Assembly (NCBI GenBank): GCA_022361075.1
Contig: JAKSBQ010000466.1
Span: 7,680 to 71,679 of the forward strand
DNA from: Opitutales bacterium
Lineage (GTDB): Bacteria > Verrucomicrobiota > Verrucomicrobiia > Opitutales > JAFGAQ01
Length of the DNA stretch: 64,000 bases
Direction of reading: 5' to 3'
Shown: positions 1 to 64,000 of the stretch, in pieces
How the letters are laid out: each line of letters starts with the position of its first letter
How positions within the stretch are numbered: the stretch's first letter is position 1
Program-made: the position numbers and the translations under genes
The notes under the pieces: generated by a model
Told to the model about the DNA's origin: nothing
What the model saw: only the letters and a program-made list of their open reading frames with translations
Database searches by the model: none

Positions 1-1367
1 CCGTCCAGACTGTAGAACATGGCAATATCCTGTTCCAGATTTTGGATTCTCAACCAAACTTCAGAACCTTCCTTGATTTTTTGAGGGCTACGCGAATCAT
101 TCGTTTTCACAATTTGGCTGACAGTGTCCTTCTTGACGGCCATCCCTCCGTTAGCAACGCCGTCGTAGTAGACCACGAGCCCAGCAGTGACTCCGGCATC
201 CACCTGGAGCTTCGTCTCAACTTGGTAGGATCGGTGCTCAGCGTTAGAAAGGAGAACGCTTTCATCAGAGATCTTTTCCCCCACACCTTCCAGTATCAGT
301 TGTCCCTTTTTCAACTCGTAACCGCTTTCCACGTCCGCGCGGCTCAGGAAGGCTAGATTCGGAAGAAGTTCAGGCCCGTCAAACTCATCTCGCCAGTCAA
401 CGGCAACCGCATCTTCCAACTCCATTTCATCAGCGACGTGAAACCACCCCTCATCATCCCAAATCATAGGAGCAATCGCCACCTGGCGTCCCAGTGTGAG
501 GAAATTTTTCTCGTATCCGTGGTAGATCATATACCATTCGTCATCGCCAGCGTCGAAAATGGTGCCATGTCCTTTCGACCAGAGCCGCTCACTTTTGTTC
601 CATGTTTTGATGATGGGGTTGTGTGGGGAATTCTCCCACGGGCCGTCAACGTTCTTGGACCGAGCTGCAACCACCATGTGACTAGTGGCTGGACCCGCTG
701 TTCCGCCTTGAGCGGTCAATAGGTGGTAGTAACCGTCTTTGTAAATCAGCTTTGGAGACTCTCCACAAAAGCACTCGATCAACCAATACTCTGGAATTTC
801 CCAGCCTTCGTAGACTTTCCGTCCCTCGCTCATGATGTGAAGTCCATCCGGGGAAAGATCGTAGATCCAGCCCTTGCTCATGTAGATGTAGCGATTGCCT
901 TCCTGATCCACAATATGACCTGGATCGATTCCTGCAACGTCCATAAAAAGAGGTTCACTCCAGGGACCCATGATGTCTTTGGATTTCACAACGTAATTCT
1001 CCAAAACTCTTTCTGGAGACATGACGGTGAAATAAATGAAAAACTCATCATTGTGATGGATAATCTCGGGAGCCCATGCAGCCCCGATGTGTTTCTGAAG
1101 CACGTTCGTGATACGCTTCCAGTTTACCAAATCCGTTGATTCCCAAATAGGGAGACCCGGCACATTGTCATCTGAATTGTGTGTGAGGTAAAATTTATCA
1201 CCATGCTTCAAAATAGTTGGGTCCGGGTAATTGCCGGGCATTACGATACGAGAAACTTTGTCAGCATCTCGAACAGGATAATCAGGCTGCGAGTCTCCAG
1301 CGAACACCGGAGCGGTTAAGATCAAGAGCAAAAACGCCAAACTATTACAAAGGGGGGAAGTTTTCAT
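1..1367 (-). CDS. Glycoside hydrolase family 43 (beta-xylosidase/arabinofuranosidase-like) with C-terminal beta-sandwich; the C-terminal end of the gene runs off the window
   Basis: Absent from the ORF track because the window edge truncates it. Reverse translation from CAT at 1365-1367 gives MKTSPLCNSLAFLLLILTAPVFAGDSQPDYPVRDADKVSRIVMPGNYPDPTILKHGDKFYLTHNS..STDLVNWKRI..AWAPEIIHHNDEFFIYF: a signal peptide plus GH43 N-terminal motifs. The last codons in the window read EVWLRIQNLEQDIAMFYSLD, paralogous to FLKIRNYRQNLSFYGSLDGENW of the GH43 at 13298-14873. Plus-strand ORFs 42-1139 are antisense shadows. Confidence 0.85.
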   Translation of the reverse strand, partial: MKTSPLCNSLAFLLLILTAPVFAGDSQPDYPVRDADKVSRIVMPGNYPDPTILKHGDKFYLTHNSDDNVPGLPIWESTDLVNWKRITNVLQKHIGAAWAPEIIHHNDEFFIYFTVMSPERVLENYVVKSKDIMGPWSEPLFMDVAGIDPGHIVDQEGNRYIYMSKGWIYDLSPDGLHIMSEGRKVYEGWEIPEYWLIECFCGESPKLIYKDGYYHLLTAQGGTAGPATSHMVVAARSKNVDGPWENSPHNPIIKTWNKSERLWSKGHGTIFDAGDDEWYMIYHGYEKNFLTLGRQVAIAPMIWDDEGWFHVADEMELEDAVAVDWRDEFDGPELLPNLAFLSRADVESGYELKKGQLILEGVGEKISDESVLLSNAEHRSYQVETKLQVDAGVTAGLVVYYDGVANGGMAVKKDTVSQIVKTNDSRSPQKIKEGSEVWLRIQNLEQDIAMFYSLD

Positions 1368-1460
1368 ATTTCTAGTGGGGTGAATCATGAGCCGTGACAC
1401 GGCACTGTTAAGAGCTAAGTCAAGCTCCGGCAGATATCCACTAGAAAATGGAAAAACTGG

Positions 1461-3683
1461 CTATTCAGGCTGCTCCACCATTTCAAACAAGCTCCATCCG
1501 GAGTTTCCTGAATCCAACGCGTTCAGTTGGAAATACCAACCATCTCCACCGGCTGGGTACCACCGCCACGTTTGATTCGCATACAAATAAATCAACAATC
1601 CAGCTTCCGGCGATGAAAGATCCGTCTGAACATAGAACCAACCTGCGTTTTCCATCGGCAAAGTTTGAACGGTTCCGTCTTCGAGCGTCTGCTCAACCAC
1701 TTGCTCCCCGGCAAATTTGAAACTGTAAACCTTCGGGAACACCGTGTCGTTGATCCATCCCAGTCCTTTCAACAGCGATTGATTCGCGGAAGTATCTTTG
1801 ATTCCATTTTCGGGCAAAAGACCTTGAAAAACCGGAATGATCGAGCTTTTGGCAAGCACAGTTGGTATTTCGAGTAATTGGGCCGCATTGACCTCATCCA
1901 AGCTAGGTTTCGGTAAAGGTTCCCGTGAGGACATCCATCCTCCAATACCACCGGTTTTACCATCGAGGGAAACGGATCTACCCGTTCCGTTCAGAGGAAA
2001 CCACACGGCGGAAGTTTGCCCATCCGGGACCCAAATCCCATCAGCTACCAGAGTTGCCAAATCGTTAAAGATCATCCAGCGGTCTTCGGGGGTCGGGTCT
2101 TCTACTCCTTCAAAACGATACACGCCTGGATATCTTTGATCGGTAATCCATCCAAAATTCTGTCCAGCAATTCCATTCGCGTTCTTTACCCCATCCTCTA
2201 AAGGAATATTCAGAAATGGATTACCCTGACCCCAGACCGGAATACCTTCGGGTGCACCCAAAACGTCAAAAGAACTGATGATTTCAGGAGTGGGTATCGT
2301 CATATTTTGCGCCGGATCCATTACCCAACCATTTCCGGGGACTTCCATCAGACTAAACCGAAATCCCCACGGCTCTGTGCCACTGGGAAACCACGCCCAT
2401 CGATTCTCGTCGTAAAGATAGGCAAGAATGCCACTGGCCAAATTGGACAGTTCAGGATGCACATAAATCCATCCTCTCGAATTTCCGGTTTGCGACGCTC
2501 CTAGAACCGAACTCTTAACAATCGGAAACCTCGAATCTTCAACCGTTCCCAGTGAGGGATATCCGGCGGCTACCACATCTTTGACACCATCGATCTGAGC
2601 TAATGTCTGGAACGGATTCCCTAAACCCAAAGCTGGCGGTGAAGGAGGAACAACCAATGTACCCAGGAAGGCGGTAAGTTCTTCACCTTGGGGAACAATT
2701 GGCAATGAAGGGAGTGTGCCCCATCCACTGATACCGGAACCAGGATTGGTCAGGTTCTGTTCATACTCGGGCTTTTCTCTCGGCAACCACTTCCATTCAG
2801 CAGTGGCGAAAACGTAGATCAACAGCCCCCCACCCACAGTGTTCAGTTGCGGATAAAAATACACCCATCCTTTAAGTGGATCGATCAAAGGATCGACTAG
2901 GTCTTTTTGGCTCTCGGCCACTGAAAAACTGTAAACATAAGGGTAATTCACATCCCAGACCTTTCCGAGCTTCCACGGAGATTCCGGACCCTCACCCACA
3001 GTTTTCAGACCCTCCGCCTGAGGAAGTGTCAGAAAAGGTTGAACCGAATCCATTTCAGGCGGCAATTCCGGGATCACTTCAGGCACCACCACTTCGCCCG
3101 ATCCAGGCGCGAGGGAAACGGAATTAATCGCTTGCAACATCTGACCACCGGGAAAGCTGTTTCCCCCATAGCCATTGTGCTCAAATAACACCTCCCATTG
3201 CTGAATACCTTCTGCGTTTTTAACACCGTTTAAAACCACGAAGAAGGGTTGAGTGCTTACATCTGAGAATTGACTGAACGCACTTCGCTCTACGTCCATT
3301 AAAACGATTTCCAAACTAAAATTGCCGATAAAATTATTAATCCCATTCACGTTGGCACCCTCCACGTGCAACGCAATGTGCTTCACCGGAACACCATTCG
3401 CATTTTGAGTCCCGACATTACTCAACACCTGATCGTGGAGCGCCTGTGCTGCAGGTGGACAGAATGGACACCACCAACCAAACCACTCAAGTATGATAAT
3501 GCTGCCCTCCTCATCGTAGAGACTGAACGAATCCGTAGATTGCAAGTTCTGCGAATCGAAGTAAGGCAACGTAAAGTTGTTAGCGATTTGCCCAACAGCC
3601 CCATGTGAGTGATTCAAAATACCTAAACCCAAACAAAGAAATCCCAATTTCCTAACGGTCGATTTTAATGTGTTACTGCTCAT
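1461..3683 (-). CDS. Secreted thioredoxin-fold (CPFC) protein followed by four Trp/Tyr-rich ~90-aa repeat modules
   Basis: 740-aa ORF. N-terminal signal peptide (RKLGFLCLGLGILNHSHGA). Redoxin-like segment LEWFGWWCPFCPPAAQ, with CPFC encoded at 3459-3470. Then four modules with pattern NPF..L...G[VI]K..LG.[IV].D..[FY]P.VY[SR]...GW.Y......G.L.YLY....W.W.P. A 7-nt gap to the upstream gene suggests an operon. Confidence 0.7.
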   Translation of the reverse strand: MSSNTLKSTVRKLGFLCLGLGILNHSHGAVGQIANNFTLPYFDSQNLQSTDSFSLYDEEGSIIILEWFGWWCPFCPPAAQALHDQVLSNVGTQNANGVPVKHIALHVEGANVNGINNFIGNFSLEIVLMDVERSAFSQFSDVSTQPFFVVLNGVKNAEGIQQWEVLFEHNGYGGNSFPGGQMLQAINSVSLAPGSGEVVVPEVIPELPPEMDSVQPFLTLPQAEGLKTVGEGPESPWKLGKVWDVNYPYVYSFSVAESQKDLVDPLIDPLKGWVYFYPQLNTVGGGLLIYVFATAEWKWLPREKPEYEQNLTNPGSGISGWGTLPSLPIVPQGEELTAFLGTLVVPPSPPALGLGNPFQTLAQIDGVKDVVAAGYPSLGTVEDSRFPIVKSSVLGASQTGNSRGWIYVHPELSNLASGILAYLYDENRWAWFPSGTEPWGFRFSLMEVPGNGWVMDPAQNMTIPTPEIISSFDVLGAPEGIPVWGQGNPFLNIPLEDGVKNANGIAGQNFGWITDQRYPGVYRFEGVEDPTPEDRWMIFNDLATLVADGIWVPDGQTSAVWFPLNGTGRSVSLDGKTGGIGGWMSSREPLPKPSLDEVNAAQLLEIPTVLAKSSIIPVFQGLLPENGIKDTSANQSLLKGLGWINDTVFPKVYSFKFAGEQVVEQTLEDGTVQTLPMENAGWFYVQTDLSSPEAGLLIYLYANQTWRWYPAGGDGWYFQLNALDSGNSGWSLFEMVEQPE

Positions 3684-3690
3684 GATTTGA

Positions 3691-4809
3691 CTACCAATTT
3701 ATTGAATACCCTATTTTAAAAAAATCCCAATTGCGTGAAGAATAAAGAGGAGCGAAGCGTAGGTCTAAACCCAACTCATCATAATTTTGCTCATAGACTC
3801 CGACTTGGGCTGTAATCTGATGAGTAGCATCCAATGACGTCCACGAAGCCCCTAAAAAATAACGATACCCGATCACCCCTGGTGCGGCATCCGTCGCCAG
3901 GTTCGATTGTTCGATCTCTCCGTTGTCCTTATAATAACTACCCGTCACAGAGAATGACCATGTCTCATTGGGAGCATAGATTAAGCTTGAGCGTAGTAGT
4001 GAGGCTTCCACATCACTACCCTCCCTGCTGTATTGACCTGACAACCGCAAGATCCAGCTTTCACTGAGCGCAGCACTGAGCGCTGAAGCGACACCATATC
4101 TCACCTTACGTCCTGTGGTTTCAACAGCGCTCAGGCTGTGATTCCATCTCAAAGTTCGACTAGATAGATGCTCCAGGCTAAGCTCAGCAGACCAAACATC
4201 CAGATCTTCTATTCCCCTCACCAATTGACCTGCAGTGTCTCCTTCCACAGATAAATCATAGCCAGGCGCAATCGTTTGCTTGGAATACCCCAATCGCATT
4301 CGCACAAAAGCGTTACTCGGAATCCATTCCCAATCGGCACCAAGGACGAAACCAAGACCCCCGGGATCTGGTGTTTCGTAGCGATCACCTTCTATCTCTA
4401 CATCTGTCCAAAACTGGCGATAATATTCATCCAACCAAATGCTCTGATGTCTGGAAAATCCATCGAAGAGGTCTAAAATCGCAATTCCTTTGAACCTCTG
4501 CTGCAGTTGCTTCGAAATCTCAAATGACCCGGAATAATAATTCTCGGATCGATCCGCCGAATCGGTGACAATATCGATTGGAAATCCTACCGATTCATAA
4601 TCGATCTCGGTTCTCTGAGAGATTAATGAAACTCTAAACTCATAATCATCTTTGGTTAAGCGATGATCCACAAGTGCGCTCGTATAGTCGATATCCTCGG
4701 AACTCAGAAACTCAACAACTCCCGCAGTCACATTTTCAACGAACTGAGCCTCAACGCGAATGGACACGCTAATCGCGAGCAAAACGAATAGAGCCTTGTT
4801 GCGCTTCAT
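3691..4809 (-). CDS. Outer-membrane beta-barrel protein, DUF3570-like
   Basis: I place the start at MKRNKALFVLLAISVSIRVEAQ (signal peptide; CAT at 4807-4809), which overlaps the upstream stop as ATGA. Size is ~372 aa, with alternating hydrophobic/polar strand-like segments and a terminal aromatic residue (..IGYSINW). The context, with a DUF4266-like lipoprotein and a TlpA-like protein, matches my memory of the DUF4266/DUF3570 neighbourhood. The family assignment is not verified by any search. Confidence 0.55.
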   Translation of the reverse strand: MKRNKALFVLLAISVSIRVEAQFVENVTAGVVEFLSSEDIDYTSALVDHRLTKDDYEFRVSLISQRTEIDYESVGFPIDIVTDSADRSENYYSGSFEISKQLQQRFKGIAILDLFDGFSRHQSIWLDEYYRQFWTDVEIEGDRYETPDPGGLGFVLGADWEWIPSNAFVRMRLGYSKQTIAPGYDLSVEGDTAGQLVRGIEDLDVWSAELSLEHLSSRTLRWNHSLSAVETTGRKVRYGVASALSAALSESWILRLSGQYSREGSDVEASLLRSSLIYAPNETWSFSVTGSYYKDNGEIEQSNLATDAAPGVIGYRYFLGASWTSLDATHQITAQVGVYEQNYDELGLDLRFAPLYSSRNWDFFKIGYSINW

Positions 4810-5315
4810 CCCAAATCCTCCAGTTCCGCTTTTAATTCCTTGAAGTTCGGAAATCCGACTGAACGATAAACCACTGACGATGAACTCCACCCTTTCCTGA
4901 GGTCGATCACTACCACAAGCGGTAGTCCTTCATTTTGCCCCAACTCTTCAAAGAACTTCCCGTCGTCATCCTGAAAAGCCTCTTCGAGCTTCATTCTTTC
5001 TACAAATCTCTTCGTTCTGGCTTCTGAAGATCCGTCAACATTCACAGCCACCATTTCGAGATTCAATGCAGAATCGTTCGTGGATTCTTTTTTGAAACTT
5101 TCGACAAACTCATGAATGGCCGGAGTAGCCTTGTAACAAGGCTTGCACCAGTGAGCGAAAAAATCGAATACCACAACTGACCCTTCAAATTCCGATAAAG
5201 CCACCGATTCCGAAACACCGATCTTGGATAATTCGTATTCCTGAAACTCAAATGCTACCACTGAGTTCAGCAAGTGACTACAAGTAATCCCAAAAGCTAT
5301 TCCTAATCTTTTCAT
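4806..5315 (-). CDS. TlpA/ResA-like periplasmic thiol:disulfide oxidoreductase (redoxin fold)
   Basis: Motif VVVFDFFAHWCKPCYKATP, with WCKPC encoded at about 5136-5147. The likely start is MKRLGIAFGITCS (CAT 5313-5315), since the longer ORF would overlap the upstream gene. The 3' end overlaps the next gene's start by 4 nt. Confidence 0.8.
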   Translation of the reverse strand: MKRLGIAFGITCSHLLNSVVAFEFQEYELSKIGVSESVALSEFEGSVVVFDFFAHWCKPCYKATPAIHEFVESFKKESTNDSALNLEMVAVNVDGSSEARTKRFVERMKLEEAFQDDDGKFFEELGQNEGLPLVVVIDLRKGWSSSSVVYRSVGFPNFKELKAELEDLG

Positions 5316-5322
5316 ACCTTCA

Positions 5323-5559
5323 TTATTTGCAGGAAGAACAACTTGTGGACGCAGCTCCTCCGCTGCCCAATACACCGGGTTCAAGTAAACCCGCTAGACG
5401 ATCCATATGCGAAGAAGCAGGAAGTGGGCTCACTTGCATATCCGCCCTCGCGAGTTGCCCTTGTTCCTGCACCGGAATCACAGCGCACCCACACAGGCTA
5501 AAGAGCACCAGCAGCAGAGCGAGGGGTTTAAGAAACGTGATTTTTTGGCACTTTTTCAT
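5323..5559 (-). CDS. Small lipoprotein, DUF4266-like
   Basis: 78 aa. Signal peptide plus lipobox LFSLCGC, then ..VIPVQEQGQLARADM..H.DR....G..GSGG...SCSSCK. The size (67-84 aa class), the lipobox, the Gly-rich region and the C-terminal CxxC tail resemble DUF4266 as I remember it. It is the first gene of the four-gene operon. Confidence 0.5.
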   Translation of the reverse strand: MKKCQKITFLKPLALLLVLFSLCGCAVIPVQEQGQLARADMQVSPLPASSHMDRLAGLLEPGVLGSGGAASTSCSSCK

Positions 5560-5575
5560 TCGGCTTTAAAAGTAG

Positions 5576-5601
5576 AACGAACCAAACAGGTGAATATTCC
5601 C
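5576..5601 (-). promoter_or_regulatory. ECF-type promoter P4 (GGGAATA-N13-TTCGTT) upstream of the DUF4266-like operon
   Basis: The minus strand reads TCGGGAATATTCACCTGTTTGGTTCGTTCTA. The -35 GGGAAT is at 5596-5601 and the -10 CGTT at 5576-5579, with a 16-nt spacer. Architecture matches the three copies at 7457-7715. It lies 17 nt upstream of the ATG at 5559. Confidence 0.55.
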
Positions 5602-5630
5602 GAATAGTTCAATTTTTCCTCAAACTTTAG

Positions 5631-5663
5631 ATAAACTAAAACAGGCCACCGAAAAGTGACCTG
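5631..5663 (-). terminator. Rho-independent terminator after the spondin-domain gene
   Basis: The minus-strand RNA forms CAGGUCAC-uuuucg-GUGGCCUG (8-bp stem with one G-U pair; arms at 5642-5649 and 5656-5663), followed by UUUUAGUUUAU. It sits between the stop at 5706 and promoter P4. Confidence 0.6.
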
Positions 5664-5705
5664 CTTTTACATTAGAACGAGTTAGAAACAGCCGAACCAT
5701 TCAAC

Positions 5706-7403
5706 CTATTCGACTTCGAGAATTTCACCTGTACTGAGATTTTCAAATCGACGGGGATTCGCACTATCCACTTCGTAACGATACCAGGTGGAATCCTCCA
5801 TTCGGTAGATGTTGGGATAGTAGCTCTCAGAGGTGAAAATCCATCCCATGTCCCCCTGAGAATTAAAAGTCCAAAATCCTTCCGCATTACCTGCTCGCTG
5901 GAAGAAAAGCATTCCATGCTGAAGATGCTTCACCCACGGAAATCCAGAATCGTTCGCAATTCCAAATACTGGTGAACCACGATACCCTTCTGCACTTGCA
6001 GGAATACCTGCCCAAGGATTGTAGCGCTCCCAGATCTGTATCTTTGCAACTTGATATCCCGCTTGAGTGAAATCAGCCGCAGGGAATTGCGTTAACACAT
6101 TTCCACCAGCTATAAAACCCGGATGCGCTCCAACGACTCCGCCTTCAGTCGCTCCTGTATTTGGAGCCATTTGCCCGAGGACCGGAACATTTTGAGGTGC
6201 CTCGTCATTCACTTCAGTTCCTGCATCCCAAACGTTAGCTCCCTCAATCATAATCGTGGTGGGCTGGAAAATTCCACCTTCGTAGATGCGATATGCTGTC
6301 GGATTGTCGTTTGAGACAAACGCATCGTTACTCGGAAGGATCATCGATTGATATGAGAAATACTCGTGCGATGGATTGTTTGCGTCTACAGAGACAAATG
6401 AACTGCTGGATTGCCCCTGGAAAAACAAAGGTGGGCCACCTGGATTTTGAGGTCCGGTAAGGGTAGAGCTCCATCCATTTGCAACAGAAGCCGCAAAAAG
6501 ATCCGACAAGGGTCCTGTGTTTCCGTCCTCAGCAATGCCTTCAACGCCGCCCGATGCTGCTTCACCAACATTGAAAATATCAAATGATCCGTCATGCAAA
6601 CCTACCCAGAATGGAGTGAGGATCGTTCCCATGTCTGGCGCCGAGTTAGAAATTTCGATTTCCAACGTGCGATGACTCTCGGGCAATTTCTCCACGATGA
6701 TGCGCACAACAGCATAATTAGCTTGTTTGAAATCTCCATTTGGAGCAAAAGCCAAAATAGCTCCTCCAGGATTAAAGCCTGGGTGCAAGGTGACTACTCC
6801 ATTTTCGGTACCACCTGTATTTGCGACTGTTTGTCCAAGCATCGGAACGTTCTCCGCTACCTCGTCATTCACTTCAGTTCCTGCATCATAGACCATGCTT
6901 CCCATGATCTCCCAGGTCCCTCCGACAAAATTACCGTTAGCATCGTAAATCATTAGTCCCATCGGATCATCATTACCGATGAAAGCGTCATTACTGGGCA
7001 AAATCATTGAGAGAAAACTCATGTAGCGATGATTCGGATTCGATGGGTCAAGATTGATGCGAGTCATGTTCCCTGTCTGAGGGAAAAGCAACGGCGGGCC
7101 GTTCGGATTGGGCCTTCCAGTCAACACAAGATCTTTACCACCGCTGGATGCTGCAAAGTCAGCCCTGAGCGTCGCACCATTACCATCTTCCGCTATCGCT
7201 TCCAGACCAGCAGATGCAGGTGCACCAGCGTTGAATGTATCAAAATTCCCGTCATGAAATCCAAACCAGATCGGGGTAAGGGTAACTCCACCACCAGGAG
7301 CGGTAGATTCAACAGTGATGCGGATATTGTCCGCCGACAGACTGGAGGCTGTTATCGCCATAAATGCCGTAAACAGTGAGAGTAGCTGAGTATATTTTTT
7401 CAT
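5706..7403 (-). CDS. Secreted protein with two tandem spondin_N-like domains and a C-terminal copy of the Trp-rich module
   Basis: 565 aa with signal peptide MKKYTQLLSLFTAFMAITASSLSA. Two ~220-aa copies carry LTP.W.G.HDG.FD.FN.G..AS.G.E.IAEDGN...L...F......GPP.....ILPSNDAF..ND.P....DAGTEVNDE..NVP.LGQ, the spondin N-terminal pattern seen in bacterial homologues. The tail NPWAGIPASAEGYRGSPVFGIANDSGFPWVKH..GW.. matches the modules of the 740-aa protein. Confidence 0.7.
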   Translation of the reverse strand: MKKYTQLLSLFTAFMAITASSLSADNIRITVESTAPGGGVTLTPIWFGFHDGNFDTFNAGAPASAGLEAIAEDGNGATLRADFAASSGGKDLVLTGRPNPNGPPLLFPQTGNMTRINLDPSNPNHRYMSFLSMILPSNDAFIGNDDPMGLMIYDANGNFVGGTWEIMGSMVYDAGTEVNDEVAENVPMLGQTVANTGGTENGVVTLHPGFNPGGAILAFAPNGDFKQANYAVVRIIVEKLPESHRTLEIEISNSAPDMGTILTPFWVGLHDGSFDIFNVGEAASGGVEGIAEDGNTGPLSDLFAASVANGWSSTLTGPQNPGGPPLFFQGQSSSSFVSVDANNPSHEYFSYQSMILPSNDAFVSNDNPTAYRIYEGGIFQPTTIMIEGANVWDAGTEVNDEAPQNVPVLGQMAPNTGATEGGVVGAHPGFIAGGNVLTQFPAADFTQAGYQVAKIQIWERYNPWAGIPASAEGYRGSPVFGIANDSGFPWVKHLQHGMLFFQRAGNAEGFWTFNSQGDMGWIFTSESYYPNIYRMEDSTWYRYEVDSANPRRFENLSTGEILEVE

Positions 7404-7456
7404 TTTAATTACCTGTTTTTAGCCCTCAAAAAAAGGGCGATGATGTTTGCTTCTCC

Positions 7457-7482
7457 GACGATCCAAGCCCTCCCATATTCCC
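7457..7482 (-). promoter_or_regulatory. ECF-type promoter P3 (GGGAATA-N13-ATCGTC) facing the spondin-domain gene
   Basis: The minus strand reads TGGGGAATATGGGAGGGCTTGGATCGTCGG. The -35 is at 7477-7482 and the -10 CGTC at 7457-7460, with a 16-nt spacer. It lies ~50 nt upstream of the ATG at 7403. Confidence 0.6.
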
Positions 7483-7505
7483 CAAAAAAATAATAAAAAT
7501 TTCTT

Positions 7506-7531
7506 GGGAATAAATGGCTCACTTCATCGTC
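7506..7531 (+). promoter_or_regulatory. ECF-type promoter P1 (GGGAATA-N13-ATCGTC), distal, facing the sigma gene
   Basis: TTGGGAATAAATGGCTCACTTCATCGTCTCA. GGGAAT is at 7506-7511 and CGTC at 7528-7531, with a 16-nt spacer. It stands back-to-back with P3, 24 bp away across an A/T-rich tract. Confidence 0.55.
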
Positions 7532-7689
7532 TCACTACGTTCGACGAGGGCGACTATGGCTGATAATGGTCGCATTTTTTTGCCATCAAATTTTTATCAG
7601 AAAAGTTCTTTCAAGTATCCAAATGCTCTCAGCCGATGTTCATTGTGAAAACGTCCAAGATCATTTTTTCAAAAAAACTCCAATCTTAT

Positions 7690-7715
7690 GGGAATAGGAA
7701 CCACAGTTAATCGTC
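7690..7715 (+). promoter_or_regulatory. ECF-type promoter P2 (GGGAATA-N13-ATCGTC), proximal autoregulatory promoter of the sigma gene
   Basis: TATGGGAATAGGAACCACAGTTAATCGTCATA. GGGAAT is at 7690-7695 and CGTC at 7712-7715, with a 16-nt spacer. The ATG at 7730 follows ~15 nt after the -10, implying a very short leader. Confidence 0.6.
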
Positions 7716-7729
7716 ATAGAACTACACAC

Positions 7730-8248
7730 ATGGTGGATTTTGAACAAACAGCCCGTACAAATTACCAACGACTATACGCCTTCGCGTTGCAACTGACGCG
7801 AAATCCATCTGACGCCGAAGATCTAACTCAACATGCCTTTTACCGACTAGCCGTGCACATCCAGAATTTGAAAGAAGAAAACAAGGTCAAGAGTTGGCTG
7901 TATTCCACGCTCTACAGAAAATTCATCGATCAAAGGAGACGCACCGTCAAATTCCCATCCGTACAATTTGAGGAGACGACCAATCACGTAGAGGAAAACA
8001 CCAAGCGCCAAGAGCGGTTAGATCATCAAACGGTAAAGGAAATGCTCCTCAGCCTGGAAGAACACCTGCGCATCCCTCTGTCACTATTTTACATCGAACA
8101 CTACAGTTATAAAGAAATCTCGAAACTACTCGAGATACCCGTGGGAACCGTAATGTCGAGACTCCACCGAGGTAAGGCTGAGCTGTACCGTAAGCTCTCC
8201 GAAACACCAAATCAAAAGACTGGATCAACAGACACACCAACACGCTAA
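7730..8248 (+). CDS. ECF (sigma-70 group IV) RNA polymerase sigma factor
   Basis: Region 2 is YQRLYAFALQLTRNPSDAEDLTQHAFYRL....WLYSTLYRKFIDQRRR. Region 4 is the HTH YSYKEISKLLEIPVGTVMSRLHRGKAEL. I chose the start at MVDFEQ (7730) because the ORF-track start at 7688 lies inside promoter P2. Confidence 0.9.
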   Translation: MVDFEQTARTNYQRLYAFALQLTRNPSDAEDLTQHAFYRLAVHIQNLKEENKVKSWLYSTLYRKFIDQRRRTVKFPSVQFEETTNHVEENTKRQERLDHQTVKEMLLSLEEHLRIPLSLFYIEHYSYKEISKLLEIPVGTVMSRLHRGKAELYRKLSETPNQKTGSTDTPTR

Positions 8249-8254
8249 AGTAAG

Positions 8255-9055
8255 ATGAAAACAGATTACAAAGAATTACTCAGTGCTTATCGTCCCGATA
8301 CCGCAGATCAAAATGATCCACTTTTTGCGCAGGCACTTGAACAACTTGAGCACGATGTAGAACTCAAAGAATGGTTCGACGAACAAAAGGACATGGATGC
8401 TGAGATACGCGCTGCACTTTTGACTGATGATGCACCCGAGACACTTCTGGAAGATGTGCTTGAATTCGGTGCTGAAGTTAAGAAAAAGAATCGCAAAATC
8501 ATTCGTTTTTTTCAGCCAGCTCAACTTATGGCGATCGCTGCCTGTATTGCTCTGGTAGGAATATTCGCTTTCAAGGATTCCATCATCAACAATCAGATCA
8601 TTGGGTACCACTCCGCTCTTTCAAAAGTGGAGCAGAAAGAAACCTTTCGGGACGCGATGAGCCTATGGGTCGCCGACACCTTCATCGTGCTGGATCATTT
8701 CGCCGAAGAACCCGCCCAACTCGTAAACTATCTGGCTGACACCGGAAGTCCGGTTTTCGACGCAATACCTGCCAACCTCGAACAACTACCAACTCTGGGC
8801 TGCAAATCCTTCAAGTGGAAAGATCAAACAGTATCGCTCATTTGTTTCCATTCTCAGGAGGGTAAAATCGTGCACTTATTTGTTTTATCACCGTCGAACG
8901 AACCAACTGAAGCTATCGATCAAATGCATCAACTGCAGTTTCTACACGATCTGCCAAGCAAGGGTTGGTATGACGAAAACTCTAACAAGCAACACATGCT
9001 GGTTGGATCTGCACGCGACGTTTCACTGGATCAGTTTAATACCCAAATGATCTAG
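8255..9055 (+). CDS. Single-pass anti-sigma factor (putative), Cys-less N-terminal domain
   Basis: It starts 6 nt after the sigma gene. The helical N-terminus is DPLFAQALEQLEHDVELKEWFDEQKDMDAEIRAAL, in the position of an anti-sigma domain but without the HxxxCxxC zinc motif. There is one TM helix (LMAIAACIALVGIFAF) and a ~160-aa extracytoplasmic domain of unknown fold. Confidence 0.6.
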   Translation: MKTDYKELLSAYRPDTADQNDPLFAQALEQLEHDVELKEWFDEQKDMDAEIRAALLTDDAPETLLEDVLEFGAEVKKKNRKIIRFFQPAQLMAIAACIALVGIFAFKDSIINNQIIGYHSALSKVEQKETFRDAMSLWVADTFIVLDHFAEEPAQLVNYLADTGSPVFDAIPANLEQLPTLGCKSFKWKDQTVSLICFHSQEGKIVHLFVLSPSNEPTEAIDQMHQLQFLHDLPSKGWYDENSNKQHMLVGSARDVSLDQFNTQMI

Positions 9056-9220
9056 ATCGAAATGCTGGAGGGCATCCAACAAGATTTTCAATTAGACCCT
9101 CTTCTCGAATTGTTCAGTAAGGCTAATAAAGCGAATAACTGACTCAGCCTCCGTTGACTTGGAGCGCCTCAAGGGCTACTCAGGACCGCTTTTGTAAATT
9201 ACTTAAATTCGAGAATTAAA

Positions 9221-9790
9221 ATGTCTACAGAAGCAAAAGCTCAAGGAAACCCGGCAGTAGTTGGACTTGCTGGATTTGGAGTAACCACCCTACTCTTGCA
9301 ATTCCACAACGTGGGATGGTGTGGTGTGGGTCCCGTTCTGGCCCTCGCAATCATCTTCGGCGGTATCGCTCAGCTCATCGCTGGCTTTCAAGAATTCGAA
9401 TGTGGAAATAACTTCGGCTACAGCGCCTTTGTTGCCTATGGTGTTTTCTGGATCGCTTTTGGTATCATTCTGATCTGCAACCACTACGGAATCTACGCCT
9501 CTGACGGGAAAGATGTTGGCTGGTTCCTCATCGCTTTCACGGTTTACACCTTCATCATGTGGATCGCAGCCATGAGAGTCCACGGTATGATGGCCCTGAC
9601 GTTCACGCTGCTTCTCATCGGCTTCATCCTTTTAGATCTGGCCCATTTTGGCTTTCCCCAACTAACGGTAGTTGCGGGTTACGAGCTCATTGTTTGCTCA
9701 CTTTGTGCCCTCTACATGATGGCAAGTGTCATTTATCAACAAGTTTTCGGACGCGTGGTGCTACCGGTTGGCAAAGCCTGGTTGAGCTAG
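9221..9790 (+). CDS. satP: GPR1/FUN34/YaaH-family acetate/succinate channel
   Basis: N-terminal signature GNPAVVGLAGFGVTTLLLQFHNVGW (NPAPLGL-type motif), six hydrophobic helices, 189 aa. Confidence 0.85.
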   Translation: MSTEAKAQGNPAVVGLAGFGVTTLLLQFHNVGWCGVGPVLALAIIFGGIAQLIAGFQEFECGNNFGYSAFVAYGVFWIAFGIILICNHYGIYASDGKDVGWFLIAFTVYTFIMWIAAMRVHGMMALTFTLLLIGFILLDLAHFGFPQLTVVAGYELIVCSLCALYMMASVIYQQVFGRVVLPVGKAWLS

Positions 9791-9855
9791 TCTTCTTGGA
9801 CCATAGATCTTACCTTTTTGCTGGCACGAGGGTGCTCAGAATTCGCGGAGATATG

Positions 9856-10764
9856 TCAAACTCCCTTATTCCTTTTCGAAGTGATGATCAAACAAGCTAG
9901 GATCATCACTCCTCCAACGACAATCCCCATCCCCATCGTTTCTTCTTTGATAAACAAAGTCGACTCCACAACCCCACAGAGCGGAATCAAAAATCGATAG
10001 GTGGAAAGCACCTCTACGCTGTATTTTTCAACCATTCGGTTCCACAACGTGAACGCCACTGCCGAAACAAACGCGAGATAAGCGGTCACCCAAAGAGTCG
10101 TAAACGAAAACTTGCCCAGGTAGCTTTCCCATCCTGCCACAGCGACGACCAGAAGCATCACTCCTCCCGTGAATAGTGAAAAAGCAGTCGTGGTCCGGCT
10201 CCCGCAAACAGGAGCCACCTGTTTCATATAAATCGCAGCAACTGCACCCGACAGCGAAGCACAAAGGAAAGCGATTGATCCTATCAGAGCATTTCCACTC
10301 CCCGCTCCGGGAGCGTAAACAGCCAACGCGATCCCTATCGAACTGATTCCTAAAATCAACCACTGCCAACGATCCGGTTTGGGAGTTTTAAGGATGATTG
10401 GTCCCAACAAAATCCACCAAAAACTTCCCGTCCCGACAAGCAGTGCACCCAGAGTTCCGCTTGAAACGCGAAGTCCGTAGTAAAAAAATACGTATTGAAA
10501 GAAAGTTTGCCCTAATACGATCATCCCAACTTTCCAGGGAGTTCCTTTGCGAATCGAAGGGATGATGGACCGTCTGCAGAAAGGAACAATCATCAAACCT
10601 GCCAACAAAAACCTGCTTCCCGCAAAAACCAGCTGCTCGCTATAGGTCTCAAGATTGAGTTCCGAAAAACTAATTTTGATCACCGGGAACGCACTACCCC
10701 ACAGAGTCGAACAAATCAAAATCTGCACATAAAAAGAGAGAGGCAGGTAGTCGGCTTTTTTCAT
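9856..10764 (-). CDS. DMT superfamily (EamA-like) transporter
   Basis: 302 aa with ten hydrophobic segments in two EamA-like halves (LWGSAFPVIK...). Confidence 0.75.
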   Translation of the reverse strand: MKKADYLPLSFYVQILICSTLWGSAFPVIKISFSELNLETYSEQLVFAGSRFLLAGLMIVPFCRRSIIPSIRKGTPWKVGMIVLGQTFFQYVFFYYGLRVSSGTLGALLVGTGSFWWILLGPIILKTPKPDRWQWLILGISSIGIALAVYAPGAGSGNALIGSIAFLCASLSGAVAAIYMKQVAPVCGSRTTTAFSLFTGGVMLLVVAVAGWESYLGKFSFTTLWVTAYLAFVSAVAFTLWNRMVEKYSVEVLSTYRFLIPLCGVVESTLFIKEETMGMGIVVGGVMILACLIITSKRNKGV

Positions 10765-10821
10765 GAATATTTACCCTAAAGAACCAATAATATTTCCCAA
10801 CGCGAACCCAAATGAGTTCTC

Positions 10822-10880
10822 AAAAAGAAGGTAAAGAAGGAACTAAGGTGTTCTCCAATTTCTTCATTACTTTCATGTCC
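10822..10880. repeat. Inverted pair of GAAGG-rich ~28-bp intergenic repeats
   Basis: AAAAGAAGGTAAAGAAGGAACTAAGGTG (10822-10850) is followed directly by its imperfect complement TTCTCCAATTTCTTCATTACTTTCATGTCC (10851-10880). The same family occurs at 12956-13172. Confidence 0.7.
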
Positions 10881-10934
10881 GCAAAAAAAATAAGAATTCG
10901 AGCAAATTCGTGAGATTAGTGGTCGAAATCCAAC

Positions 10935-10986
10935 TATTTCGCTTTTTAACGAAATAAATCATTGACTATTTCGCAGATTAGCGAAA
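10935..10986 (+). promoter_or_regulatory. Two inverted-repeat operators upstream of arsR
   Basis: IR1 is TATTTCG-N8-CGAAATA (10935-10956). IR2 is TTTCGC-N6-GCGAAA (10969-10986). Both begin with the 9-mer CTATTTCGC (10934 and 10966, 32 bp apart). They lie immediately 5' of the arsR ATG at 10998. Confidence 0.55.
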
Positions 10987-10997
10987 CAAACGCTCTC

Positions 10998-11318
10998 ATG
11001 AATCAATTAGACGCAGTCGATACACTCAACCTGGCGGACATCTTCAAGGCTCTTGGACACCCGGCACGAGTGAGTTTCATCAAAAAACTCCATAACGGTG
11101 AAAAGTGTGTCTGCGATCTGGTGGAATGCGTCGATCTCGGATGGTCCACGGTCTCAAGACATCTCTCCGTGCTGAAAGAAGCGGGAATCATAGAGGACGA
11201 AAAACGAGGCCTTCAGGTGTTTTACAAACTTAAGCTACCTTGCGTCACCGAATTAATCCATTGTCTTGAAAACGACCTCTGCCAAACGAATTCAGAGAAC
11301 GACCGTGGATGTCGTTAA
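10998..11318 (+). CDS. arsR: ArsR/SmtB-family metalloregulatory repressor
   Basis: [54 protein letters not shown] shows the wHTH and the CVC metalloid-binding motif. I chose the ATG (MNQLDAV) because the TTG at 10962 overlaps the operator region. Confidence 0.9.
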
Positions 11319-11346
11319 GTTCTTTCAACTCAAATTACTCATCACC

Positions 11347-11790
11347 ATGAATAAACCAAAAATCCTAATTCTTTGCACCGGAAACTCCTGCCGAAGCCAC
11401 ATGGCCGAAGGCATATTGCGTCACGCAGCCGGTGATCTATTCGAGATTTACAGCGCAGGATCAAAGCCTGCAGGCTATGTCCACCCAAACGCAATTGAGG
11501 CACTTAAGGAGATCGGCATCGACATTTCGAATCACACGTCTAAACACCTTGATCAATTTCTGGAAGCGGGAATCCATGCTGTCATCACCGTCTGCGGAAA
11601 CGCGGATCAAGCCTGTCCAACCTTCCCCGGCATGGCAAATCGTTACCACTGGGGTTTCGAAGATCCTCCAAAGGCTCAACGTGAAGGCGAATCTGAAATG
11701 GACGCATTTCGCCGGATCCGCGACGAGATCCGAAAGGTCTTTGAAGCCTATGCGTCAGGGTATCGTGAAGCTTCTTCTTTGAGCAACTAA
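11347..11790 (+). CDS. arsC: Arsenate reductase, LMW-PTPase (thioredoxin-coupled) type
   Basis: [22 protein letters not shown] carries the CX5R P-loop, and distal cysteines occur in [13 protein letters not shown]. The start is the ATG at 11347; the ORF-track extension overlaps arsR. Confidence 0.9.
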
Positions 11791-11803
11791 AGGAAACATA
11801 ATC

Positions 11804-11980
11804 GTGAGTGGAACCGAAAAAAATACACCGAATCCATTGAAACCTGTGTCCGATAAGAAAGTCGGATTCTTCAAACGCATCGTGAGCAAATTAGACGATT
11901 CGATGAAGCTAAAAGCCGAAGAAAAGGCCCAAAACAGTTGCTGCGGAGGCAAGGATGGTAAGGGCGGAAAATGCTGCTAA
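11804..11980 (+). CDS. Small Cys-rich protein (58 aa; two vicinal Cys pairs at the C-terminus), unannotated
   Basis: It falls below the 60-aa ORF-track cutoff. GTG at 11804 lies 8 nt after AGGAA. My translation is [58 protein letters not shown]. The TAA at 11978-11980 overlaps the permease ATG at 11971. An internal ATG at 11903 would give a 25-aa version. Confidence 0.5.
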
Positions 11981-12924
11981 AGTTTGTCGACCTTCTTGTC
12001 TATGAATGGGTTGGCTTTAATCCGGAATCACTACTCGGCAGGGCCATCCATTTCTTTGTCTACGACACGATCAAAATCTTCCTGCTACTAGCAGTGATGA
12101 TCTTTGTGATTGGAGTCATTCGGACTTATCTGCCTGAACACAAGCTTCGCCGGTGGATGGGTGCCGGAGGAGTTTTGGGAAATTTTATAGCGGCTCTTTT
12201 TGGAGCGATCACGCCTTTTTGCTCCTGCTCGTCGATCCCTATTTTCATCAGTTTGCTAAAAGCCGGGGTACCATTGGGCGTGACTTTCTCCTTTTTGGTC
12301 ACGTCTCCAATCATCAATGAGTATCTTGTTATTTTAATGGCTAGCGAGTTTGGAATTCCGATCACCGTCGCCTATGTGAGCAGCGGATTGATCATCGGCA
12401 CCGCAGCAGGAGCTATCCTGGGGAGAATGAAGCTCGAACACCTACTTGAGCACGACATCATCGACTCCGCACACGAAAAAGATGACGAGATTGAGCACAA
12501 CTGGACATCAAGATTACGTTTCGGATGGCACGAAGCGACCAGTGTCATCCGTCAGATCTGGATGTGGGTGCTCGTTGGAGTCGGAACCGGCGCAATCATC
12601 CACAATTACGTGCCTCAAGAGTATATTCACGGCCTGATGGATGCCACCGGCATATTCTCCGTTCCGATCGCCACCATCCTGGGCGTACCGATGTATGGGA
12701 GCTGCGCAGCCATCGTACCTATCGCTGTAGTTCTTTTCGAAAAGGGAATCCCCTTGGGAACCGCTCTGGCCTTCATGATGGCCATGGCAGCACTGAGTTT
12801 ACCAGAAGCCATCATGCTCCGCCGTGTGATGCGTCTGGGTTTGATCGCAATGTTTTTTGCCATCACCACAGTCGCAATCGTCGCAACGGGCTACCTTTTA
12901 AACTCACTTTCCAGCTTGATCTAG
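11971..12924 (+). CDS. COG0701-type permease (the family containing ArsP organoarsenical permeases)
   Basis: 317 aa, polytopic, with the conserved [13 protein letters not shown] cysteine motif. It is the last gene of the ars cassette. Confidence 0.75.
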
Positions 12925-12955
12925 GAGACTCCGAGCAAACGCCAAAATAGGGAAT

Positions 12956-13172
12956 TCACATGAAGGAATCGTAGAGAGTGAAGGTTAGATGAGATAATGC
13001 GCTAGGTCACTAGTGCAATATTCGTCGGGATAGCGAGGAGTTACTCCAACCCAATTGAATACATCTTTTTTCAAATTTTCACTTCCTTCATTACCTTCAT
13101 GTGAAAATGGATATTCTTAAACCAGAGATTGAATTTTGGATATCACATGAAGGTATTGAAGAAAGTGAAGGG
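12956..13172. repeat. Three further GAAGG-rich ~29-bp repeats in alternating orientation
   Basis: A is at 12956-12984: TCACATGAAGGAATCGTAGAGAGTGAAGG. B is at 13076-13104: TTTTCACTTCCTTCATTACCTTCATGTGA, in reverse orientation. C is at 13143-13172: TCACATGAAGGTATTGAAGAAAGTGAAGGG. B and C form a ~29-bp inverted pair around a 38-bp loop. Confidence 0.75.
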
Positions 13173-13269
13173 TGAATCATTCAAAATGACGCTCTGAAAA
13201 AAGAGAACTTATTCACTTTCTTTCCAGAGAAGATTCCTTTATCCATTTAGTCCTAAGTTTAACCCCCGA

Positions 13270-13288
13270 TGATCAGAGTTTCTGATCA
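13270..13288. promoter_or_regulatory. Perfect palindrome TGATCAGA-N3-TCTGATCA, candidate operator
   Basis: 8-bp arms at 13270-13277 and 13281-13288, ending 10 nt before the ATG at 13298 of the GH43 gene. Confidence 0.35.
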
Positions 13289-13297
13289 AAATCAAAA

Positions 13298-14873
13298 ATG
13301 AAATACCCTAGGAAACTCATTTCCCTCGCGCTTGGAATCATTGCGTCAACACTTTGCGCAGACTCCGCTCAAAGTTACAAAGCTGAAAACCAATGGACCG
13401 CAGACCTTGGCAACGGCTTTTACAAAAACCCAGTTCTCATAGGCGGCTGGGGTGACCCGACAGCCGTCAAGGTTGGTGAAGACTACTACATGGCCTACAG
13501 CCCAGGCAACCAGATCATGTTCTGGCACAGCCGTGACTTGGTAAACTGGAAACCCATCGCCCGTCACTCGCTCGGGCCAGAATTTGAAACGATCTGGGCC
13601 ATCGACATGGTCTACTTTGATGGCAAATTTCATGTTTACATGCCCATAGGAGAGTATCCGGGCAAAACAGAAGCAGAGAAAAATCATCGCTATTTCAAAT
13701 CAGTCTGGGTGATCACTGCCGAGCATCCAACTGGAGAATGGAGCAGCCCGATCCGGGTAGATCGTCACTACAATCCTGATCCTTTTTACACCGGTATCGA
13801 TCCGGGATTCATCCAAACTCCTGAGGGTGAAAAATACCTCTACGTCGACAACGGCTTCATGATGCCACTTTCGGACGACGGTCTTTCGTCTACAGCCATG
13901 GCGACAGTAGTCTACGAAGGATGGGATTATCCAGATGACTGGGTGGTTCAATGTAAATGCCTCGAAAGTCCGAAACTCTTTTACAAAGACGGCTACTACT
14001 ACATCGTTTCAGCAATGGGAGGAACCTCAGGTCCCGACTGCGCACATGGGAACTGTTGCAAGAGCAACCTCCCCCATCGGTCCCTGGGAGGAGTCTCCGT
14101 TCAACCCACTCGTGCACACCTACTCTGAGGACGAACCGTGGTGGCATCAGGGACATCCAACCATTCTCGAAGGCCCGGAGGGCAATTGGTATACACTCTA
14201 CCCTGCCCGTCCTGCGTGGTATACAGGGATGGGAAAACAAACGATTCTCATGCCGTTAGAGTGGACCCAAGATGGCTGGCCTGTCGTCGCCAACGGTTTC
14301 AAACCCTGGGAAATCCTCCCGAAACCCAAAGGGGGTGAAAATTCCGGCCATGGAATGACCCTATCCGATGATTTTGAGGGTGAGCTTGGCATCCAATGGA
14401 ACGTCCCTGATCCTTACGTCGATTTACTGAAATCAGGCCAGGGTAAACTCGTGATGACCGCAAGCGGGGACGACTCCAAATCCGCCACGCAAATTGTCGT
14501 CAACGCGACCAACCACAGCTTCGAAGCGACAGTTGAAGTAAAAATCGAAGGGGATGTTACAGCAGGTCTTGTTTTCGGAAATCACGAAGGACTGCGCACC
14601 AACGGGAAAACCATCTCCTACAACTCCGACGAAGACTGGCGTATTCGCGACTCCGACATCGAGGTAGAGTCTAGAGATCGGATTTTTCTAAAAATTCGCA
14701 ACTACCGACAAAACCTCTCTTTCTACGGAAGCTTGGACGGAGAAAACTGGACTCATTTCCAAAACGGCGTTCGCTCAGGCGACTATCGTATTCGTCTATT
14801 TGCCGCCGGAGAAGGAAAAGCGGTTTTCAAAAACTTCCGCTATCTTGGGTTGGAGTCGATGTTTAGCGAATAA
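13298..14873 (+). pseudogene. GH43 glycoside hydrolase with C-terminal concanavalin-like domain, interrupted by a +1 frameshift near 14033-14036
   Basis: ORF 13298-14128 carries the signal peptide and propeller (NPVLIGGWGDPTAVKVGEDYYM..SRDLVNWKP..WAIDMVYFDGKFHVY..CLESPKLFYKDGYYYIVSAMGGTSGP). The homology continues in the +1 frame of ORF 13935-14873 (TAHMGTVARATSPIGPWEESPFNPLVHT...). Removing one C from GGTCCCGAC (14030-14038) restores GGTSGPTAHMGTVARA. Confidence 0.75.
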
Positions 14874-17236
14874 TGAATCTCAGAATTGTCTCCTTGCTTT
14901 TGCCCCTGTGCATGTTCAGTGCAGTGGCATTGGCAAAAGTCACCACCTACCACTTCCCGGATGAGATCAAGAAGTCTCATCTGTACGAAGTGAGCGTAGT
15001 CCAGGAAGGTCAACTGTCAGATGCCTTTGTCCATCTCTCGGAGTGCCCGGAACAAGTGAACCCAAGGGAAAAGATTCTACCGATGCTCTACGATCGAACC
15101 CTTTCGTGGACGAACTTTACGTTCGAAGACGGAGCGGTGGAAATCGTGGTTAAGAAGAATTACGGTGAGCTGGCAAAGGACGTCATCATTGCGCCCAATC
15201 GCGCAGGTGCTCGCATCAATTGGTTCGACGGGCACACCGTGAGCTTCACTCTCGATACGCCTGAATACGTTTCAGTGAGATTCGTCTGCGAAGAAAACTC
15301 AGATGAATACGACCAAATCCGCCACGCGCTGATGGTCTTTGCTGACGAGCCCGAAACCGATATTCCGAATCCGGAAGATGCGGACGTGCTAGTTTACTCC
15401 GGAAAAATCGATCCAACAGGTGCGAAAACCATTTATTTCGGACCGGGAGTTTATGATCTCACAGAAGAACTCCCCAACGGGATGCTGCCTTTGCATGACA
15501 ATCAGGAGGTTTACATTCACCCCGAAGCATTCGTTTACGGAGGGATTCAGGCACCGGGCACTTACAACGTGAAAGTTTATGGCCGAGGAGTCCTTTGTGG
15601 GACAAAACAGCCTTTTCACTATCCCGGGCTTCCGCAAATTCTGGAACTTGAGCCGTGGAACTATCGCTCCAATGTTCACCGTGGCGGGTATGCAACTGTT
15701 AAAGGCATCACTTTGCTCGAATCCTTCAATCACAACGTCGCTATTCCTCCCCACAGCTATGTCAAAAACCTCAAAATCATGGCGTGGAAGGTGAACAACG
15801 ACGGAATTCGCCCTGGCGATCACTGCATCATCGATCATGTGTTCATGAAGGTGTCAGATGATCATCTTTACGCATTCGGAGAAGCCCTCATCACCAACAG
15901 CCTGTTCTGGCCCATGTGGAACGGCGCGATCCTTCAGCTGAGCTGGGGTGACTACGGCGGAGCAGGAACGCGGTTCATGAACAACACGATCATCAATGCC
16001 GAGTGGAACCAGCTCTGGCACAACAACGGTGTGATCGCTTCCCAGGCAAGACCGGACTCAATTAACGGAAAGATCCTTATCCAGGATCTCTACGTCGAAG
16101 GAGATCTAAATGCGCTGGCAAACCTCCACTTCTCCTCATTCGCAAAAGGAAATTACGATTGGTACGGACACATTAGCGACATCACGTTTCGAAATGTTGA
16201 GATCACTGGACATCAAATCTGGCTCAACGAACACCAAACCTGGTATGACCATATTTCGGACGATCTCGTTTTTGACATGATCGAGGGTGAAGTGGTTCGA
16301 GGAGGGAAGAGCTACATCGGTGGCTACATTTCAGATGATGGGAACATCGCCCCCATCCATCACATTGTATTTGAGAACGTGAAGATCGGTGGGACTCAGC
16401 TTACCGAGAAAAATCACTCAGACTTCGTGGCGATCGATCCCAAGACGACTCATAACATCCGATTCATCGATACCAACAATTTTGACAGTCATCTGTCCCA
16501 CCGGCCAGGCTACACGCGATCTAACGAGTATCACACTGAACGAACTGGTGCGGGTCGCTATGATCAAGGACACAAAGATCCTTCAAACCCATACCACTCC
16601 GGTTGGCTCAAAAAAGGTGAAAATGCCTCCTGGACAGTCGATTTACCCCAACCAGGTTTGTATGACATCAAATTTTCTGTCGGAAGTGGACTGGCAGACG
16701 CTTCGTTCAAGTGTCGAGTAGCAAATCAAGAAACTGATACCTTTGAAATCTCTCCGATCACAGACAACGGTTACAACTTCCATAAACTCGTTACGCAAAA
16801 ACCTGTCGAATTGACTGCTGGCGAGTGCACCCTCGTTCTGGAAGTTACGGACGGCATTTGCCAACCAGACTACATCGAAATCACCCCACACACCGGTGAA
16901 ATTCCCGAGGTCGATGTAAAAGTAACAAGCGTGAGCGTCATGCGCATCGCCGGAGACGACTGGATCGGTGCAGGCTTAAACGTGGGCGTTGTTCCTGACG
17001 AGCTACGCTTCAATTCAAGGCACGGAGTCGTCATCAACGCGGATGAACGAGGCCCAAGAGAACCAATTCCGGCAAGCCAAGTTTCCGTGTTTGATCGATC
17101 CGGAGAAGAGTTGATCCACGTTCGCTCAAATGATCTAGTCCGGAACATAGACATCTCCCGAATCCCACACGGACCTTACCTGGTGCTTTTCACCGATCGG
17201 AAAAGCTTTTGGATCGCGAAGCAGATTGTAAAGTAG
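14873..17236 (+). CDS. Secreted right-handed beta-helix glycoside hydrolase (GH49/GH28-like motifs) with CBM-like domain and C-terminal beta-sandwich tail
   Basis: Signal peptide MNLRIVSLLLPLCMFSAVALA. WKVNNDGIRPGDHCIIDHVFMKVSDDHLY shows the NxDG...DD catalytic pattern of beta-helix hydrolases. A CBM6/35-like segment is present (GWLKKGENASWTVDLPQPGLYDIKFSVGSG...PDYIEITPH). The start overlaps the upstream stop (TAATG). Confidence 0.5.
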   Translation: MNLRIVSLLLPLCMFSAVALAKVTTYHFPDEIKKSHLYEVSVVQEGQLSDAFVHLSECPEQVNPREKILPMLYDRTLSWTNFTFEDGAVEIVVKKNYGELAKDVIIAPNRAGARINWFDGHTVSFTLDTPEYVSVRFVCEENSDEYDQIRHALMVFADEPETDIPNPEDADVLVYSGKIDPTGAKTIYFGPGVYDLTEELPNGMLPLHDNQEVYIHPEAFVYGGIQAPGTYNVKVYGRGVLCGTKQPFHYPGLPQILELEPWNYRSNVHRGGYATVKGITLLESFNHNVAIPPHSYVKNLKIMAWKVNNDGIRPGDHCIIDHVFMKVSDDHLYAFGEALITNSLFWPMWNGAILQLSWGDYGGAGTRFMNNTIINAEWNQLWHNNGVIASQARPDSINGKILIQDLYVEGDLNALANLHFSSFAKGNYDWYGHISDITFRNVEITGHQIWLNEHQTWYDHISDDLVFDMIEGEVVRGGKSYIGGYISDDGNIAPIHHIVFENVKIGGTQLTEKNHSDFVAIDPKTTHNIRFIDTNNFDSHLSHRPGYTRSNEYHTERTGAGRYDQGHKDPSNPYHSGWLKKGENASWTVDLPQPGLYDIKFSVGSGLADASFKCRVANQETDTFEISPITDNGYNFHKLVTQKPVELTAGECTLVLEVTDGICQPDYIEITPHTGEIPEVDVKVTSVSVMRIAGDDWIGAGLNVGVVPDELRFNSRHGVVINADERGPREPIPASQVSVFDRSGEELIHVRSNDLVRNIDISRIPHGPYLVLFTDRKSFWIAKQIVK

Positions 17237-17279
17237 ACTTGCTTTGAGATAAACGCTTTATTCATGAACCATGAAAACA

Positions 17280-18596
17280 TCAAGCGGGTGCGAAGCGCCT
17301 TTTGTTCCCTGGTTTTGAATGATATTTCTTCCCGGACCGAAAGTAATTTGCCTTCGACCTCGGCTTGTACGATGGCGAACGCTTTTTACCCTGTCTTACG
17401 CCTACGCCCCTGCCCACACCTTTGGATTTGTATTGCGCTTCCAGGGTTTCAGCGTGGCGAGGTTGCTCGTAATCGACTTCAATACTTTGCTTGATCACGC
17501 GTTCCACTTGTCGCAACTCTTTGAACTCTTCCTCGCAACAAAAGGAAATTGCCATTCCTTCAGCTCCGGCCCGAGCGGTCCGCCCGATTCGATGTACGTA
17601 GGCCTCAGGTTCAACAGGCATATCGAAATTAACCACAAGAGTTACCCCCTTCACATCGATACCCCGTGCGGCCACATCAGTTGCCACGAGAACTGGTAGA
17701 CTCCCATTTTTGAACCCCTCCAACGCACGCTGCCGAGCTCCTTGGGATTTGTTACCATGGATTGCGCTGGACTTCACTCCAACTTTTGCAAGGTCGGTCA
17801 CCAAACGATTCGCACCATGCTTGGTCCGACTAAATACCAAACAACGTGAATCCCTATTCTGGATCTGTCCTTTCATGAGAATCTTGAGCAACTCACGCTT
17901 CTCCTTCTTCATCACCCAGCAAAGACGTTGTTCGACTTTCTCAGCGGTCGACGATACGGGATTTACTTTAACCTCCACAGGATCTGTCAGAAGGCTGTTT
18001 ACCAAATTCATAACCGAATTCGGCATCGTCGCAGAAAAGAGCAAAGTCTGGCGATCCTTGCGAATATCTGCCGCGATCCTCTGAACTTCTCTGGAAAATC
18101 CCATGTCCAGCATGCGATCTGCCTCATCCAATACAAAATACTTCACTCCATCTGCTTTGTAGAAACCCTGCTTCTTCAAATCCAGCAAACGGCCTGGACA
18201 CGCCACTAGAACATCCACCCCTTTTCTAAGAGCGGCTTTTTGAGGGCCAAAGCCAACACCGCCAAACACCTGAAGTGTCTTGAACCCAAGTCCATCACCA
18301 TAAGTTTCAAAACTTTCAGCCACTTGAACTGCTAACTCTCTAGTAGGAGTGAGTACCAAAACCCGGGTAGTGAACGGTTTACGCCTAACTCTCTCTTCGC
18401 TTAAATGATGAAGCAAGGGCAGAGCAAAAGCCGCAGTCTTACCAGTTCCTGTCTGCGCACAACCGAGTAAATCTCTTTTCTCCAATAAGTGAGGAATCGC
18501 CTGTTGCTGGATTGGCGTAGGTATTTCGTATCCCTTTTGAGCCAAATTCTCTTGAATCTGAGTACATAGACTCAGTTTTTTAAATGTAGTATTCAT
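17280..18596 (-). CDS. rhlE: DEAD-box ATP-dependent RNA helicase (RhlE-like) with basic C-terminal tail
   Basis: Q motif GYEIPTPIQQQAIP, motif I AQTGTGKTAAF, DEAD in VLDEADRMLDMGF, SAT, and HRIGRTARAG. The start is MNTTFKKLSL (CAT 18594-18596), matching the usual N-terminus; the 66 upstream codons of the ORF have no helicase features. Confidence 0.9.
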   Translation of the reverse strand: MNTTFKKLSLCTQIQENLAQKGYEIPTPIQQQAIPHLLEKRDLLGCAQTGTGKTAAFALPLLHHLSEERVRRKPFTTRVLVLTPTRELAVQVAESFETYGDGLGFKTLQVFGGVGFGPQKAALRKGVDVLVACPGRLLDLKKQGFYKADGVKYFVLDEADRMLDMGFSREVQRIAADIRKDRQTLLFSATMPNSVMNLVNSLLTDPVEVKVNPVSSTAEKVEQRLCWVMKKEKRELLKILMKGQIQNRDSRCLVFSRTKHGANRLVTDLAKVGVKSSAIHGNKSQGARQRALEGFKNGSLPVLVATDVAARGIDVKGVTLVVNFDMPVEPEAYVHRIGRTARAGAEGMAISFCCEEEFKELRQVERVIKQSIEVDYEQPRHAETLEAQYKSKGVGRGVGVRQGKKRSPSYKPRSKANYFRSGKKYHSKPGNKRRFAPA

Positions 18597-18874
18597 ATGA
18601 TGTCCGGGTATCCGGAAGTGCAGATCGTTATTCGAATGAACTGCAGTACGGTGGATTACTTGATCCATTCCCATTTCCACCGTTGGAATGGTCGCGGGGC
18701 TTTCGGGACGATTTTGAGACGCCCACGGCGGACTTTCCGCCAAGCCAAAGAAGCTGGAGATACCGACAGAACTTCTCACGAAATGCAAGATCATATCATG
18801 CGCTATTTTTATCGCGCAATTTTATTTGTGAATTTTTTTTCGTATTTTTATTTGAAATGTAAAAATTTCTTTCT

Positions 18875-19240
18875 ATGCTAGGAAACATGCATCACATCGA
18901 AAGAGTTGAAATACGAACCAACGGATTCAAGGCGAGTCCCAACCTGCTAGGCCATATTGAAAATCAGCTGAACAAAGTATTCCGTCACGAAAACAGAATC
19001 GAGAAGATACAAATCCATCTCACCAAATATGCTGTCGGCGAAAACTTAAGCGTCTACACCCTTATCGGAAAGCTTTCGGTGCCCGGCCCTGATTTGATCC
19101 TCGAAGAAAATGATGAAAATTTAGAGAGACTTATCAGTAAATCTTCGCACAAATTCGACCGATTGATCCGCAAACGATCAAGAAAGCGTATTTCGCTTCG
19201 CAAGAAAATTTCGCTGGAAGACATGCCGGTAGCGGCGTGA
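18875..19240 (+). CDS. hpf: Ribosome hibernation-promoting factor / RaiA (sigma-54 modulation protein) family, short form
   Basis: VEIRTNGFKASPNLLGHIENQLNKVFRHENRIEKIQIHL...GKLSVPGPDLILEENDENLERLISKSSHKFDRLIRKRSRK follows the HPF beta-alpha-beta3-alpha pattern and has the basic tail. The start could instead be the ATG at 18887. Confidence 0.6.
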   Translation: MLGNMHHIERVEIRTNGFKASPNLLGHIENQLNKVFRHENRIEKIQIHLTKYAVGENLSVYTLIGKLSVPGPDLILEENDENLERLISKSSHKFDRLIRKRSRKRISLRKKISLEDMPVAA

Positions 19241-19270
19241 CCCATTTCAGGTTATCTCATCCATTATTAA

Positions 19271-19300
19271 AGCACTCCACAATGGAGTGCTTTTTTATTT
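19271..19300. terminator. Bidirectional rho-independent terminator
   Basis: AGCACTCCA-caa-TGGAGTGCT (19271-19291) is followed by TTTTTTATTT on the plus strand and preceded by an A/T-rich run for the minus strand. It sits between the convergent genes hpf and the kinase-like ORF. Confidence 0.8.
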
Positions 19301-20224
19301 CATCTTGTTCTTTTCGCGAAGAAAGTCCTCATATTCCTCTGTGCGTTGGAGCAGCTCAAAATCTACCAAGGCGTATTCGAATTCGCCATTGCGCTTGATG
19401 ATTTTGCCATCTTTCCCCTCGCGAAGAATGATATGCTGAGGTTTGTTATCCAAAACTCTAAAACCCTTCTCCTTGAGCTCCTTTTCGATACGCAAGGTTA
19501 ATTCACGTGCTTCTGCTTCCGAGATCAAACCTTCTGCCGCATGTACCGCGGCGTTCCAACCCTTCACCCACGCAAAAAGATACACATATTGTTGGTCTAT
19601 GTTCAGTTCGACCTGTGAGTATTTTGGGTCGCTGTTTTTCTGCGCCCGCAATCGATACTTGTCGAAACGGCTCTTCTCACGTCCCAGTTTCCATGCAGGT
19701 ACTCTTTTCGAGGGTGAAAAGATGGCTACCGGGTGCTTGGTTTTAATCCTGAGGCTTTTGTCACCAAAATGACCGTTTCTCAAATCGATCAACAGACCAA
19801 ATTCCTGAAAGGGGTCGTTGAACTCAGCATCTCCGACATCCTCAGGCATCTTATCCGGAAAAGTTTTTGCGACATGCAACGGAACTGCTTCAGCGAATCT
19901 TGAAAATTTCACAACCAAATCGCAGGGGTTACCGTGTCGATTTTCTGTTGGAACTCGATACACCTTGCCGCTTCCCTCGATGAGATGTTCGCCGTTCGTA
20001 GAATACGTTTTATCGGTATACCAGTTATCAGCTTGTAAATTATCCAGCAGTCTCCATCCCAAACGAGTTATATAAAACTCATTTCCTACCTCATCTTTCA
20101 AGTAAGCGTACCACACCCCGTAAACCCTCACCCTGCTCTCAGCAGGAACTTCGGAAAATTTGTATTTTGGAGCGTCTTCAAAAGCGAGAGGCACCGGATT
20201 CAGATTAGGAATGGAATCAGACAT
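19295..20224 (-). CDS. Hypothetical protein with atypical protein-kinase-like (Kdo/WaaP/RIO-like) motif order
   Basis: 309 aa. In order: GSGKVYRV (G-loop-like), DLVVKFSRF (beta3 Lys), FQEFGLLIDLR (alphaC Glu), LDNKPQHIIL (catalytic-loop-like), ALVDFELL (DFG-like). No search was done, so the fold call is tentative. Confidence 0.35.
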   Translation of the reverse strand: MSDSIPNLNPVPLAFEDAPKYKFSEVPAESRVRVYGVWYAYLKDEVGNEFYITRLGWRLLDNLQADNWYTDKTYSTNGEHLIEGSGKVYRVPTENRHGNPCDLVVKFSRFAEAVPLHVAKTFPDKMPEDVGDAEFNDPFQEFGLLIDLRNGHFGDKSLRIKTKHPVAIFSPSKRVPAWKLGREKSRFDKYRLRAQKNSDPKYSQVELNIDQQYVYLFAWVKGWNAAVHAAEGLISEAEARELTLRIEKELKEKGFRVLDNKPQHIILREGKDGKIIKRNGEFEYALVDFELLQRTEEYEDFLREKNKMK

Positions 20225-20233
20225 GTTTTTTAG

Positions 20234-20530
20234 TTACTTAAGTGCTGAGATTAATGCACCCACATTGGTTTGTGACTCCAATGGGTGCCGCATCGGTGCA
20301 CCCTCATCGAATGTGTATTGATTGCACCGACCGACTTTCTCTTTGGACAAAATTCCAGAAGCTTCAAGTTCTGAGACGATTTTTTGCACCGCTCTTTCGG
20401 TGATTCCAACCTGAAGAGCAACATCTCTCAGGCGCATTTCAGGGTCTCTAACAAGGCAAATTAAGACGTGGCCATGGTTGCTCAGTAGAGTCCATCCTGT
20501 TTTCTCAACAATTTGATTATTTTTGATCAT
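20234..20530 (-). CDS. Small winged-helix transcriptional regulator
   Basis: 98 aa. LSNHGHVLICLVRDPEMRLRDVALQVGITERAVQKIVSELEASGILSKEKVGRCNQYTF is a wHTH. A 9-nt gap to the downstream kinase-like gene suggests an operon. Confidence 0.75.
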   Translation of the reverse strand: MIKNNQIVEKTGWTLLSNHGHVLICLVRDPEMRLRDVALQVGITERAVQKIVSELEASGILSKEKVGRCNQYTFDEGAPMRHPLESQTNVGALISALK

Positions 20531-20610
20531 AGCAAGTTGACATATTTTTATTCACGTAATTGTTTTCGTGTAAACTAATACGCGATTGAATATTTTCAAC
20601 TTAAAATTTA

Positions 20611-21537
20611 ATGCATCGATTCCGTAGAATTCTAGTTCATCTCTCTCTGGACGGTAAAGACACTGACATTCTCAACTATACTGCTGAGTTTGCGAGGATG
20701 AGTCGCGCAAACCGTATCGAGCTTCTTCACGTGATTCCAGAGGAGACCTTCGAGATATACGATTCCGATGCTGGCGCCGGCGAGAATTGGGTTTCGAAAA
20801 ACCTTGAGAAACTTATGAACGAGCAGAAACAATTTTTTGCTACCAATGTTTCGCCCGAGATCCAAATCCATACCAAACTCGCCAAAGGAAACACCGTGAT
20901 GGAAATCTTGAAACATTCTCTTGAGGCGGAACCGGATCTTATCGTCTTAAAAAAAGATTCCTCAAACTTCCTTTTTGCTGAGAAGATCTCCCGCAAAGCA
21001 GCTTGTGCTATCTTGATTCTCGAGGCCAATATGCAAGCGAACTTCAAAAAGATCCTGCTTCCCGTCGACTTCTCGGAGCAAACCTCAGACTGCATTCAAA
21101 TCGCTTCAAGCATTGCTAAAAATGGAGAAGATTGCAGGCTATTCCTATACCACTCGGTGGAGATGCCTAATTTCTACCCAAGCACCGGTATGACTTTGTC
21201 TGAAGTGAAAGAAAACTTGCTTGAAAAGGCGCAACGTAAAATGCAAAAACTCGAAAATTCCTGTGAGCCTGCTGACCTGCTTCACGAAACCTACCTATCA
21301 TCGGATCACGACTGTTGGAGAGGCATCAAGGACTTCTGCGAAAAACTTCACCCGGACCTAATCATCATGGGTAATCGCGGGACCCACAGCAAAAGCAAAT
21401 TGTTGCTTGGAGGGAATGCTGAACAAACTATCCGTCTCGCCAACTCTCCTATCCTCATTTTCAAGAAAACAGGAACCGGAGCCTCCGTTTTAAGTGAACT
21501 GATCAAGAGTGAAACTGAATTTACAGAAAAAGCATGA
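20611..21537 (+). CDS. Tandem universal stress protein (two UspA domains)
   Basis: Domain 1 is ILVHLSLDGKD...DLIVLKK. Domain 2 is KILLPVDFSEQT...DLIIMGNRGTHSKSKLLLGGNAEQTIRLANSPILIFK, with an ATP-binding G-2x-G-9x-G(S/T)-like motif. The stop overlaps the mrpA start (ATGA at 21534-21537). Confidence 0.85.
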   Translation: MHRFRRILVHLSLDGKDTDILNYTAEFARMSRANRIELLHVIPEETFEIYDSDAGAGENWVSKNLEKLMNEQKQFFATNVSPEIQIHTKLAKGNTVMEILKHSLEAEPDLIVLKKDSSNFLFAEKISRKAACAILILEANMQANFKKILLPVDFSEQTSDCIQIASSIAKNGEDCRLFLYHSVEMPNFYPSTGMTLSEVKENLLEKAQRKMQKLENSCEPADLLHETYLSSDHDCWRGIKDFCEKLHPDLIIMGNRGTHSKSKLLLGGNAEQTIRLANSPILIFKKTGTGASVLSELIKSETEFTEKA

Positions 21538-23861
21538 TTCCTATCCTACTTACGAGTCTTCCACTTGTTCTCGCGGTTGTTGTTTATTTCAACGGGCCAT
21601 TACGAGCCGCACTAACTGGAAAAATCGCTGCTGCATGTCTTCTCTTGCTGCTCGGTATCCTGGCATATGTCAGTTCCAGCCCATCTCTGCAACATTTACT
21701 CTCTTCGAGCATCGAATGGGTTCCTTCACTGGGAGTTGAGTTACTGTTCAGTGTAAATGGGTTCTCTCGCCTCATGCTTTTTCTGATTTTTGGCGTCGGA
21801 ACCGTCATCTTTTTTTACGCCTCCGACTACCTCAAGTCTCATCCTCAACAACACCGATTCCTTACAGTTCTTCTTATATTTTTGACCGGAATGACTGGCA
21901 TCGTCGTGTCCGACAATTTGATTCAACTATTCATTTTTTGGGAAGTAACGAGCGTCACTTCTTATCTCCTAATTGGATTCAAGCACGAAGACGCCAAATC
22001 AAGGTGGAACGCTTTACAGGCACTTCTCGTAACAGGATCGGGCGGTGTTGTCCTGCTACTTGGATTCATCCTACTCGGTTCAATCGCGGGATCTTTCGAC
22101 TTTCAACAGATCGTTCAATCAAAGGAATCAATCCTTGCCCACCCGTATGCGGTTCCGGCCGCAATCTGCATTTTAATTGGAGCTCTCACCAAATCCGGGC
22201 AGTTTCCCTTCCACTTTTGGTTACCGAATGCCATGAGTGCTCCCACGCCAGTCAGCGCATTTCTGCACTCAGCAACCATGGTGAAAGCGGGGGTATTCAT
22301 TGTAGCGAAATTCACTCCGATCTTTACAACTCAGCCTTACTGGGATTGGCCACTGGTAGCTCTGGGTTCGATCACCATGCTCTATGCATCCGTGATGGGA
22401 CTGATGCAGAGTGATTTGAAGAAAATCCTGGCCTACACAACATTGGCAGTGCTCGGATTGCTCATGATGCTTCTGGGTGTGGGAACAGAATTGGCAGTGA
22501 AGTCGGCCATCGTTTTCCTGCTTGGACACGCCCTCTACAAATCAGTTCTGTTCCTCAGTGCAGGTTCGATCGATCATGCCGTGCACACAAGGGAAGTGGG
22601 TAAACTGGGAGGACTCTTCCGATGGATGCCTCTAACTGCGATCACAGCTTGTCTTGCGGCGCTGTCCAAATCTGGCTTTCCACCTTTTTTTGGCTTTCTC
22701 AGCAAGGAATATGTTTACAAGGCGGGTCTCGCTGAGGAGGCCATCGCCCCGTTCATCATTGCGATGGCGGTGCTCACTAACATGTTGCTTATGGCGCTAG
22801 CACTTAAGGTCGGTGTACATCCTTATTTTTCTAAAAAAAATTCGGTCCCAGCGGCGGGGAAAGCTCACGACCCTTCACCCTGGATGACCTTTGGGCCTCT
22901 CATGCTTGCAAGCCTGGGTTTGGCAATCGGGATGTTTCCGGCCTGGATTAGCGAGCATGTGACCAATCCAGCCGTCTCCACCATCCTCATGTCTGAGGTT
23001 TCGATCTCAATGAAACTTTGGCATGGGCTCAATCTCCCACTCCTGCTCAGCGTTCTCACTTTGGCCGGAGGGTTGAGTGTTTATGCAATGCGCCACAATC
23101 GCATCTTCGACAAGACCAGAGAATCCACCATCACCGACCCTTTTGAAAAGATTTATCGCTCCGGTCACGACGGGCTGATAGCACTCACCATCTGGATAAC
23201 GGGGTTCATTCAGTCGGGTTCTTTGAAACGCTACTTCATTTGGATGATCAGTTTTTTCGTGTTTCTTGTGATGACGAAACTCATCCTAATCGGTGCTCCT
23301 CCCAAATCTTCATACGAGACGCCACTCACCCTGCTGGACGTAAGTATCAGCATCATGATGATCGCTGGCATGTTTGGCGCCCTTATCACAAAATCCAGAC
23401 TCATCATGCTTCTCGCCCTCAGTCTGGTCGGATTCGGCATTGCATGGATTTTTGCAGTTTACAGCGCTCCCGACCTGGCGATTACACAAATCCTGGTCGA
23501 GACGTTGATCGTGGTGCTCTTTGTTCTATGCATTAGAAAGATGTCGATGATCCGAAGCCTCACCAGAGTGTCTACACGTGTCCGGGACATCGCACTAGCC
23601 ACCCTTGCCGGTGCAATAATGACTGTGCTCGTACTTAAAAGTCAGTGGATCCAGTTTGCCCCATCGATCTCCGAGGAATTGATGGAATGGAGTTATCCAC
23701 TCGCAAAAGGGAAAAACGTCGTGAACGTGATCCTCGTAGACTTCCGGGCGCTTGATACCTTTGGAGAGATCATCGTACTCGGTATTGCCGCCCTTGGCGT
23801 CGGCATTCTAGTCACCTCCAACCGGTCTAAATCCAAGGAAAAATCTTCAAACACACCATGA
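21534..23861 (+). CDS. mrpA: Mrp/Mnh Na+(K+)/H+ antiporter subunit A (NuoL-like, with fused MnhB-like C-terminal domain)
   Basis: 775 aa, polytopic, with a NuoL/ND5-like core (FIFWEVTSVTSYLLIGF, PTPVSAFLHSATMVKAGV). It is the first of seven overlapping genes in canonical Mrp order. Confidence 0.9.
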   Translation: MIPILLTSLPLVLAVVVYFNGPLRAALTGKIAAACLLLLLGILAYVSSSPSLQHLLSSSIEWVPSLGVELLFSVNGFSRLMLFLIFGVGTVIFFYASDYLKSHPQQHRFLTVLLIFLTGMTGIVVSDNLIQLFIFWEVTSVTSYLLIGFKHEDAKSRWNALQALLVTGSGGVVLLLGFILLGSIAGSFDFQQIVQSKESILAHPYAVPAAICILIGALTKSGQFPFHFWLPNAMSAPTPVSAFLHSATMVKAGVFIVAKFTPIFTTQPYWDWPLVALGSITMLYASVMGLMQSDLKKILAYTTLAVLGLLMMLLGVGTELAVKSAIVFLLGHALYKSVLFLSAGSIDHAVHTREVGKLGGLFRWMPLTAITACLAALSKSGFPPFFGFLSKEYVYKAGLAEEAIAPFIIAMAVLTNMLLMALALKVGVHPYFSKKNSVPAAGKAHDPSPWMTFGPLMLASLGLAIGMFPAWISEHVTNPAVSTILMSEVSISMKLWHGLNLPLLLSVLTLAGGLSVYAMRHNRIFDKTRESTITDPFEKIYRSGHDGLIALTIWITGFIQSGSLKRYFIWMISFFVFLVMTKLILIGAPPKSSYETPLTLLDVSISIMMIAGMFGALITKSRLIMLLALSLVGFGIAWIFAVYSAPDLAITQILVETLIVVLFVLCIRKMSMIRSLTRVSTRVRDIALATLAGAIMTVLVLKSQWIQFAPSISEELMEWSYPLAKGKNVVNVILVDFRALDTFGEIIVLGIAALGVGILVTSNRSKSKEKSSNTP

Positions 23862-24283
23862 AATCCATCATCCTAACGCAAACCACCAAATTTCTGACGC
23901 CAGCATTCGTCATCTTGTCTCTATTTATCACTTACCGCGGACACAATCTGCCAGGAGGGGGATTTATCGGAGGTTTGATGCTCTCAACTGCGTTTGCGCT
24001 ACTCGCAGTCTCAGACGGTGTGGAAAAAGCACGTCACGCATTACGTGTCTCCCCGGAATTTCTCATCGCAGCCGGACTATGCATCGCCCTGATAAGCGGC
24101 CTACCAGCACTACTCGGAGACGACGCGTTTATGAAATCGTTGTGGTTACCTGAATTCTCATTGCCACTGTTAGGTAAAATCCACCTTGGGACACCGATCG
24201 TTTTTGACATCGGTGTCTTCATGACGGTGGCAGGATTCACTCTGAAAGTGTTTTTTAGCCTTTGCAGGGAGGAGGAAAACTAA
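23858..24283 (+). CDS. mrpB: Mrp antiporter subunit B
   Basis: 141 aa, RGHNLPGGGFIGGL motif, 4-nt overlap with mrpA. Confidence 0.85.
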   Translation: MKSIILTQTTKFLTPAFVILSLFITYRGHNLPGGGFIGGLMLSTAFALLAVSDGVEKARHALRVSPEFLIAAGLCIALISGLPALLGDDAFMKSLWLPEFSLPLLGKIHLGTPIVFDIGVFMTVAGFTLKVFFSLCREEEN

Positions 24284-24630
24284 TGGAAGCTTTTTACGCC
24301 ATTCTCATCGGTATCCTGTTCGCAGGGGGAATCTACGGAATTCTTCGCAGGAGCATGGTAAGAGTGATTGTGGGAATCATTTTACTCAGTCAGTCGATCA
24401 ACCTGCTTGTTTTCTTCTCCGGAGGAGCCAACCGGGGTAAACCTGCCATTATGGACGGCGAAACAGCCCCCTCATTCAGCACGATGGCAGACCCTCTTCC
24501 TCAGGCACTCGTGCTCACTGCGATCGTGATCGGTTTTGGTCTCATCGCATTTGTCATTGTGCTTTTCCAACGAGTCTTCTCACGCCTGCAAACCGACGAC
24601 ACTCAAGAACTCTTCAAAACAGACTCATGA
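24283..24630 (+). CDS. mrpC: Mrp antiporter subunit C (NuoK-like)
   Basis: The start MEAFYAILIG (ATG 24283) overlaps the mrpB stop by 1 nt. About 115 aa with three TM helices; ALVLTAIVIGFG is typical of the NuoK/MnhC family. Confidence 0.85.
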   Translation: MEAFYAILIGILFAGGIYGILRRSMVRVIVGIILLSQSINLLVFFSGGANRGKPAIMDGETAPSFSTMADPLPQALVLTAIVIGFGLIAFVIVLFQRVFSRLQTDDTQELFKTDS

Positions 24631-26150
24631 CGGAAAATTTACTCATTCTGCCTATCTTGATTCCACTTGCTTGCGCGGTATTCTGTATATTTCTGAGGAA
24701 TCAGAGTCGTGTACAAAACGGCATCGCTATTTTAGGAGGTGGCGGCTTGTGCTTGGCGGCTGCTTTAATTGTAAAAGCGGTCATTGATCGACAAATCCTT
24801 GTGCTTGACGTCGGTGCTTGGGGCGCACCGTGGGGGATCGTCCTGGTCGCCGACTACCTGACTGCAGCCATGTTGGCGGTTTCGTCCGTTGTTGCACTTG
24901 CATCGGTCATTTACGCTATTCACACCATTTCAGATACTGAAAAGAAACTTTATTATGTACCACTCATCAACTTCCTGATGATGGGCGTAAACGGCGCATT
25001 TCTGACCGGCGACCTGTTCAATCTCTATGTCTGGTTTGAAGTGATGTTGATCGCATCATTCGTTCTGATGATCCTGCAGGGAAAACGCAGCCAGCTCGAA
25101 GCAGGCTTCAAGTATGTAACGATCAACATTTTTTCTTCTTTCATCTTTCTCGCAGGTATCGGGATCCTCTACGGAAAAACCGGAACGCTCAACATGGCCC
25201 ACATCGCCGTGGCAATCGAACAATCGGAGAATGCCGAATTTATCAATTCTACTATTGTGCTCTTGCTTGTCGCTTTCGGGATCAAATCCGCCATTTTCCC
25301 TCTGTTTTTCTGGCTGCCCGCATCCTACCACACTTTGCCGGGCCCGGTTGCAGCACTGTTCGCCGGTCTGTTGACGAAAGTGGGAGTCTACAGTTTCATG
25401 AGGACTTTTACCCTTTTCTTCGGCGACAAGGTGGAATTCTTTGCTTCCCTCCTGCTCATATTGGGTATTTTGACGATGGTCACAGGTGTATTTGGTGCAG
25501 CATCGAAGTATGATTCCAACAAGATCCTTTCTTTCCACATCATCTCTCAAATCGGATATATCGTCGTCGCGATGGCTTTATTTACGGAGTTCGCCTTAGC
25601 AGCGGCACTCTTCTACACAGTTCATCACATTTTAGTAAAATCAAACCTGTTCCTGGTGGCAGATATTTTCAACCGTCGCTTTGGAACCTCCGATCTGAAG
25701 AAAATGGGTAGTTTATACAAGACAGCACCTTTCCTGGCCCTCCTTTTTGCAATCCCGGCCATGTCTTTAGGAGGAATACCACCTTTTTCCGGATTTTGGG
25801 CAAAACTCACCGTAATATGGGCTGCGGTAGAGGCAGAACAACTCTTCGCTGCCGTTTGCGCCGTCCTAGTCGGCATTCTGACCCTGTACTCGATGGTAAA
25901 GATATGGGCAGAAGTTTTTTGGAAAGCTAAGGAGGATTCGGGGCCATCTATTCAGTCCCAGAAAACTCATCTTACTCAATATGTGGCTTCAATCATCCTC
26001 GCACTCTCCACACTGTGGATCAGTTTTCATCCGCAACCACTATTCGATTTCTCGAACCAGGCTGCAAAACAACTCAGCGAACCCAGTAAGTACATTGAAA
26101 CGGTGTTAGATCAATCAACGAAGGAGGACCGTCATGAAACTCATGATTAA
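24627..26150 (+). CDS. mrpD: Mrp antiporter subunit D (NuoM/N-like)
   Basis: 507 aa, a proton-conducting membrane transporter family pattern (FNLYVWFEVMLIASF, FPLFFWLPASYHTLPGPVAALFAGLLTKVGVY). Confidence 0.9.
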   Translation: MTENLLILPILIPLACAVFCIFLRNQSRVQNGIAILGGGGLCLAAALIVKAVIDRQILVLDVGAWGAPWGIVLVADYLTAAMLAVSSVVALASVIYAIHTISDTEKKLYYVPLINFLMMGVNGAFLTGDLFNLYVWFEVMLIASFVLMILQGKRSQLEAGFKYVTINIFSSFIFLAGIGILYGKTGTLNMAHIAVAIEQSENAEFINSTIVLLLVAFGIKSAIFPLFFWLPASYHTLPGPVAALFAGLLTKVGVYSFMRTFTLFFGDKVEFFASLLLILGILTMVTGVFGAASKYDSNKILSFHIISQIGYIVVAMALFTEFALAAALFYTVHHILVKSNLFLVADIFNRRFGTSDLKKMGSLYKTAPFLALLFAIPAMSLGGIPPFSGFWAKLTVIWAAVEAEQLFAAVCAVLVGILTLYSMVKIWAEVFWKAKEDSGPSIQSQKTHLTQYVASIILALSTLWISFHPQPLFDFSNQAAKQLSEPSKYIETVLDQSTKEDRHETHD

Positions 26151-26466
26151 GTGTTATCATTTCAGCATCTTTCTCTTCTTTTACATCAAAGAAGTTCTCA
26201 TCAGCAACGTGAAGGTAGCGATAGACGTGATATCTCCCAAACCCAGAATATCGCCAGGTATCGTAGCAATCAAACTGACCAAGCTTAATGAGAATGGCGT
26301 TTCCCTGCTTGCCAATTTTGTTTCCATGACTCCAGGAACCCTCGCGTTAGACTATGATTCTGAAAACGGAGAACTTTGGATCCACTCGATGTATCTGGAG
26401 GAAGAGGAGTCATTTGTGTCATACATTCAAAACCAATACGAAAACCCGATCGCTAAATTCCAATGA
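26134..26466 (+). CDS. mrpE: Mrp antiporter subunit E (short form)
   Basis: Assigned by position in the operon plus NVKVAIDVISPKPRISPGIVAIKL...VSLLANFVSMTPGTLALD, which is MnhE-like. At 110 aa it is shorter than the usual ~160 aa. Confidence 0.7.
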   Translation: MKLMIKCYHFSIFLFFYIKEVLISNVKVAIDVISPKPRISPGIVAIKLTKLNENGVSLLANFVSMTPGTLALDYDSENGELWIHSMYLEEEESFVSYIQNQYENPIAKFQ

Positions 26467-26744
26467 CCCCAGAATTCAATACCATCGCATGGATCTTTTG
26501 TTCGGTTCTAGTCTCGCTGGCTTTCCTGATGAATTTGATACGCATCTTCAAAGGTCCGAGTCTATCCGACCGAATCGTCTCCATTGATCTTGTGGCCGCA
26601 ATTCTGATGGTGGTCTTCATGGCAACTGGTGTTATTCAAAATAATGAGTTTCTACTATCGGTAGCTCTGGCAATCGCCATCGTCGTGTTTTTTGCCACAG
26701 TCGCTCTCGCAAAATACATGAATGATAAGGAGGATTTGAAATGA
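26463..26744 (+). CDS. mrpF: Mrp antiporter subunit F
   Basis: 93 aa, three TM helices, IRIFKGPSLSDRIVSIDL motif, 4-nt overlaps on both sides. Confidence 0.85.
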   Translation: MTPEFNTIAWIFCSVLVSLAFLMNLIRIFKGPSLSDRIVSIDLVAAILMVVFMATGVIQNNEFLLSVALAIAIVVFFATVALAKYMNDKEDLK

Positions 26745-27040
26745 AAGAGCTTTTCGTGTGGTTAACAATTTCACTCGCCTCCGTTTTTTGTCTAATCGCC
26801 TCCATCGGAATTCTCCGATTCAGGGATTTGTACATGCGCATTCATGCAGCTACCAAAGCCGGAGCATTTGGAGGTAGTTTGGCGGCCATCGCAGCAGGAA
26901 TCCATTTCAACACGCTTTCAGCCTGGATACACGCAATTCTGATCATCATTTTCTTCTACGCAACCACACCAGTAGCCGCACATCTGCTGAGTAAGCAATA
27001 CTACACCAAGGATAAAAAGGGCCACCAAAGAAACGGCTGA
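26741..27040 (+). CDS. mrpG: Mrp antiporter subunit G
   Basis: 99 aa. GILRFRDLYMRIHAATKAGAFG is the MnhG signature. It is the last gene of the operon. Confidence 0.85.
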   Translation: MKELFVWLTISLASVFCLIASIGILRFRDLYMRIHAATKAGAFGGSLAAIAAGIHFNTLSAWIHAILIIIFFYATTPVAAHLLSKQYYTKDKKGHQRNG

Positions 27041-27203
27041 CACGAAGAACAGAACCTTATTTTGAGTGGCAAAATGTCAGAAATTTTTATATACGTAAAT
27101 TTATATACGAATTTCTTTTCTTTTTTTTCATTTCGTGCAATACTATTCACATCTTGGACGTTTCCAAGTATGAACTCACAATCAAAATAGTTTAGGAGAA
27201 AAA

Positions 27204-27389
27204 ATGAATATCACAGACAATCATCAAATCGCGGAAAAAAATGCCCTGGATCGTGCCAGGATGGCCCGGAAGATCGAAAACCGTGTTCGTCCTCGCTCCC
27301 GTCTGAGGGAACTTACACGCTCCCGTACGAACCCCTATGAACACACTCAACTGAAGATTCAAGGGATGGGTTTATTGGGGAGGTTTTAA
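27204..27389 (+). CDS. Small highly basic hypothetical protein (61 aa)
   Basis: A strong SD (AGGAG) lies 6 nt upstream of the ATG. The protein is Arg-rich (RARMARKIENRVRPRSRLRELTRSRTNPY), and no family was recognised. Confidence 0.4.
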   Translation: MNITDNHQIAEKNALDRARMARKIENRVRPRSRLRELTRSRTNPYEHTQLKIQGMGLLGRF

Positions 27390-27418
27390 TCCAGCCACCA
27401 GTCACCTCTGCCTAAATA

Positions 27419-28084
27419 ATGGATATACTTTTATACATTTTAATTCCGCTCGCTCTCGGAATGTGGGCGCAAATGCGGGTCTCCGGTACCTACCGGAAGT
27501 ACAGTGAGGTCGGAGCAAGAAGCGGATTGACCGGTAAAGATGTCGCCAATTACATGCTCAAAAGATTCGGAATACATGATGTGGAGATCGTACCGATCCG
27601 CGGATTGCTCTCCGACCACTACAACCCCACCAACAAGCAACTCGCGCTCAGCGAACAAAACTTCTACGGAAAAAGCCTGGCAGCTTTGGGAGTCGCAGCT
27701 CACGAAGCAGGACACGCCATTCAGCATGCAGTTGGTTACCGCGCGCTCAAACTAAGAATGGCTCTTGTCCCGATCACGAGCATCTCTTCGCAAATGCTGC
27801 CATTCGTCATTATCGGAGGATTCCTCTTCGGAATCGCGGGTCTTATTCAGCTCGGAATTCTCGTCTACCTGGTGTTGACCGTGTTCCAGCTTGTCACACT
27901 CCCGGTAGAATTCGACGCCAGCAAGCGAGCTTCGGTGCAGCTCAGGGAGCTGGGAATTCTGGAATCCGACGAAATGGTGGGAGTTCACAAAACTCTAAAC
28001 GCTGCAGGGTGGACTTACATCGCAGCCTTCGTCGCTTCGCTAGGCAACCTTCTCTACCTGTTGCATCTTACACAGGAGGAATAA
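27419..28084 (+). CDS. Membrane zinc metallopeptidase (YugP/Zn_peptidase_2 family)
   Basis: N-terminal TM helix, HEAGHAIQH zinc motif, two C-terminal TM helices, 221 aa. Confidence 0.8.
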   Translation: MDILLYILIPLALGMWAQMRVSGTYRKYSEVGARSGLTGKDVANYMLKRFGIHDVEIVPIRGLLSDHYNPTNKQLALSEQNFYGKSLAALGVAAHEAGHAIQHAVGYRALKLRMALVPITSISSQMLPFVIIGGFLFGIAGLIQLGILVYLVLTVFQLVTLPVEFDASKRASVQLRELGILESDEMVGVHKTLNAAGWTYIAAFVASLGNLLYLLHLTQEE

Positions 28085-28120
28085 ACGACAGACTATCTTT
28101 AAAACACTCTCCCCCTTTAC

Positions 28121-28621
28121 ATGACACAATCTACAAAACCTATCGTATCGATCATCATGGGCAGTCAATCCGACTGGCCCACCATGCAACATGCAGCTGA
28201 GAAATTCGCCGAACTGAGTATCCCCTACGAAGCGGAGGTGGTTAGCGCCCATCGTACTCCAGACAAACTCTACGAGTTTGCGAAGAATGCGGAATCACGG
28301 GGTATCCGAATCATAATCGCAGGGGCAGGAGGATCTGCTCACCTGCCTGGGATGACGGCGGCTCTCACCTCAGTCCCCGTTCTGGGAGTGCCGATACTCT
28401 CAAAAAGTCTAAATGGTATCGATTCGCTCTTGAGCATTGTACAGATGCCAGGGGGAATCCCGGTCGCCACTTTTGCCATCGGCAAACCTGGCGCCATCAA
28501 CGCTGCACTGTTTGCAGCAAGCATATTGGCTTCCGACGATCCCGAAATCAAATCACAGCTCGAAAATTTTAGAAGCAAACAAACTCAAATCGTGCTCGAA
28601 AACTCAAATCCACAATCATGA
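28121..28621 (+). CDS. purE: N5-carboxyaminoimidazole ribonucleotide mutase (class I PurE)
   Basis: [17 protein letters not shown]...[11 protein letters not shown]...[14 protein letters not shown]...VLGVP. Confidence 0.95.
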
Positions 28622-29745
28622 TACTTCCACCTGCTACTATTGGAATCCTCGGAGGAGGACAACTTGCCAGAATGATCGCCCTTGCCGGAAGGCGCATGGG
28701 TTACAGGTTTATCGTTTACGAACCTTCGGACGAGTGTCCGGCTGAGAGTGTTTGCGACCTCCGATTCAAAAATGACTATGACAACTATGGCGCACTCGCA
28801 GATTTCGCCTCCAAAATCGATGTCTGCACACTCGACTTTGAAAACGTGCCAAGCGAGGCCGCAAATTTTATACAAAGTTGTGTGCCTCTAAGACCCTCGG
28901 CTTACATGTTGAGCATCTGTCAAAACCGAAAGAAAGAAAAACTCTTTCTACAAGAGCATGGATTCCCTTGTGCCAAATTCGAGTTAATAAAAGGCCCTGA
29001 GAGTCTCTCTCGTGCAATCGATATCATCGGAACGCCTTCTGTTCTCAAAACTGCAGATTTTGGATACGACGGTAAGGGCCAAATCAAAATAGATCCCAAC
29101 ACCGATCCTTCGACCGCGTGGAGCTCACTCGACGCGCCGCTCGCTGTTCTCGAAGAATGGGTCAACCACCAAGGAGAGTATTCAGTGATCGTGTCAAGAG
29201 ATCCGGAAGGTAGAAAGAAAGCCTTCCCCATCTCGGAGAATCTACATGTCGATCACGTTCTTTTCAGCTCCACCATGCCAGCCTCTGTTAGCCCAGAAGA
29301 AGAAAAAGAAGCGGTAGAGATTGCTTATCAGATTGCCGACCAGTTCCAAATGATCGGGCTGGCAGCCATCGAGTTTTTCAGATCTGACAAGGGCTGGATC
29401 GTTAACGAAATTGCACCTCGTCCCCACAACTCGGGTCATCTCACGTTTGACGCTTGTAAAACCAGTCAGTTTGAACAATGCATCCGCGCGATATGCGGGC
29501 TCCCTCTCGGAGACACACACCTACTGACTCCAGGTGTCATGGTAAACCTTTTGGGTGACCACTGGCCTAATCTTGAACCCAACTGGAATCGAATCCTCGA
29601 GAATTCAAACCTAAAGCTGCATCTTTATGGAAAGGATATTCCGCGAAAGGGCCGCAAGATGGGGCACCTCACTCTGCTGGACGATGATATTCAAAAAGCT
29701 AGGCAAACCACTCATGAAGTGATGCAACTTTTGAAGGCATCTTAA
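28618..29745 (+). CDS. purK: N5-carboxyaminoimidazole ribonucleotide synthetase (ATP-grasp)
   Basis: [12 protein letters not shown], an ATP-grasp core ([14 protein letters not shown]), [12 protein letters not shown] and the KMGHLTLL tail. 4-nt overlap with purE. Confidence 0.9.
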
Positions 29746-29826
29746 TTTATGATTTTTTTTTCATGTTTTTATTTGCATATATTTATTCTGACCATTACCT
29801 CCTGACGAAAATCTATTCTCACGGTT

Positions 29827-30804
29827 TTGAACATGGACAGTATCAGCATAATAACCACGAATCTTCTATCACCACCAGTCATCGCATTCGGTGCCGGACT
29901 TACTGCTCACATCGCAAGAAGTGACTTTAGATTTCCCACGCAACTCTACGAAGCACTGAGCATCTATCTATTGCTTGCGATCGGGTTCAAAGGCGGTGCT
30001 TCATTGCTATCCACACCAGCAAGTCAACTCATACTACCCATAGCTGCGGTCGCGATAGCGGGGATCTCGATCCCGATAGTTGCCTACTGGATTTGTAGAA
30101 AACTCCTGCGTTTCAGTGTAGATGACGCAGCAGCCATGGCCGCTCACTACGGATCCGTTTCAGCGGTAACCTTCATGGCCTGCATCTCATTTCTTGAGTT
30201 TCGCCAGATCGCCTATGAAAGTTATCTTCCCGCATTGATGGCCCTCATGGAAATACCTGCCATCGCAGTTGCGCTGATTCTTTTTCGACTGTCAAAGTCC
30301 GATCACAAAAGCACATCTCTTTCCGCTGTGGCTCACGAAGTGTTTGCCGGTAAGAGCATTTTCCTTCTCGTAACTGGCTTGATCGCGGGCGCACTGGCTG
30401 GACCTTCTGGCTTCGAACGAGCCAAACCTTTCTTGGTAGAACCTTTTTACGGGGTCCTGATCCTGTTTCTCCTTGAGATGGGCATCAACGCAGGTAAACA
30501 AATCACAGGACTAAGGGGATACGGCACCAAACTCGTGCTGTTCGGCATTGTCATGCCACTTCTTCAGGCACTGTTGGGGTTACTTCTCGCTAGAATGGCG
30601 GGTCTATCCGTTGGTGGGACCACCGCCTTCATGGTTTTGAGCGCAAGTGCGTCCTACATCGCGGCCCCTGCTGTAGTTCGAATTGCCATTCCGGAAGCCA
30701 ACCCCGGACGTTACGTCACCGCATCACTTGGAATTACTTTTCCTTTTAATCTCGCAGTCGGCATCCCTCTTTACTACGTGATAGCTTCATTAACAGCAGG
30801 ATAA
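29827..30804 (+). CDS. sbtA: SbtA-family (DUF897) sodium-dependent bicarbonate transporter-like permease
   Basis: 325 aa. LLSPPVIAFGAGLTAHIARSDFRFPTQLYEALSIYLLLAIGFKGGASL matches the Sbt_1 family N-terminus as I remember it. About ten TM helices. No PII-like sbtB follows. Confidence 0.7.
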   Translation: MNMDSISIITTNLLSPPVIAFGAGLTAHIARSDFRFPTQLYEALSIYLLLAIGFKGGASLLSTPASQLILPIAAVAIAGISIPIVAYWICRKLLRFSVDDAAAMAAHYGSVSAVTFMACISFLEFRQIAYESYLPALMALMEIPAIAVALILFRLSKSDHKSTSLSAVAHEVFAGKSIFLLVTGLIAGALAGPSGFERAKPFLVEPFYGVLILFLLEMGINAGKQITGLRGYGTKLVLFGIVMPLLQALLGLLLARMAGLSVGGTTAFMVLSASASYIAAPAVVRIAIPEANPGRYVTASLGITFPFNLAVGIPLYYVIASLTAG

Positions 30805-30842
30805 TAATCCAACATCAATTTCATCAGCAAACGTAGTCAATA

Positions 30843-33524
30843 ATGGAGAGTAAATCTTTTGGGGAGACCATCAACTGGGGTCTGAATCGCGCAGACCTAC
30901 ATTTTGAAAGTCTGGGGACACACATGACTCAGACGCTTCACCATATTGGCGAAGGAGAACTGGCAACTTGGTTGGAGAATCTCTTAAAAAATCAGGGAGA
31001 AGCAACAGGAGAGATACCGGAGAACGGTGTTTTTGCATTATCGCTGCTTTTGCAATTCATGAATTTGTCGGAAGAATTCGCCTCTCATGAAACTCGACGA
31101 CGACGGGAAACGGAGCATCTTGATGAGGTCGAATCCGGCCTGTGGAAACACGCGCTACTTGCGCTGAAGGAAGAGAAACTTGCTCTGCCCGCACTTCAAT
31201 CGCACATGGAGCACCAGGAGATCGAGATCGTTTTCACGAAACACCCGACAGAGGCCAAGCGTTGGCCCGTCATGGGTCTGCACCGTGAGCTTCGCAATCT
31301 GTTGAAAAAGGATCCCGATGAAGGTTTTCCTGGAGACGCTGCTTTGGTCTTTGAAACTGTCATCGAAAGACTTTGGCGCACCGGAGAAGTCTTTTTTGAG
31401 AAGCCAACTGTGGAGGACGAACTTGAAAATCTGCTGTACTATTTCAAACGCATCTTCCCAATCGCGCTTTCCGTAATGGATCAACGATTCGTTCACGCCT
31501 GGAAGCAGACGTTACCTGATCACAATTTACCCAAGCATCGCCCCCAAATTCGCTTTGGTTCCTGGGTGGGAGGAGATCGCGACGGACATCCATTCGTCAC
31601 AGCTGAGGTGACCGAAGCAACTTTAGAAAAACTCAAAACAAGTGCTTTGAACATCCTGAAAGAACATTTGAAGGACCTCGCCAATGCCCTTCCATTCCCG
31701 GCTGACTCAAACCTTAATGCTGAGATTCGGAACAACCTTCAAGAGCGCTTCGAACTTCCGGAAAAGGAATTCCAGGAGCCATGGAAAAACATCATTCTCA
31801 AGATTCGAAATCGCCTGCCGGGTAAAAAGAAAAATTCCAACGAATACGACAGTCCAGTAGGTCTCTTGAATGATCTTGAGTTCGTAAAAGAAAGCCTCTC
31901 TCAAATCGGAGCAGATCACATCGGCACACGCCACATAGATCCCGTCATTCGACTCGCAGAGGCGATCGGCTTTCATCTTGCCGTTCTCGATGTGAGAGAA
32001 AACAGTGACACTTACGTCTCGACTTTGACCGAACTGTTAACTGCTGCGGGAGTCGAGGGTGCAGAGCAGTTTTCAGAATGGCCTGAGGAGAAACGTGTGA
32101 AATTTCTTAATTCAGAATTGGCAAACCCTCGTCCACTCTGCCATCCGGACGTTCAACTGTCTGAGAGGTCACGAAAAACAATCGATACCTTCGCTCTGCT
32201 TTCAAAAACTTTAAAACAAGGTGGCCGTTCGCGACTCGGAACTCTCATCGTGAGCATGACTCGTAGTCTTTCTGATCTACTCGTGGTCTATACCCTGGCG
32301 AAAGAAACGGGAGTCGCCAAATGGGAGGACGGAAAGCTCCGCTGCCAACTTCCACTAGTCCCACTCTTCGAGACCGAATCCGATTTGCAAAACAGTGAAA
32401 CCATCATGAGGCAGTTTTTGCAGCACTCCGTCACTCAAAACAGTATCGGGAAATACTGGAAATGTGTCTCTACGGTCATGTTAGGATACAGTGACAGCAA
32501 CAAAGATAGTGGTATCATCGCGAGTCAGTGGGCTCTTCAAATTGCCCAGGAGAATCTTCGCAAAGTTTCGGAGGAGACCGGACAACCGATCAAGTTTTTC
32601 CACGGCCGTGGGGGAACGATCAGCCGCGGAGCAGGTCCGACGCACCGATTTTTGGAGGCATTGCCTAAAGGAAGCTTGAGAAGCGGACTTCGTCTAACAG
32701 AGCAGGGAGAAGTCATCGCTCAAAAATACAACAGCGTCGAAAATGCATCGATCAATCTGGAATATCTGGCAGCCAGCGTGCTCCGTTCATCGACAGAAGA
32801 TTTACACGCCTCAACCGCGTCCACTGACTGGAAAGAGGCGTTCGAAACACTATCGGTCGAGAGCAAAAAAAGCTACCGAAAGCTCCTCGAAAATGAGGGC
32901 TTCATGAGTTTTTACAGGAAAGCGACGCCCATTTCCGCAATTGAGCAAAGTCGAATCGGTTCCAGACCCTCTCGTCGCTCAGGTGCGGCCACGCTGCAGG
33001 ATCTGAGAGCGATCCCTTGGGTGTTCAGCTGGAATCAATCACGATTCTTCTTGCCTGGATGGTATGGAGTAGGAAGTGCCCTTCAGAAGCTTGCGGACGA
33101 AAATGAAGATCAGTTTGAGGTGCTTCAAAACGAAGTCAGTTCGGCTCCTTTTCTTCGCTACCTTTTCTACAACATTGAGATGAGCTTTGTGAGTGCAGAC
33201 GCTGACATCTTCAACGCATACGCTGCGATGGCCGACGATACTCCAAACGGCAGTGCGATTCACTCGATGATTCAAAACGAATTTGAGCTCACCGGAAAGA
33301 TGTTGAATCTGCTTTTCAAAGATCCTGTGGAGAAACGACGACCTCGTCTCATCTACACGATCAAAAACCGGGAAAAGTTTCTGAAACCCATTCACCAAAG
33401 ACAGATCAATCTACTGTTGGAGTGGGAGTCTACAAGTCCGGAATCAGAAAGCAGAGATCGCCTGATGAATGAGATCCTGGAAACGATCAACGCAATCGCG
33501 AGTGGGCTCAGGGCGACGGGGTAA
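30843..33524 (+). CDS. ppc: Phosphoenolpyruvate carboxylase
   Basis: VFTKHPTEAKR (TAHPTE motif), MLGYSDSNKDSG, FHGRGGTISRGAGP, and C-terminal GLRATG. 893 aa. Confidence 0.95.
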   Translation: MESKSFGETINWGLNRADLHFESLGTHMTQTLHHIGEGELATWLENLLKNQGEATGEIPENGVFALSLLLQFMNLSEEFASHETRRRRETEHLDEVESGLWKHALLALKEEKLALPALQSHMEHQEIEIVFTKHPTEAKRWPVMGLHRELRNLLKKDPDEGFPGDAALVFETVIERLWRTGEVFFEKPTVEDELENLLYYFKRIFPIALSVMDQRFVHAWKQTLPDHNLPKHRPQIRFGSWVGGDRDGHPFVTAEVTEATLEKLKTSALNILKEHLKDLANALPFPADSNLNAEIRNNLQERFELPEKEFQEPWKNIILKIRNRLPGKKKNSNEYDSPVGLLNDLEFVKESLSQIGADHIGTRHIDPVIRLAEAIGFHLAVLDVRENSDTYVSTLTELLTAAGVEGAEQFSEWPEEKRVKFLNSELANPRPLCHPDVQLSERSRKTIDTFALLSKTLKQGGRSRLGTLIVSMTRSLSDLLVVYTLAKETGVAKWEDGKLRCQLPLVPLFETESDLQNSETIMRQFLQHSVTQNSIGKYWKCVSTVMLGYSDSNKDSGIIASQWALQIAQENLRKVSEETGQPIKFFHGRGGTISRGAGPTHRFLEALPKGSLRSGLRLTEQGEVIAQKYNSVENASINLEYLAASVLRSSTEDLHASTASTDWKEAFETLSVESKKSYRKLLENEGFMSFYRKATPISAIEQSRIGSRPSRRSGAATLQDLRAIPWVFSWNQSRFFLPGWYGVGSALQKLADENEDQFEVLQNEVSSAPFLRYLFYNIEMSFVSADADIFNAYAAMADDTPNGSAIHSMIQNEFELTGKMLNLLFKDPVEKRRPRLIYTIKNREKFLKPIHQRQINLLLEWESTSPESESRDRLMNEILETINAIASGLRATG

Positions 33525-33529
33525 TCTCC

Positions 33530-34579
33530 TCAGCTCTTTGTCACGTTGCCTCCGCGGGACATCATGACCGCGATGGGCTGGGTGGCTTCAAAGTGCGAAA
33601 GCACGATCATCAATATCACCATGAAGGGGACACAGAGGAAGGCCCCGGGAATGCCCCACATGGTTCCCCAGAATGTAAGCGAAAGAAGAATCACCAATGG
33701 GCTGAGGTTGAGCGAATTCCCCATCAACCTTGGCTCAAGGAAATTGCCTATTAAGAACTGGAGAGAAGTAATTCCGATCGCGACCACGAAGAAGGGTGCA
33801 GTCAAATCAAACTGCATCAGTGCCAGCAACGACGGGAAAATGGTCGCAAGAATCGAACCGATGCTCGGGATGTAGTTGAGCAAAAAGATCAGCATCGCCC
33901 AAAAACTGGCAAATTCAAGATTGATGCCCACCATGATCACATAACTCAGAATTCCCGTTAGCGCACTTGTGAAAGTTTTGATACCGAGGTAAAGCCGAAC
34001 GTCCGACTGGATTTTTTTGATGATTCGGCGAATGTTTTCAAGTTGTTCGGGGTTCCTGGAAAGGTTCTGAAGTTTATTCGAAAAACTCTTCTGCTCGAGG
34101 AAAAGAAACATCAAATAAATGAGAATGAGCCCCGTACTACCAGCAATACTCGTGAGGCCAAGGGCCACTTCGGACATCATACGGCTCAGGTCGAGATCCT
34201 GTAGAAGCGTAGAAAGGCTTTCTGGCTCTTCCACGTTTGCCAACGTAAACAACCTGCTGACAATCGCCCCCACCTTCTCCCGATAGATCACTGATCCACT
34301 CGCGATGTTCGAAATGTTTGTCGAAATAATCTGAACCACCAGGCCTCCGATCCCCAGAATCGTAGCCACCGAAAAGATGAAGCAGATTGCTCTGGGGATT
34401 TTAAAACTGCGGTAGCGAATCGTACTAAAAGCGTAGGTCAGGATGTTAACCAAATACCAAATGAACAGGGCGTAAACAAACGGCAGTAGTAGATCCTTAC
34501 CCAATTTGAGGATGTAGAAGAGTAAGAATACGGTGATTAAACCTATAGCGAACCGAAACCCTTTCATCTGCTGCGACAT
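33530..34579 (-). CDS. AI-2E family transporter (PerM/YhhT, UPF0118)
   Basis: 349 aa, 7-8 TM helices, with LEPRLMGNSLNLSPLVILLSLTFWGTMWGIPGAFLCVP typical of the family. Confidence 0.8.
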   Translation of the reverse strand: MSQQMKGFRFAIGLITVFLLFYILKLGKDLLLPFVYALFIWYLVNILTYAFSTIRYRSFKIPRAICFIFSVATILGIGGLVVQIISTNISNIASGSVIYREKVGAIVSRLFTLANVEEPESLSTLLQDLDLSRMMSEVALGLTSIAGSTGLILIYLMFLFLEQKSFSNKLQNLSRNPEQLENIRRIIKKIQSDVRLYLGIKTFTSALTGILSYVIMVGINLEFASFWAMLIFLLNYIPSIGSILATIFPSLLALMQFDLTAPFFVVAIGITSLQFLIGNFLEPRLMGNSLNLSPLVILLSLTFWGTMWGIPGAFLCVPFMVILMIVLSHFEATQPIAVMMSRGGNVTKS

Positions 34580-34798
34580 TATTTATGTTTTAAATAACAT
34601 TGGAAAACACAGAAAGCCTATGAGTTCAAATTCAACAAGCAAGTATCGAGATTTTGTTTGAAGCAAAAAGGTGTATTTCGCACAACCTCCCGATCCTTAC
34701 ATTTACAGACCACTCAGTAATCTAGTTTTTAATGCATCAACCTTAACAATGAAAAAAAAACGCCGAATATCAGTAATGAAACTTACCTAATCAATCCA

Positions 34799-36001
34799 AT
34801 GGAAAAATTAAACGTGCTATTCGTCGATGACGAAGAAAACCTCCTCCACGGTTTACGGCGCAGTCTCAGGCGAAAAGCCCTCGGCTGGGAAACTCGGTTT
34901 GCGAACAGTGGCGAAGAAGCCCTCAATTTGATGGGAGAATCACCTGCTGATGTCATCGTGACTGACATGCGAATGCCGGGCATGAATGGAGTGGAACTGC
35001 TTAAGGAAGTAAAAGCAAAGTATCCCAAAACTGTTCGCTTCATTCTATCGGGATTTTCCGATAAAGTATTGATCCTCGATTCTGTTGGTTTATGCCACCA
35101 GTTTTTTGCAAAACCTTGCGACATCGAACAACTACTCGAGGCCGTCAATTTCTCAAACAGCCTCTATGCCCAGCTCGGAGAAGAGAGATTACAAAAACTG
35201 ATCTGTGAGATCAAAAACCTTCCCACTCCTCCGGAGACCTACATGGCCATCAACAAAGAGCTCAAAAAAGAGGAGCCCTCAATTGAAAACGTAGCCGAGA
35301 TCATACGAAAAGATGCCTCCATCAGCGCAAAAGTATTGCAGCTGGTAAACTCCGCTTTTTTCGGAATCGGTACCGAAGTCACCGACATCGCCCAAGCCTC
35401 TTCTCTCCTCGGAACGGAGCATCTCAAGTCCATCATACTGATGATCGGAATCGCCGACGAATTCAGTAAAAGCGAAAATCCAGCATCACTTGATGCCTAT
35501 CGCAGACACTCACTGGAGGTGGCCACCGAGTGTGAACACATCGCAAAAGAACTCGGCTACAAATTTAATGAGGTGCAAACCTGCTTCACCGCTGGGTTAC
35601 TGCACGACATCGGAAAACTCGTGATGTTGTCGCATTTTAAAACCAAATACAGCGGTATCGAAGCTTTCAGACTGCAAACACCAGGGACTGAGGCAGTTCA
35701 GGACTTGGAATCTGAAGTATTTGGAACCAATCACGCTATAGTTGGCGCAGCGTTGCTCGCTTTGTGGGGACTACCTCCACAAGTGGTAAACGCCGTGGCA
35801 CACCACCACAAACCCGGCAAAATTTCACCCCAGGAGATCACCCTCGCTACGATTATCCATGTTGCGAATGCAGTCGTTTGGCACCGACATCATTCGGAAG
35901 ACGGAAATCTCAACGAATCTGATCTCATTGATCCAGATCATATCTCAAAATGCGGACTGACTGACAGCGTTCTGGGATGGTCCAACACCCCTAACTCTTA
36001 A
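34799..36001 (+). CDS. Response regulator: receiver + HDOD domain
   Basis: Receiver region VLFVDDEENLL...VIVTDMRMPGMNG. C-terminal HDOD pattern (NLPTPPETYMAINKELKKEEPSIENVAEIIRKDASISAKVLQLVNSAFFG ... GLLHDIGKLVM). Confidence 0.85.
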   Translation: MEKLNVLFVDDEENLLHGLRRSLRRKALGWETRFANSGEEALNLMGESPADVIVTDMRMPGMNGVELLKEVKAKYPKTVRFILSGFSDKVLILDSVGLCHQFFAKPCDIEQLLEAVNFSNSLYAQLGEERLQKLICEIKNLPTPPETYMAINKELKKEEPSIENVAEIIRKDASISAKVLQLVNSAFFGIGTEVTDIAQASSLLGTEHLKSIILMIGIADEFSKSENPASLDAYRRHSLEVATECEHIAKELGYKFNEVQTCFTAGLLHDIGKLVMLSHFKTKYSGIEAFRLQTPGTEAVQDLESEVFGTNHAIVGAALLALWGLPPQVVNAVAHHHKPGKISPQEITLATIIHVANAVVWHRHHSEDGNLNESDLIDPDHISKCGLTDSVLGWSNTPNS

Positions 36002-36011
36002 CTCAAAAAAT

Positions 36012-37160
36012 ATGAATGTAAAACCACGCGTACTCTGTGTAGATGACGAAAAAAACGTCCTCGACAGTTTTCGTCGTTTACTACGTAAAGATTTTGATCT
36101 CAACACCGCCACTTCGGGTGCAGATGGAATCGCATTAATAGAACAAAACGGACCCTATGCGGTCGTTGTTTCAGATTTTAAGATGCCCGGGATGAATGGT
36201 GTGGAGTTTCTCGCAAGAGCCAAAGAAATTGCACCGGATACGATCAGGGTCATGTTGACGGGCCAAGCAGAGGAAAACACTGCTGCACAGGCGATCAATG
36301 ATGGGAAGATTTTTCGATTTCTCAACAAACCGATCTCAAGCTCCTCATTCATCCAATGTCTTAAGGATTCGATCCGTCAATACGAACTCATCCACGCCGA
36401 ACGGGATATCCTTGAAAAAACCCTCAAAGGCAGCATCGAAGCAATGACAGATATCCTATCCTTGGCCAATCCTCTGGCATTCAGCCGAGCGGCACGGGTT
36501 CAGGAGTACTGTAAGCAGGTTGGGAGCGCCTTGGGGGTCGAGGATCTTTGGCAACTTGAAGTAGCCGCCATGCTGTCCCACCTCTGCTTCGTGACTATTC
36601 CCAAGGAAACTCTGGAGAAAAAGGAAAATGGAATCGGTCTGGATCCAGTCGAAATTCAGATGTTTGAAGATCTCCCTCAAATCACCAACAAAATCATCGG
36701 ACACATTGCCAGGCTCGAACCGATTTTGGAGATTATCAACAAGGCCCAATCGGATGATTCTCTCACAACCATTTCGATGAGCGATAACATTGCTGTGTGT
36801 GCGGCAATTTTCAGAACCATCATCCGCTTCGATGAGTTAATTGAAAAAGGCTACGGTAAACTCGAAGCGATTAAGGATTTAAACAACTACAAAACCCGCT
36901 ATCACCAGACAGTTCTCGATCAACTCAAGTCTATCAAGATCAGGGAACTTGGGGTACAGACCCGCAAAATCGGGATCAACCAAATCAGAGTCGGCATGGT
37001 CTTAAACGAGTCCATCAAAACAGCAGAAGGGCTGACAGTCGCGCCTAAAGGTTTCGTTGTGAACGAGCTCATCCGGCAGCTGCTCAAAAACTTATACCTG
37101 CAGGATGCTATCCCGGAGATCGTCGAAGTTCAAATCGATGACCGAGGTGAATCCAAATGA
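36012..37160 (+). CDS. Response regulator: receiver + degenerate HD-related output domain
   Basis: Receiver region VLCVDDEKNVL...VVVSDFKMPGMNG...FLNKP. The C-terminal helical domain resembles HD-GYP/HD-like regulators but has SH in place of HD (EVAAMLSHLCF). Confidence 0.7.
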   Translation: MNVKPRVLCVDDEKNVLDSFRRLLRKDFDLNTATSGADGIALIEQNGPYAVVVSDFKMPGMNGVEFLARAKEIAPDTIRVMLTGQAEENTAAQAINDGKIFRFLNKPISSSSFIQCLKDSIRQYELIHAERDILEKTLKGSIEAMTDILSLANPLAFSRAARVQEYCKQVGSALGVEDLWQLEVAAMLSHLCFVTIPKETLEKKENGIGLDPVEIQMFEDLPQITNKIIGHIARLEPILEIINKAQSDDSLTTISMSDNIAVCAAIFRTIIRFDELIEKGYGKLEAIKDLNNYKTRYHQTVLDQLKSIKIRELGVQTRKIGINQIRVGMVLNESIKTAEGLTVAPKGFVVNELIRQLLKNLYLQDAIPEIVEVQIDDRGESK

Positions 37161-37216
37161 CCTGAAGTGTTTCTGAATTGACTTAAATAGCTAATATTCC
37201 GGCCGATAATTTTTGT

Positions 37217-39208
37217 GTGGAGAAACTAGAACAGATGCAAAACTCATCTAAAGAAGCGATCTACAGCAGTATTCTCCAAGGAATTCCAATACCTGTATTT
37301 TACGAAGATGTGGATCGAGTCATTCTAGACTGCAACAAGGAGTTTCAAGACTGGGTGGAGCGCCCGAGAGAAGAGATCGTGGGCAAACCGATTCACGAAA
37401 TACTCCCTCCTTACATCAGAGAGAAGTGGATTGCTTCCAACCCTAAGGAAATGGCTTCGAAGGGCATTCAAAGATTCGAAATCGAATACGAGAAGGAAGA
37501 TGGACTAGTATTCTACTCCGTCCAAAAAAACAACGTCCAGGATGGTGAAGGAAAAATCGTAGGTCTGACCGGTACCATTACCGACCTCACCGAATACAAA
37601 CGAGCAATCGACAAACATTTAAAAGAGCATCAACTCATACGCACCCTTATCGATATCCTTCCCGCCTTCATCTATGCCAAAGACAAAGACAGCAAATTCC
37701 TCATCGCCAACCAAGTCATTGCGGGCTACATGGGCGCCAAAACCCCTGAAGAGCTCTTGGGAAAGTCGGATTTCGACTTTTTTCCGTACAAATACGCGAT
37801 GAAATACTTCTGCGACGAACAGGAGGTAATGAACACTGGAAGACCCAAAATTAACATCGAAGAAAAAACCTCCACAACCGAAGATGGAGGAGAAATGTGG
37901 CTCAACACCACAAAAGTCCCACTGAGAGATCATAACAGTGAAATTGTAGGTATCGTTGGTTCCGGCATTGACATCACCCAACGAAAAATCCTCACGGACC
38001 AACTGAAGGAACTGCAAGAAATCGTAAACAACAGCAGATCCTGCGCGTTTCTCTTGAAATCAAACGAAAACTGGGAGGTCACCTTCTGCACAGAAACCGT
38101 GTCACTTTTCGGATACGAACCTCAAGACTTCGGAAAAGAAGGTCACAAGTTCCTCGAAATCGTTCATCCAGAAGATGCTCACAAATTGAGGGAAAAAACA
38201 CTGGAAGCTTTCAAGGGTGAACAAAAAACTTTCACACAGGAGTATCGGATCAAACATAAGGATGGTGGTTTCATTTGGGTAGAAGATCACAAACACCTCC
38301 GAAAGTATGACGACGAAGAAGAGGTCTACACTTTCCAAAGTTTAATCACTGACATCTCTATTCGACACCAATACCAGGAGGAGCGGAATCAAATGGAATT
38401 GCAGCTTCGGCAGTCGCAAAAGCTTGAGGCCGTCGGCCAACTTGCCGCAGGAATCGCCCACGAAATCAATACGCCTATCCAATTCATCAGTGACAATCTT
38501 GATTTTCTTTCACAGTCCTTTGGAGAGGTTCTCGATTTCGTCAGTTTATCAGTCGACAAATACAAAGCCGACTCACGGGAGTGTCCGATTTCGAAGGATG
38601 ATGTCGATTATTATGTAGAAGAGATACCTTCTGCTATCAAACAGTCTCTTGAGGGAGCTAACCGAGTAAGAAACATCGTGAAAGCGATGAAAGAATTTTC
38701 CCATCCAGGCAATGGGAAAGTCATGCTTGAGGATATCAACACTGCGATAGAAAACACGGTGATTGTCGCCAAAAACGAATGGAAATACGTGGCGGATGTA
38801 GAACTTGAACTTGCGGAGAACATGCCGATGGTTCCGGTAGATATCGGCCCGTTCAAACAGACCATCCTCAATCTGATCGTGAACGCGTCTCACACGATTG
38901 AAGATCGGATAGCGCAAGGTGATTTCGAAAAAGGGAAGATTACGATCCACACTGAAATTAAAGGCGAAAACGCAGTCGTATCTGTTAAAGATACCGGGAT
39001 GGGAATGCCCAAAAAAGTAGCTCAACGAATATTCGATCCATTTTTCACAACCAAGGAAGTCGGGAAAGGTACAGGCCAAGGGATGTCGATGGCCTACGAC
39101 ATGATTGTTCGCAAACTAAAGGGTAATCTTCGTTTTAATACGCAAGAAGGAGTAGGAACCACGTTTTTCATCGAAATTCCTCTCGAAAAACGCGAGGAAG
39201 AAGACTGA
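37217..39208 (+). CDS. Cytoplasmic multi-PAS sensor histidine kinase
   Basis: No TM segment and three PAS-like blocks. H-box AAGIAHEINTPIQF, N-box NLIVNASHT, G-boxes DTGMGM and GTGQGMSM. The start may be GTG at 37217 or ATG at 37235. Confidence 0.85.
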   Translation: MEKLEQMQNSSKEAIYSSILQGIPIPVFYEDVDRVILDCNKEFQDWVERPREEIVGKPIHEILPPYIREKWIASNPKEMASKGIQRFEIEYEKEDGLVFYSVQKNNVQDGEGKIVGLTGTITDLTEYKRAIDKHLKEHQLIRTLIDILPAFIYAKDKDSKFLIANQVIAGYMGAKTPEELLGKSDFDFFPYKYAMKYFCDEQEVMNTGRPKINIEEKTSTTEDGGEMWLNTTKVPLRDHNSEIVGIVGSGIDITQRKILTDQLKELQEIVNNSRSCAFLLKSNENWEVTFCTETVSLFGYEPQDFGKEGHKFLEIVHPEDAHKLREKTLEAFKGEQKTFTQEYRIKHKDGGFIWVEDHKHLRKYDDEEEVYTFQSLITDISIRHQYQEERNQMELQLRQSQKLEAVGQLAAGIAHEINTPIQFISDNLDFLSQSFGEVLDFVSLSVDKYKADSRECPISKDDVDYYVEEIPSAIKQSLEGANRVRNIVKAMKEFSHPGNGKVMLEDINTAIENTVIVAKNEWKYVADVELELAENMPMVPVDIGPFKQTILNLIVNASHTIEDRIAQGDFEKGKITIHTEIKGENAVVSVKDTGMGMPKKVAQRIFDPFFTTKEVGKGTGQGMSMAYDMIVRKLKGNLRFNTQEGVGTTFFIEIPLEKREEED

Positions 39209-39212
39209 TCCC

Positions 39213-39986
39213 TTAGGAATTTTCCGAAGTTTCTCCGCTCGATTGTTTCATGGATTCTTCAAGCAAACGAATTGACTCTGCAGCGCGCTCGTGTCCTTGG
39301 TTACTTGCCTTTTGATACCAAAATAACGCTTCCTCAGGGTCGGTTTCCAAACCGCCTACTCCATACTCGTAGTGAAGCCCAAGATTATACTGCCCGTTCA
39401 CGTGGCCAGCCTCTGCGCATCTTTTGTAAAACTTAACAGCTTCCGTCTCACTTTTCTCTACCCCATAGCCTTTGGAATAACAGAAACCGACACAATAAAT
39501 GGATTCCATAAAATCCAAATCTGCAGCTTGATTGAAATACTGAAAAGCCAAATCCCAATCAGCGTCCACCTTCGAACCTTCAAAATACAAGATCCCCAGG
39601 TTGTGAGCAGCTTCGGGTTCGCCATTCGCCGCAGCGACCTTAAGCCAATGAAGCGCTTTTTCAATGTTCGCTTCCACTTGAGACTCAGTGAAATGAATGC
39701 CTAGATTCAAGGCTGCTTGGGGCTGCCCTGCTTCCGCAGCTTTGGAAAACCACTCCATTGCTTTTCCTTCGTCCTGGTCGACCCCCTGCCCAGTGTAGAG
39801 TAGATACGCGAGATTGCACATCGCATCGGGATGTTCTTGCTCGGTTGCCTTGGTATACCAAACCGCTGCTTCCGACAGATCGGACTCAACTTGCTCACCT
39901 TTTGCGTAGAGATTACCCATCTCGTACTGTGCGTTCGAATCGCCCTGATTCGCTTTTTCGCGGATTACTTCGATGGATTCACTCAT
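39213..39986 (-). CDS. Sel1-like repeat (SLR/TPR-family) protein
   Basis: Six to seven repeats of A..WY.KAAEQGH..AQ..LG..Y..G.GV..D. No signal peptide. It starts 32 nt after the flgL stop on the same strand. Confidence 0.8.
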   Translation of the reverse strand: MSESIEVIREKANQGDSNAQYEMGNLYAKGEQVESDLSEAAVWYTKATEQEHPDAMCNLAYLLYTGQGVDQDEGKAMEWFSKAAEAGQPQAALNLGIHFTESQVEANIEKALHWLKVAAANGEPEAAHNLGILYFEGSKVDADWDLAFQYFNQAADLDFMESIYCVGFCYSKGYGVEKSETEAVKFYKRCAEAGHVNGQYNLGLHYEYGVGGLETDPEEALFWYQKASNQGHERAAESIRLLEESMKQSSGETSENS

Positions 39987-40018
39987 GTTTTGTGGAGATT
40001 AATAAATTGGAAGATCTT

Positions 40019-40966
40019 TTATATATAGTTCAGAAGCGAAATATTCAAGATCCGGCTCGCACTAGCTAAAGCCGCTTGATAGGAGGTCTCCTGTTGTTTG
40101 ATGCGAACGGCAATTTCGGTGATGTCTGCCTGCACTTCCGCAGCGATTGCTTCGTCCAACTGATTGAAGAAATTGCGATCCGAATCTCGTGCGATGTCGA
40201 GCCTCATCTGTTTAGTGATTAAGTCTGAGGTGGCGATGACGAGTTGATCATCTGCCCTTTCGATTTCTGTTGCTGCCGTACGAGCAGCTGAAGCATCGTA
40301 GGGGGCAATCGTCTCATCGAACACGTTTCTTAAGTCCAATATCGCCTGCAACATCGCTTGAATATCGACATTATTCTCCGGATTAAGCCGAGCGGCGATT
40401 TTGGTGTTACTCCCAATGTAGGTCTCAGCCTCATCGAAGTTGGGATCGCTCCGGTCGGTGGGACTTCCGTTGTAACTGATCGTATCATCCGACGGATCAT
40501 TTGGAGTACCATTATCATCTATCGTGTAAGGATCTCCCGAATAATCGACTCCCGCAAACAGATATTCACCATCCTGTTTTCCATTTGCTAAATCCAATGC
40601 TTGATTGAGGATCTCATCAAGTTGTCGCTTGTTCCCCAGTATCTCAGCAGATGAAGTCGAGTCTCCGGTGGTTTCAAAGATTCCCAGAGCCAAATTACCG
40701 ATACTGCGGATTTCTTCCAAATGCAGTTCAGAGGTCCGAATCACGCCCTCCGCCAAAACATTATTAGTGTAATACTGGGACAATACCGATTTATCGGATT
40801 CCCGCCGGATGGTGCGGCCAACCACGGTGGGGTTGTCTTCCGGCAAGCTCACACTTCTGCCGCTCGAGAGTTGTCGCTGGAGATCAACCAGTGCTCTTTG
40901 ATTATTATTGATCTGTTGAACAAGACTTTCCTGTATCGAATTGGTGGCAACTCTTAGATCACTCAT
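40019..40966 (-). CDS. flgL: Flagellar hook-associated protein 3
   Basis: Flagellin-like N-terminus (RVATNSIQESLVQQINNNQRALVDLQRQLSSGR) and C-terminus (YQAALASASRILNISLLNYI). 315 aa, following flgK. Confidence 0.85.
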   Translation of the reverse strand: MSDLRVATNSIQESLVQQINNNQRALVDLQRQLSSGRSVSLPEDNPTVVGRTIRRESDKSVLSQYYTNNVLAEGVIRTSELHLEEIRSIGNLALGIFETTGDSTSSAEILGNKRQLDEILNQALDLANGKQDGEYLFAGVDYSGDPYTIDDNGTPNDPSDDTISYNGSPTDRSDPNFDEAETYIGSNTKIAARLNPENNVDIQAMLQAILDLRNVFDETIAPYDASAARTAATEIERADDQLVIATSDLITKQMRLDIARDSDRNFFNQLDEAIAAEVQADITEIAVRIKQQETSYQAALASASRILNISLLNYI

Positions 40967-40981
40967 AGGTTTCCTTTCTCA

Positions 40982-42511
40982 TTACCTCGCCAGTGAAACG
41001 ATGACTTCCAGCATCTCATCCATCACTTGAAGCACCCTCGCAGAGGCCTCAAAAGACTTTTGAAAACGGATGATATTGGCCAGTTCCTCATCAATGGAAA
41101 CCCCACTTACAGAAGCGCGCTGATCCTGTAGTTGGGAGTTTAATAAAGATTGATTCTCAAGGAGGTTTTCGGTCGAAGATACTTCGTAACCCAAATCGGT
41201 CGCCATTTCAGAGATGAACTCACCAAAGGTGTTACCTCTGAGATTTGAAGAGATGTTATCCCTTAACTCTGCAAGTGCCAGTGCCACTTCATTCGCGCCA
41301 GTATTGGTGGTATTAGTCGCTTTGAGCGTGGTAGAATTCAATGGTGTAATGACCGGACCAAAATCCCCGAGGGGATCTCCCGGGTAGAGCCTGATGTTAC
41401 CCGCAGTGATTGCCGACAAATCAATTGCATCAGGATTTTCATCATCATCAAAGAAAAATTCATTGTCACCCGGAGTGTCGTAGATGGTGCTCACCTCCGT
41501 TGCAAGTTGAACCGCCAGTGTATCGAGATCTTCTCTTATTTTAGCGAGAGGTCCGATCGCCTGACTGCCAGCACCTCCATGCGGGTCAGTCTCCGATCTT
41601 ACGAAAATCAAACCGTGCAAAGATCCGCCTTCAATATCCATCGCCGTCGAGTTTGGGGAATTCCCCAACGGACTTGTGGTGTAATTGCTAAAATAAACTT
41701 CATTACTGGCTTCGTTGAAGCGAATCTCATTTCTGACGGAGGTTTTTTCTACAAGAACCACTTCGGTACCTCCGCCAGCGCTCTTATCCATCGCAAAAAC
41801 TGTGAGCTGTCCGGAGTCATCTTCACGGGTTTCAAAATTGATGTACTGCGCGAGTTCTTCCAGTTTCTGCTGCCTCAAGTCTCTGAATTCGAGTGCACCA
41901 CCAGGTCTGCTGAGTTCGATTTTGGAAATCTCTTTGTTCATACTCGCGATCTCTGTCAGGATCGAGTTGACCTCCACCACATTCTCTTCGACGTTCCGAA
42001 TCACGTCCTCATCCAAATTCTCAAAATCCCTTGACAAAGTGTTCATGCGATTCACGAGAACCTCCGCTTGCGCGATCACTGCTGCTTTAGTAGGTACATC
42101 GTTCGGGTTCGTGCTCAAAGAGTGCAGCGAATTAAAAAAGTCATCCAGCGCAGTCGATAAACCCGGGTTGAGATTGTCGCCGGGGTTGGAGCCTTCCAAG
42201 GTGTCCGGACTGGCAACATCTCCGGTGATCTGCTCTCCAAATATCACCTGCAACTGCTTATAAATCTTGTTTTGTGCGCTTAAACTACCCGTGACCGATG
42301 TTTCTCTAACAATCTTATCGTCGATAATCGCATCCCTCTGCTGAGTAATGGTTGATTCCGATATTCCCCCGGATATTCCAAACTCAACCCGTTGACGTGA
42401 ATAATTAGTGTTATTCACGTTGGCCATGTTTTTACCAGCCGTCTCAATCGCGACCTGATTCGCTTTGAGAGAGTTCGTTGTGGCTAAGATACTTCCAAGA
42501 AGTCCGGACAT
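40982..42511 (-). CDS. flgK: Flagellar hook-associated protein 1
   Basis: N-terminus MSGLLGSILATTNSLKANQVAIETAGKNMANVNNTNYSRQ and C-terminus VSIDEELANIIRFQKSFEASARVLQVMDEMLEVIV. 509 aa. Confidence 0.9.
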   Translation of the reverse strand: MSGLLGSILATTNSLKANQVAIETAGKNMANVNNTNYSRQRVEFGISGGISESTITQQRDAIIDDKIVRETSVTGSLSAQNKIYKQLQVIFGEQITGDVASPDTLEGSNPGDNLNPGLSTALDDFFNSLHSLSTNPNDVPTKAAVIAQAEVLVNRMNTLSRDFENLDEDVIRNVEENVVEVNSILTEIASMNKEISKIELSRPGGALEFRDLRQQKLEELAQYINFETREDDSGQLTVFAMDKSAGGGTEVVLVEKTSVRNEIRFNEASNEVYFSNYTTSPLGNSPNSTAMDIEGGSLHGLIFVRSETDPHGGAGSQAIGPLAKIREDLDTLAVQLATEVSTIYDTPGDNEFFFDDDENPDAIDLSAITAGNIRLYPGDPLGDFGPVITPLNSTTLKATNTTNTGANEVALALAELRDNISSNLRGNTFGEFISEMATDLGYEVSSTENLLENQSLLNSQLQDQRASVSGVSIDEELANIIRFQKSFEASARVLQVMDEMLEVIVSLAR

Positions 42512-42532
42512 GAGAAAATGGGTTAACAGTGT

Positions 42533-43045
42533 CTACGCAGAGGTCTTCAAAGTGCTCTGACTGTAGGGCTTGATTTGGCTTTTCCCCTTAGCTCCATAGG
42601 TTTTTACCTGAGTCTGCGGGCTCACTTGCTGCAACAACTCGTAAGTGTACTGCATCGCCCTAGCGAGGAGCATGTGGTTCTGTTTTGCCCTTCGGTTGGA
42701 TCGGGAAATTGACGTGTTGATCTCGTCCACCAAAGCTTCAATCAGTGGTTGGGCCTCCTTAGGAAACGACGGAATCAAACTCTTGAGATCCGTATCAGGC
42801 TCACGACCAAAACGCAGCGCGAAGTCTCTTACTAACTGCTCTCTCTCGGCTCGGAGGCCAGAGGTGGCTGCAACCTGATGCTCGATTTCCTCAGCGAGCT
42901 CCATGTATTCGGTCATGTTGCGGTCAAGGATTGCACGTTGTTGTTTATCAATCGACACACAGAGTCCTCCATATTCCTGGAGTTCCATGCGAAGAGCTTC
43001 CACCAACGATTTCCAATTGATTGTGGCTATCTGCGTGTCATTCAT
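42533..43045 (-). CDS. flgN: FlgN-like flagellar export chaperone
   Basis: 170-aa helical protein located between the rod-binding protein and flgK, with a FlgN-like heptad pattern (LVEALRMELQEYGGLCVSIDKQQRAILDRN). Confidence 0.6.
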   Translation of the reverse strand: MNDTQIATINWKSLVEALRMELQEYGGLCVSIDKQQRAILDRNMTEYMELAEEIEHQVAATSGLRAEREQLVRDFALRFGREPDTDLKSLIPSFPKEAQPLIEALVDEINTSISRSNRRAKQNHMLLARAMQYTYELLQQVSPQTQVKTYGAKGKSQIKPYSQSTLKTSA

Positions 43046-43398
43046 GACGCATCCGTTTCCTTTGTTTTAAGATTAGTAGACAATTGTGATTGGAGGGCAC
43101 TGGAGATTCCAATGCCCTCACCTTTCGAAAGTGTTTGGGCCAGCACATCTGTGAAATAGCCTCTGTAAATATCTTGCGCGACACCGTCCTCGCTAATCGC
43201 GCCGCCTTGGATCACCGGTTTCATCGCATCTTTTAGAAACTGCCGAACCAAGGTGGACTCAAACTCCGTCGCGGTGATCTCCAATTTCTGGGAATCCGAC
43301 ATATGATCCATCTGCAACATGCTCTTCCACTCGGAGGGATCGAGCATAATTGGCGACTGATGACTGTGAATAGCATCCATATTTAAATTATTGAACAA
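43042..43398 (-). CDS. flgJ: Rod-binding protein (FlgJ N-terminal domain only; no muramidase domain)
   Basis: ATEFESTLVRQFLKDAMKPV...DIYRGYFTDVLAQTLSKGEGIGIS matches the Rod-binding domain pattern. Only 118 aa. Confidence 0.7.
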   Translation of the reverse strand: MFNNLNMDAIHSHQSPIMLDPSEWKSMLQMDHMSDSQKLEITATEFESTLVRQFLKDAMKPVIQGGAISEDGVAQDIYRGYFTDVLAQTLSKGEGIGISSALQSQLSTNLKTKETDAS

Positions 43399-44488
43399 TC
43401 AGCTCTGCCTGAAGAGCCCCCGCTTGTTTAAGAGTTTGGAAAATAGACATCATTTCCCGCGTGGAAACTCCGAGCGCATTCAACGCATTGGTAAGTCGTT
43501 CGATGGATGGGTATTCGTCCAGTATTTCGAACCCACCCTGGAATTCGGTGACCTGCACATCAGAATCCGGTAAAATTACCGTTTCCCCATCGCTAAAGGC
43601 GTTCGGCTGCACGGCGTCGAGGTCCGAAGCAATCGTGATCGTGATGGCACCGTGACTGATCGCCACTCTTGAAACCCGAACTTCGTTAGTTGCAACAATC
43701 GTCCCGGTGCGCTCATTGATGACGACTCTCGCCGGTGTGTCTGGATTTGCCTCAAGACTTCCAATCGCAGCAATAAAATTCGTCTCTTGCCCCTGGAATC
43801 CGTTGGGAATTCTCACTTGAACCGAAGCTCCATCCACCGCTTGTGCTATGCCCGGGAAAAGATCGTTGATCGACTTCGCGATCCGCGCGGCAGTGGTGTA
43901 ATCAGGATGCAACAACATCAAATTAATGCGATTCTGCTTCACGATCGTCGAGGTGATCCGGCGTTCCACGATCGCACCGCTGCTGATGGTTCCCACCGTC
44001 GGGTGATTCTTCTGCACGGAGGCCCCACCAGCCCCGCCGTCACCTTCGAGAAAACCTCCAACCGCAATCGGCCCCTGAGCCACCGCGTAAACCACATCAT
44101 CTGCTCCAACAAGTGGAGTTTGCAAAAGTACACCTCCATTGATCGAATCCGCATCACCGATGGATGACACGGTTACATCGATACGAGATCCGGGACGAGC
44201 GTAGGCCCCAATCTCTGCGGTTATCATCACCGCAGCCATGTTATCGCCCTGAATGGAAGTCGGATCGACGACTACACCAAATCGCTTAAGAAAGTTCGAA
44301 ACACTCTGCACCATGTAGCTGAGCTGACTGTCACCGTCACCTGCTAGACCTACCACGATTCCATATCCGATCAATTGATTCGAACGGTCACCCTCAATTT
44401 GAGTAAGGTCTTTAATTCGCGTGGCTTGCAGCGACACACAACCTAGAGCCACCCAAACAACAAACAATACTGAAAAGACTCTGCGCAT
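43388..44488 (-). CDS. flgI: Flagellar P-ring protein
   Basis: The start is MRRVFSVLFVVWVALGCVSLQA (CAT 44486-44488). RIKDLTQIEGDRSNQLIGYGIVVGLAGDGD and the C-terminal ALGVSTREMMSIFQTLKQAGALQAELIV are canonical FlgI. Confidence 0.95.
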   Translation of the reverse strand: MRRVFSVLFVVWVALGCVSLQATRIKDLTQIEGDRSNQLIGYGIVVGLAGDGDSQLSYMVQSVSNFLKRFGVVVDPTSIQGDNMAAVMITAEIGAYARPGSRIDVTVSSIGDADSINGGVLLQTPLVGADDVVYAVAQGPIAVGGFLEGDGGAGGASVQKNHPTVGTISSGAIVERRITSTIVKQNRINLMLLHPDYTTAARIAKSINDLFPGIAQAVDGASVQVRIPNGFQGQETNFIAAIGSLEANPDTPARVVINERTGTIVATNEVRVSRVAISHGAITITIASDLDAVQPNAFSDGETVILPDSDVQVTEFQGGFEILDEYPSIERLTNALNALGVSTREMMSIFQTLKQAGALQAELIVQ

Positions 44489-44489
44489 A

Positions 44490-45128
44490 TCAGAAAGGGT
44501 TGATTTTATCGACAAAACGAGTGAACCAGCCCTTGCGCTGGACGTCTCCCACTGCTCCTCGTGAGACAAACTGGATCTGCGCATTCGCGACTCGATTAGA
44601 GCTCACGGTATTGGTAGTCACATCGATATCTAAAGGTCTCACGATCCCCTGAAATACGATATGCCGACTCTCCCCAGAAAAATTGATTTGGCGCATCCCT
44701 TCCACAACCAGATTGTGGTTTGGCAACACATCAATGACCGCCACAGGGATTTGGGCCGAGACGATGTTCATGCTGTCACTGACTGCACTGGGCGTCGTTT
44801 GATACTCACCCTTCAAAATGTCTGAAAACGCAACAGTCTGCCCGTCCAATCGATCCCAGTCGATGGAGTCAAACAACACGCCCGCTAGGTCCACCAGCGC
44901 CGAGTCTTTGGATCCTGTATCGATCGATTGAGTTGAGTTAAAATCGATGACCTCACTCACCGCAACCGTGAGAATGTCGCCCACACGATAAGCAATTTTG
45001 GACGAATACATGCTACGCTCAGTGTTGCCTTTGAGCCAAAGCGACTCCGCATTCAAAGCACCACCAAGGCTAACCATCGCAATCACCGCGAAAAGTGCGT
45101 TTCTGGAATTGATTTTTGTGAAGATCAT
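44490..45128 (-). CDS. flgH: Flagellar L-ring protein (no lipobox cysteine)
   Basis: SLWLKGN...AYRVGDILTVAVSE...NHNLVVEGMRQINFSGESRHIVFQGIVRPLDI...NRVANAQIQF. The entire 212-aa sequence contains no Cys. Confidence 0.9.
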   Translation of the reverse strand: MIFTKINSRNALFAVIAMVSLGGALNAESLWLKGNTERSMYSSKIAYRVGDILTVAVSEVIDFNSTQSIDTGSKDSALVDLAGVLFDSIDWDRLDGQTVAFSDILKGEYQTTPSAVSDSMNIVSAQIPVAVIDVLPNHNLVVEGMRQINFSGESRHIVFQGIVRPLDIDVTTNTVSSNRVANAQIQFVSRGAVGDVQRKGWFTRFVDKINPF

Positions 45129-45138
45129 ACGCCAGCTC

Positions 45139-46008
45139 CTAAAAATAAACCCTTGCCTTACTCACTCCAACCACCTCAGCCTGGATGTCCCGGTAGGACT
45201 GCAGATTTCGCACGCGAATCACCTGTCCTTTGACACCGTCCTCAAGTGCTTTGCCCTTGAGACTAATCTTCATCCAACCCTCACGTGCAACGACTTCAAC
45301 GATCTGATTTCTCCTCACCAGCGGACGTTCCTTCAGATCTCTCCAGTAAAGAGGATCACCCGCCTTCACCCCATTTGCAGCAATGTACTCGTTGAGAGGT
45401 GTGCCTAGATCGACAGGAGTCTGGTAAAGCCCCAAAACGTCCACAGGCTGCAAGGAAAACATGCCTTCATTGAACACATCTCCACGGTTCACTCGCTGAT
45501 TCGCAACGTAGGCTTCCATCCACAGCTCACACCGCACTCCCTCTTGCCAGCTTCCGACACGGGATCCACCTGACCAAAGCTCGAAATTCAAATAAAACCG
45601 CGACCTTAATCCCTGTGATGGGAACGATGTAACTGCGATTTCCCAGTGCCCCTGATCAACATCAATCGCCTTCCAGGGACGATCGAAATAGACCCGCATA
45701 TCCTGGGTAACACCAAACTGATCAGCTAACTGGTGACGAATCGAGTCGATCACCATTTTTTCGTCGATCTTTACCTTCAACGCCGGACCACGATCGATCT
45801 CAACAACAGGCTTTTTGGGTTTGACGACTACCTTTGGCTCTTCCTTTGGAGGTTCGACACGGGTGGAATGCAGGAGACCATCCAAATCGACAGATGCCAG
45901 CATCGTCTTCTTGTCCTGGCGGGGGCCATCCACTGCCCAAAGGGCATTCCCCAACTGCCCTATCAGAAGGGCGGTCAACATCGCTTTTCTAGCTTTGTCT
46001 AAGTTCAT
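45139..46008 (-). CDS. flgA: Flagellar P-ring assembly chaperone
   Basis: Signal peptide and C-terminal SAF/FlgA pattern (RPLVRRNQIVEVVAREGWMKISLKGKALEDGVKGQVIRVRNLQSYRDIQAEVVG). Confidence 0.8.
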   Translation of the reverse strand: MNLDKARKAMLTALLIGQLGNALWAVDGPRQDKKTMLASVDLDGLLHSTRVEPPKEEPKVVVKPKKPVVEIDRGPALKVKIDEKMVIDSIRHQLADQFGVTQDMRVYFDRPWKAIDVDQGHWEIAVTSFPSQGLRSRFYLNFELWSGGSRVGSWQEGVRCELWMEAYVANQRVNRGDVFNEGMFSLQPVDVLGLYQTPVDLGTPLNEYIAANGVKAGDPLYWRDLKERPLVRRNQIVEVVAREGWMKISLKGKALEDGVKGQVIRVRNLQSYRDIQAEVVGVSKARVYF

Positions 46009-46028
46009 GGTTAAAAGGTTAAAAATTT

Positions 46029-46811
46029 CTATCGTTTGAGGGTCGCGATTTGACGAAGCATATCATCCGAGGTCTGGATGGACTTTGAGTTAATCTCGTA
46101 GGCGCGCTGCGCGATGATCATGTTCACCATCTCCTGCACCACATTCACGTTGGACATCTCGAGGAATCCTTGCCGAACGAACCCAAATCCATTCTGGCCT
46201 ACGTTACCTGTCTCAGGTACGCCACTCGCGTTAGTCTCCGCAAAGAGATTTCCACCCATACTCTCCAGACCCGCGGCATTCACAAAACGAACCAACTGAA
46301 TCGTACCTGCGTTAGTCTGTGTGATTCCATCATCAACGGTAACTTCCCCCGTACCTGATATGAACACCCGGTTCGCATTGAGCGGAATTGCCGGGAAGTT
46401 CTGCACGGGTAGACCCGAGCTCGTTGTTACCTGTCCATTTCCATCGATCTTAAAAGCACCATCACGGGTAAAAGCTCTCGATCCATCCGAACGTTGAACC
46501 TCAAAAAAACCATCTCCCTCGATTGCAATGTCTAACTGCTCGCCAGTTTCAGTCAGTTGCCCCTGAGTAAAAACCTTACTGGTTGATACGATTTGGCTAC
46601 CGTTACCAAGTTCTACTGAGGTCGGTACCACATTTCCTCCACCCGCATCACCACCTGCTGGTTTGGACTGCTGATAGAGCAAATCCTGAAACTCCGCCTT
46701 ACTTCGCTTGAAGCCAGTGGTGTTCACGTTGGCGATGTTGTTTGAAATTGTGTTTAGATTGTGCTGCTGCGCCTCCATTCCAGAAGCAGCTGAGTAAAGG
46801 GATAGATTCAT
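46029..46811 (-). CDS. flgG: Flagellar distal rod protein
   Basis: MNLSLYSAASGMEAQQHNLNTISNNIANVNTTGFKR ... SNVNVVQEMVNMIIAQRAYEINSKSIQTSDDML. 260 aa. Confidence 0.95.
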   Translation of the reverse strand: MNLSLYSAASGMEAQQHNLNTISNNIANVNTTGFKRSKAEFQDLLYQQSKPAGGDAGGGNVVPTSVELGNGSQIVSTSKVFTQGQLTETGEQLDIAIEGDGFFEVQRSDGSRAFTRDGAFKIDGNGQVTTSSGLPVQNFPAIPLNANRVFISGTGEVTVDDGITQTNAGTIQLVRFVNAAGLESMGGNLFAETNASGVPETGNVGQNGFGFVRQGFLEMSNVNVVQEMVNMIIAQRAYEINSKSIQTSDDMLRQIATLKR

Positions 46812-46852
46812 TTTGCGGTCCTTTTCTCGTGGTTTATCTTCAAAATTCAGGA

Positions 46853-47596
46853 TCAGGTGGCTCCGAGCACCTCGATCGTTTTACCCATCTTTTCGTCGAG
46901 GGTCTGGATTACTTTTTGGTTCACTTCAAATGCTCTGGAGACACTGATCAGATTTACCATCTGCTCCATCGGGGTGACGTTAGAGTCCTCTAACTGTCCT
47001 TGAAGAATGTCCGGCTCGATCATCTCCTTGCGGCGGAGTGGATTGTCAGGGTCTACTCTGAAACCGCCTGGAACTCGAATGAGGGATTCTTTTTCATAGT
47101 AGTCTACAATGTCCAATTCACCTACCTTGTTGATTCCCTGAGTGATTTCACCGGTTCGCGAAATTGTGATCTCCCCGTAATTGGGTTGAACACGCATGGG
47201 CCCCGTCTCTCCTAACACCGGGTGCCCCTGCTTGTTTACGATCTGATTGTCAGGATCGATGTGGAATTCCCCATCCCGCGATATGTATTCGTAACCGTCG
47301 CCCTGAATTCTGAAAAAACCTTCACCACGGATCGCCATATGAGTCGGCGAACCAGTCTGCTTCAACATACCTCCTGTAAAATCCGCGGATGGCGTTGAGA
47401 TCGCCATCGTCACGGGCATACTCAGCGATCCTTTTTCGGTGGGGATACCCATTTTACCAGCGTGAATCGCCTCAAATGACATCTGCTGCCCCTTATAACC
47501 AGGCACTCCACTTGACGCGATATTCTGCGAAGTGACTTCCTGCCATCTTTGGAGAGAAGCCAGGGATGTTGCCGCGTTGTAGAGTCCTGTTTCCAT
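46853..47596 (-). CDS. flgF: Flagellar proximal rod protein
   Basis: I chose the start METGLYNAATSLASLQRWQEVTSQNIASSGVPGYK (47596) by homology to rod-protein N-termini. The C-terminus is SNVTPMEQMVNLISVSRAFEVNQKVIQTLD. Confidence 0.85.
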   Translation of the reverse strand: METGLYNAATSLASLQRWQEVTSQNIASSGVPGYKGQQMSFEAIHAGKMGIPTEKGSLSMPVTMAISTPSADFTGGMLKQTGSPTHMAIRGEGFFRIQGDGYEYISRDGEFHIDPDNQIVNKQGHPVLGETGPMRVQPNYGEITISRTGEITQGINKVGELDIVDYYEKESLIRVPGGFRVDPDNPLRRKEMIEPDILQGQLEDSNVTPMEQMVNLISVSRAFEVNQKVIQTLDEKMGKTIEVLGAT

Positions 47597-47784
47597 GTGT
47601 GCAACGTTAAGCACAGGCAATACCAGTTACCTAACACATTGATATTCAACACTCTTCAAGAAAAACAAAATTCAGAGAGGAAATATTTACCGCTGTGATC
47701 CGGCAGATTTTGAAAACCTTTCGCTCAACCATCAATACAGGTTGTCTGGATTGAATGCTTGCTCTATCTTCCGAACCGCCCGCT

Positions 47785-48450
47785 ATGACTGACAAAAAGA
47801 AATCGTTCGACGAAATGCACCCCACTTCTGGTTTCACAAACCTGGAAGAAATCTTCAACGCGATCACTCATGGGATCGGTTTTCTGCTCGGAATAGCGGG
47901 TCTCGTGTTGGCTGTGGTGTTTGCCAGCATTCGATCTGATGCCTGGTTAGTCGTCGCATGTTCGATCTACGGCGCCAGTTTGGTAATCCTCTACGCTGCT
48001 TCTACTTTTTATCATGCCATCCGCCACCTACCGACCAAAAAAGTCTTCATGATTCTCGACCACTGCGGAATTTACCTACTCATCGCGGGAACCTACACAC
48101 CCTTCGTGCTTGGCCCACTCAGGGGACCGCTCGGATGGTCGTTTTTTGGAGTGATCTGGGGAATCGCCATAGTCGGAATTGTTTTAGAATCGATCAGCAA
48201 GACTCACGGTGGTATTCGATCTTCGATCATTTACCTAGTCATGGGATGGCTCATTGTGGGTGCGATCGCACAACTTTACGCAACACTCTCCACATTTGGT
48301 TTCGTGATGCTCGTGGTAGGCGGGGTTTGCTATTCAATAGGTGTGATCTTTTACCTATGGAAAAATCTACCCTTCGGCCATGTCGTCTGGCATCTATGGG
48401 TAGTTGCTGGATCGGTCTGCAATTTCTTCGCGGTATTCAGTTTGTTATGA
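47785..48450 (+). CDS. Hemolysin III / PAQR family membrane protein
   Basis: EEIFNAITHGIGF...YAASTFYHA...DHCGIYLLIAGTYTP...HVVWHLWV. Seven TM helices. The start is the ATG at 47785 (MTDKKK). Confidence 0.85.
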   Translation: MTDKKKSFDEMHPTSGFTNLEEIFNAITHGIGFLLGIAGLVLAVVFASIRSDAWLVVACSIYGASLVILYAASTFYHAIRHLPTKKVFMILDHCGIYLLIAGTYTPFVLGPLRGPLGWSFFGVIWGIAIVGIVLESISKTHGGIRSSIIYLVMGWLIVGAIAQLYATLSTFGFVMLVVGGVCYSIGVIFYLWKNLPFGHVVWHLWVVAGSVCNFFAVFSLL

Positions 48451-48530
48451 CCAAAATGATTCATCCTAGAATTCATTGCATAGTGAATAGCTGAGCGTTG
48501 CAAAAAGAGATCTTTCTCAAAAGTTAAGAC

Positions 48531-49664
48531 ATGAGCAGATTATCAATTACAGTCTACATCATCTCAATTCTATGCTCTTTAACATCAGTTTTTGCCATGT
48601 CGAACAATGATTCTGGCACTGACGACCCGTTGAAAATAGCCGTTATAGGTTTAACGCACACACATGTTCATTGGATATTCGAGAGTGAAAAAAGAAGGGA
48701 CGATTTTGAGATAGTAGCTATTGTTGAACCAAACGCGGATTTAGCGAAACGCTATTCCGATCAACATGGCTTTAACATCTCGGAAGTTTATGCCTCCATG
48801 GATTTGCTACCCGAATCTAAACCTATCGAAGCATTTGCAGCATTTGGCAGTATTTATGAGCATTTGCAAGTGGTGGAATTTGCTGCTCCAAGAGGGATTC
48901 ATGTCATGGTGGAAAAACCATTAGCAGTCAGCATGGAACATGCATCAAAGATGCATGCTCTTGCAGAAGAGCATAATATCCACTTGTTGACCAATTACGA
49001 AACAACTTGGTATCCGACCAACCACCGATTAAAGGAACTACTCAAAGAAGGTGTAATCGGAGAAGTTCGAAAAGTGGTAGTTCACGACGGTCACAAAGGA
49101 CCGAAGAAGTTGGGTATTAATAGTGAGTTTTTAGATTGGCTACTCGATCCAAAACTAAACGGTGGAGGAGCAATTACGGATTTTGGTTGTTATGGGGTGA
49201 ATTTGATGACTTGGCTACTTGATGGTGAAAAACCACGTTCTGTTACTGCGGTCACCCAGCAATTACAGCCAGAAAATAATCCCAAAGTTGACGATGAAGC
49301 TACTATCATTCTTGCCTATGAAAAATCACAGGCAGTGATTCAGGCTTCTTGGAATTGGCCAATCGGTCGGAAGGATATGGATGTATACGGTTTGCTAGGA
49401 AGTGTCTCAGCTCTTAATCGTAACGATCTGAGGGTCCGAATTGCTAAGGGATATGACGACTTTTCTGAAAACAACCATCGTTTAAAAACCAGAAGCGCAC
49501 CACTTGACGATCCATTTTCGTATTTCGCCGCTGTTGTGCGTGGGAAAATAATACCGGAACCCTACGACTTATCTTCTTTAGAGAATAACATGATCGTAAT
49601 GGAGATTTTGGATGCAGCCATCCGCAGTTCAAAAACCGGTCAAACGATTTGGCTCACGCCCTAA
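48531..49664 (+). CDS. Secreted Gfo/Idh/MocA-family NAD(P)-dependent oxidoreductase
   Basis: Signal peptide, then KIAVIGLTHTHVHW (Rossmann N-terminus), VMVEKPLA and the C-terminal alpha/beta domain. Confidence 0.8.
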   Translation: MSRLSITVYIISILCSLTSVFAMSNNDSGTDDPLKIAVIGLTHTHVHWIFESEKRRDDFEIVAIVEPNADLAKRYSDQHGFNISEVYASMDLLPESKPIEAFAAFGSIYEHLQVVEFAAPRGIHVMVEKPLAVSMEHASKMHALAEEHNIHLLTNYETTWYPTNHRLKELLKEGVIGEVRKVVVHDGHKGPKKLGINSEFLDWLLDPKLNGGGAITDFGCYGVNLMTWLLDGEKPRSVTAVTQQLQPENNPKVDDEATIILAYEKSQAVIQASWNWPIGRKDMDVYGLLGSVSALNRNDLRVRIAKGYDDFSENNHRLKTRSAPLDDPFSYFAAVVRGKIIPEPYDLSSLENNMIVMEILDAAIRSSKTGQTIWLTP

Positions 49665-49862
49665 CAATGTAACACGCGGATCATTGCCGGATCGATTGCT
49701 TTCATCCACCAAAGTATTGCCTACCTCTCATCGAAATGAGAGCCATCGCTATTCCTGCACCAATTACAATTTGCCAAACTCCATCCATGATATCCAAGAT
49801 TCAGGATAATTTTAGATGTTCTATATCCAAAAAACAATAGCAGAGAAAGGGCCGGAGACAAC

Positions 49863-50543
49863 ATGAAGAATGTATTGATAACTGGTGCTACCAGTGGAAT
49901 CGGGTGGGAACTCGCAACCCAACTTAGAGAGTTGGATTACAATGTATTCGCAACTGGTCGTGACCTATCCAAACTGACAATGCTTCGGAGTGAATTTGGC
50001 TGCTTATGTAAAGAAGCAGATTTGACGGTAAGCTCAGAAATTCCAGATCTATTTGAAGATGCGCACCAGAGAATGGGCAGTGTAGACATTCTCATCAATA
50101 ATGCCGGACTCAATAATTCAAAATGCCCTGTCGCGGAAATAAATGAAGAGGACTGGGATCAGCAATATGCCGTTAATTTGCGTGCACCCTTTTTGCTATG
50201 CAGAGAAGCTATGAGAGTCATGCAGCCCAGGAAACAGGGGCATATCATCAATATCAATAGCACCGTTGCTAAAACCTCTATGCCCAATTACGCCATTTAT
50301 TCGACCATGAAGTATGGGCTGATGGGCTTTACTCAATGCCTGATTAAGGAAGCTAGTCAGCATAACATCAAAGTGACTTCAGTTCATCCGGGAGGCACTG
50401 ATACCGATTTTAGAGAAGCGGAACGTCCAGATTACTTACGCGCAGATTCCACTGCCAAAATGATCATCCAATGCATAACAACACCTGATGACGTTGTCGT
50501 CCATGACCTAACTTTCCGGCCGATTATCGAAAGCAATTTTTAG
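49863..50543 (+). CDS. Short-chain dehydrogenase/reductase (SDR)
   Basis: VLITGATSGIGWE (TGxxxGxG), NNAG, and the catalytic YSTMK (YxxxK). Confidence 0.9.
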   Translation: MKNVLITGATSGIGWELATQLRELDYNVFATGRDLSKLTMLRSEFGCLCKEADLTVSSEIPDLFEDAHQRMGSVDILINNAGLNNSKCPVAEINEEDWDQQYAVNLRAPFLLCREAMRVMQPRKQGHIININSTVAKTSMPNYAIYSTMKYGLMGFTQCLIKEASQHNIKVTSVHPGGTDTDFREAERPDYLRADSTAKMIIQCITTPDDVVVHDLTFRPIIESNF

Positions 50544-50560
50544 ATCATTCAGGTAGTGTA

Positions 50561-51379
50561 CTAAATCCGACTTAACTCTGTTTTCAGGTAATTAACTCCA
50601 ACATCAGCCCAATCTATTTGAAGCTGATTTGATGCTTCGAAATCTTCCTGCAACGGAGTCCATTGTTCGAGAATCACACTCATTTCAGGATCTACTTTAT
50701 TTGCCTCACGCAATAGTCGCGGGATGTCCAACTTTCCTTTGCCCGTCACTTCTCCAGTAACCGTAAATCCCATGTCGGTAGCACCACGGGTCACTGTATA
50801 ATCTTTGACGTGTAGATTAATTGTCAGCGGAAGCAAAAGCTCGGCAACTTCCCAAACACCTTCACCTCGACCGAGAGAATTCACTGTATCCAAACAAATA
50901 CCGACATACGGGTCGTTGATGACCTCCACCATGATCTTGAGGTCGTGTATGCTAGAAGTCTCATGATTTTCCACAGCAAGGCGAATCCCAGCTTCTTTAA
51001 GATCAGGTAGAATTGTTTTGAGATCTGTTAGCTCCTTTTGAAGACCCTCCGAAGGAGTGACAAAGATCGTTCGCATCATGCGGGAGCCAAGTTGTTTCCC
51101 CACATCAATCCATCGGCGAAGTTGTTCAGGATCAGAGCCTATGGTACCCACCTCAATTTCCACTTGCTTTTCTTTGGCGAATCGGGTCAGTGCCTCAAGT
51201 TGCTCGAGATCGAACGAAGCAAGATCCGGTAAATTCACGATCTGAACAATCTGCACACTTCGTTGATGGGCATCCTCAACCAGCTCTTCTGCAGTCATTC
51301 GCTTCAACCCCTCTGACAAAGAAGGGCCGTAAACACCAGTCGCCCAACCGTAAGTATAAGATCCAATCCCTAGTTTCAT
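50561..51379 (-). CDS. Sugar phosphate isomerase/epimerase (xylose isomerase-like TIM barrel)
   Basis: 272 aa with AVENHE and LDTVNS metal-ligand-like motifs typical of AP_endonuc_2 TIM barrels. 4-nt overlap with the upstream MFS gene. Confidence 0.7.
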   Translation of the reverse strand: MKLGIGSYTYGWATGVYGPSLSEGLKRMTAEELVEDAHQRSVQIVQIVNLPDLASFDLEQLEALTRFAKEKQVEIEVGTIGSDPEQLRRWIDVGKQLGSRMMRTIFVTPSEGLQKELTDLKTILPDLKEAGIRLAVENHETSSIHDLKIMVEVINDPYVGICLDTVNSLGRGEGVWEVAELLLPLTINLHVKDYTVTRGATDMGFTVTGEVTGKGKLDIPRLLREANKVDPEMSVILEQWTPLQEDFEASNQLQIDWADVGVNYLKTELSRI

Positions 51380-52608
51380 GACGCTTCAGCTTCGGGTGCA
51401 AGCTCGCGAGTCGGATCGATTTTGAGGAACAGAAATGACGATACCGCCAACATTCCCGCGATGAAATACAAAGGCATGTTGTAATCGCCTCCAAACCATT
51501 CCACCACGTAACCAAAGAGCAGCGCGCACAAGAACCCTCCAAAATTCCCAGCCGTATTCATCGCTCCGGAAATCGCTCCAGCGTAATTTTTGCCTACATC
51601 CAGACAAAGGGCCCACGCACTCGGTAACATGAAGTCCATGACGCCGAAACTAATCGCAAGAAGTGCAACCGTCATCCACTTCCCTGGAAGCGCACCCGCA
51701 AAAGCCAAAAGAATCGCTGAAAGTCCAAGACAAACTCCTCCAATCAAGCGTCGCCCAACCTTGAGGCCAAATTTCTTAGACAAGTAATCACTAGCAAAAC
51801 CTCCAAGCACATTCGAGATCATACCCAGTACGAAGGGTGCCGAGGCAGCAAATCCCATCTCAACTTCGGTCAATCCACGTCCTTTCACAAGATAAACGTG
51901 CAGCCACGAGAAATAAAACCACGACCCCCAAACATAAAACCAATACATGCCCAAAATGAGCCAAAACTGGGGATTCCTAAGAAACCGATTCCACGGGATC
52001 TTCACCTTCGCCTGCGTTTCGACTTCCACCTTTGCTCCGGCAGTTTCCTGAGGTTTTTTATCCCGATAAAACAGAATCCAAAGCACACCCCAGACCAAGC
52101 CGATCATGCCAAGAATGATAAAAGCCGCTCGCCAACCAGCCGTCGCCATCAGGGGAATCATCATCACTGGCGCAAGTGCTCCACCCGCTCGGCTAGCCCC
52201 CCAAATGAATCCTTGAGCGATGCCTCGTTCGCTCGAAGGGAACCACTTTGCAATGCTGGCGGACATGCATGGATAAGCTCCGGCCTCACCCACTCCAAAC
52301 ATAAACCTAACTACCAGCAAAACACCCAGGCCTGCTACTAGACCCGTCAAACCCGTAAAAAAGGACCACCAAATTACGATGCCAGCCAACACCCAACGTT
52401 GACCCCATTTGTCACCGAGAGCCCCAAGCGGGATTTGAAAAAGGCTATAGGAAAGCACAAAGCTACTCAGCACCAAACCCCAGTCACTTGGGCTGATGTT
52501 GAGATCCTCCATCATACGAGGACCCGCCGTGGCGATTGCTACACGATCCAGAAAAGTGATCACTCCAAGGAGGACCATCAAGAATAGAATCCAATATCGG
52601 TACTTCAT
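51376..52608 (-). CDS. MFS transporter (anion:cation symporter/hexuronate-like family)
   Basis: 410 aa, 12 TM helices. DRVAIATAGPRMMEDLNISPSDWGLVLSSFVLSYSLFQIPLGALGDKWGQR is typical of ACS-family MFS transporters. Confidence 0.8.
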   Translation of the reverse strand: MKYRYWILFLMVLLGVITFLDRVAIATAGPRMMEDLNISPSDWGLVLSSFVLSYSLFQIPLGALGDKWGQRWVLAGIVIWWSFFTGLTGLVAGLGVLLVVRFMFGVGEAGAYPCMSASIAKWFPSSERGIAQGFIWGASRAGGALAPVMMIPLMATAGWRAAFIILGMIGLVWGVLWILFYRDKKPQETAGAKVEVETQAKVKIPWNRFLRNPQFWLILGMYWFYVWGSWFYFSWLHVYLVKGRGLTEVEMGFAASAPFVLGMISNVLGGFASDYLSKKFGLKVGRRLIGGVCLGLSAILLAFAGALPGKWMTVALLAISFGVMDFMLPSAWALCLDVGKNYAGAISGAMNTAGNFGGFLCALLFGYVVEWFGGDYNMPLYFIAGMLAVSSFLFLKIDPTRELAPEAEAS

Positions 52609-52616
52609 ACGCCTCC

Positions 52617-53276
52617 TCAGTTTTGCTTTAAATAATCGCGGATACTCTCCACCCCCAGTCTCGGACTTGAGAGAACCGGAACTCCAGCTAACGCCTCCAG
52701 TTCTTCCTGCATCCGCGCCATCGATCCCTGAGCGAGCACAATACCGTCCACCGAATCTGCAATTGATCTGGCAGTTTCGCGAAGCAGATCATCATGTCTG
52801 TCCGCATCGCCGCCAATCATCGCTTCAAACGCACCTTTAGCCAGCCCATCCACTATTTCAACCGACTTTCCTTTCTCTTGCGCAACAGCTTCGATGAGGC
52901 GAATCGTCGGATCCAACGTGCTCTGCAAAGTCGCCATCACGCCGACTCGATCAAAGCGTTTCACAGCAATCTCAGCCATGGCATCATCGATTTTGATGAT
53001 CGGAATCGGAATAAAGGTTCTCGCCTCGATCGCCACATCGCCAACGCTTGAGCAGGTATTAAAAATCAGATCCGCTCCAGCATCTACTGCGGCCTGGTAG
53101 TAATCCTTCAATCGACTACTGACTCCTTCCGTCACTTTGGACTCAGCGATCACATCCTGAATGAGACTATCGTCCACAATATTGAACAACTTCACTTCAG
53201 GTAGAATCTCAGCAAACAGAGATTTTGTGGGTTCGACCATTGGCATGGCCGTGTGCACAGCTGCAATCTTCTTCAT
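52617..53276 (-). CDS. Asp/Glu/hydantoin racemase-family protein
   Basis: 219 aa with two half-site motifs, LIFNTCSSVG and IVLAQGSMARM. The second catalytic Cys appears to be replaced by Ser. Confidence 0.55.
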   Translation of the reverse strand: MKKIAAVHTAMPMVEPTKSLFAEILPEVKLFNIVDDSLIQDVIAESKVTEGVSSRLKDYYQAAVDAGADLIFNTCSSVGDVAIEARTFIPIPIIKIDDAMAEIAVKRFDRVGVMATLQSTLDPTIRLIEAVAQEKGKSVEIVDGLAKGAFEAMIGGDADRHDDLLRETARSIADSVDGIVLAQGSMARMQEELEALAGVPVLSSPRLGVESIRDYLKQN

Positions 53277-53393
53277 AGAGGGTAATATGGGGTGATCAAA
53301 TAGAGAGAATGTCGTGACAATGCAGAATCAAAAGCAGCACGACAAGAAGAAATCCGGGCAAACTACTAGGCCGAAGTCTGTTCTGAAAATACG

Positions 53394-54869
53394 TTACGCG
53401 ACCTGAAGTTCGGTGGAGCGACCCGCCACATCAACTGTTTTTACACTGATTGGGATGGAACCTTCCGTAGGTTTTGAAACCACAAATTCAAACGGTTTCA
53501 TTGAAGTCTGAGGTTTGTGGGCAATCTCGCCAAGAACCTGGCCTCCTCTGCACACTTGATATTTTGCGATCGGTTCATCGCCTGCAATCGCGGTATCCCA
53601 AGTGATCTTAATTCCGTCTGAAACCGCCTTGGATTTCAAATTCGCTACACGACCAAGTCCCTCATATTCCTCCTGGAAGTAATTGGTCTCTCCATCGCGA
53701 ACCTTTGCGGTCATCTTACCGATTTCTCTCCGCTGGTTCTCAGTCAGTCCTTCGGGACGGATCTGTGCAGCCGACAAGTTTTGAGTAAGCTGACATTGCT
53801 TAGCATCGTCAGAAACCTGTCCGGTGCCGATGATCGCCGTGCTGATTCCCGGAACGCTTAGCGAATACTCTACCAAACGACGGCTGGGCAAATCGGGAGT
53901 TCCCACTTTGCGGATCACATGACTCGAATCCTTGGAAAAGTGATTACCCTTCCCATACATCGTTCCGTCAGAGAAGACCTTCATCGCGATGATACCCATG
54001 TCCTTAGCCTTCGCCACAGGAATCGTGTTATATTGAAAATTGTTGTAAATCCGATCGTTCCCATTGATCGCGATGAGCATTCCTTCAAGCAGATTTTCCT
54101 CGTCCCGACGAATCATCTCCATCATGACCGAAGGGGAAAGGTGCCCAGAGAATCCAACGTGTTTAATCAGCTTCTCTTCTTTCGGATTGATTCCAGTTAG
54201 ATTAGTGCCGTCACGAAGATCTCTCAATCCAGCCAATGCCCCGATCACTTCCATGTCCGGGCGGGTTCCATCAAGTCCAGTGTAGAGGTAGTCGATCTGC
54301 TCAACACTCTTCAGGGCGTGAATCAAAACCATGTCCAGGTAGGCTCCTTTTGGATAAGCGCCTTTTCCATCTCCAAATACTTGGGACAACGAACGCTTCA
54401 CATCATCGACAATCGTGATTGAGCTCCGAGGCCCGTTGGTCCATCCCCGCATCACACCATTTTCAGGGGTCCCCTTACAAAGACGAAGTCCGGACTTGCT
54501 GGTCAAAAAGATACTTTTTCTTTTGGACTCATCGTATCCGGGTAACCCGGGCACCAGCCCAAGCTCACGAAAAGCGCGTCCGAAATGAAGCTGACTGGGG
54601 CCATAAACATTCGAGGTATCGAAGTAGTTTACGCCTGCGTTGTAAGCCTTCACCACAATGGCAGCCGGGTCGACATCATCAGGAGTCCACTGGATCGACG
54701 CTTGTCCACCGAGCCCCAGACTGGTGACTTCAAAGGGAATCCGACCAAAGCTTCGCTTCATCGGATTCGTTACACCTATTTTTCCAGTGCTGACATAGGG
54801 AGCGATCGATAGACCAGCAGACAAAGCTGCGCCACGTTTAAGGAAGTCACGACGGGTAATGGAGCTCAT
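53394..54869 (-). CDS. Tat-exported aldo/keto reductase with extra C-terminal beta-sandwich domain
   Basis: Twin-arginine signal SITRRDFLKRGAALSAGLSIAP. AKR core (LGLGGQASIQW...AGVNYFDTSNVYG). A ~90-aa C-terminal extension (KITWDTAIAGDEPIAKYQVCRGGQVLGEI...) looks FN3/Ig-like. Confidence 0.75.
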   Translation of the reverse strand: MSSITRRDFLKRGAALSAGLSIAPYVSTGKIGVTNPMKRSFGRIPFEVTSLGLGGQASIQWTPDDVDPAAIVVKAYNAGVNYFDTSNVYGPSQLHFGRAFRELGLVPGLPGYDESKRKSIFLTSKSGLRLCKGTPENGVMRGWTNGPRSSITIVDDVKRSLSQVFGDGKGAYPKGAYLDMVLIHALKSVEQIDYLYTGLDGTRPDMEVIGALAGLRDLRDGTNLTGINPKEEKLIKHVGFSGHLSPSVMMEMIRRDEENLLEGMLIAINGNDRIYNNFQYNTIPVAKAKDMGIIAMKVFSDGTMYGKGNHFSKDSSHVIRKVGTPDLPSRRLVEYSLSVPGISTAIIGTGQVSDDAKQCQLTQNLSAAQIRPEGLTENQRREIGKMTAKVRDGETNYFQEEYEGLGRVANLKSKAVSDGIKITWDTAIAGDEPIAKYQVCRGGQVLGEIAHKPQTSMKPFEFVVSKPTEGSIPISVKTVDVAGRSTELQVA

Positions 54870-54953
54870 GAATATTAAGGGGTTAAGTCGTTTTAGATTT
54901 CAGGAAGTTGGCAAAAGCATATACTCGTTCCCCTGAGCCTACAAGCACTATGT

Positions 54954-55436
54954 ATGAACGAATCTCTTAACAACCGAAGCCTCAAAATCATAAGTGGTGG
55001 TCAAACCGGTGTCGACCGAGCCGCTCTTGACGTCGCTCTCAATTTGGGCATCCAGGCAGGAGGTTTTTGTCCGAAGGACAGATGGGCGGAAGATGGACCC
55101 ATTCCTGATAGATATCCCGTGCGAGAGATCGACGGTGGGGTCGAAGAAAGGACTCTCATGAATGTCATCCACTCCGACGGCACCCTAATTTTCTTCAACA
55201 AAACCCTATCTGGCGGTTCCTTTTTCACCAAAGAGTGCTGTGTTGCGGAAAACACACCCTATCTGCTATTTGATCTGTCCAACGCAGAGAAGTCCTATAC
55301 TATTTCAGATTTTATCAGTCAAAACACAATCCACGTCCTCAACATTGCAGGTCCTCGCGCCAGCGAAGAACCCGGCATTTATAAGAGAGTTTTTAGCTTG
55401 CTGAACGATTTTTTCCAAAAAGACTGTATCCAGTAA
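54954..55436 (+). CDS. YpsA/'putative molybdenum carrier' SLOG-family protein
   Basis: KIISGGQTGVDRAALDVALNLGIQAGGFCPKDRWAEDGPIPDRYPVRE is the signature N-terminus of the family. Confidence 0.75.
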   Translation: MNESLNNRSLKIISGGQTGVDRAALDVALNLGIQAGGFCPKDRWAEDGPIPDRYPVREIDGGVEERTLMNVIHSDGTLIFFNKTLSGGSFFTKECCVAENTPYLLFDLSNAEKSYTISDFISQNTIHVLNIAGPRASEEPGIYKRVFSLLNDFFQKDCIQ

Positions 55437-55470
55437 CCGGCCTCAACTTTTAGCCATAAACAAAAAACAT

Positions 55471-55986
55471 ATGAAAAAAATCCTACTCACTCTCACACTC
55501 GCTTTGGTGTGTCTCAATCTAGGGTCTTCCGAAGAAACAGAATCGGTAGCCGCAAAACTCATGGATGTCATGAAAGTCGAGCAACAAATGCAATCAGGCT
55601 TTGATTCGATGATGCCAATGATCAATCAAATGGCTCAGCAAATGCAGCTCGGTCCGGATGAATTAGTTGAGTTAAAAGGAATCTACCAAGATTGGTTCAA
55701 AAACGATCTGGATCACCAGTCACTCGTTAACAAAATCACAGCACTCTACGAAGAATCTTTCACAGAAGATGAAATCAAAGGCCTGATCGCATTTTACCAA
55801 ACCGATCTTGGCCAAAAACTCACTCAAATCCAACCCATGCTCACTCAAAAAGGTGCCATGTTCGGGATGCAAGAAGCTCAGAGCAAACAAGCACTTCTCA
55901 TGGCTAAACTTAGGCCTTTCATGGAAGCTCATATGCCCAAACCACCTGCACCACCCACAGCACCCGAAGCAATTTCAGCTGAATAA
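55471..55986 (+). CDS. Secreted DUF2059-domain protein
   Basis: Signal peptide. YEESFTEDEIKGLIAFYQTDLGQKLTQIQPMLTQK matches the DUF2059 pattern (FT..EL..L..FY.SP.G.K). Confidence 0.65.
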   Translation: MKKILLTLTLALVCLNLGSSEETESVAAKLMDVMKVEQQMQSGFDSMMPMINQMAQQMQLGPDELVELKGIYQDWFKNDLDHQSLVNKITALYEESFTEDEIKGLIAFYQTDLGQKLTQIQPMLTQKGAMFGMQEAQSKQALLMAKLRPFMEAHMPKPPAPPTAPEAISAE

Positions 55987-56002
55987 GCGAAATCAATAAA
56001 AC

Positions 56003-56641
56003 TCACCGGGGTCGGAATGCACTTTCGATCCCGTCGAGGTGGCTCACATCACCCAACGTTTCCAAAGTCCAAAGATCTCCCCTCACCTCAAACACATTTA
56101 AGGAACAATTCCAAAGCGTGTAAGGTCTGGCTTGGCTGAGCGTAAGCCCGATGGTCTTCCTCAGGATCGCATCCACACCTCCTCCATGTGTGAAAACAAC
56201 TACCGTCTTTCCGCTGTTTTGCGCGGCAATGTCTCTGAAAACTTCTTCAAACCTAAATTGTTTCTCTCTGAGACTCTCTCCTCCTTCGGGCTTGTAGTCC
56301 GGGTCTTTTCTGGAAACACCCTCCCAAACGCCGGGATACTTCGACTCACTCTCTTCTTTGGTGAGACCCTCAAGGACTCCAAACGCTCGCTCCCGTAATC
56401 GTTCGTCTTGTATCACTTCCTTTCCAAGCGCCGTCGCAGCTGGCAATGCAGTCCGCAAACACCTTCCCAAGTCGCTGGAATAAATTTTATCGATCTGCAA
56501 TTTAGACAAACGAAGTCCGACCGCATCTGCCTGTTGAAGACCTCTTTCGGTCAATGGACTGTTCTTCTGCCCTTGCCAGACACCTTTTACGTTCCACTCC
56601 GTCTCTCCATGCCTAATGACGATTAACTTGCAAGCTTCCAT
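56003..56641 (-). CDS. Histidine phosphatase family protein (phosphoglycerate mutase-like)
   Basis: KLIVIRHGETEWN is the RHG motif and FTHGG is the second His. The start is MEACKLIV. Confidence 0.85.
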   Translation of the reverse strand: MEACKLIVIRHGETEWNVKGVWQGQKNSPLTERGLQQADAVGLRLSKLQIDKIYSSDLGRCLRTALPAATALGKEVIQDERLRERAFGVLEGLTKEESESKYPGVWEGVSRKDPDYKPEGGESLREKQFRFEEVFRDIAAQNSGKTVVVFTHGGGVDAILRKTIGLTLSQARPYTLWNCSLNVFEVRGDLWTLETLGDVSHLDGIESAFRPR

Positions 56642-56837
56642 GAGCACGATCAAGCAGTCAGCTACACCCCGCTTCAAGCGAATTCCCTAAAGGTTTCGAT
56701 TTTGAAACAGAATATTCTGACCACAGATTATTGGGATTACTCTCAGTTAATAAAAAAGAAATCCTTCGGATCAGTGGAATCCGCGGTAAGAAATTAACAT
56801 CAGCCACCCCGAATTCGCACTAAATTGCGATCAGTAA

Positions 56838-57962
56838 TTACTGCGCCTTGACAAACACTCGTACCGCCACAGCTCCGATGAAAATAAGGGGGATGCCCGC
56901 CGCAATGAATGGTTCCACCACGCCCGCGTCACCCATAATCGTCGAAATGTTGGAAACGATGAAATAGAGCACGAAAAGACCAACCGCCTTCGAGATACCG
57001 ATCATCGGATTGGTCCTCACTCCAGATGCCGCAAAAGGCACCCCAAATCCCACTACGAGGAAGCAGATTAACGGAGACAGCAGATTGCGAAAATAGCGAA
57101 CTTCGTAGGGCACGATCGCTGGTGTCTCAAATCCTTCGTAAGCGTCAATGACTCGTCTCAACTCGAAAAGCGACAAATCCTGCGGTTTCTTTCGCAGGTA
57201 AATCATGATCTGAGGATCTTCGTTTACATCAGGTTTGAGTAAAGTTTCAAACCCTCGATTACGGTAAGGTTCCTCCGATTCTCCGTCAAAAAAGAGCTCC
57301 CTTCCCTTTTCAAAACTCCACGATCCCAACTCCGCGTCGTAACTGGCGTGAGCTGCCCGAATCCGATAAACCTCCCGGCCTTTTTCGTCCATTTGATAAA
57401 CAGTCACCTCCTCACCTCGACGTAAGAATGGATCGTAATTCCCCATGAGCCAAAGGCGTTGTTCATGAAAATTGAGATAACCTAAATTCCGAACGATTTC
57501 CTTTTTTTCCTGCTTGGTGGCAACCTCCGCAGATTCAGCGTTTACCCGGCGTTCGTGAATCTTAGTCTCAAGATCCGATTGGGTCTCCACCGACCACGGA
57601 ACAAAACTGGCGTCGAGATATAAAATCGTCCCAGCAAGAACAAACGCTGCGAACATCAGCGGCTGACTGATCTTCCACAAACTGATTCCTGCCGCCCGCA
57701 TCGCGACAATCTCGTTTTTGCGGTGCATCACACCAATGGAAAACAAAACCGAAAGCAGTAGAACAATCGGAATAATCGAGGGCAGAAACAGGGGAACTTT
57801 CAATAAAAACAAAAAGATGATCTCACCCCAAGTCGCGCCCTTTTCGATCCATCCATTGAGGCGGCTGTAGACTTCCTGGATCACAATCAGTCCGACCACC
57901 AGGCAACCTGTGATCAGAAAAACCTTAATCCATTCGTTCCAGATGTATCGATACAACTTCAC
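56838..57962 (-). CDS. LptF/LptG-family LPS export permease
   Basis: 374 aa. YjgP/YjgQ topology: three TM helices, a periplasmic beta-jellyroll, then three TM helices. MKLYRYIWNEWIKVFLI is typical. Confidence 0.8.
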   Translation of the reverse strand: MKLYRYIWNEWIKVFLITGCLVVGLIVIQEVYSRLNGWIEKGATWGEIIFLFLLKVPLFLPSIIPIVLLLSVLFSIGVMHRKNEIVAMRAAGISLWKISQPLMFAAFVLAGTILYLDASFVPWSVETQSDLETKIHERRVNAESAEVATKQEKKEIVRNLGYLNFHEQRLWLMGNYDPFLRRGEEVTVYQMDEKGREVYRIRAAHASYDAELGSWSFEKGRELFFDGESEEPYRNRGFETLLKPDVNEDPQIMIYLRKKPQDLSLFELRRVIDAYEGFETPAIVPYEVRYFRNLLSPLICFLVVGFGVPFAASGVRTNPMIGISKAVGLFVLYFIVSNISTIMGDAGVVEPFIAAGIPLIFIGAVAVRVFVKAQ

Positions 57963-58753
57963 GTTTTCTTCGCCTGCTCACTCTCAATCCAGCGTTTAAA
58001 TGCTTCGTACAGACCTAGGTGAGTGATATGGGGGTCCATGATCCAGCTACTTTCACCGACGCTCTCCCAAAACTCCGTATCCCCACCAGTAACAACTATT
58101 TTTGGGTCCTGCTTGGTGCGTTCCTTCAATTCTGTTTTGATCGGCTCAAGTAATGACCTGACCATTCCCTGAAATCCTCTCCGACAACCGATACCGATCG
58201 CCTCTTTGGTCGATTTCCCAACTGCCGAGGTCGTTTTCCAATCTTTGGAATGCACTTGAGGCAGTAAAGCCGTCTTTTCATGCAGGTAATTCGACATCAA
58301 GTTCAGCCCGGGTGCGATCACTCCGCCTTCGTAACCCCTGTCTCCTGAAACCACGTCAAAAGTCACAGCAGTTCCCATATCGATCACCACGGAAGGAGTT
58401 CCATATTTCGCCTGAGCACCCACTCCATTTGCCAAACGATCCTGCCCAATCTCATTCGGATCGGGATAGTCTATGTTCATCCCGATACAGGTCTTCGCAG
58501 TAAGATTAAAAAGACGTGTGGTGAAGATACGCAAATGCTTGATCAAATGAGGATAAATTCCCGGAACCACCGAACAAAAGGACACCCCCACTATTCCACT
58601 TGAGCTCACCAGCTGGTCCAATACTTCAGCCATGCGGTTACCGGACATGGAAATCTCTCGCGTCTGAATTTTTGAAATCTCGTCCACTCCATCCGGTTTC
58701 ACTACCGCGATGTGAGTAAACGTGTTTCCAACATCAATACATAAAACATTCAT
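57959..58753 (-). CDS. coaX: Type III pantothenate kinase
   Basis: LCIDVGNTFTHIAV ... VIDMGTAVTFD ... GGVIAPG. 264 aa. Confidence 0.9.
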   Translation of the reverse strand: MNVLCIDVGNTFTHIAVVKPDGVDEISKIQTREISMSGNRMAEVLDQLVSSSGIVGVSFCSVVPGIYPHLIKHLRIFTTRLFNLTAKTCIGMNIDYPDPNEIGQDRLANGVGAQAKYGTPSVVIDMGTAVTFDVVSGDRGYEGGVIAPGLNLMSNYLHEKTALLPQVHSKDWKTTSAVGKSTKEAIGIGCRRGFQGMVRSLLEPIKTELKERTKQDPKIVVTGGDTEFWESVGESSWIMDPHITHLGLYEAFKRWIESEQAKKT

Positions 58754-59748
58754 GAGTTTGCGTCGAACCTGAGGGTCACCTCTCCGGAATGAACGGTCTC
58801 CATTTCGCCGTTTTCTAATTCCAATATCAGGTGTCCTTCCGAGTTAATTCCTTTAGCTGTTCCTTCTAGCTCATTTGCAGGCCGCTTGGCAACAACCTTG
58901 CGATCCTTCAAAAAATCATATTCCTCCCATACTTCTAAAATTTGATCTTCCAAAATTTCAGAAAAATATTGCTGCGCCGATCTCATCAGGCATTCACAGA
59001 TCTTGGCTGCCATCGGTGCAAACTCCAACGGGCCTTCCACCCACTCACAAAGTGCAGTTGCTTTCTTCTTTAGCTCTCCTTTTGAGCTCCTGAACGATCG
59101 ATTCACATTCAGGCCGAGCCCGATGATGAGGTGCTGCACGTGGTCCGTATCGATTTTTGCCTCCGACAAAATACCCGCCACTTTTCTTCCTTCCACATAC
59201 AAATCGTTAGGCCACTTCACCATACACGGAATCCCGTATGTTTCTCGAAGCAATCTTGCCAACTGCAACCCAACCCAGAGCGTGATCGAACCCATTCGCG
59301 TGACTTCGATATTCGGGCGAAAACCGGCACTCACATACAGATTGGAATTTGAATCGCTTTCCCACTGATTTCCCCGGCGTCCTTTTCCATTTGACTGCCG
59401 CCCGGCGATCACACAGATCGGTGCTTCAGCACCGGCGTTCAGCATGCGATCGAGTTCTGTGTTCGTACTATCCAGTTCCTCAAAACAAACCAGCGAGCCC
59501 TTAAGTTCCAGTGCTCGAGAGTGATACTCAACTCCTGCTTGATGGAAGCAGCTCGGTTCCTTCTCCAGAAGATACCCGCGGTTGCGAACAGCCTCGATCT
59601 GATAGCCTTCCTTAACCCACTGGTCCACGTAATTTTTTACACTCACACGGGAGACTCCAAAATCTTTCGAAAGATCCCCTCCCGAGACCCAATCCCCCCG
59701 GTTTCGCAGCAACGTGTGCAACATTCTGTCTCGAACGTCCTTCATCAA
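58750..59748 (-). CDS. birA: Bifunctional biotin-[acetyl-CoA-carboxylase] ligase / repressor
   Basis: N-terminal wHTH (SGGDLSKDFGVSRVSVKNYV), GRQSNGKGRRGNQWES (GRGRxGR motif), KWPNDL. Confidence 0.9.
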   Translation of the reverse strand: MMKDVRDRMLHTLLRNRGDWVSGGDLSKDFGVSRVSVKNYVDQWVKEGYQIEAVRNRGYLLEKEPSCFHQAGVEYHSRALELKGSLVCFEELDSTNTELDRMLNAGAEAPICVIAGRQSNGKGRRGNQWESDSNSNLYVSAGFRPNIEVTRMGSITLWVGLQLARLLRETYGIPCMVKWPNDLYVEGRKVAGILSEAKIDTDHVQHLIIGLGLNVNRSFRSSKGELKKKATALCEWVEGPLEFAPMAAKICECLMRSAQQYFSEILEDQILEVWEEYDFLKDRKVVAKRPANELEGTAKGINSEGHLILELENGEMETVHSGEVTLRFDANS

Positions 59749-59751
59749 TCC

Positions 59752-60666
59752 TTATACCCAATCCAAGCCGATATCGACCCACCTGCTTTGGTGAATCAAG
59801 GCTCCACAGGATACAAAATCAACGCCCGTTTCGGCGATATTCACAAGCCGATCTTTCTCCACGCCTCCGCTAGCCTCTGTGATGGCACGTCCATCAACAA
59901 TGCCCACCGCTTGGCGGAGCTGTTCGTCGGAAAAGTTGTCCAGCATGACAATGTCCGCGCCAGACCTGACGACAGGCTCAATTTGCTCCATCCTATCGAC
60001 TTCAACCTCCACGATGTAGTCTGGGAAATTCGATTTCACCTGAGCAACTTTGCTTTCCAGAGCAGTTCCTTCTCCTGAGGAAGTGCTTGAGAGGTGATTA
60101 TCCTTCACCAAAATCCAGTGATACAACCCAAGCCTATGATTCCACCCACCACCGCAAGCCACTGCGTATTTCTCGAGCAGGCGATAACCGGGTGTCGTCT
60201 TTCGAGTGTCCAAAACACGGGTGTGTTTTCCCTGCAGCAAATCTGCATACATTCGGGTCTCTGTCGCAACACCCGAGAGGTGTTGTAGGAAATTCAGAAT
60301 GATTCGCTCCGCCTGCAGCATCTGGGCAACATCACCAACCAGAGCGCCGATCCGATCGCCAACGTTGAGCTGCGATCCGTCCGCCATCGCTGCCTCGTAT
60401 CTGCACTTTCCGCCGTAGGTTTCGAGAATTAGCGGAATTAAAGGAGTCCCGGAAACCACGATGGGTTTCCTTGCGACGAGCTCAGCCTTACCTTCGATCG
60501 GCTCCATCACGATAGCCTCAGTCGTTTTGTCTCCGATAGATACAGGTTTTTCGACGAGTCCCCATCCCGCCAGGTCTTCCGCCTTTGCGATCTCAATCAA
60601 CCGACGAAGGTCTGAAGAATCTAACTGATCCCATGAAACCTGCTGAAACCCGTGATTTTCCTGCAT
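59752..60666 (-). CDS. nadC: Nicotinate-nucleotide pyrophosphorylase (quinolinate phosphoribosyltransferase)
   Basis: AERIILNFLQHLSGVAT, LDTRKTTPGYR, KYAVACGGGWNHRLGLY, IVMLDN. Confidence 0.9.
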   Translation of the reverse strand: MQENHGFQQVSWDQLDSSDLRRLIEIAKAEDLAGWGLVEKPVSIGDKTTEAIVMEPIEGKAELVARKPIVVSGTPLIPLILETYGGKCRYEAAMADGSQLNVGDRIGALVGDVAQMLQAERIILNFLQHLSGVATETRMYADLLQGKHTRVLDTRKTTPGYRLLEKYAVACGGGWNHRLGLYHWILVKDNHLSSTSSGEGTALESKVAQVKSNFPDYIVEVEVDRMEQIEPVVRSGADIVMLDNFSDEQLRQAVGIVDGRAITEASGGVEKDRLVNIAETGVDFVSCGALIHQSRWVDIGLDWV

Positions 60667-60672
60667 TTTAAT

Positions 60673-61332
60673 CTAAATTTCCTGACTCACTCGATTCGCG
60701 ATGTGCTCCACCACCTCATCGAGGGTCATGTTTGAAGTGTCCACGCGCTCCGCTCCTTCTGGAATTTTAAGCGGTGCTGACTTACGATTGGAATCCATTT
60801 GATCCCGTTCTTTGATGGAATCGATCTGTCCCTCTTTCGCCCGACGAGCCTGACGAGTCGCTTCATCGGCTTCCAAAAAAAACCTCATTTTCGCCTTCGG
60901 AAAAACGACTGAACCAATGTCTCTACCTTCCATCACGAGACCGTCGAAACCTTCTTTTTCAAAAATACAAGCGTGATCACGCTGATACTGAAGCAGTTTT
61001 GCACGAACGATCGGGATCGACGCAAATTTTGACACCGCCGCATTCACCTCTTCTGATCGAATCTGAGAATCCCCTATTTTTTTACCGTTCAAGAGAATCT
61101 GGGACATACGCCCAACCACCTCATAACCGAGTTCGATTTTTTCCAGAGCCTCTTTCACGCTCTCTAAATTTTCAGGATCACAACCTGTTTGAAGCAAAGC
61201 ATGGGTGATACTCCGGTAATAGGAACCCGTATCGACATGCAACAGGTTGAGTCGATCCGCCAATGCCCGGGAAGTTGAGGACTTTCCGGAAGCGGCTCCT
61301 CCATCGATAGTAATGATATGATTAAGACTCAT
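60673..61332 (-). CDS. cmk: Cytidylate kinase
   Basis: IITIDGGAASGKSSTSRALA, HVDTGSYYR, MEGRDIGSVVFP. Confidence 0.95.
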   Translation of the reverse strand: MSLNHIITIDGGAASGKSSTSRALADRLNLLHVDTGSYYRSITHALLQTGCDPENLESVKEALEKIELGYEVVGRMSQILLNGKKIGDSQIRSEEVNAAVSKFASIPIVRAKLLQYQRDHACIFEKEGFDGLVMEGRDIGSVVFPKAKMRFFLEADEATRQARRAKEGQIDSIKERDQMDSNRKSAPLKIPEGAERVDTSNMTLDEVVEHIANRVSQEI

Positions 61333-61381
61333 GGTGCTTCGGCCACTGTCAACAAACTCAACGTTTAGGCAAATTCAAAAT

Positions 61382-61858
61382 CTAAAGCTCACGATACATG
61401 ATGTGCGTGTCGACAAGCCCTAACTGCGAATGATCGAATGCCTTAGGAGTGGTTCCGACGATTCGGAAGCCAATCTTTTTCCAGAGCTTCACTGCAGCTT
61501 GGTTAGTGGAAACCACATGATTAAATTGCATAGCCTTAAATCCGAGAATCCTAGCATGGTCCAACGAGTGAAGTCCCATCTCTTTGCCAATTTCCTTTCC
61601 TTGATGATCCGGGTGAACCATGTAAGAACCGTTGGCAACATGTGAGCCGAGCGCTAACTGATTCGGTTTGACGATATAGGTTCCCACGACCTCAGCGTCC
61701 TGCACAGCAACCATCGGCTCATAACGCATCCAGTGCTCAAGAAAGACTTCAATACCCGAATCCGGAGCGAAAACGTAGGTATCTCCGGTCGCAATCACCT
61801 TGCGGAAGATCTCCCAGATTGCTGATTCATCCTGAGGACTACTTTTCCGAATTTCCAT
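61382..61858 (-). CDS. GNAT-family N-acetyltransferase
   Basis: 158 aa. QGKEIGKEM (acetyl-CoA Q/RxxGxG/A-like motif) and NQAAVKLWKKIGF. Confidence 0.8.
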   Translation of the reverse strand: MEIRKSSPQDESAIWEIFRKVIATGDTYVFAPDSGIEVFLEHWMRYEPMVAVQDAEVVGTYIVKPNQLALGSHVANGSYMVHPDHQGKEIGKEMGLHSLDHARILGFKAMQFNHVVSTNQAAVKLWKKIGFRIVGTTPKAFDHSQLGLVDTHIMYREL

Positions 61859-61860
61859 AA

Positions 61861-62250
61861 TTAGACGGTGATCTCAATCCGATTTCCCTCAGGATCAAAA
61901 ACTACACTTTCGTAATAGCCATCTCCCGTTCGTCGCGGATCATCGATCACTTGGTGACCGTCATCTTTTAAACGCTCGGTTAGTGCATCGACTTGCGATT
62001 CAGATCCCAACGACATCGCAAAATGGATAAGACCTGTAAACTGAACAATCGGATCGTCCTTCGTTTCAGGAACGCTATCCATCTTCATCAACTCCAGACG
62101 GGCTCCCGATTCAAAACTGAGGAAATAGGATGAGAATCCTTTGCTAATGTTGGTATATTTCTCGTTCGAAGTGGCTTCAAAGTATTTCATATAAAATTCC
62201 CTGAGCTTCTCCAAATCCCTGCACCAAATCGCGATGTGATCGATTTTCAT
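61861..62250 (-). CDS. VOC (glyoxalase/bleomycin-resistance/dioxygenase) family protein
   Basis: 129 aa. MKIDHIAIWCRDLEKLREFY ... FDPEGNRIEI. Confidence 0.8.
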   Translation of the reverse strand: MKIDHIAIWCRDLEKLREFYMKYFEATSNEKYTNISKGFSSYFLSFESGARLELMKMDSVPETKDDPIVQFTGLIHFAMSLGSESQVDALTERLKDDGHQVIDDPRRTGDGYYESVVFDPEGNRIEITV

Positions 62251-62417
62251 GATTTGCTTTATGAAGATCTCTTGTGCTTTCGAATAAGCTTCATAGCCCA
62301 GTCGTAATGGTTCGACGTCGCAGAAACGAAATAAGCGTCCAACGAGGTCGTTCCACTCCGCCTATATCGCTTCTTTTCAAAAAGCTCTTTGTTTACGGGT
62401 CGGGGCATCGTTTGAGA

Positions 62418-63758
62418 TCAGTCTCTTAGGTTATCCAAAACCGTAAAAAATTCAGGGAAGGTCTTCGAGCAGCAACCAGGATCAAGGACCGTCATCCAGG
62501 GTTTTCCATTTTCCAATACATCACAGCATCCCAAAATTCCGAAACTCATCGCGATACGGTGGTCTTTGTAGGTCTCGATCTCCACACCTCTTTCGGCAAC
62601 CTCCTTTAAGGCGTCTCGATTTGGTGATACCTCCAGATAGTCCTCACCTTCCTCCACCGTCTGCCCCAACTTCTTCAACTCTGTTGCCATCGCACTGACT
62701 CGATCAGACTCCTGTCTGCGAGTGTGTGCGATGCCTTCGATCCGTATTGGGTAGGTGAAGAGCGGGCTAATGGCCGCCAAGCTCATGAAGGTGTCCGAAA
62801 ACTCGTAGAAGTTGAAAACACGTGGTTTCAGCTCTGCATTCGAAAACCCGATTTTTATACCTGTCCCATTCTTTTTAGCCTGCGCGCCAAGTTCTTCGAG
62901 AACCTTAAGATAAGCTACATCCCCCTGCAATCCATCAGGATCGAAGTGATGCACAGACAATGCACCCCCAACCACTTTAGGCAGTGAAAGAAAATAACTC
63001 GCAGCACTAGCGTCCGACTCAATGGTATATTTTCCTTCAGATCGATGATACCCGTCTCCTGGATCGATCTCGAACCTGGTAAAAGTATCGTTCCAGCTCA
63101 CTCCACGAACCCCAAAATCCGCCATCATATGCTGGGTCATCTTCACGTAGGCTTTACGGACTTTGGAATTGATCAGCTCGATCGAGATTTTTTCTTTAGC
63201 CAAACCCGCGCACATCATCGCAGCCGACAAAATTTGACTCGTTTCAGAGGCGTCAACTTTCAGATCGCTACTGCCAAAACCACGAGGCTTAATCACAAAC
63301 GGGATTTGGCCTTTAGAGTGTTCAAATTCAATCTCCGTCCCAAGCTGCTTCAACGCGTCGGTCAACCCTTTCATCGGGCGTCCCCTCATCACTTCGGTCC
63401 CGTTCACCCGATAGTTTCCGCTCAGTTGCACCCCTAACACTGCAATGAGAAGCCTAGCAACGGTCCCAGCTGTACCTACAAAAATATCTGCTTTCTTCAC
63501 AGGAAAAACACCTTCCACACCACAAACTTTTAGCCGAGTTTCCTCTTCCCTTTCGATAATTACGCCCAAGGTTTGAAGTGCCTCGATCATCAACTGGCTA
63601 TCCTCGCTCACCAGTGTGCCCTCCAGTAAAACCTCTCCTCGGCTCATCACTGCCATCAGCAACGCACGGTTGGTGATACTTTTCGAACCTGGCAGATAAA
63701 CTGAACCTTCGACAGGTTTCTGGAAGGGCCGAATAGGCAGTTTTTCAGGAAGCTCCAT
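62418..63758 (-). CDS. aroA: 3-phosphoshikimate 1-carboxyvinyltransferase (EPSP synthase)
   Basis: VYLPGSKSITNRALLMA, GTAGTVARLL, RPMKGL, ESDRVSAMATELKKLG, DHRIAMSF. The start is MELPEKLP (63758), with an alternative at 63773. Confidence 0.9.
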   Translation of the reverse strand: MELPEKLPIRPFQKPVEGSVYLPGSKSITNRALLMAVMSRGEVLLEGTLVSEDSQLMIEALQTLGVIIEREEETRLKVCGVEGVFPVKKADIFVGTAGTVARLLIAVLGVQLSGNYRVNGTEVMRGRPMKGLTDALKQLGTEIEFEHSKGQIPFVIKPRGFGSSDLKVDASETSQILSAAMMCAGLAKEKISIELINSKVRKAYVKMTQHMMADFGVRGVSWNDTFTRFEIDPGDGYHRSEGKYTIESDASAASYFLSLPKVVGGALSVHHFDPDGLQGDVAYLKVLEELGAQAKKNGTGIKIGFSNAELKPRVFNFYEFSDTFMSLAAISPLFTYPIRIEGIAHTRRQESDRVSAMATELKKLGQTVEEGEDYLEVSPNRDALKEVAERGVEIETYKDHRIAMSFGILGCCDVLENGKPWMTVLDPGCCSKTFPEFFTVLDNLRD

Positions 63759-63900
63759 GATGATTTTCAGCATTCTTTTTGCAGACACAACTGACAACGA
63801 AAAACTTTCAGGTTTCTGAGTATAGACTCCTGCTTGCAAAACTTTTGAGACCAAACTAATTTGGAGGACAAAAAAGGGTTGAGACCTTACGCCTTAGTTT

Positions 63901-64000
63901 ATGAAAGAATGCCGTCTTATTTACAAAAGTCTCTCAACAGATGAGATTGTCTCCAACGAGACCCTCCAGGAAATCATTGAAAAAGGATCAAAGAACAACA
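63901..64000 (+). CDS. BLUF (blue-light FAD sensor) domain protein, N-terminal fragment at window edge
   Basis: My translation is MKECRLIYKSLSTDEIVSNETLQEIIEKGSKNN. It fits the BLUF N-terminal pattern (RLIY.S......L..I...S..NN). Confidence 0.55.
   Translation, partial: MKECRLIYKSLSTDEIVSNETLQEIIEKGSKNN

Follow-up and report, generated by a model that had tools for sequence, protein, structure and literature searches.

The window, a 64-kb stretch of DNA from a marine Verrucomicrobium of the Opitutales (Verrucomicrobiota), contains a sigma/anti-sigma gene pair whose connection to two adjoining sets of envelope genes, through four copies of one ECF promoter motif, is well supported. The features of the locus are as follows:

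1461..3683, minus strand: gene for a secreted 740-residue protein, last of a four-gene operon; a thioredoxin-like domain (CPFC) at the N-terminus, then four ~120-residue repeats
3691..4809, minus strand: predicted outer-membrane beta-barrel gene, 372 residues from ATG 4809, an ATGA overlap with the stop codon of the gene before it
4806..5315, minus strand: gene for a thioredoxin-like protein, TlpA/ResA-like, with a CKPC active site; the likely start is ATG 5315, the open reading frame extending to 5384
5323..5559, minus strand: small lipoprotein gene, first of the operon, 78 residues, C-terminus CSSCK; DUF4266-like
5576..5601, minus strand: P4, ECF-type promoter, GGGAATA, 16-nt gap, TTCGTT; 16 nt ahead of the small-lipoprotein start
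5638..5667, minus strand: intrinsic terminator with a 13-bp stem (terminator scan), after the spondin gene and before P4
5706..7403, minus strand: spondin_N protein gene, putative P3 target; 565 residues, secreted; contains spondin_N twice and, at the C-terminus, a further domain of ~110 residues
7457..7482, minus strand: P3, ECF-type promoter, directed at the spondin-domain gene
7506..7531, plus strand: P1, ECF-type promoter, back-to-back with P3 and 184 nt upstream of P2
7550..7581, plus strand: terminator-like hairpin (8 bp) followed by T7, 19 nt past the P1 -10 element (terminator scan)
7690..7715, plus strand: P2, ECF-type promoter, GGGAATA -35, 16-nt gap, TCGTC -10; directly upstream of the sigma gene
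7730..8248, plus strand: ECF sigma factor gene, 172 residues
8255..9055, plus strand: predicted anti-sigma factor gene, 266 residues, 6 nt past the sigma stop codon

The sigma factor consists of sigma-2 and sigma-4 domains only, and its length lies within the ~170-200 residues of the ECF (group IV) class. It matches Pfam Sigma70_r2 and Sigma70_r4_2 as well as the NCBIfam sigma70-ECF model TIGR02937 (83 bits; cutoff, 42.9), and alignment with homologues supports ATG 7730 as the start codon, not the upstream ATG 7688. The predicted anti-sigma factor has a helical N-terminal cytoplasmic part, a single hydrophobic membrane segment (approximately residues 88-106) and a periplasmic domain beyond it; there is a weak match to DUF3379 (21 bits; cutoff, 33). 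Cys183 and Cys197, a periplasmic pair, are invariant in 23/23 homologues. The gene adjoins the sigma gene in all relatives, as would be expected of a co-transcribed cognate anti-sigma factor, and the protein family was seen here only in Verrucomicrobiota loci.

The initial annotation had quoted four promoter sequences, all of which are present exactly as given and where it had placed them. They do share GGGAAT separated by a 16-nt gap from CGTY, within a common layout of a T-rich upstream stretch, GGGAATA, 15 nt and TCGT(C/T). The pattern GGGAAT-N16-CGTY has exactly four matches on the two strands of the 64 kb, namely P4, P3, P1 and P2, all of them intergenic and all inside 2.1 kb. The chance expectation is 0.33, and 0/100 dinucleotide-preserving shuffles reached four matches. 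Loosening the pattern to GGAAT-N16-CGT yields just three further matches in the window, and spacers of 15-17 nt add no fifth site there. GGGAATA by itself is not enriched in the window (7 found, 6.4 expected), and thus the signal is the combination of -35 element, spacing, -10 element and placement.

When the window was scanned with a weight matrix trained on 12 sites, all from other genomes, the four sites came out as the top four positions (P3, the best site, 29.0 bits; P4, 20.8; P1, 19.9; P2, 17.6), the next best scoring 10.0 bits. G(G)AATA and CGT(C/T) are present in all four window sites and in 12 orthologous sites. A Markov simulation gave 7 matches of at least 17.6 bits over 100 simulated windows, or 0.07 per window. 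Unrelated loci totalling 2.25 Mb, strands counted separately, contain two matches of at least 15 bits, or ~1 per Mb. One of these two, in Cedecea, is likely to be an ECF promoter itself.

The position of the motif relative to the sigma gene is conserved. The -10 element of P2 ends 14 nt ahead of ATG 7730, and the same arrangement is seen in L085, which encodes an 84% identical sigma factor, with 16 nt between -10 and ATG. The -10 elements of P2 (14 nt) and P4 (16 nt) are so close to the start codons that the mRNAs would be almost leaderless. The motif stands directly upstream of the orthologous sigma gene in L081, L082/83, L084, L085, L087/88, L001 (Pelagicoccus mobilis) and L129 (Rubellicoccus peritrichatus), which supports the suggestion that P2 serves autoregulation. 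The elements upstream of the sigma operon, an AAC/AAT-type -35 and a CGT-type -10 conserved in at least eight genomes, are by sequence those of an ECF system.

On the other side of the intergenic region, P3 has 53 nt between its -10 element and ATG 7403 of the spondin gene. The 565-residue product belongs to the spondin_N family: Pfam Spond_N (PF06468; 48 bits, cutoff 24) and NF038123 (261 bits, cutoff 40) each match two stretches. Spondin orthologues with 59-61% identity are encoded divergently from the sigma gene in L081-L084, and the motif is found back-to-back between spondin and sigma genes in five other Opitutales loci. A divergent spondin gene together with the back-to-back motif pair is present in L081, L082/83, L084 and L087/88, the minus-strand site before the spondin gene being seen in L081, L082, L084 and L087. 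L009 (Roseibacillus) has the spondin, sigma and anti-sigma genes in this order on one strand, with the motif ahead of the spondin gene as a P3-like site at 17-nt spacing. The back-to-back placement of P1 and P3, with P3 facing a tandem spondin_N gene, is thus borne out by the coordinates and by the loci of relatives; the terminator annotated after the spondin gene is there as well (5667-5638), and the coordinates place P4 past it and ahead of the four-gene operon, as had been described.

The functional labels given to the operon products fared less well. DUF4266 (PF14086), proposed for the small lipoprotein, does not match the window protein, and three relatives (3/7 members) reach no more than 15-16 bits (E 0.02-0.05), the cutoff being 27. 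Small size and a lipoprotein leader would fit, yet the C-terminus is CxxC and not CxC, and the protein is at most DUF4266-like. The ending GC[ST][AST]C[KRQ] is shared by 14/14 family members from an ORF search that itself selected on the C-terminal cysteine motif, and the L128 lipoprotein, a 15th member, ends in the same way. The sub-threshold matches span nearly the whole DUF4266 model, and a distant relationship is plausible.

The second product is thioredoxin-like, as annotated: it exceeds the cutoffs of Pfam Thioredoxin_8, AhpC-TSA and Redoxin and begins with a hydrophobic leader. The sequence points to the thioredoxin fold, CxxC motif and periplasmic export of TlpA/ResA-like proteins, but the name TlpA in the strict sense does not apply (NCBIfam TlpA equivalog model, 49 bits; cutoff, 230). 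The third product, of 372 residues, is an outer-membrane beta-barrel according to its AlphaFold model (pLDDT 83, ~16 strands), for which Foldseek found OmpG, FadL and OprD in the PDB. The barrel family is rare. No Pfam domain was found in the window protein (E up to 5) or in four relatives (E up to 1), nor is one precomputed in 10 database homologues. The proposed DUF3570 label (PF12094) has to be dropped: 0/5 members tested match the Pfam model, none of 11 family members has the [ST]GA[ST] flavinylation motif in its barrel part, and profile searches found no ApbE-like gene in the four-gene operon. The fourth gene had not been described; its 740-residue product has weak AhpC-TSA/ResA matches, is repetitive internally, and resembles the product of the thioredoxin gene as a paralogue would. 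Signal or lipoprotein leaders are present in all target products.

That the operon belongs to the circuit is supported by another genome, in which the orthologous sigma gene follows straight after it. In L089/L091, a lipoprotein-thioredoxin-barrel-739-residue protein operon directly precedes the sigma/anti-sigma pair on the same strand and is itself preceded by GGGAATA-N15-ACGTT. The same operon in L090, a locus from the same sample as the sigma locus L084, has GGGGAATA-N15-TCGTT and no sigma gene nearby. L089 and L090 thus both have P4-like sites with a CGTT -10, and in both the 740-residue orthologue comes after the barrel gene. Of 15 lipoprotein-operon loci, nine have GGAATA 36-61 nt ahead of the lipoprotein start codon (0.37 expected) and six lack the motif; at several other loci the -10 element reads CGCTC, CACTC or CAGTC, not CGTC. 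The barrel gene adjoins thioredoxin-like genes in all loci recovered.

Clusters of DUF4266, thioredoxin-like, DUF3570 and ApbE genes with flavinylation motifs have been described (Meheust et al. 2021, eLife, PMC8238504). They resemble the window operon in the kinds and sizes of protein encoded: one small and secreted with C-terminal cysteines, one thioredoxin-like, and one of outer-membrane type with ~370-420 residues. The window operon differs in having no DUF3570 match, [ST]GA[ST] motif or ApbE gene, in the CxxC ending and low DUF4266 score of its small protein, and in the additional 740-residue thioredoxin-fused repeat protein.

The closest known parallel to the promoters comes from ECF26. 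Mapped promoters of this group in Sinorhizobium meliloti include GGGAAT-N16-CGTC (sorT) and TGGAATAAGCGAGGCAGCTCGCTCGTC (rpoE4), and the cross-species consensus is GGAATA at -35 and GT at -10 (PMC6180224). All four window sites agree with the ECF26 consensus (-35 GGAATA, -10 GT/CGTC), in which the gap is 16-17 nt and the -10 is (C)GTC, and the mapped sorT promoter fits the window pattern exactly; the ECF architecture claimed for the motif is therefore that of mapped promoters. ECF26 systems (S. meliloti RpoE1, RpoE3, RpoE4 and RpoE6, with EcfR1-6) also share with the window a two-domain sigma factor followed by a single-pass anti-sigma factor, autoregulation, and a small regulon in which periplasmic proteins are encoded divergently or in the same transcript. 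Evidence for placing the window sigma factor itself in ECF26 is indirect: among S. meliloti proteins it is closest to RpoE3 (ECF26), at only 32.5% identity (E 1e-15), and identity to the Cedecea sigma factor, whose catalase/cytochrome b561 context is of the ECF26s1 type, is 38%. The anti-sigma factor, with its cysteine pair, appears to be of another family: BLASTP relates it neither to EcfR3 of S. meliloti nor to its Cedecea counterpart (E >0.3), and does not place the 266-residue protein with the COG5662 type typical of the group (PMC3511301). The targets differ as well, a spondin_N gene and a thioredoxin/barrel operon in the window as opposed to sulfite oxidase, catalase/cytochrome b561 or Lipoprotein_15 proteins.

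The motif is conserved in relatives and matches mapped ECF26 promoters, and therefore the central interpretation holds: as seen within the 64-kb window, a small envelope regulon under an autoregulated ECF sigma factor. The earlier description of the regulon as compact and self-contained goes beyond what a single window of 64 kb can support. In type this is an ordinary bacterial stress-response circuit. The best explanation, with a probability of roughly 0.8, is that the window encodes an ECF (group IV) sigma factor that controls its own operon, together with a membrane anti-sigma factor, and that its four promoters are of the type recognised by the sigma factor. The core of the initial proposal (a four-copy ECF-type promoter, autoregulation, and a pair linked both to the spondin gene and to the operon of four genes) is backed by the comparative evidence. 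We infer that this particular sigma factor uses these four sites; start sites, inducing signal and physiological role are likewise deduced. At rest, the single-pass anti-sigma factor would keep the sigma factor at the membrane. An envelope signal would inactivate the anti-sigma factor, and the freed sigma factor would lead RNA polymerase to the four sites: P2 would drive its own sigma/anti-sigma operon in a positive feedback, P3 the secreted two-domain spondin_N protein, and P4 the tightly packed operon for the CxxC lipoprotein, the thioredoxin-like protein, the outer-membrane barrel and the 740-residue repeat protein. Cysteine chemistry in three of the five products suggests a role in envelope thiol-redox or protein-folding maintenance.

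Verrucomicrobia usually have many ECF paralogues, and autoregulation by the adjacent sigma factor is the rule in ECF systems. In S. meliloti, ECF26-type sigma factors cross-activate each other's promoters, RpoE1, RpoE4 and RpoE6 all activating one ECF26 promoter (PMC3511301, PMC10880074). Given this cross-activation and the many paralogues, a paralogue elsewhere could contribute to expression. A stronger version, in which the four sites are genuine ECF promoters mainly served by one or more paralogues outside the window, the neighbouring sigma factor being only one user, would fit the occurrence of a GGAATA -35 and CGTC -10 in distant lineages including Cedecea, and our scan covered 64 kb of the genome. 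We consider it unlikely: the motif accompanies this sigma orthologue in at least eight genomes and three gene arrangements, a similarity search with the window sigma factor found no second such gene in the 64 kb, and regulation by the adjacent sigma factor is what would be expected. Far less probable still is that the repeats are not promoters at all, but either operators bound by some regulator or similar sequences clustered by chance. Two half-motifs at a constant distance might conceivably be recognised by another protein. This motif, however, is asymmetric and in every case points toward the downstream gene, with a start codon 11-65 nt further on and T-rich DNA in front of it, and each base of its two elements agrees with the -35 and -10 of mapped ECF26 promoters. 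Chance is excluded by the shuffles, the matrix ranking, the 9/15 lipoprotein-operon loci and the rarity of the motif in unrelated DNA.

A point against the preferred reading, an autoregulated sigma factor acting at all four sites, is that P1 lacks a gene downstream. The site had been identified correctly, with no target assigned to it; transcription from it would meet the hairpin and T7. P1 occupies the place of the sigma promoter in relatives, where the plus-strand member of the back-to-back pair appears to drive the sigma gene directly (L081, L082/L083, L084, L087/L088). P1 would be the ancestral sigma promoter of that pair, in this lineage separated from the gene by 184 nt with the hairpin and T7. 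Since this element is terminator-like, P1 would give an RNA of ~42 nt or an attenuated leader; probably it yields a short RNA that ends at the hairpin, some read-through that adds to sigma expression, or a mixture of the two.

It is also possible, though we rather doubt it, that P1 is a non-functional relic or the by-product of a local promoter-duplicating rearrangement, so that only P2, P3 and P4 matter and the hairpin and T7 have no role. A single plus-strand site serves the sigma gene in relatives, and the 158-nt spacer after P1 is unique and has no Rfam match for hairpin or spacer. The hairpin (-12.6 kcal/mol) folds no better than shuffled sequence (z -1.3), and a 32-residue ORF starting at 7556 in the spacer is not conserved, its stop codon being lost in strain L086. 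Between the window and this 99% identical strain, the P1-P2 spacer diverges slightly faster than coding sequence (3.2% vs 2.1%). Against a relic, which would be expected to have lost its -35 or -10 element, P1 is a full-strength motif that scores higher than P2 (25.9 bits with a matrix including the window sites) and is the same in L086. P1, P2 and P3, the sites present in L086, have zero SNPs between the strains, which is not significant because only ~2 would be expected.

Short sigma-dependent RNAs have a precedent in the E. coli sigma-E (RpoE/RseA) regulon, which includes the small RNAs MicA, RybB and MicL; the precedent would apply both to a short P1 transcript and to a predicted ORF-less transcript in Rubellicoccus. 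The sigma-E system resembles the window circuit in its membrane anti-sigma factor, autoregulated sigma factor and envelope-protein targets. It differs in ECF group, promoter (GGAACTT/TCTGA) and anti-sigma family; the window has no RseB or RseC, and the regulon seen here is tiny.

The ECF sigma/anti-sigma module is real and well supported: three of its target promoters are convincing, while the output of the fourth is uncertain. The locus reveals no new principle. The genes concerned are:

1461-3683, minus strand: protein of 740 aa; thioredoxin-like domain with CPFC at the N-terminus, then four repeats
3691-4809, minus strand: 372-aa protein, its start overlapping the preceding stop codon as ATGA
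4806-5315, minus strand: thioredoxin-like protein with CKPC
5323-5559, minus strand: lipoprotein of 78 aa, C-terminal end CSSCK
5706-7403, minus strand: secreted protein with two spondin_N domains and a C-terminal domain
7730-8248, plus strand: ECF sigma factor of 172 aa with sigma-2 and sigma-4 domains
8255-9055, plus strand: anti-sigma factor of 266 aa with one membrane segment and a weak, sub-threshold DUF3379 match

Alignment of homologues places the sigma start at ATG 7730, in preference to ATG 7688, which would engulf promoter copy P2. The four genes between 5559 and 1461 follow closely on one another, and a strong terminator (5667-5638) lies 3' of the spondin gene. The 372-aa protein is confidently predicted to be a β-barrel of ~16 strands (structure model, pLDDT 83) and resembles the outer-membrane barrels OmpG, FadL and OprD in a PDB fold search. 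The initial annotation had labelled this operon DUF4266/TlpA/DUF3570. The DUF3570 assignment finds no support: none of five tested family members has a Pfam match, and features of DUF3570 proteins (PMC8238504), a [ST]GA[ST] flavinylation motif and an ApbE gene, are absent. Nor could the assignment be made by fold, the PDB search giving only generic barrels (TM ~0.45). The resemblance of the lipoprotein to DUF4266 is sub-threshold, and its C-terminus is CxxC, not CXC. For the product called TlpA, thioredoxin-like protein of TlpA/ResA type is the better description. Overall, the operon parallels DUF4266/thioredoxin/DUF3570 clusters in composition but lacks flavinylation sites; this is a reasonable analogy and no demonstration of family membership.

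The four ~120-aa repeats of the 740-aa protein (1461-3683) share the pattern G-W-[IVF]...Y-P-x-[VI]-Y ... W-x-[WY], and the C-terminal domain of the spondin protein (5706-6050, minus strand) is weakly similar to these repeats. Neither region has a Pfam match, and with BLASTP E values of 0.013-0.2 we do not claim homology.

In the 64 kb, both strands included, exactly four sites match the motif GGGAAT-N16-CGTY: 5576-5601 (P4, minus strand), 7457-7482 (P3, minus), 7506-7531 (P1, plus) and 7690-7715 (P2, plus). These are the four sequences quoted in the initial annotation, which had seen no further correctly spaced copy; there is no fifth site in the window with spacers of 15-17 nt allowed. All four are intergenic, each oriented towards a downstream gene or region. 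The chance density of the motif in random sequence, a point on which that annotation had made its claim depend, is low: 0.33 matches are expected, and none of 100 dinucleotide-preserving shuffles gave four. Since the heptamer GGGAATA alone is not enriched in the window (7 versus 6.4 expected), the signal is the combination of -35 element, fixed spacer, -10 element and placement. A weight matrix from 12 training sites, taken exclusively from other genomes, gave the same four positions the highest scores in the window (P3, 29.0; P4, 20.8; P1, 19.9; P2, 17.6 bits), with the fifth-ranked position at 10.0 bits. Simulated windows contained 0.07 matches each at 17.6 bits or more. At a threshold of 15 bits, unrelated loci totalling 2.25 Mb (each strand counted on its own) contained just two matches, one of them in a promoter position in Cedecea.

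Sigma orthologues of 53-61% identity occur in other genomes at L081, L082/L083, L084 and L087/L088, each with a divergent spondin_N gene, and all four have a back-to-back motif pair in the sigma/spondin intergenic region (in L081, GGGAATAAAAGAGCGGACAGGTCGTC on the minus strand and GGGAATAAACTCTCATTTCATTCGTC on the plus strand). The locus with the sigma of 84% identity, L085, is without a spondin gene and has a single P2-like site 16 nt before the ATG. The motif also precedes the sigma genes of Pelagicoccus mobilis (L001) and Rubellicoccus peritrichatus (L129). In Roseibacillus persicicus (L009), which belongs to a different order, the spondin, sigma and anti-sigma genes follow one another in that sequence on one strand, with GGGAATA-N16-CGTC upstream of the spondin gene. 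The motif is kept in several gene arrangements and therefore travels with the sigma and spondin genes. Its presence before the sigma gene at all of these loci except that of Roseibacillus favours the autoregulation that had been suggested from P2, and the divergent pairs and the Roseibacillus site likewise favour P3 as the spondin promoter. A scan of a genome collection by sigma alignment gave, among the matches listed, mostly distant ECF sigmas of at most 44% identity, most of them without the motif; the Photobacterium and Phaeobacter plasmid matches had no informative gene context. Between P3 and the start codon, in the 5' leader predicted for the spondin mRNA, there is a short hairpin, GCCCTC-AAAAAAA-GGGC (7422-7438, plus strand), in whose loop lies one of two single-base deletions relative to L086, a strain 99% identical to the window.

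P4 had been placed after the spondin terminator and before the operon, and relatives bear out its link to the operon. The barrel family is rare, with 10 database matches, none of which has a Pfam domain. L089/L091 has the operon immediately 5' of the orthologous sigma/anti-sigma genes (51% identity) and on their strand, with GGGAATAATCTCCAGGCTTCTACGTT ahead of the operon. Its products there are a small lipoprotein with the C-terminal end TSCSSCR, whose gene is not annotated, a thioredoxin, a barrel of 373 aa and a protein of 739 aa. The operon stands alone in L090, which shares its sample of origin with sigma locus L084, and has GGGGAATATCTGATGATTTCGTTCGTT in front. A metagenome scan yielded 36 further barrel loci; the barrel adjoins thioredoxin-like genes in every one with enough flanking sequence. 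When the small lipoprotein gene was searched for in the barrel loci, giving 15 distinct loci, nine had GGAATA 36-61 nt before its start codon, against 0.37 expected by chance, with -10 variants CGTC, CGTT, CGCTC, CACTC, ACCTC and CAGTC. Because operons of relatives carry the motif, the link between promoter type and operon is conserved far outside the window. Relatives often have the spondin gene and the operon apart from each other or away from the sigma gene, which suggests that further unlinked targets may exist; 'self-contained', the term of the initial annotation, may not fit the regulon.

The proposed ECF nature of the promoters agrees with mapped examples. ECF26-dependent promoters were mapped in Sinorhizobium meliloti by Lang et al. 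2018 (PMC6180224); the cross-species consensus is GGAATA at -35 and GT at -10, and the sorT promoter, CGAGGGAATTTTCCGGGGCGTCAGTCGTC, fits GGGAAT-N16-CGTC exactly (Table 1 of that paper, which also gives the rpoE4 promoter, TCATGGAATAAGCGAGGCAGCTCGCTCGTC). In S. meliloti the window sigma matches the rpoE3 locus best, at 32.5% identity; the locus was recognised by its upstream sequence, which is identical to the rpoE3 promoter of the same table. A locus of the enterobacterium Cedecea sp. S5-13 (L077), retrieved by sigma similarity (38%), has the motif CGGGGAATAAACTTCCATTTCGTTCGTC at 8257-8292, before an operon of catalase-like, cytochrome b561, ECF sigma and anti-sigma genes; a catalase-cytochrome b561-sigma-anti-sigma context has been described for ECF26s1 (Casas-Pastor et al. 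2021). A neighbouring gene in L077 encodes a HopBA1-type effector. In contrast to the promoters, the window anti-sigma has no BLASTP similarity to those of the rpoE3 and Cedecea loci, and at this level differs from the anti-sigma type of the ECF26 group. The window sigma thus appears to work like an ECF26 sigma, which is a likeness and not a group assignment. The GGAATA/CGTC specificity, known from proteobacterial ECF26 sigmas, would thereby extend to Verrucomicrobiota with a different anti-sigma family, which is useful for promoter prediction and the design of orthogonal genetic switches. We found no paper linking ECF sigma factors with spondin, and a literature search for spondin and Verrucomicrobia gave only gut-biology papers among the matches listed.

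The observations at the locus comprise the motif and its statistics, conservation, gene content and export signals. In the mechanism we propose, the anti-sigma would sequester the sigma until an envelope signal inactivates the anti-sigma; the freed sigma would then transcribe from P2 (feedback), P3 (spondin) and P4 (operon). The distance from the -10 element to the start codon is only 11-16 nt in the window (5560-5575 and 7716-7729), in L085 and in eight lipoprotein loci, including L089, L090, L096, L100, L111 and L127. S. meliloti ECF26 start sites lie 8-10 nt after CGTC (PMC6180224), a rule that predicts leaders of ~5-9 nt for P2 and P4. As the short distance recurs in L085 and the eight lipoprotein loci, the sigma and small-lipoprotein mRNAs are probably near-leaderless, without a Shine-Dalgarno sequence.

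The uncertain promoter is P1. By comparison with relatives, where the plus-strand member stands directly before the sigma gene, P1 and P3 are an ancestral back-to-back pair; in the window and in L086, 184 nt separate P1 from P2. The P1 motif copy is full-strength. An 8-bp hairpin followed by T7 (7550-7581, plus strand) lies 19 nt after the P1 -10 element, so that the product would be a ~42-nt RNA or an attenuated leader. A known RNA or repeat in the spacer was rejected, there being no Rfam match and nothing similar elsewhere in the window or at any locus; shuffled sequences fold as well as the 200-nt leader does, and the spacer diverges by 3.2% from L086 versus ~2.1% in coding genes. A small protein (32-aa ORF, ATG 7556) was also rejected, its stop codon being lost in L086. 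P1 could give a short RNA of ~42 nt from 7540-7581, read-through into the sigma gene, or nothing. In Rubellicoccus (CP136920, 9520-9790, minus strand), the minus-strand motif of the back-to-back pair faces ~235 nt in place of the spondin gene. This stretch, from about 9755 to 9520, has no convincing ORF, has Rfam matches far below gathering scores, and ends in a 14-bp GC-rich hairpin with T7 (9562-9520). We regard it as a candidate for an ECF-dependent small RNA.

A periplasmic cysteine pair of the anti-sigma (Cys183 and Cys197), predicted to lie on neighbouring strands, belongs to a motif G-C-[KR]...[LI]-C-F...H-L-F (residues 183-209). Both cysteines are invariant in all 23 of the 23 homologues from Verrucomicrobiota (the window protein and 22 from L001-L129), whatever the neighbouring genes. 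The pair may be a structural disulphide or a redox switch; since the entire anti-sigma family has it, it does not set the window regulon apart. The structure model of the anti-sigma (pLDDT 51, from an alignment with 2 homologues only) was too poor for a fold search, and a profile search against PDB sequences gave no match. Together with the CxxC-terminal lipoprotein, the CKPC thioredoxin and the CPFC domain of the 740-aa protein, the cysteine pair allows us to hypothesise a role in envelope thiol-redox or protein-folding maintenance. A more far-reaching reading, which we consider unlikely, joins these elements: the cysteine pair would be a thiol-redox or oxidative-folding sensor, loss or reduction of its disulphide would release the sigma, and the sigma would drive a dedicated envelope redox module of CxxC-terminal lipoprotein, thioredoxin-like protein, non-flavinylated relative of DUF3570-type barrels, thioredoxin-fused repeat protein and spondin_N protein. 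In some lineages it would also drive short non-coding RNAs (~42 nt from P1, ~235 nt in Rubellicoccus). If true, the circuit would amount to a new response to envelope redox stress, with the phylum's first ECF-dependent sRNAs.

To our knowledge, gene regulation in Verrucomicrobiota has seen hardly any experimental work. The locus offers this under-studied phylum a testable unit, namely a sigma/promoter pair that is cleanly defined and has predicted targets, and the same module is present in cultured relatives (Rubellicoccus peritrichatus, Pelagicoccus mobilis and Roseibacillus persicicus). It also gives a regulatory context, and hence a likely role in envelope stress, to two families without one, the bacterial spondin_N proteins and the rare lipoprotein/thioredoxin/barrel module.

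Elsewhere in the window, a palindrome CGAAATA...TATTTCG at 10944-10979 scored weakly with the promoter matrix, and did so only on account of its GAAATA half-sites; it lies between an EamA transporter gene and an ArsR-type HTH gene and has the look of an operator.
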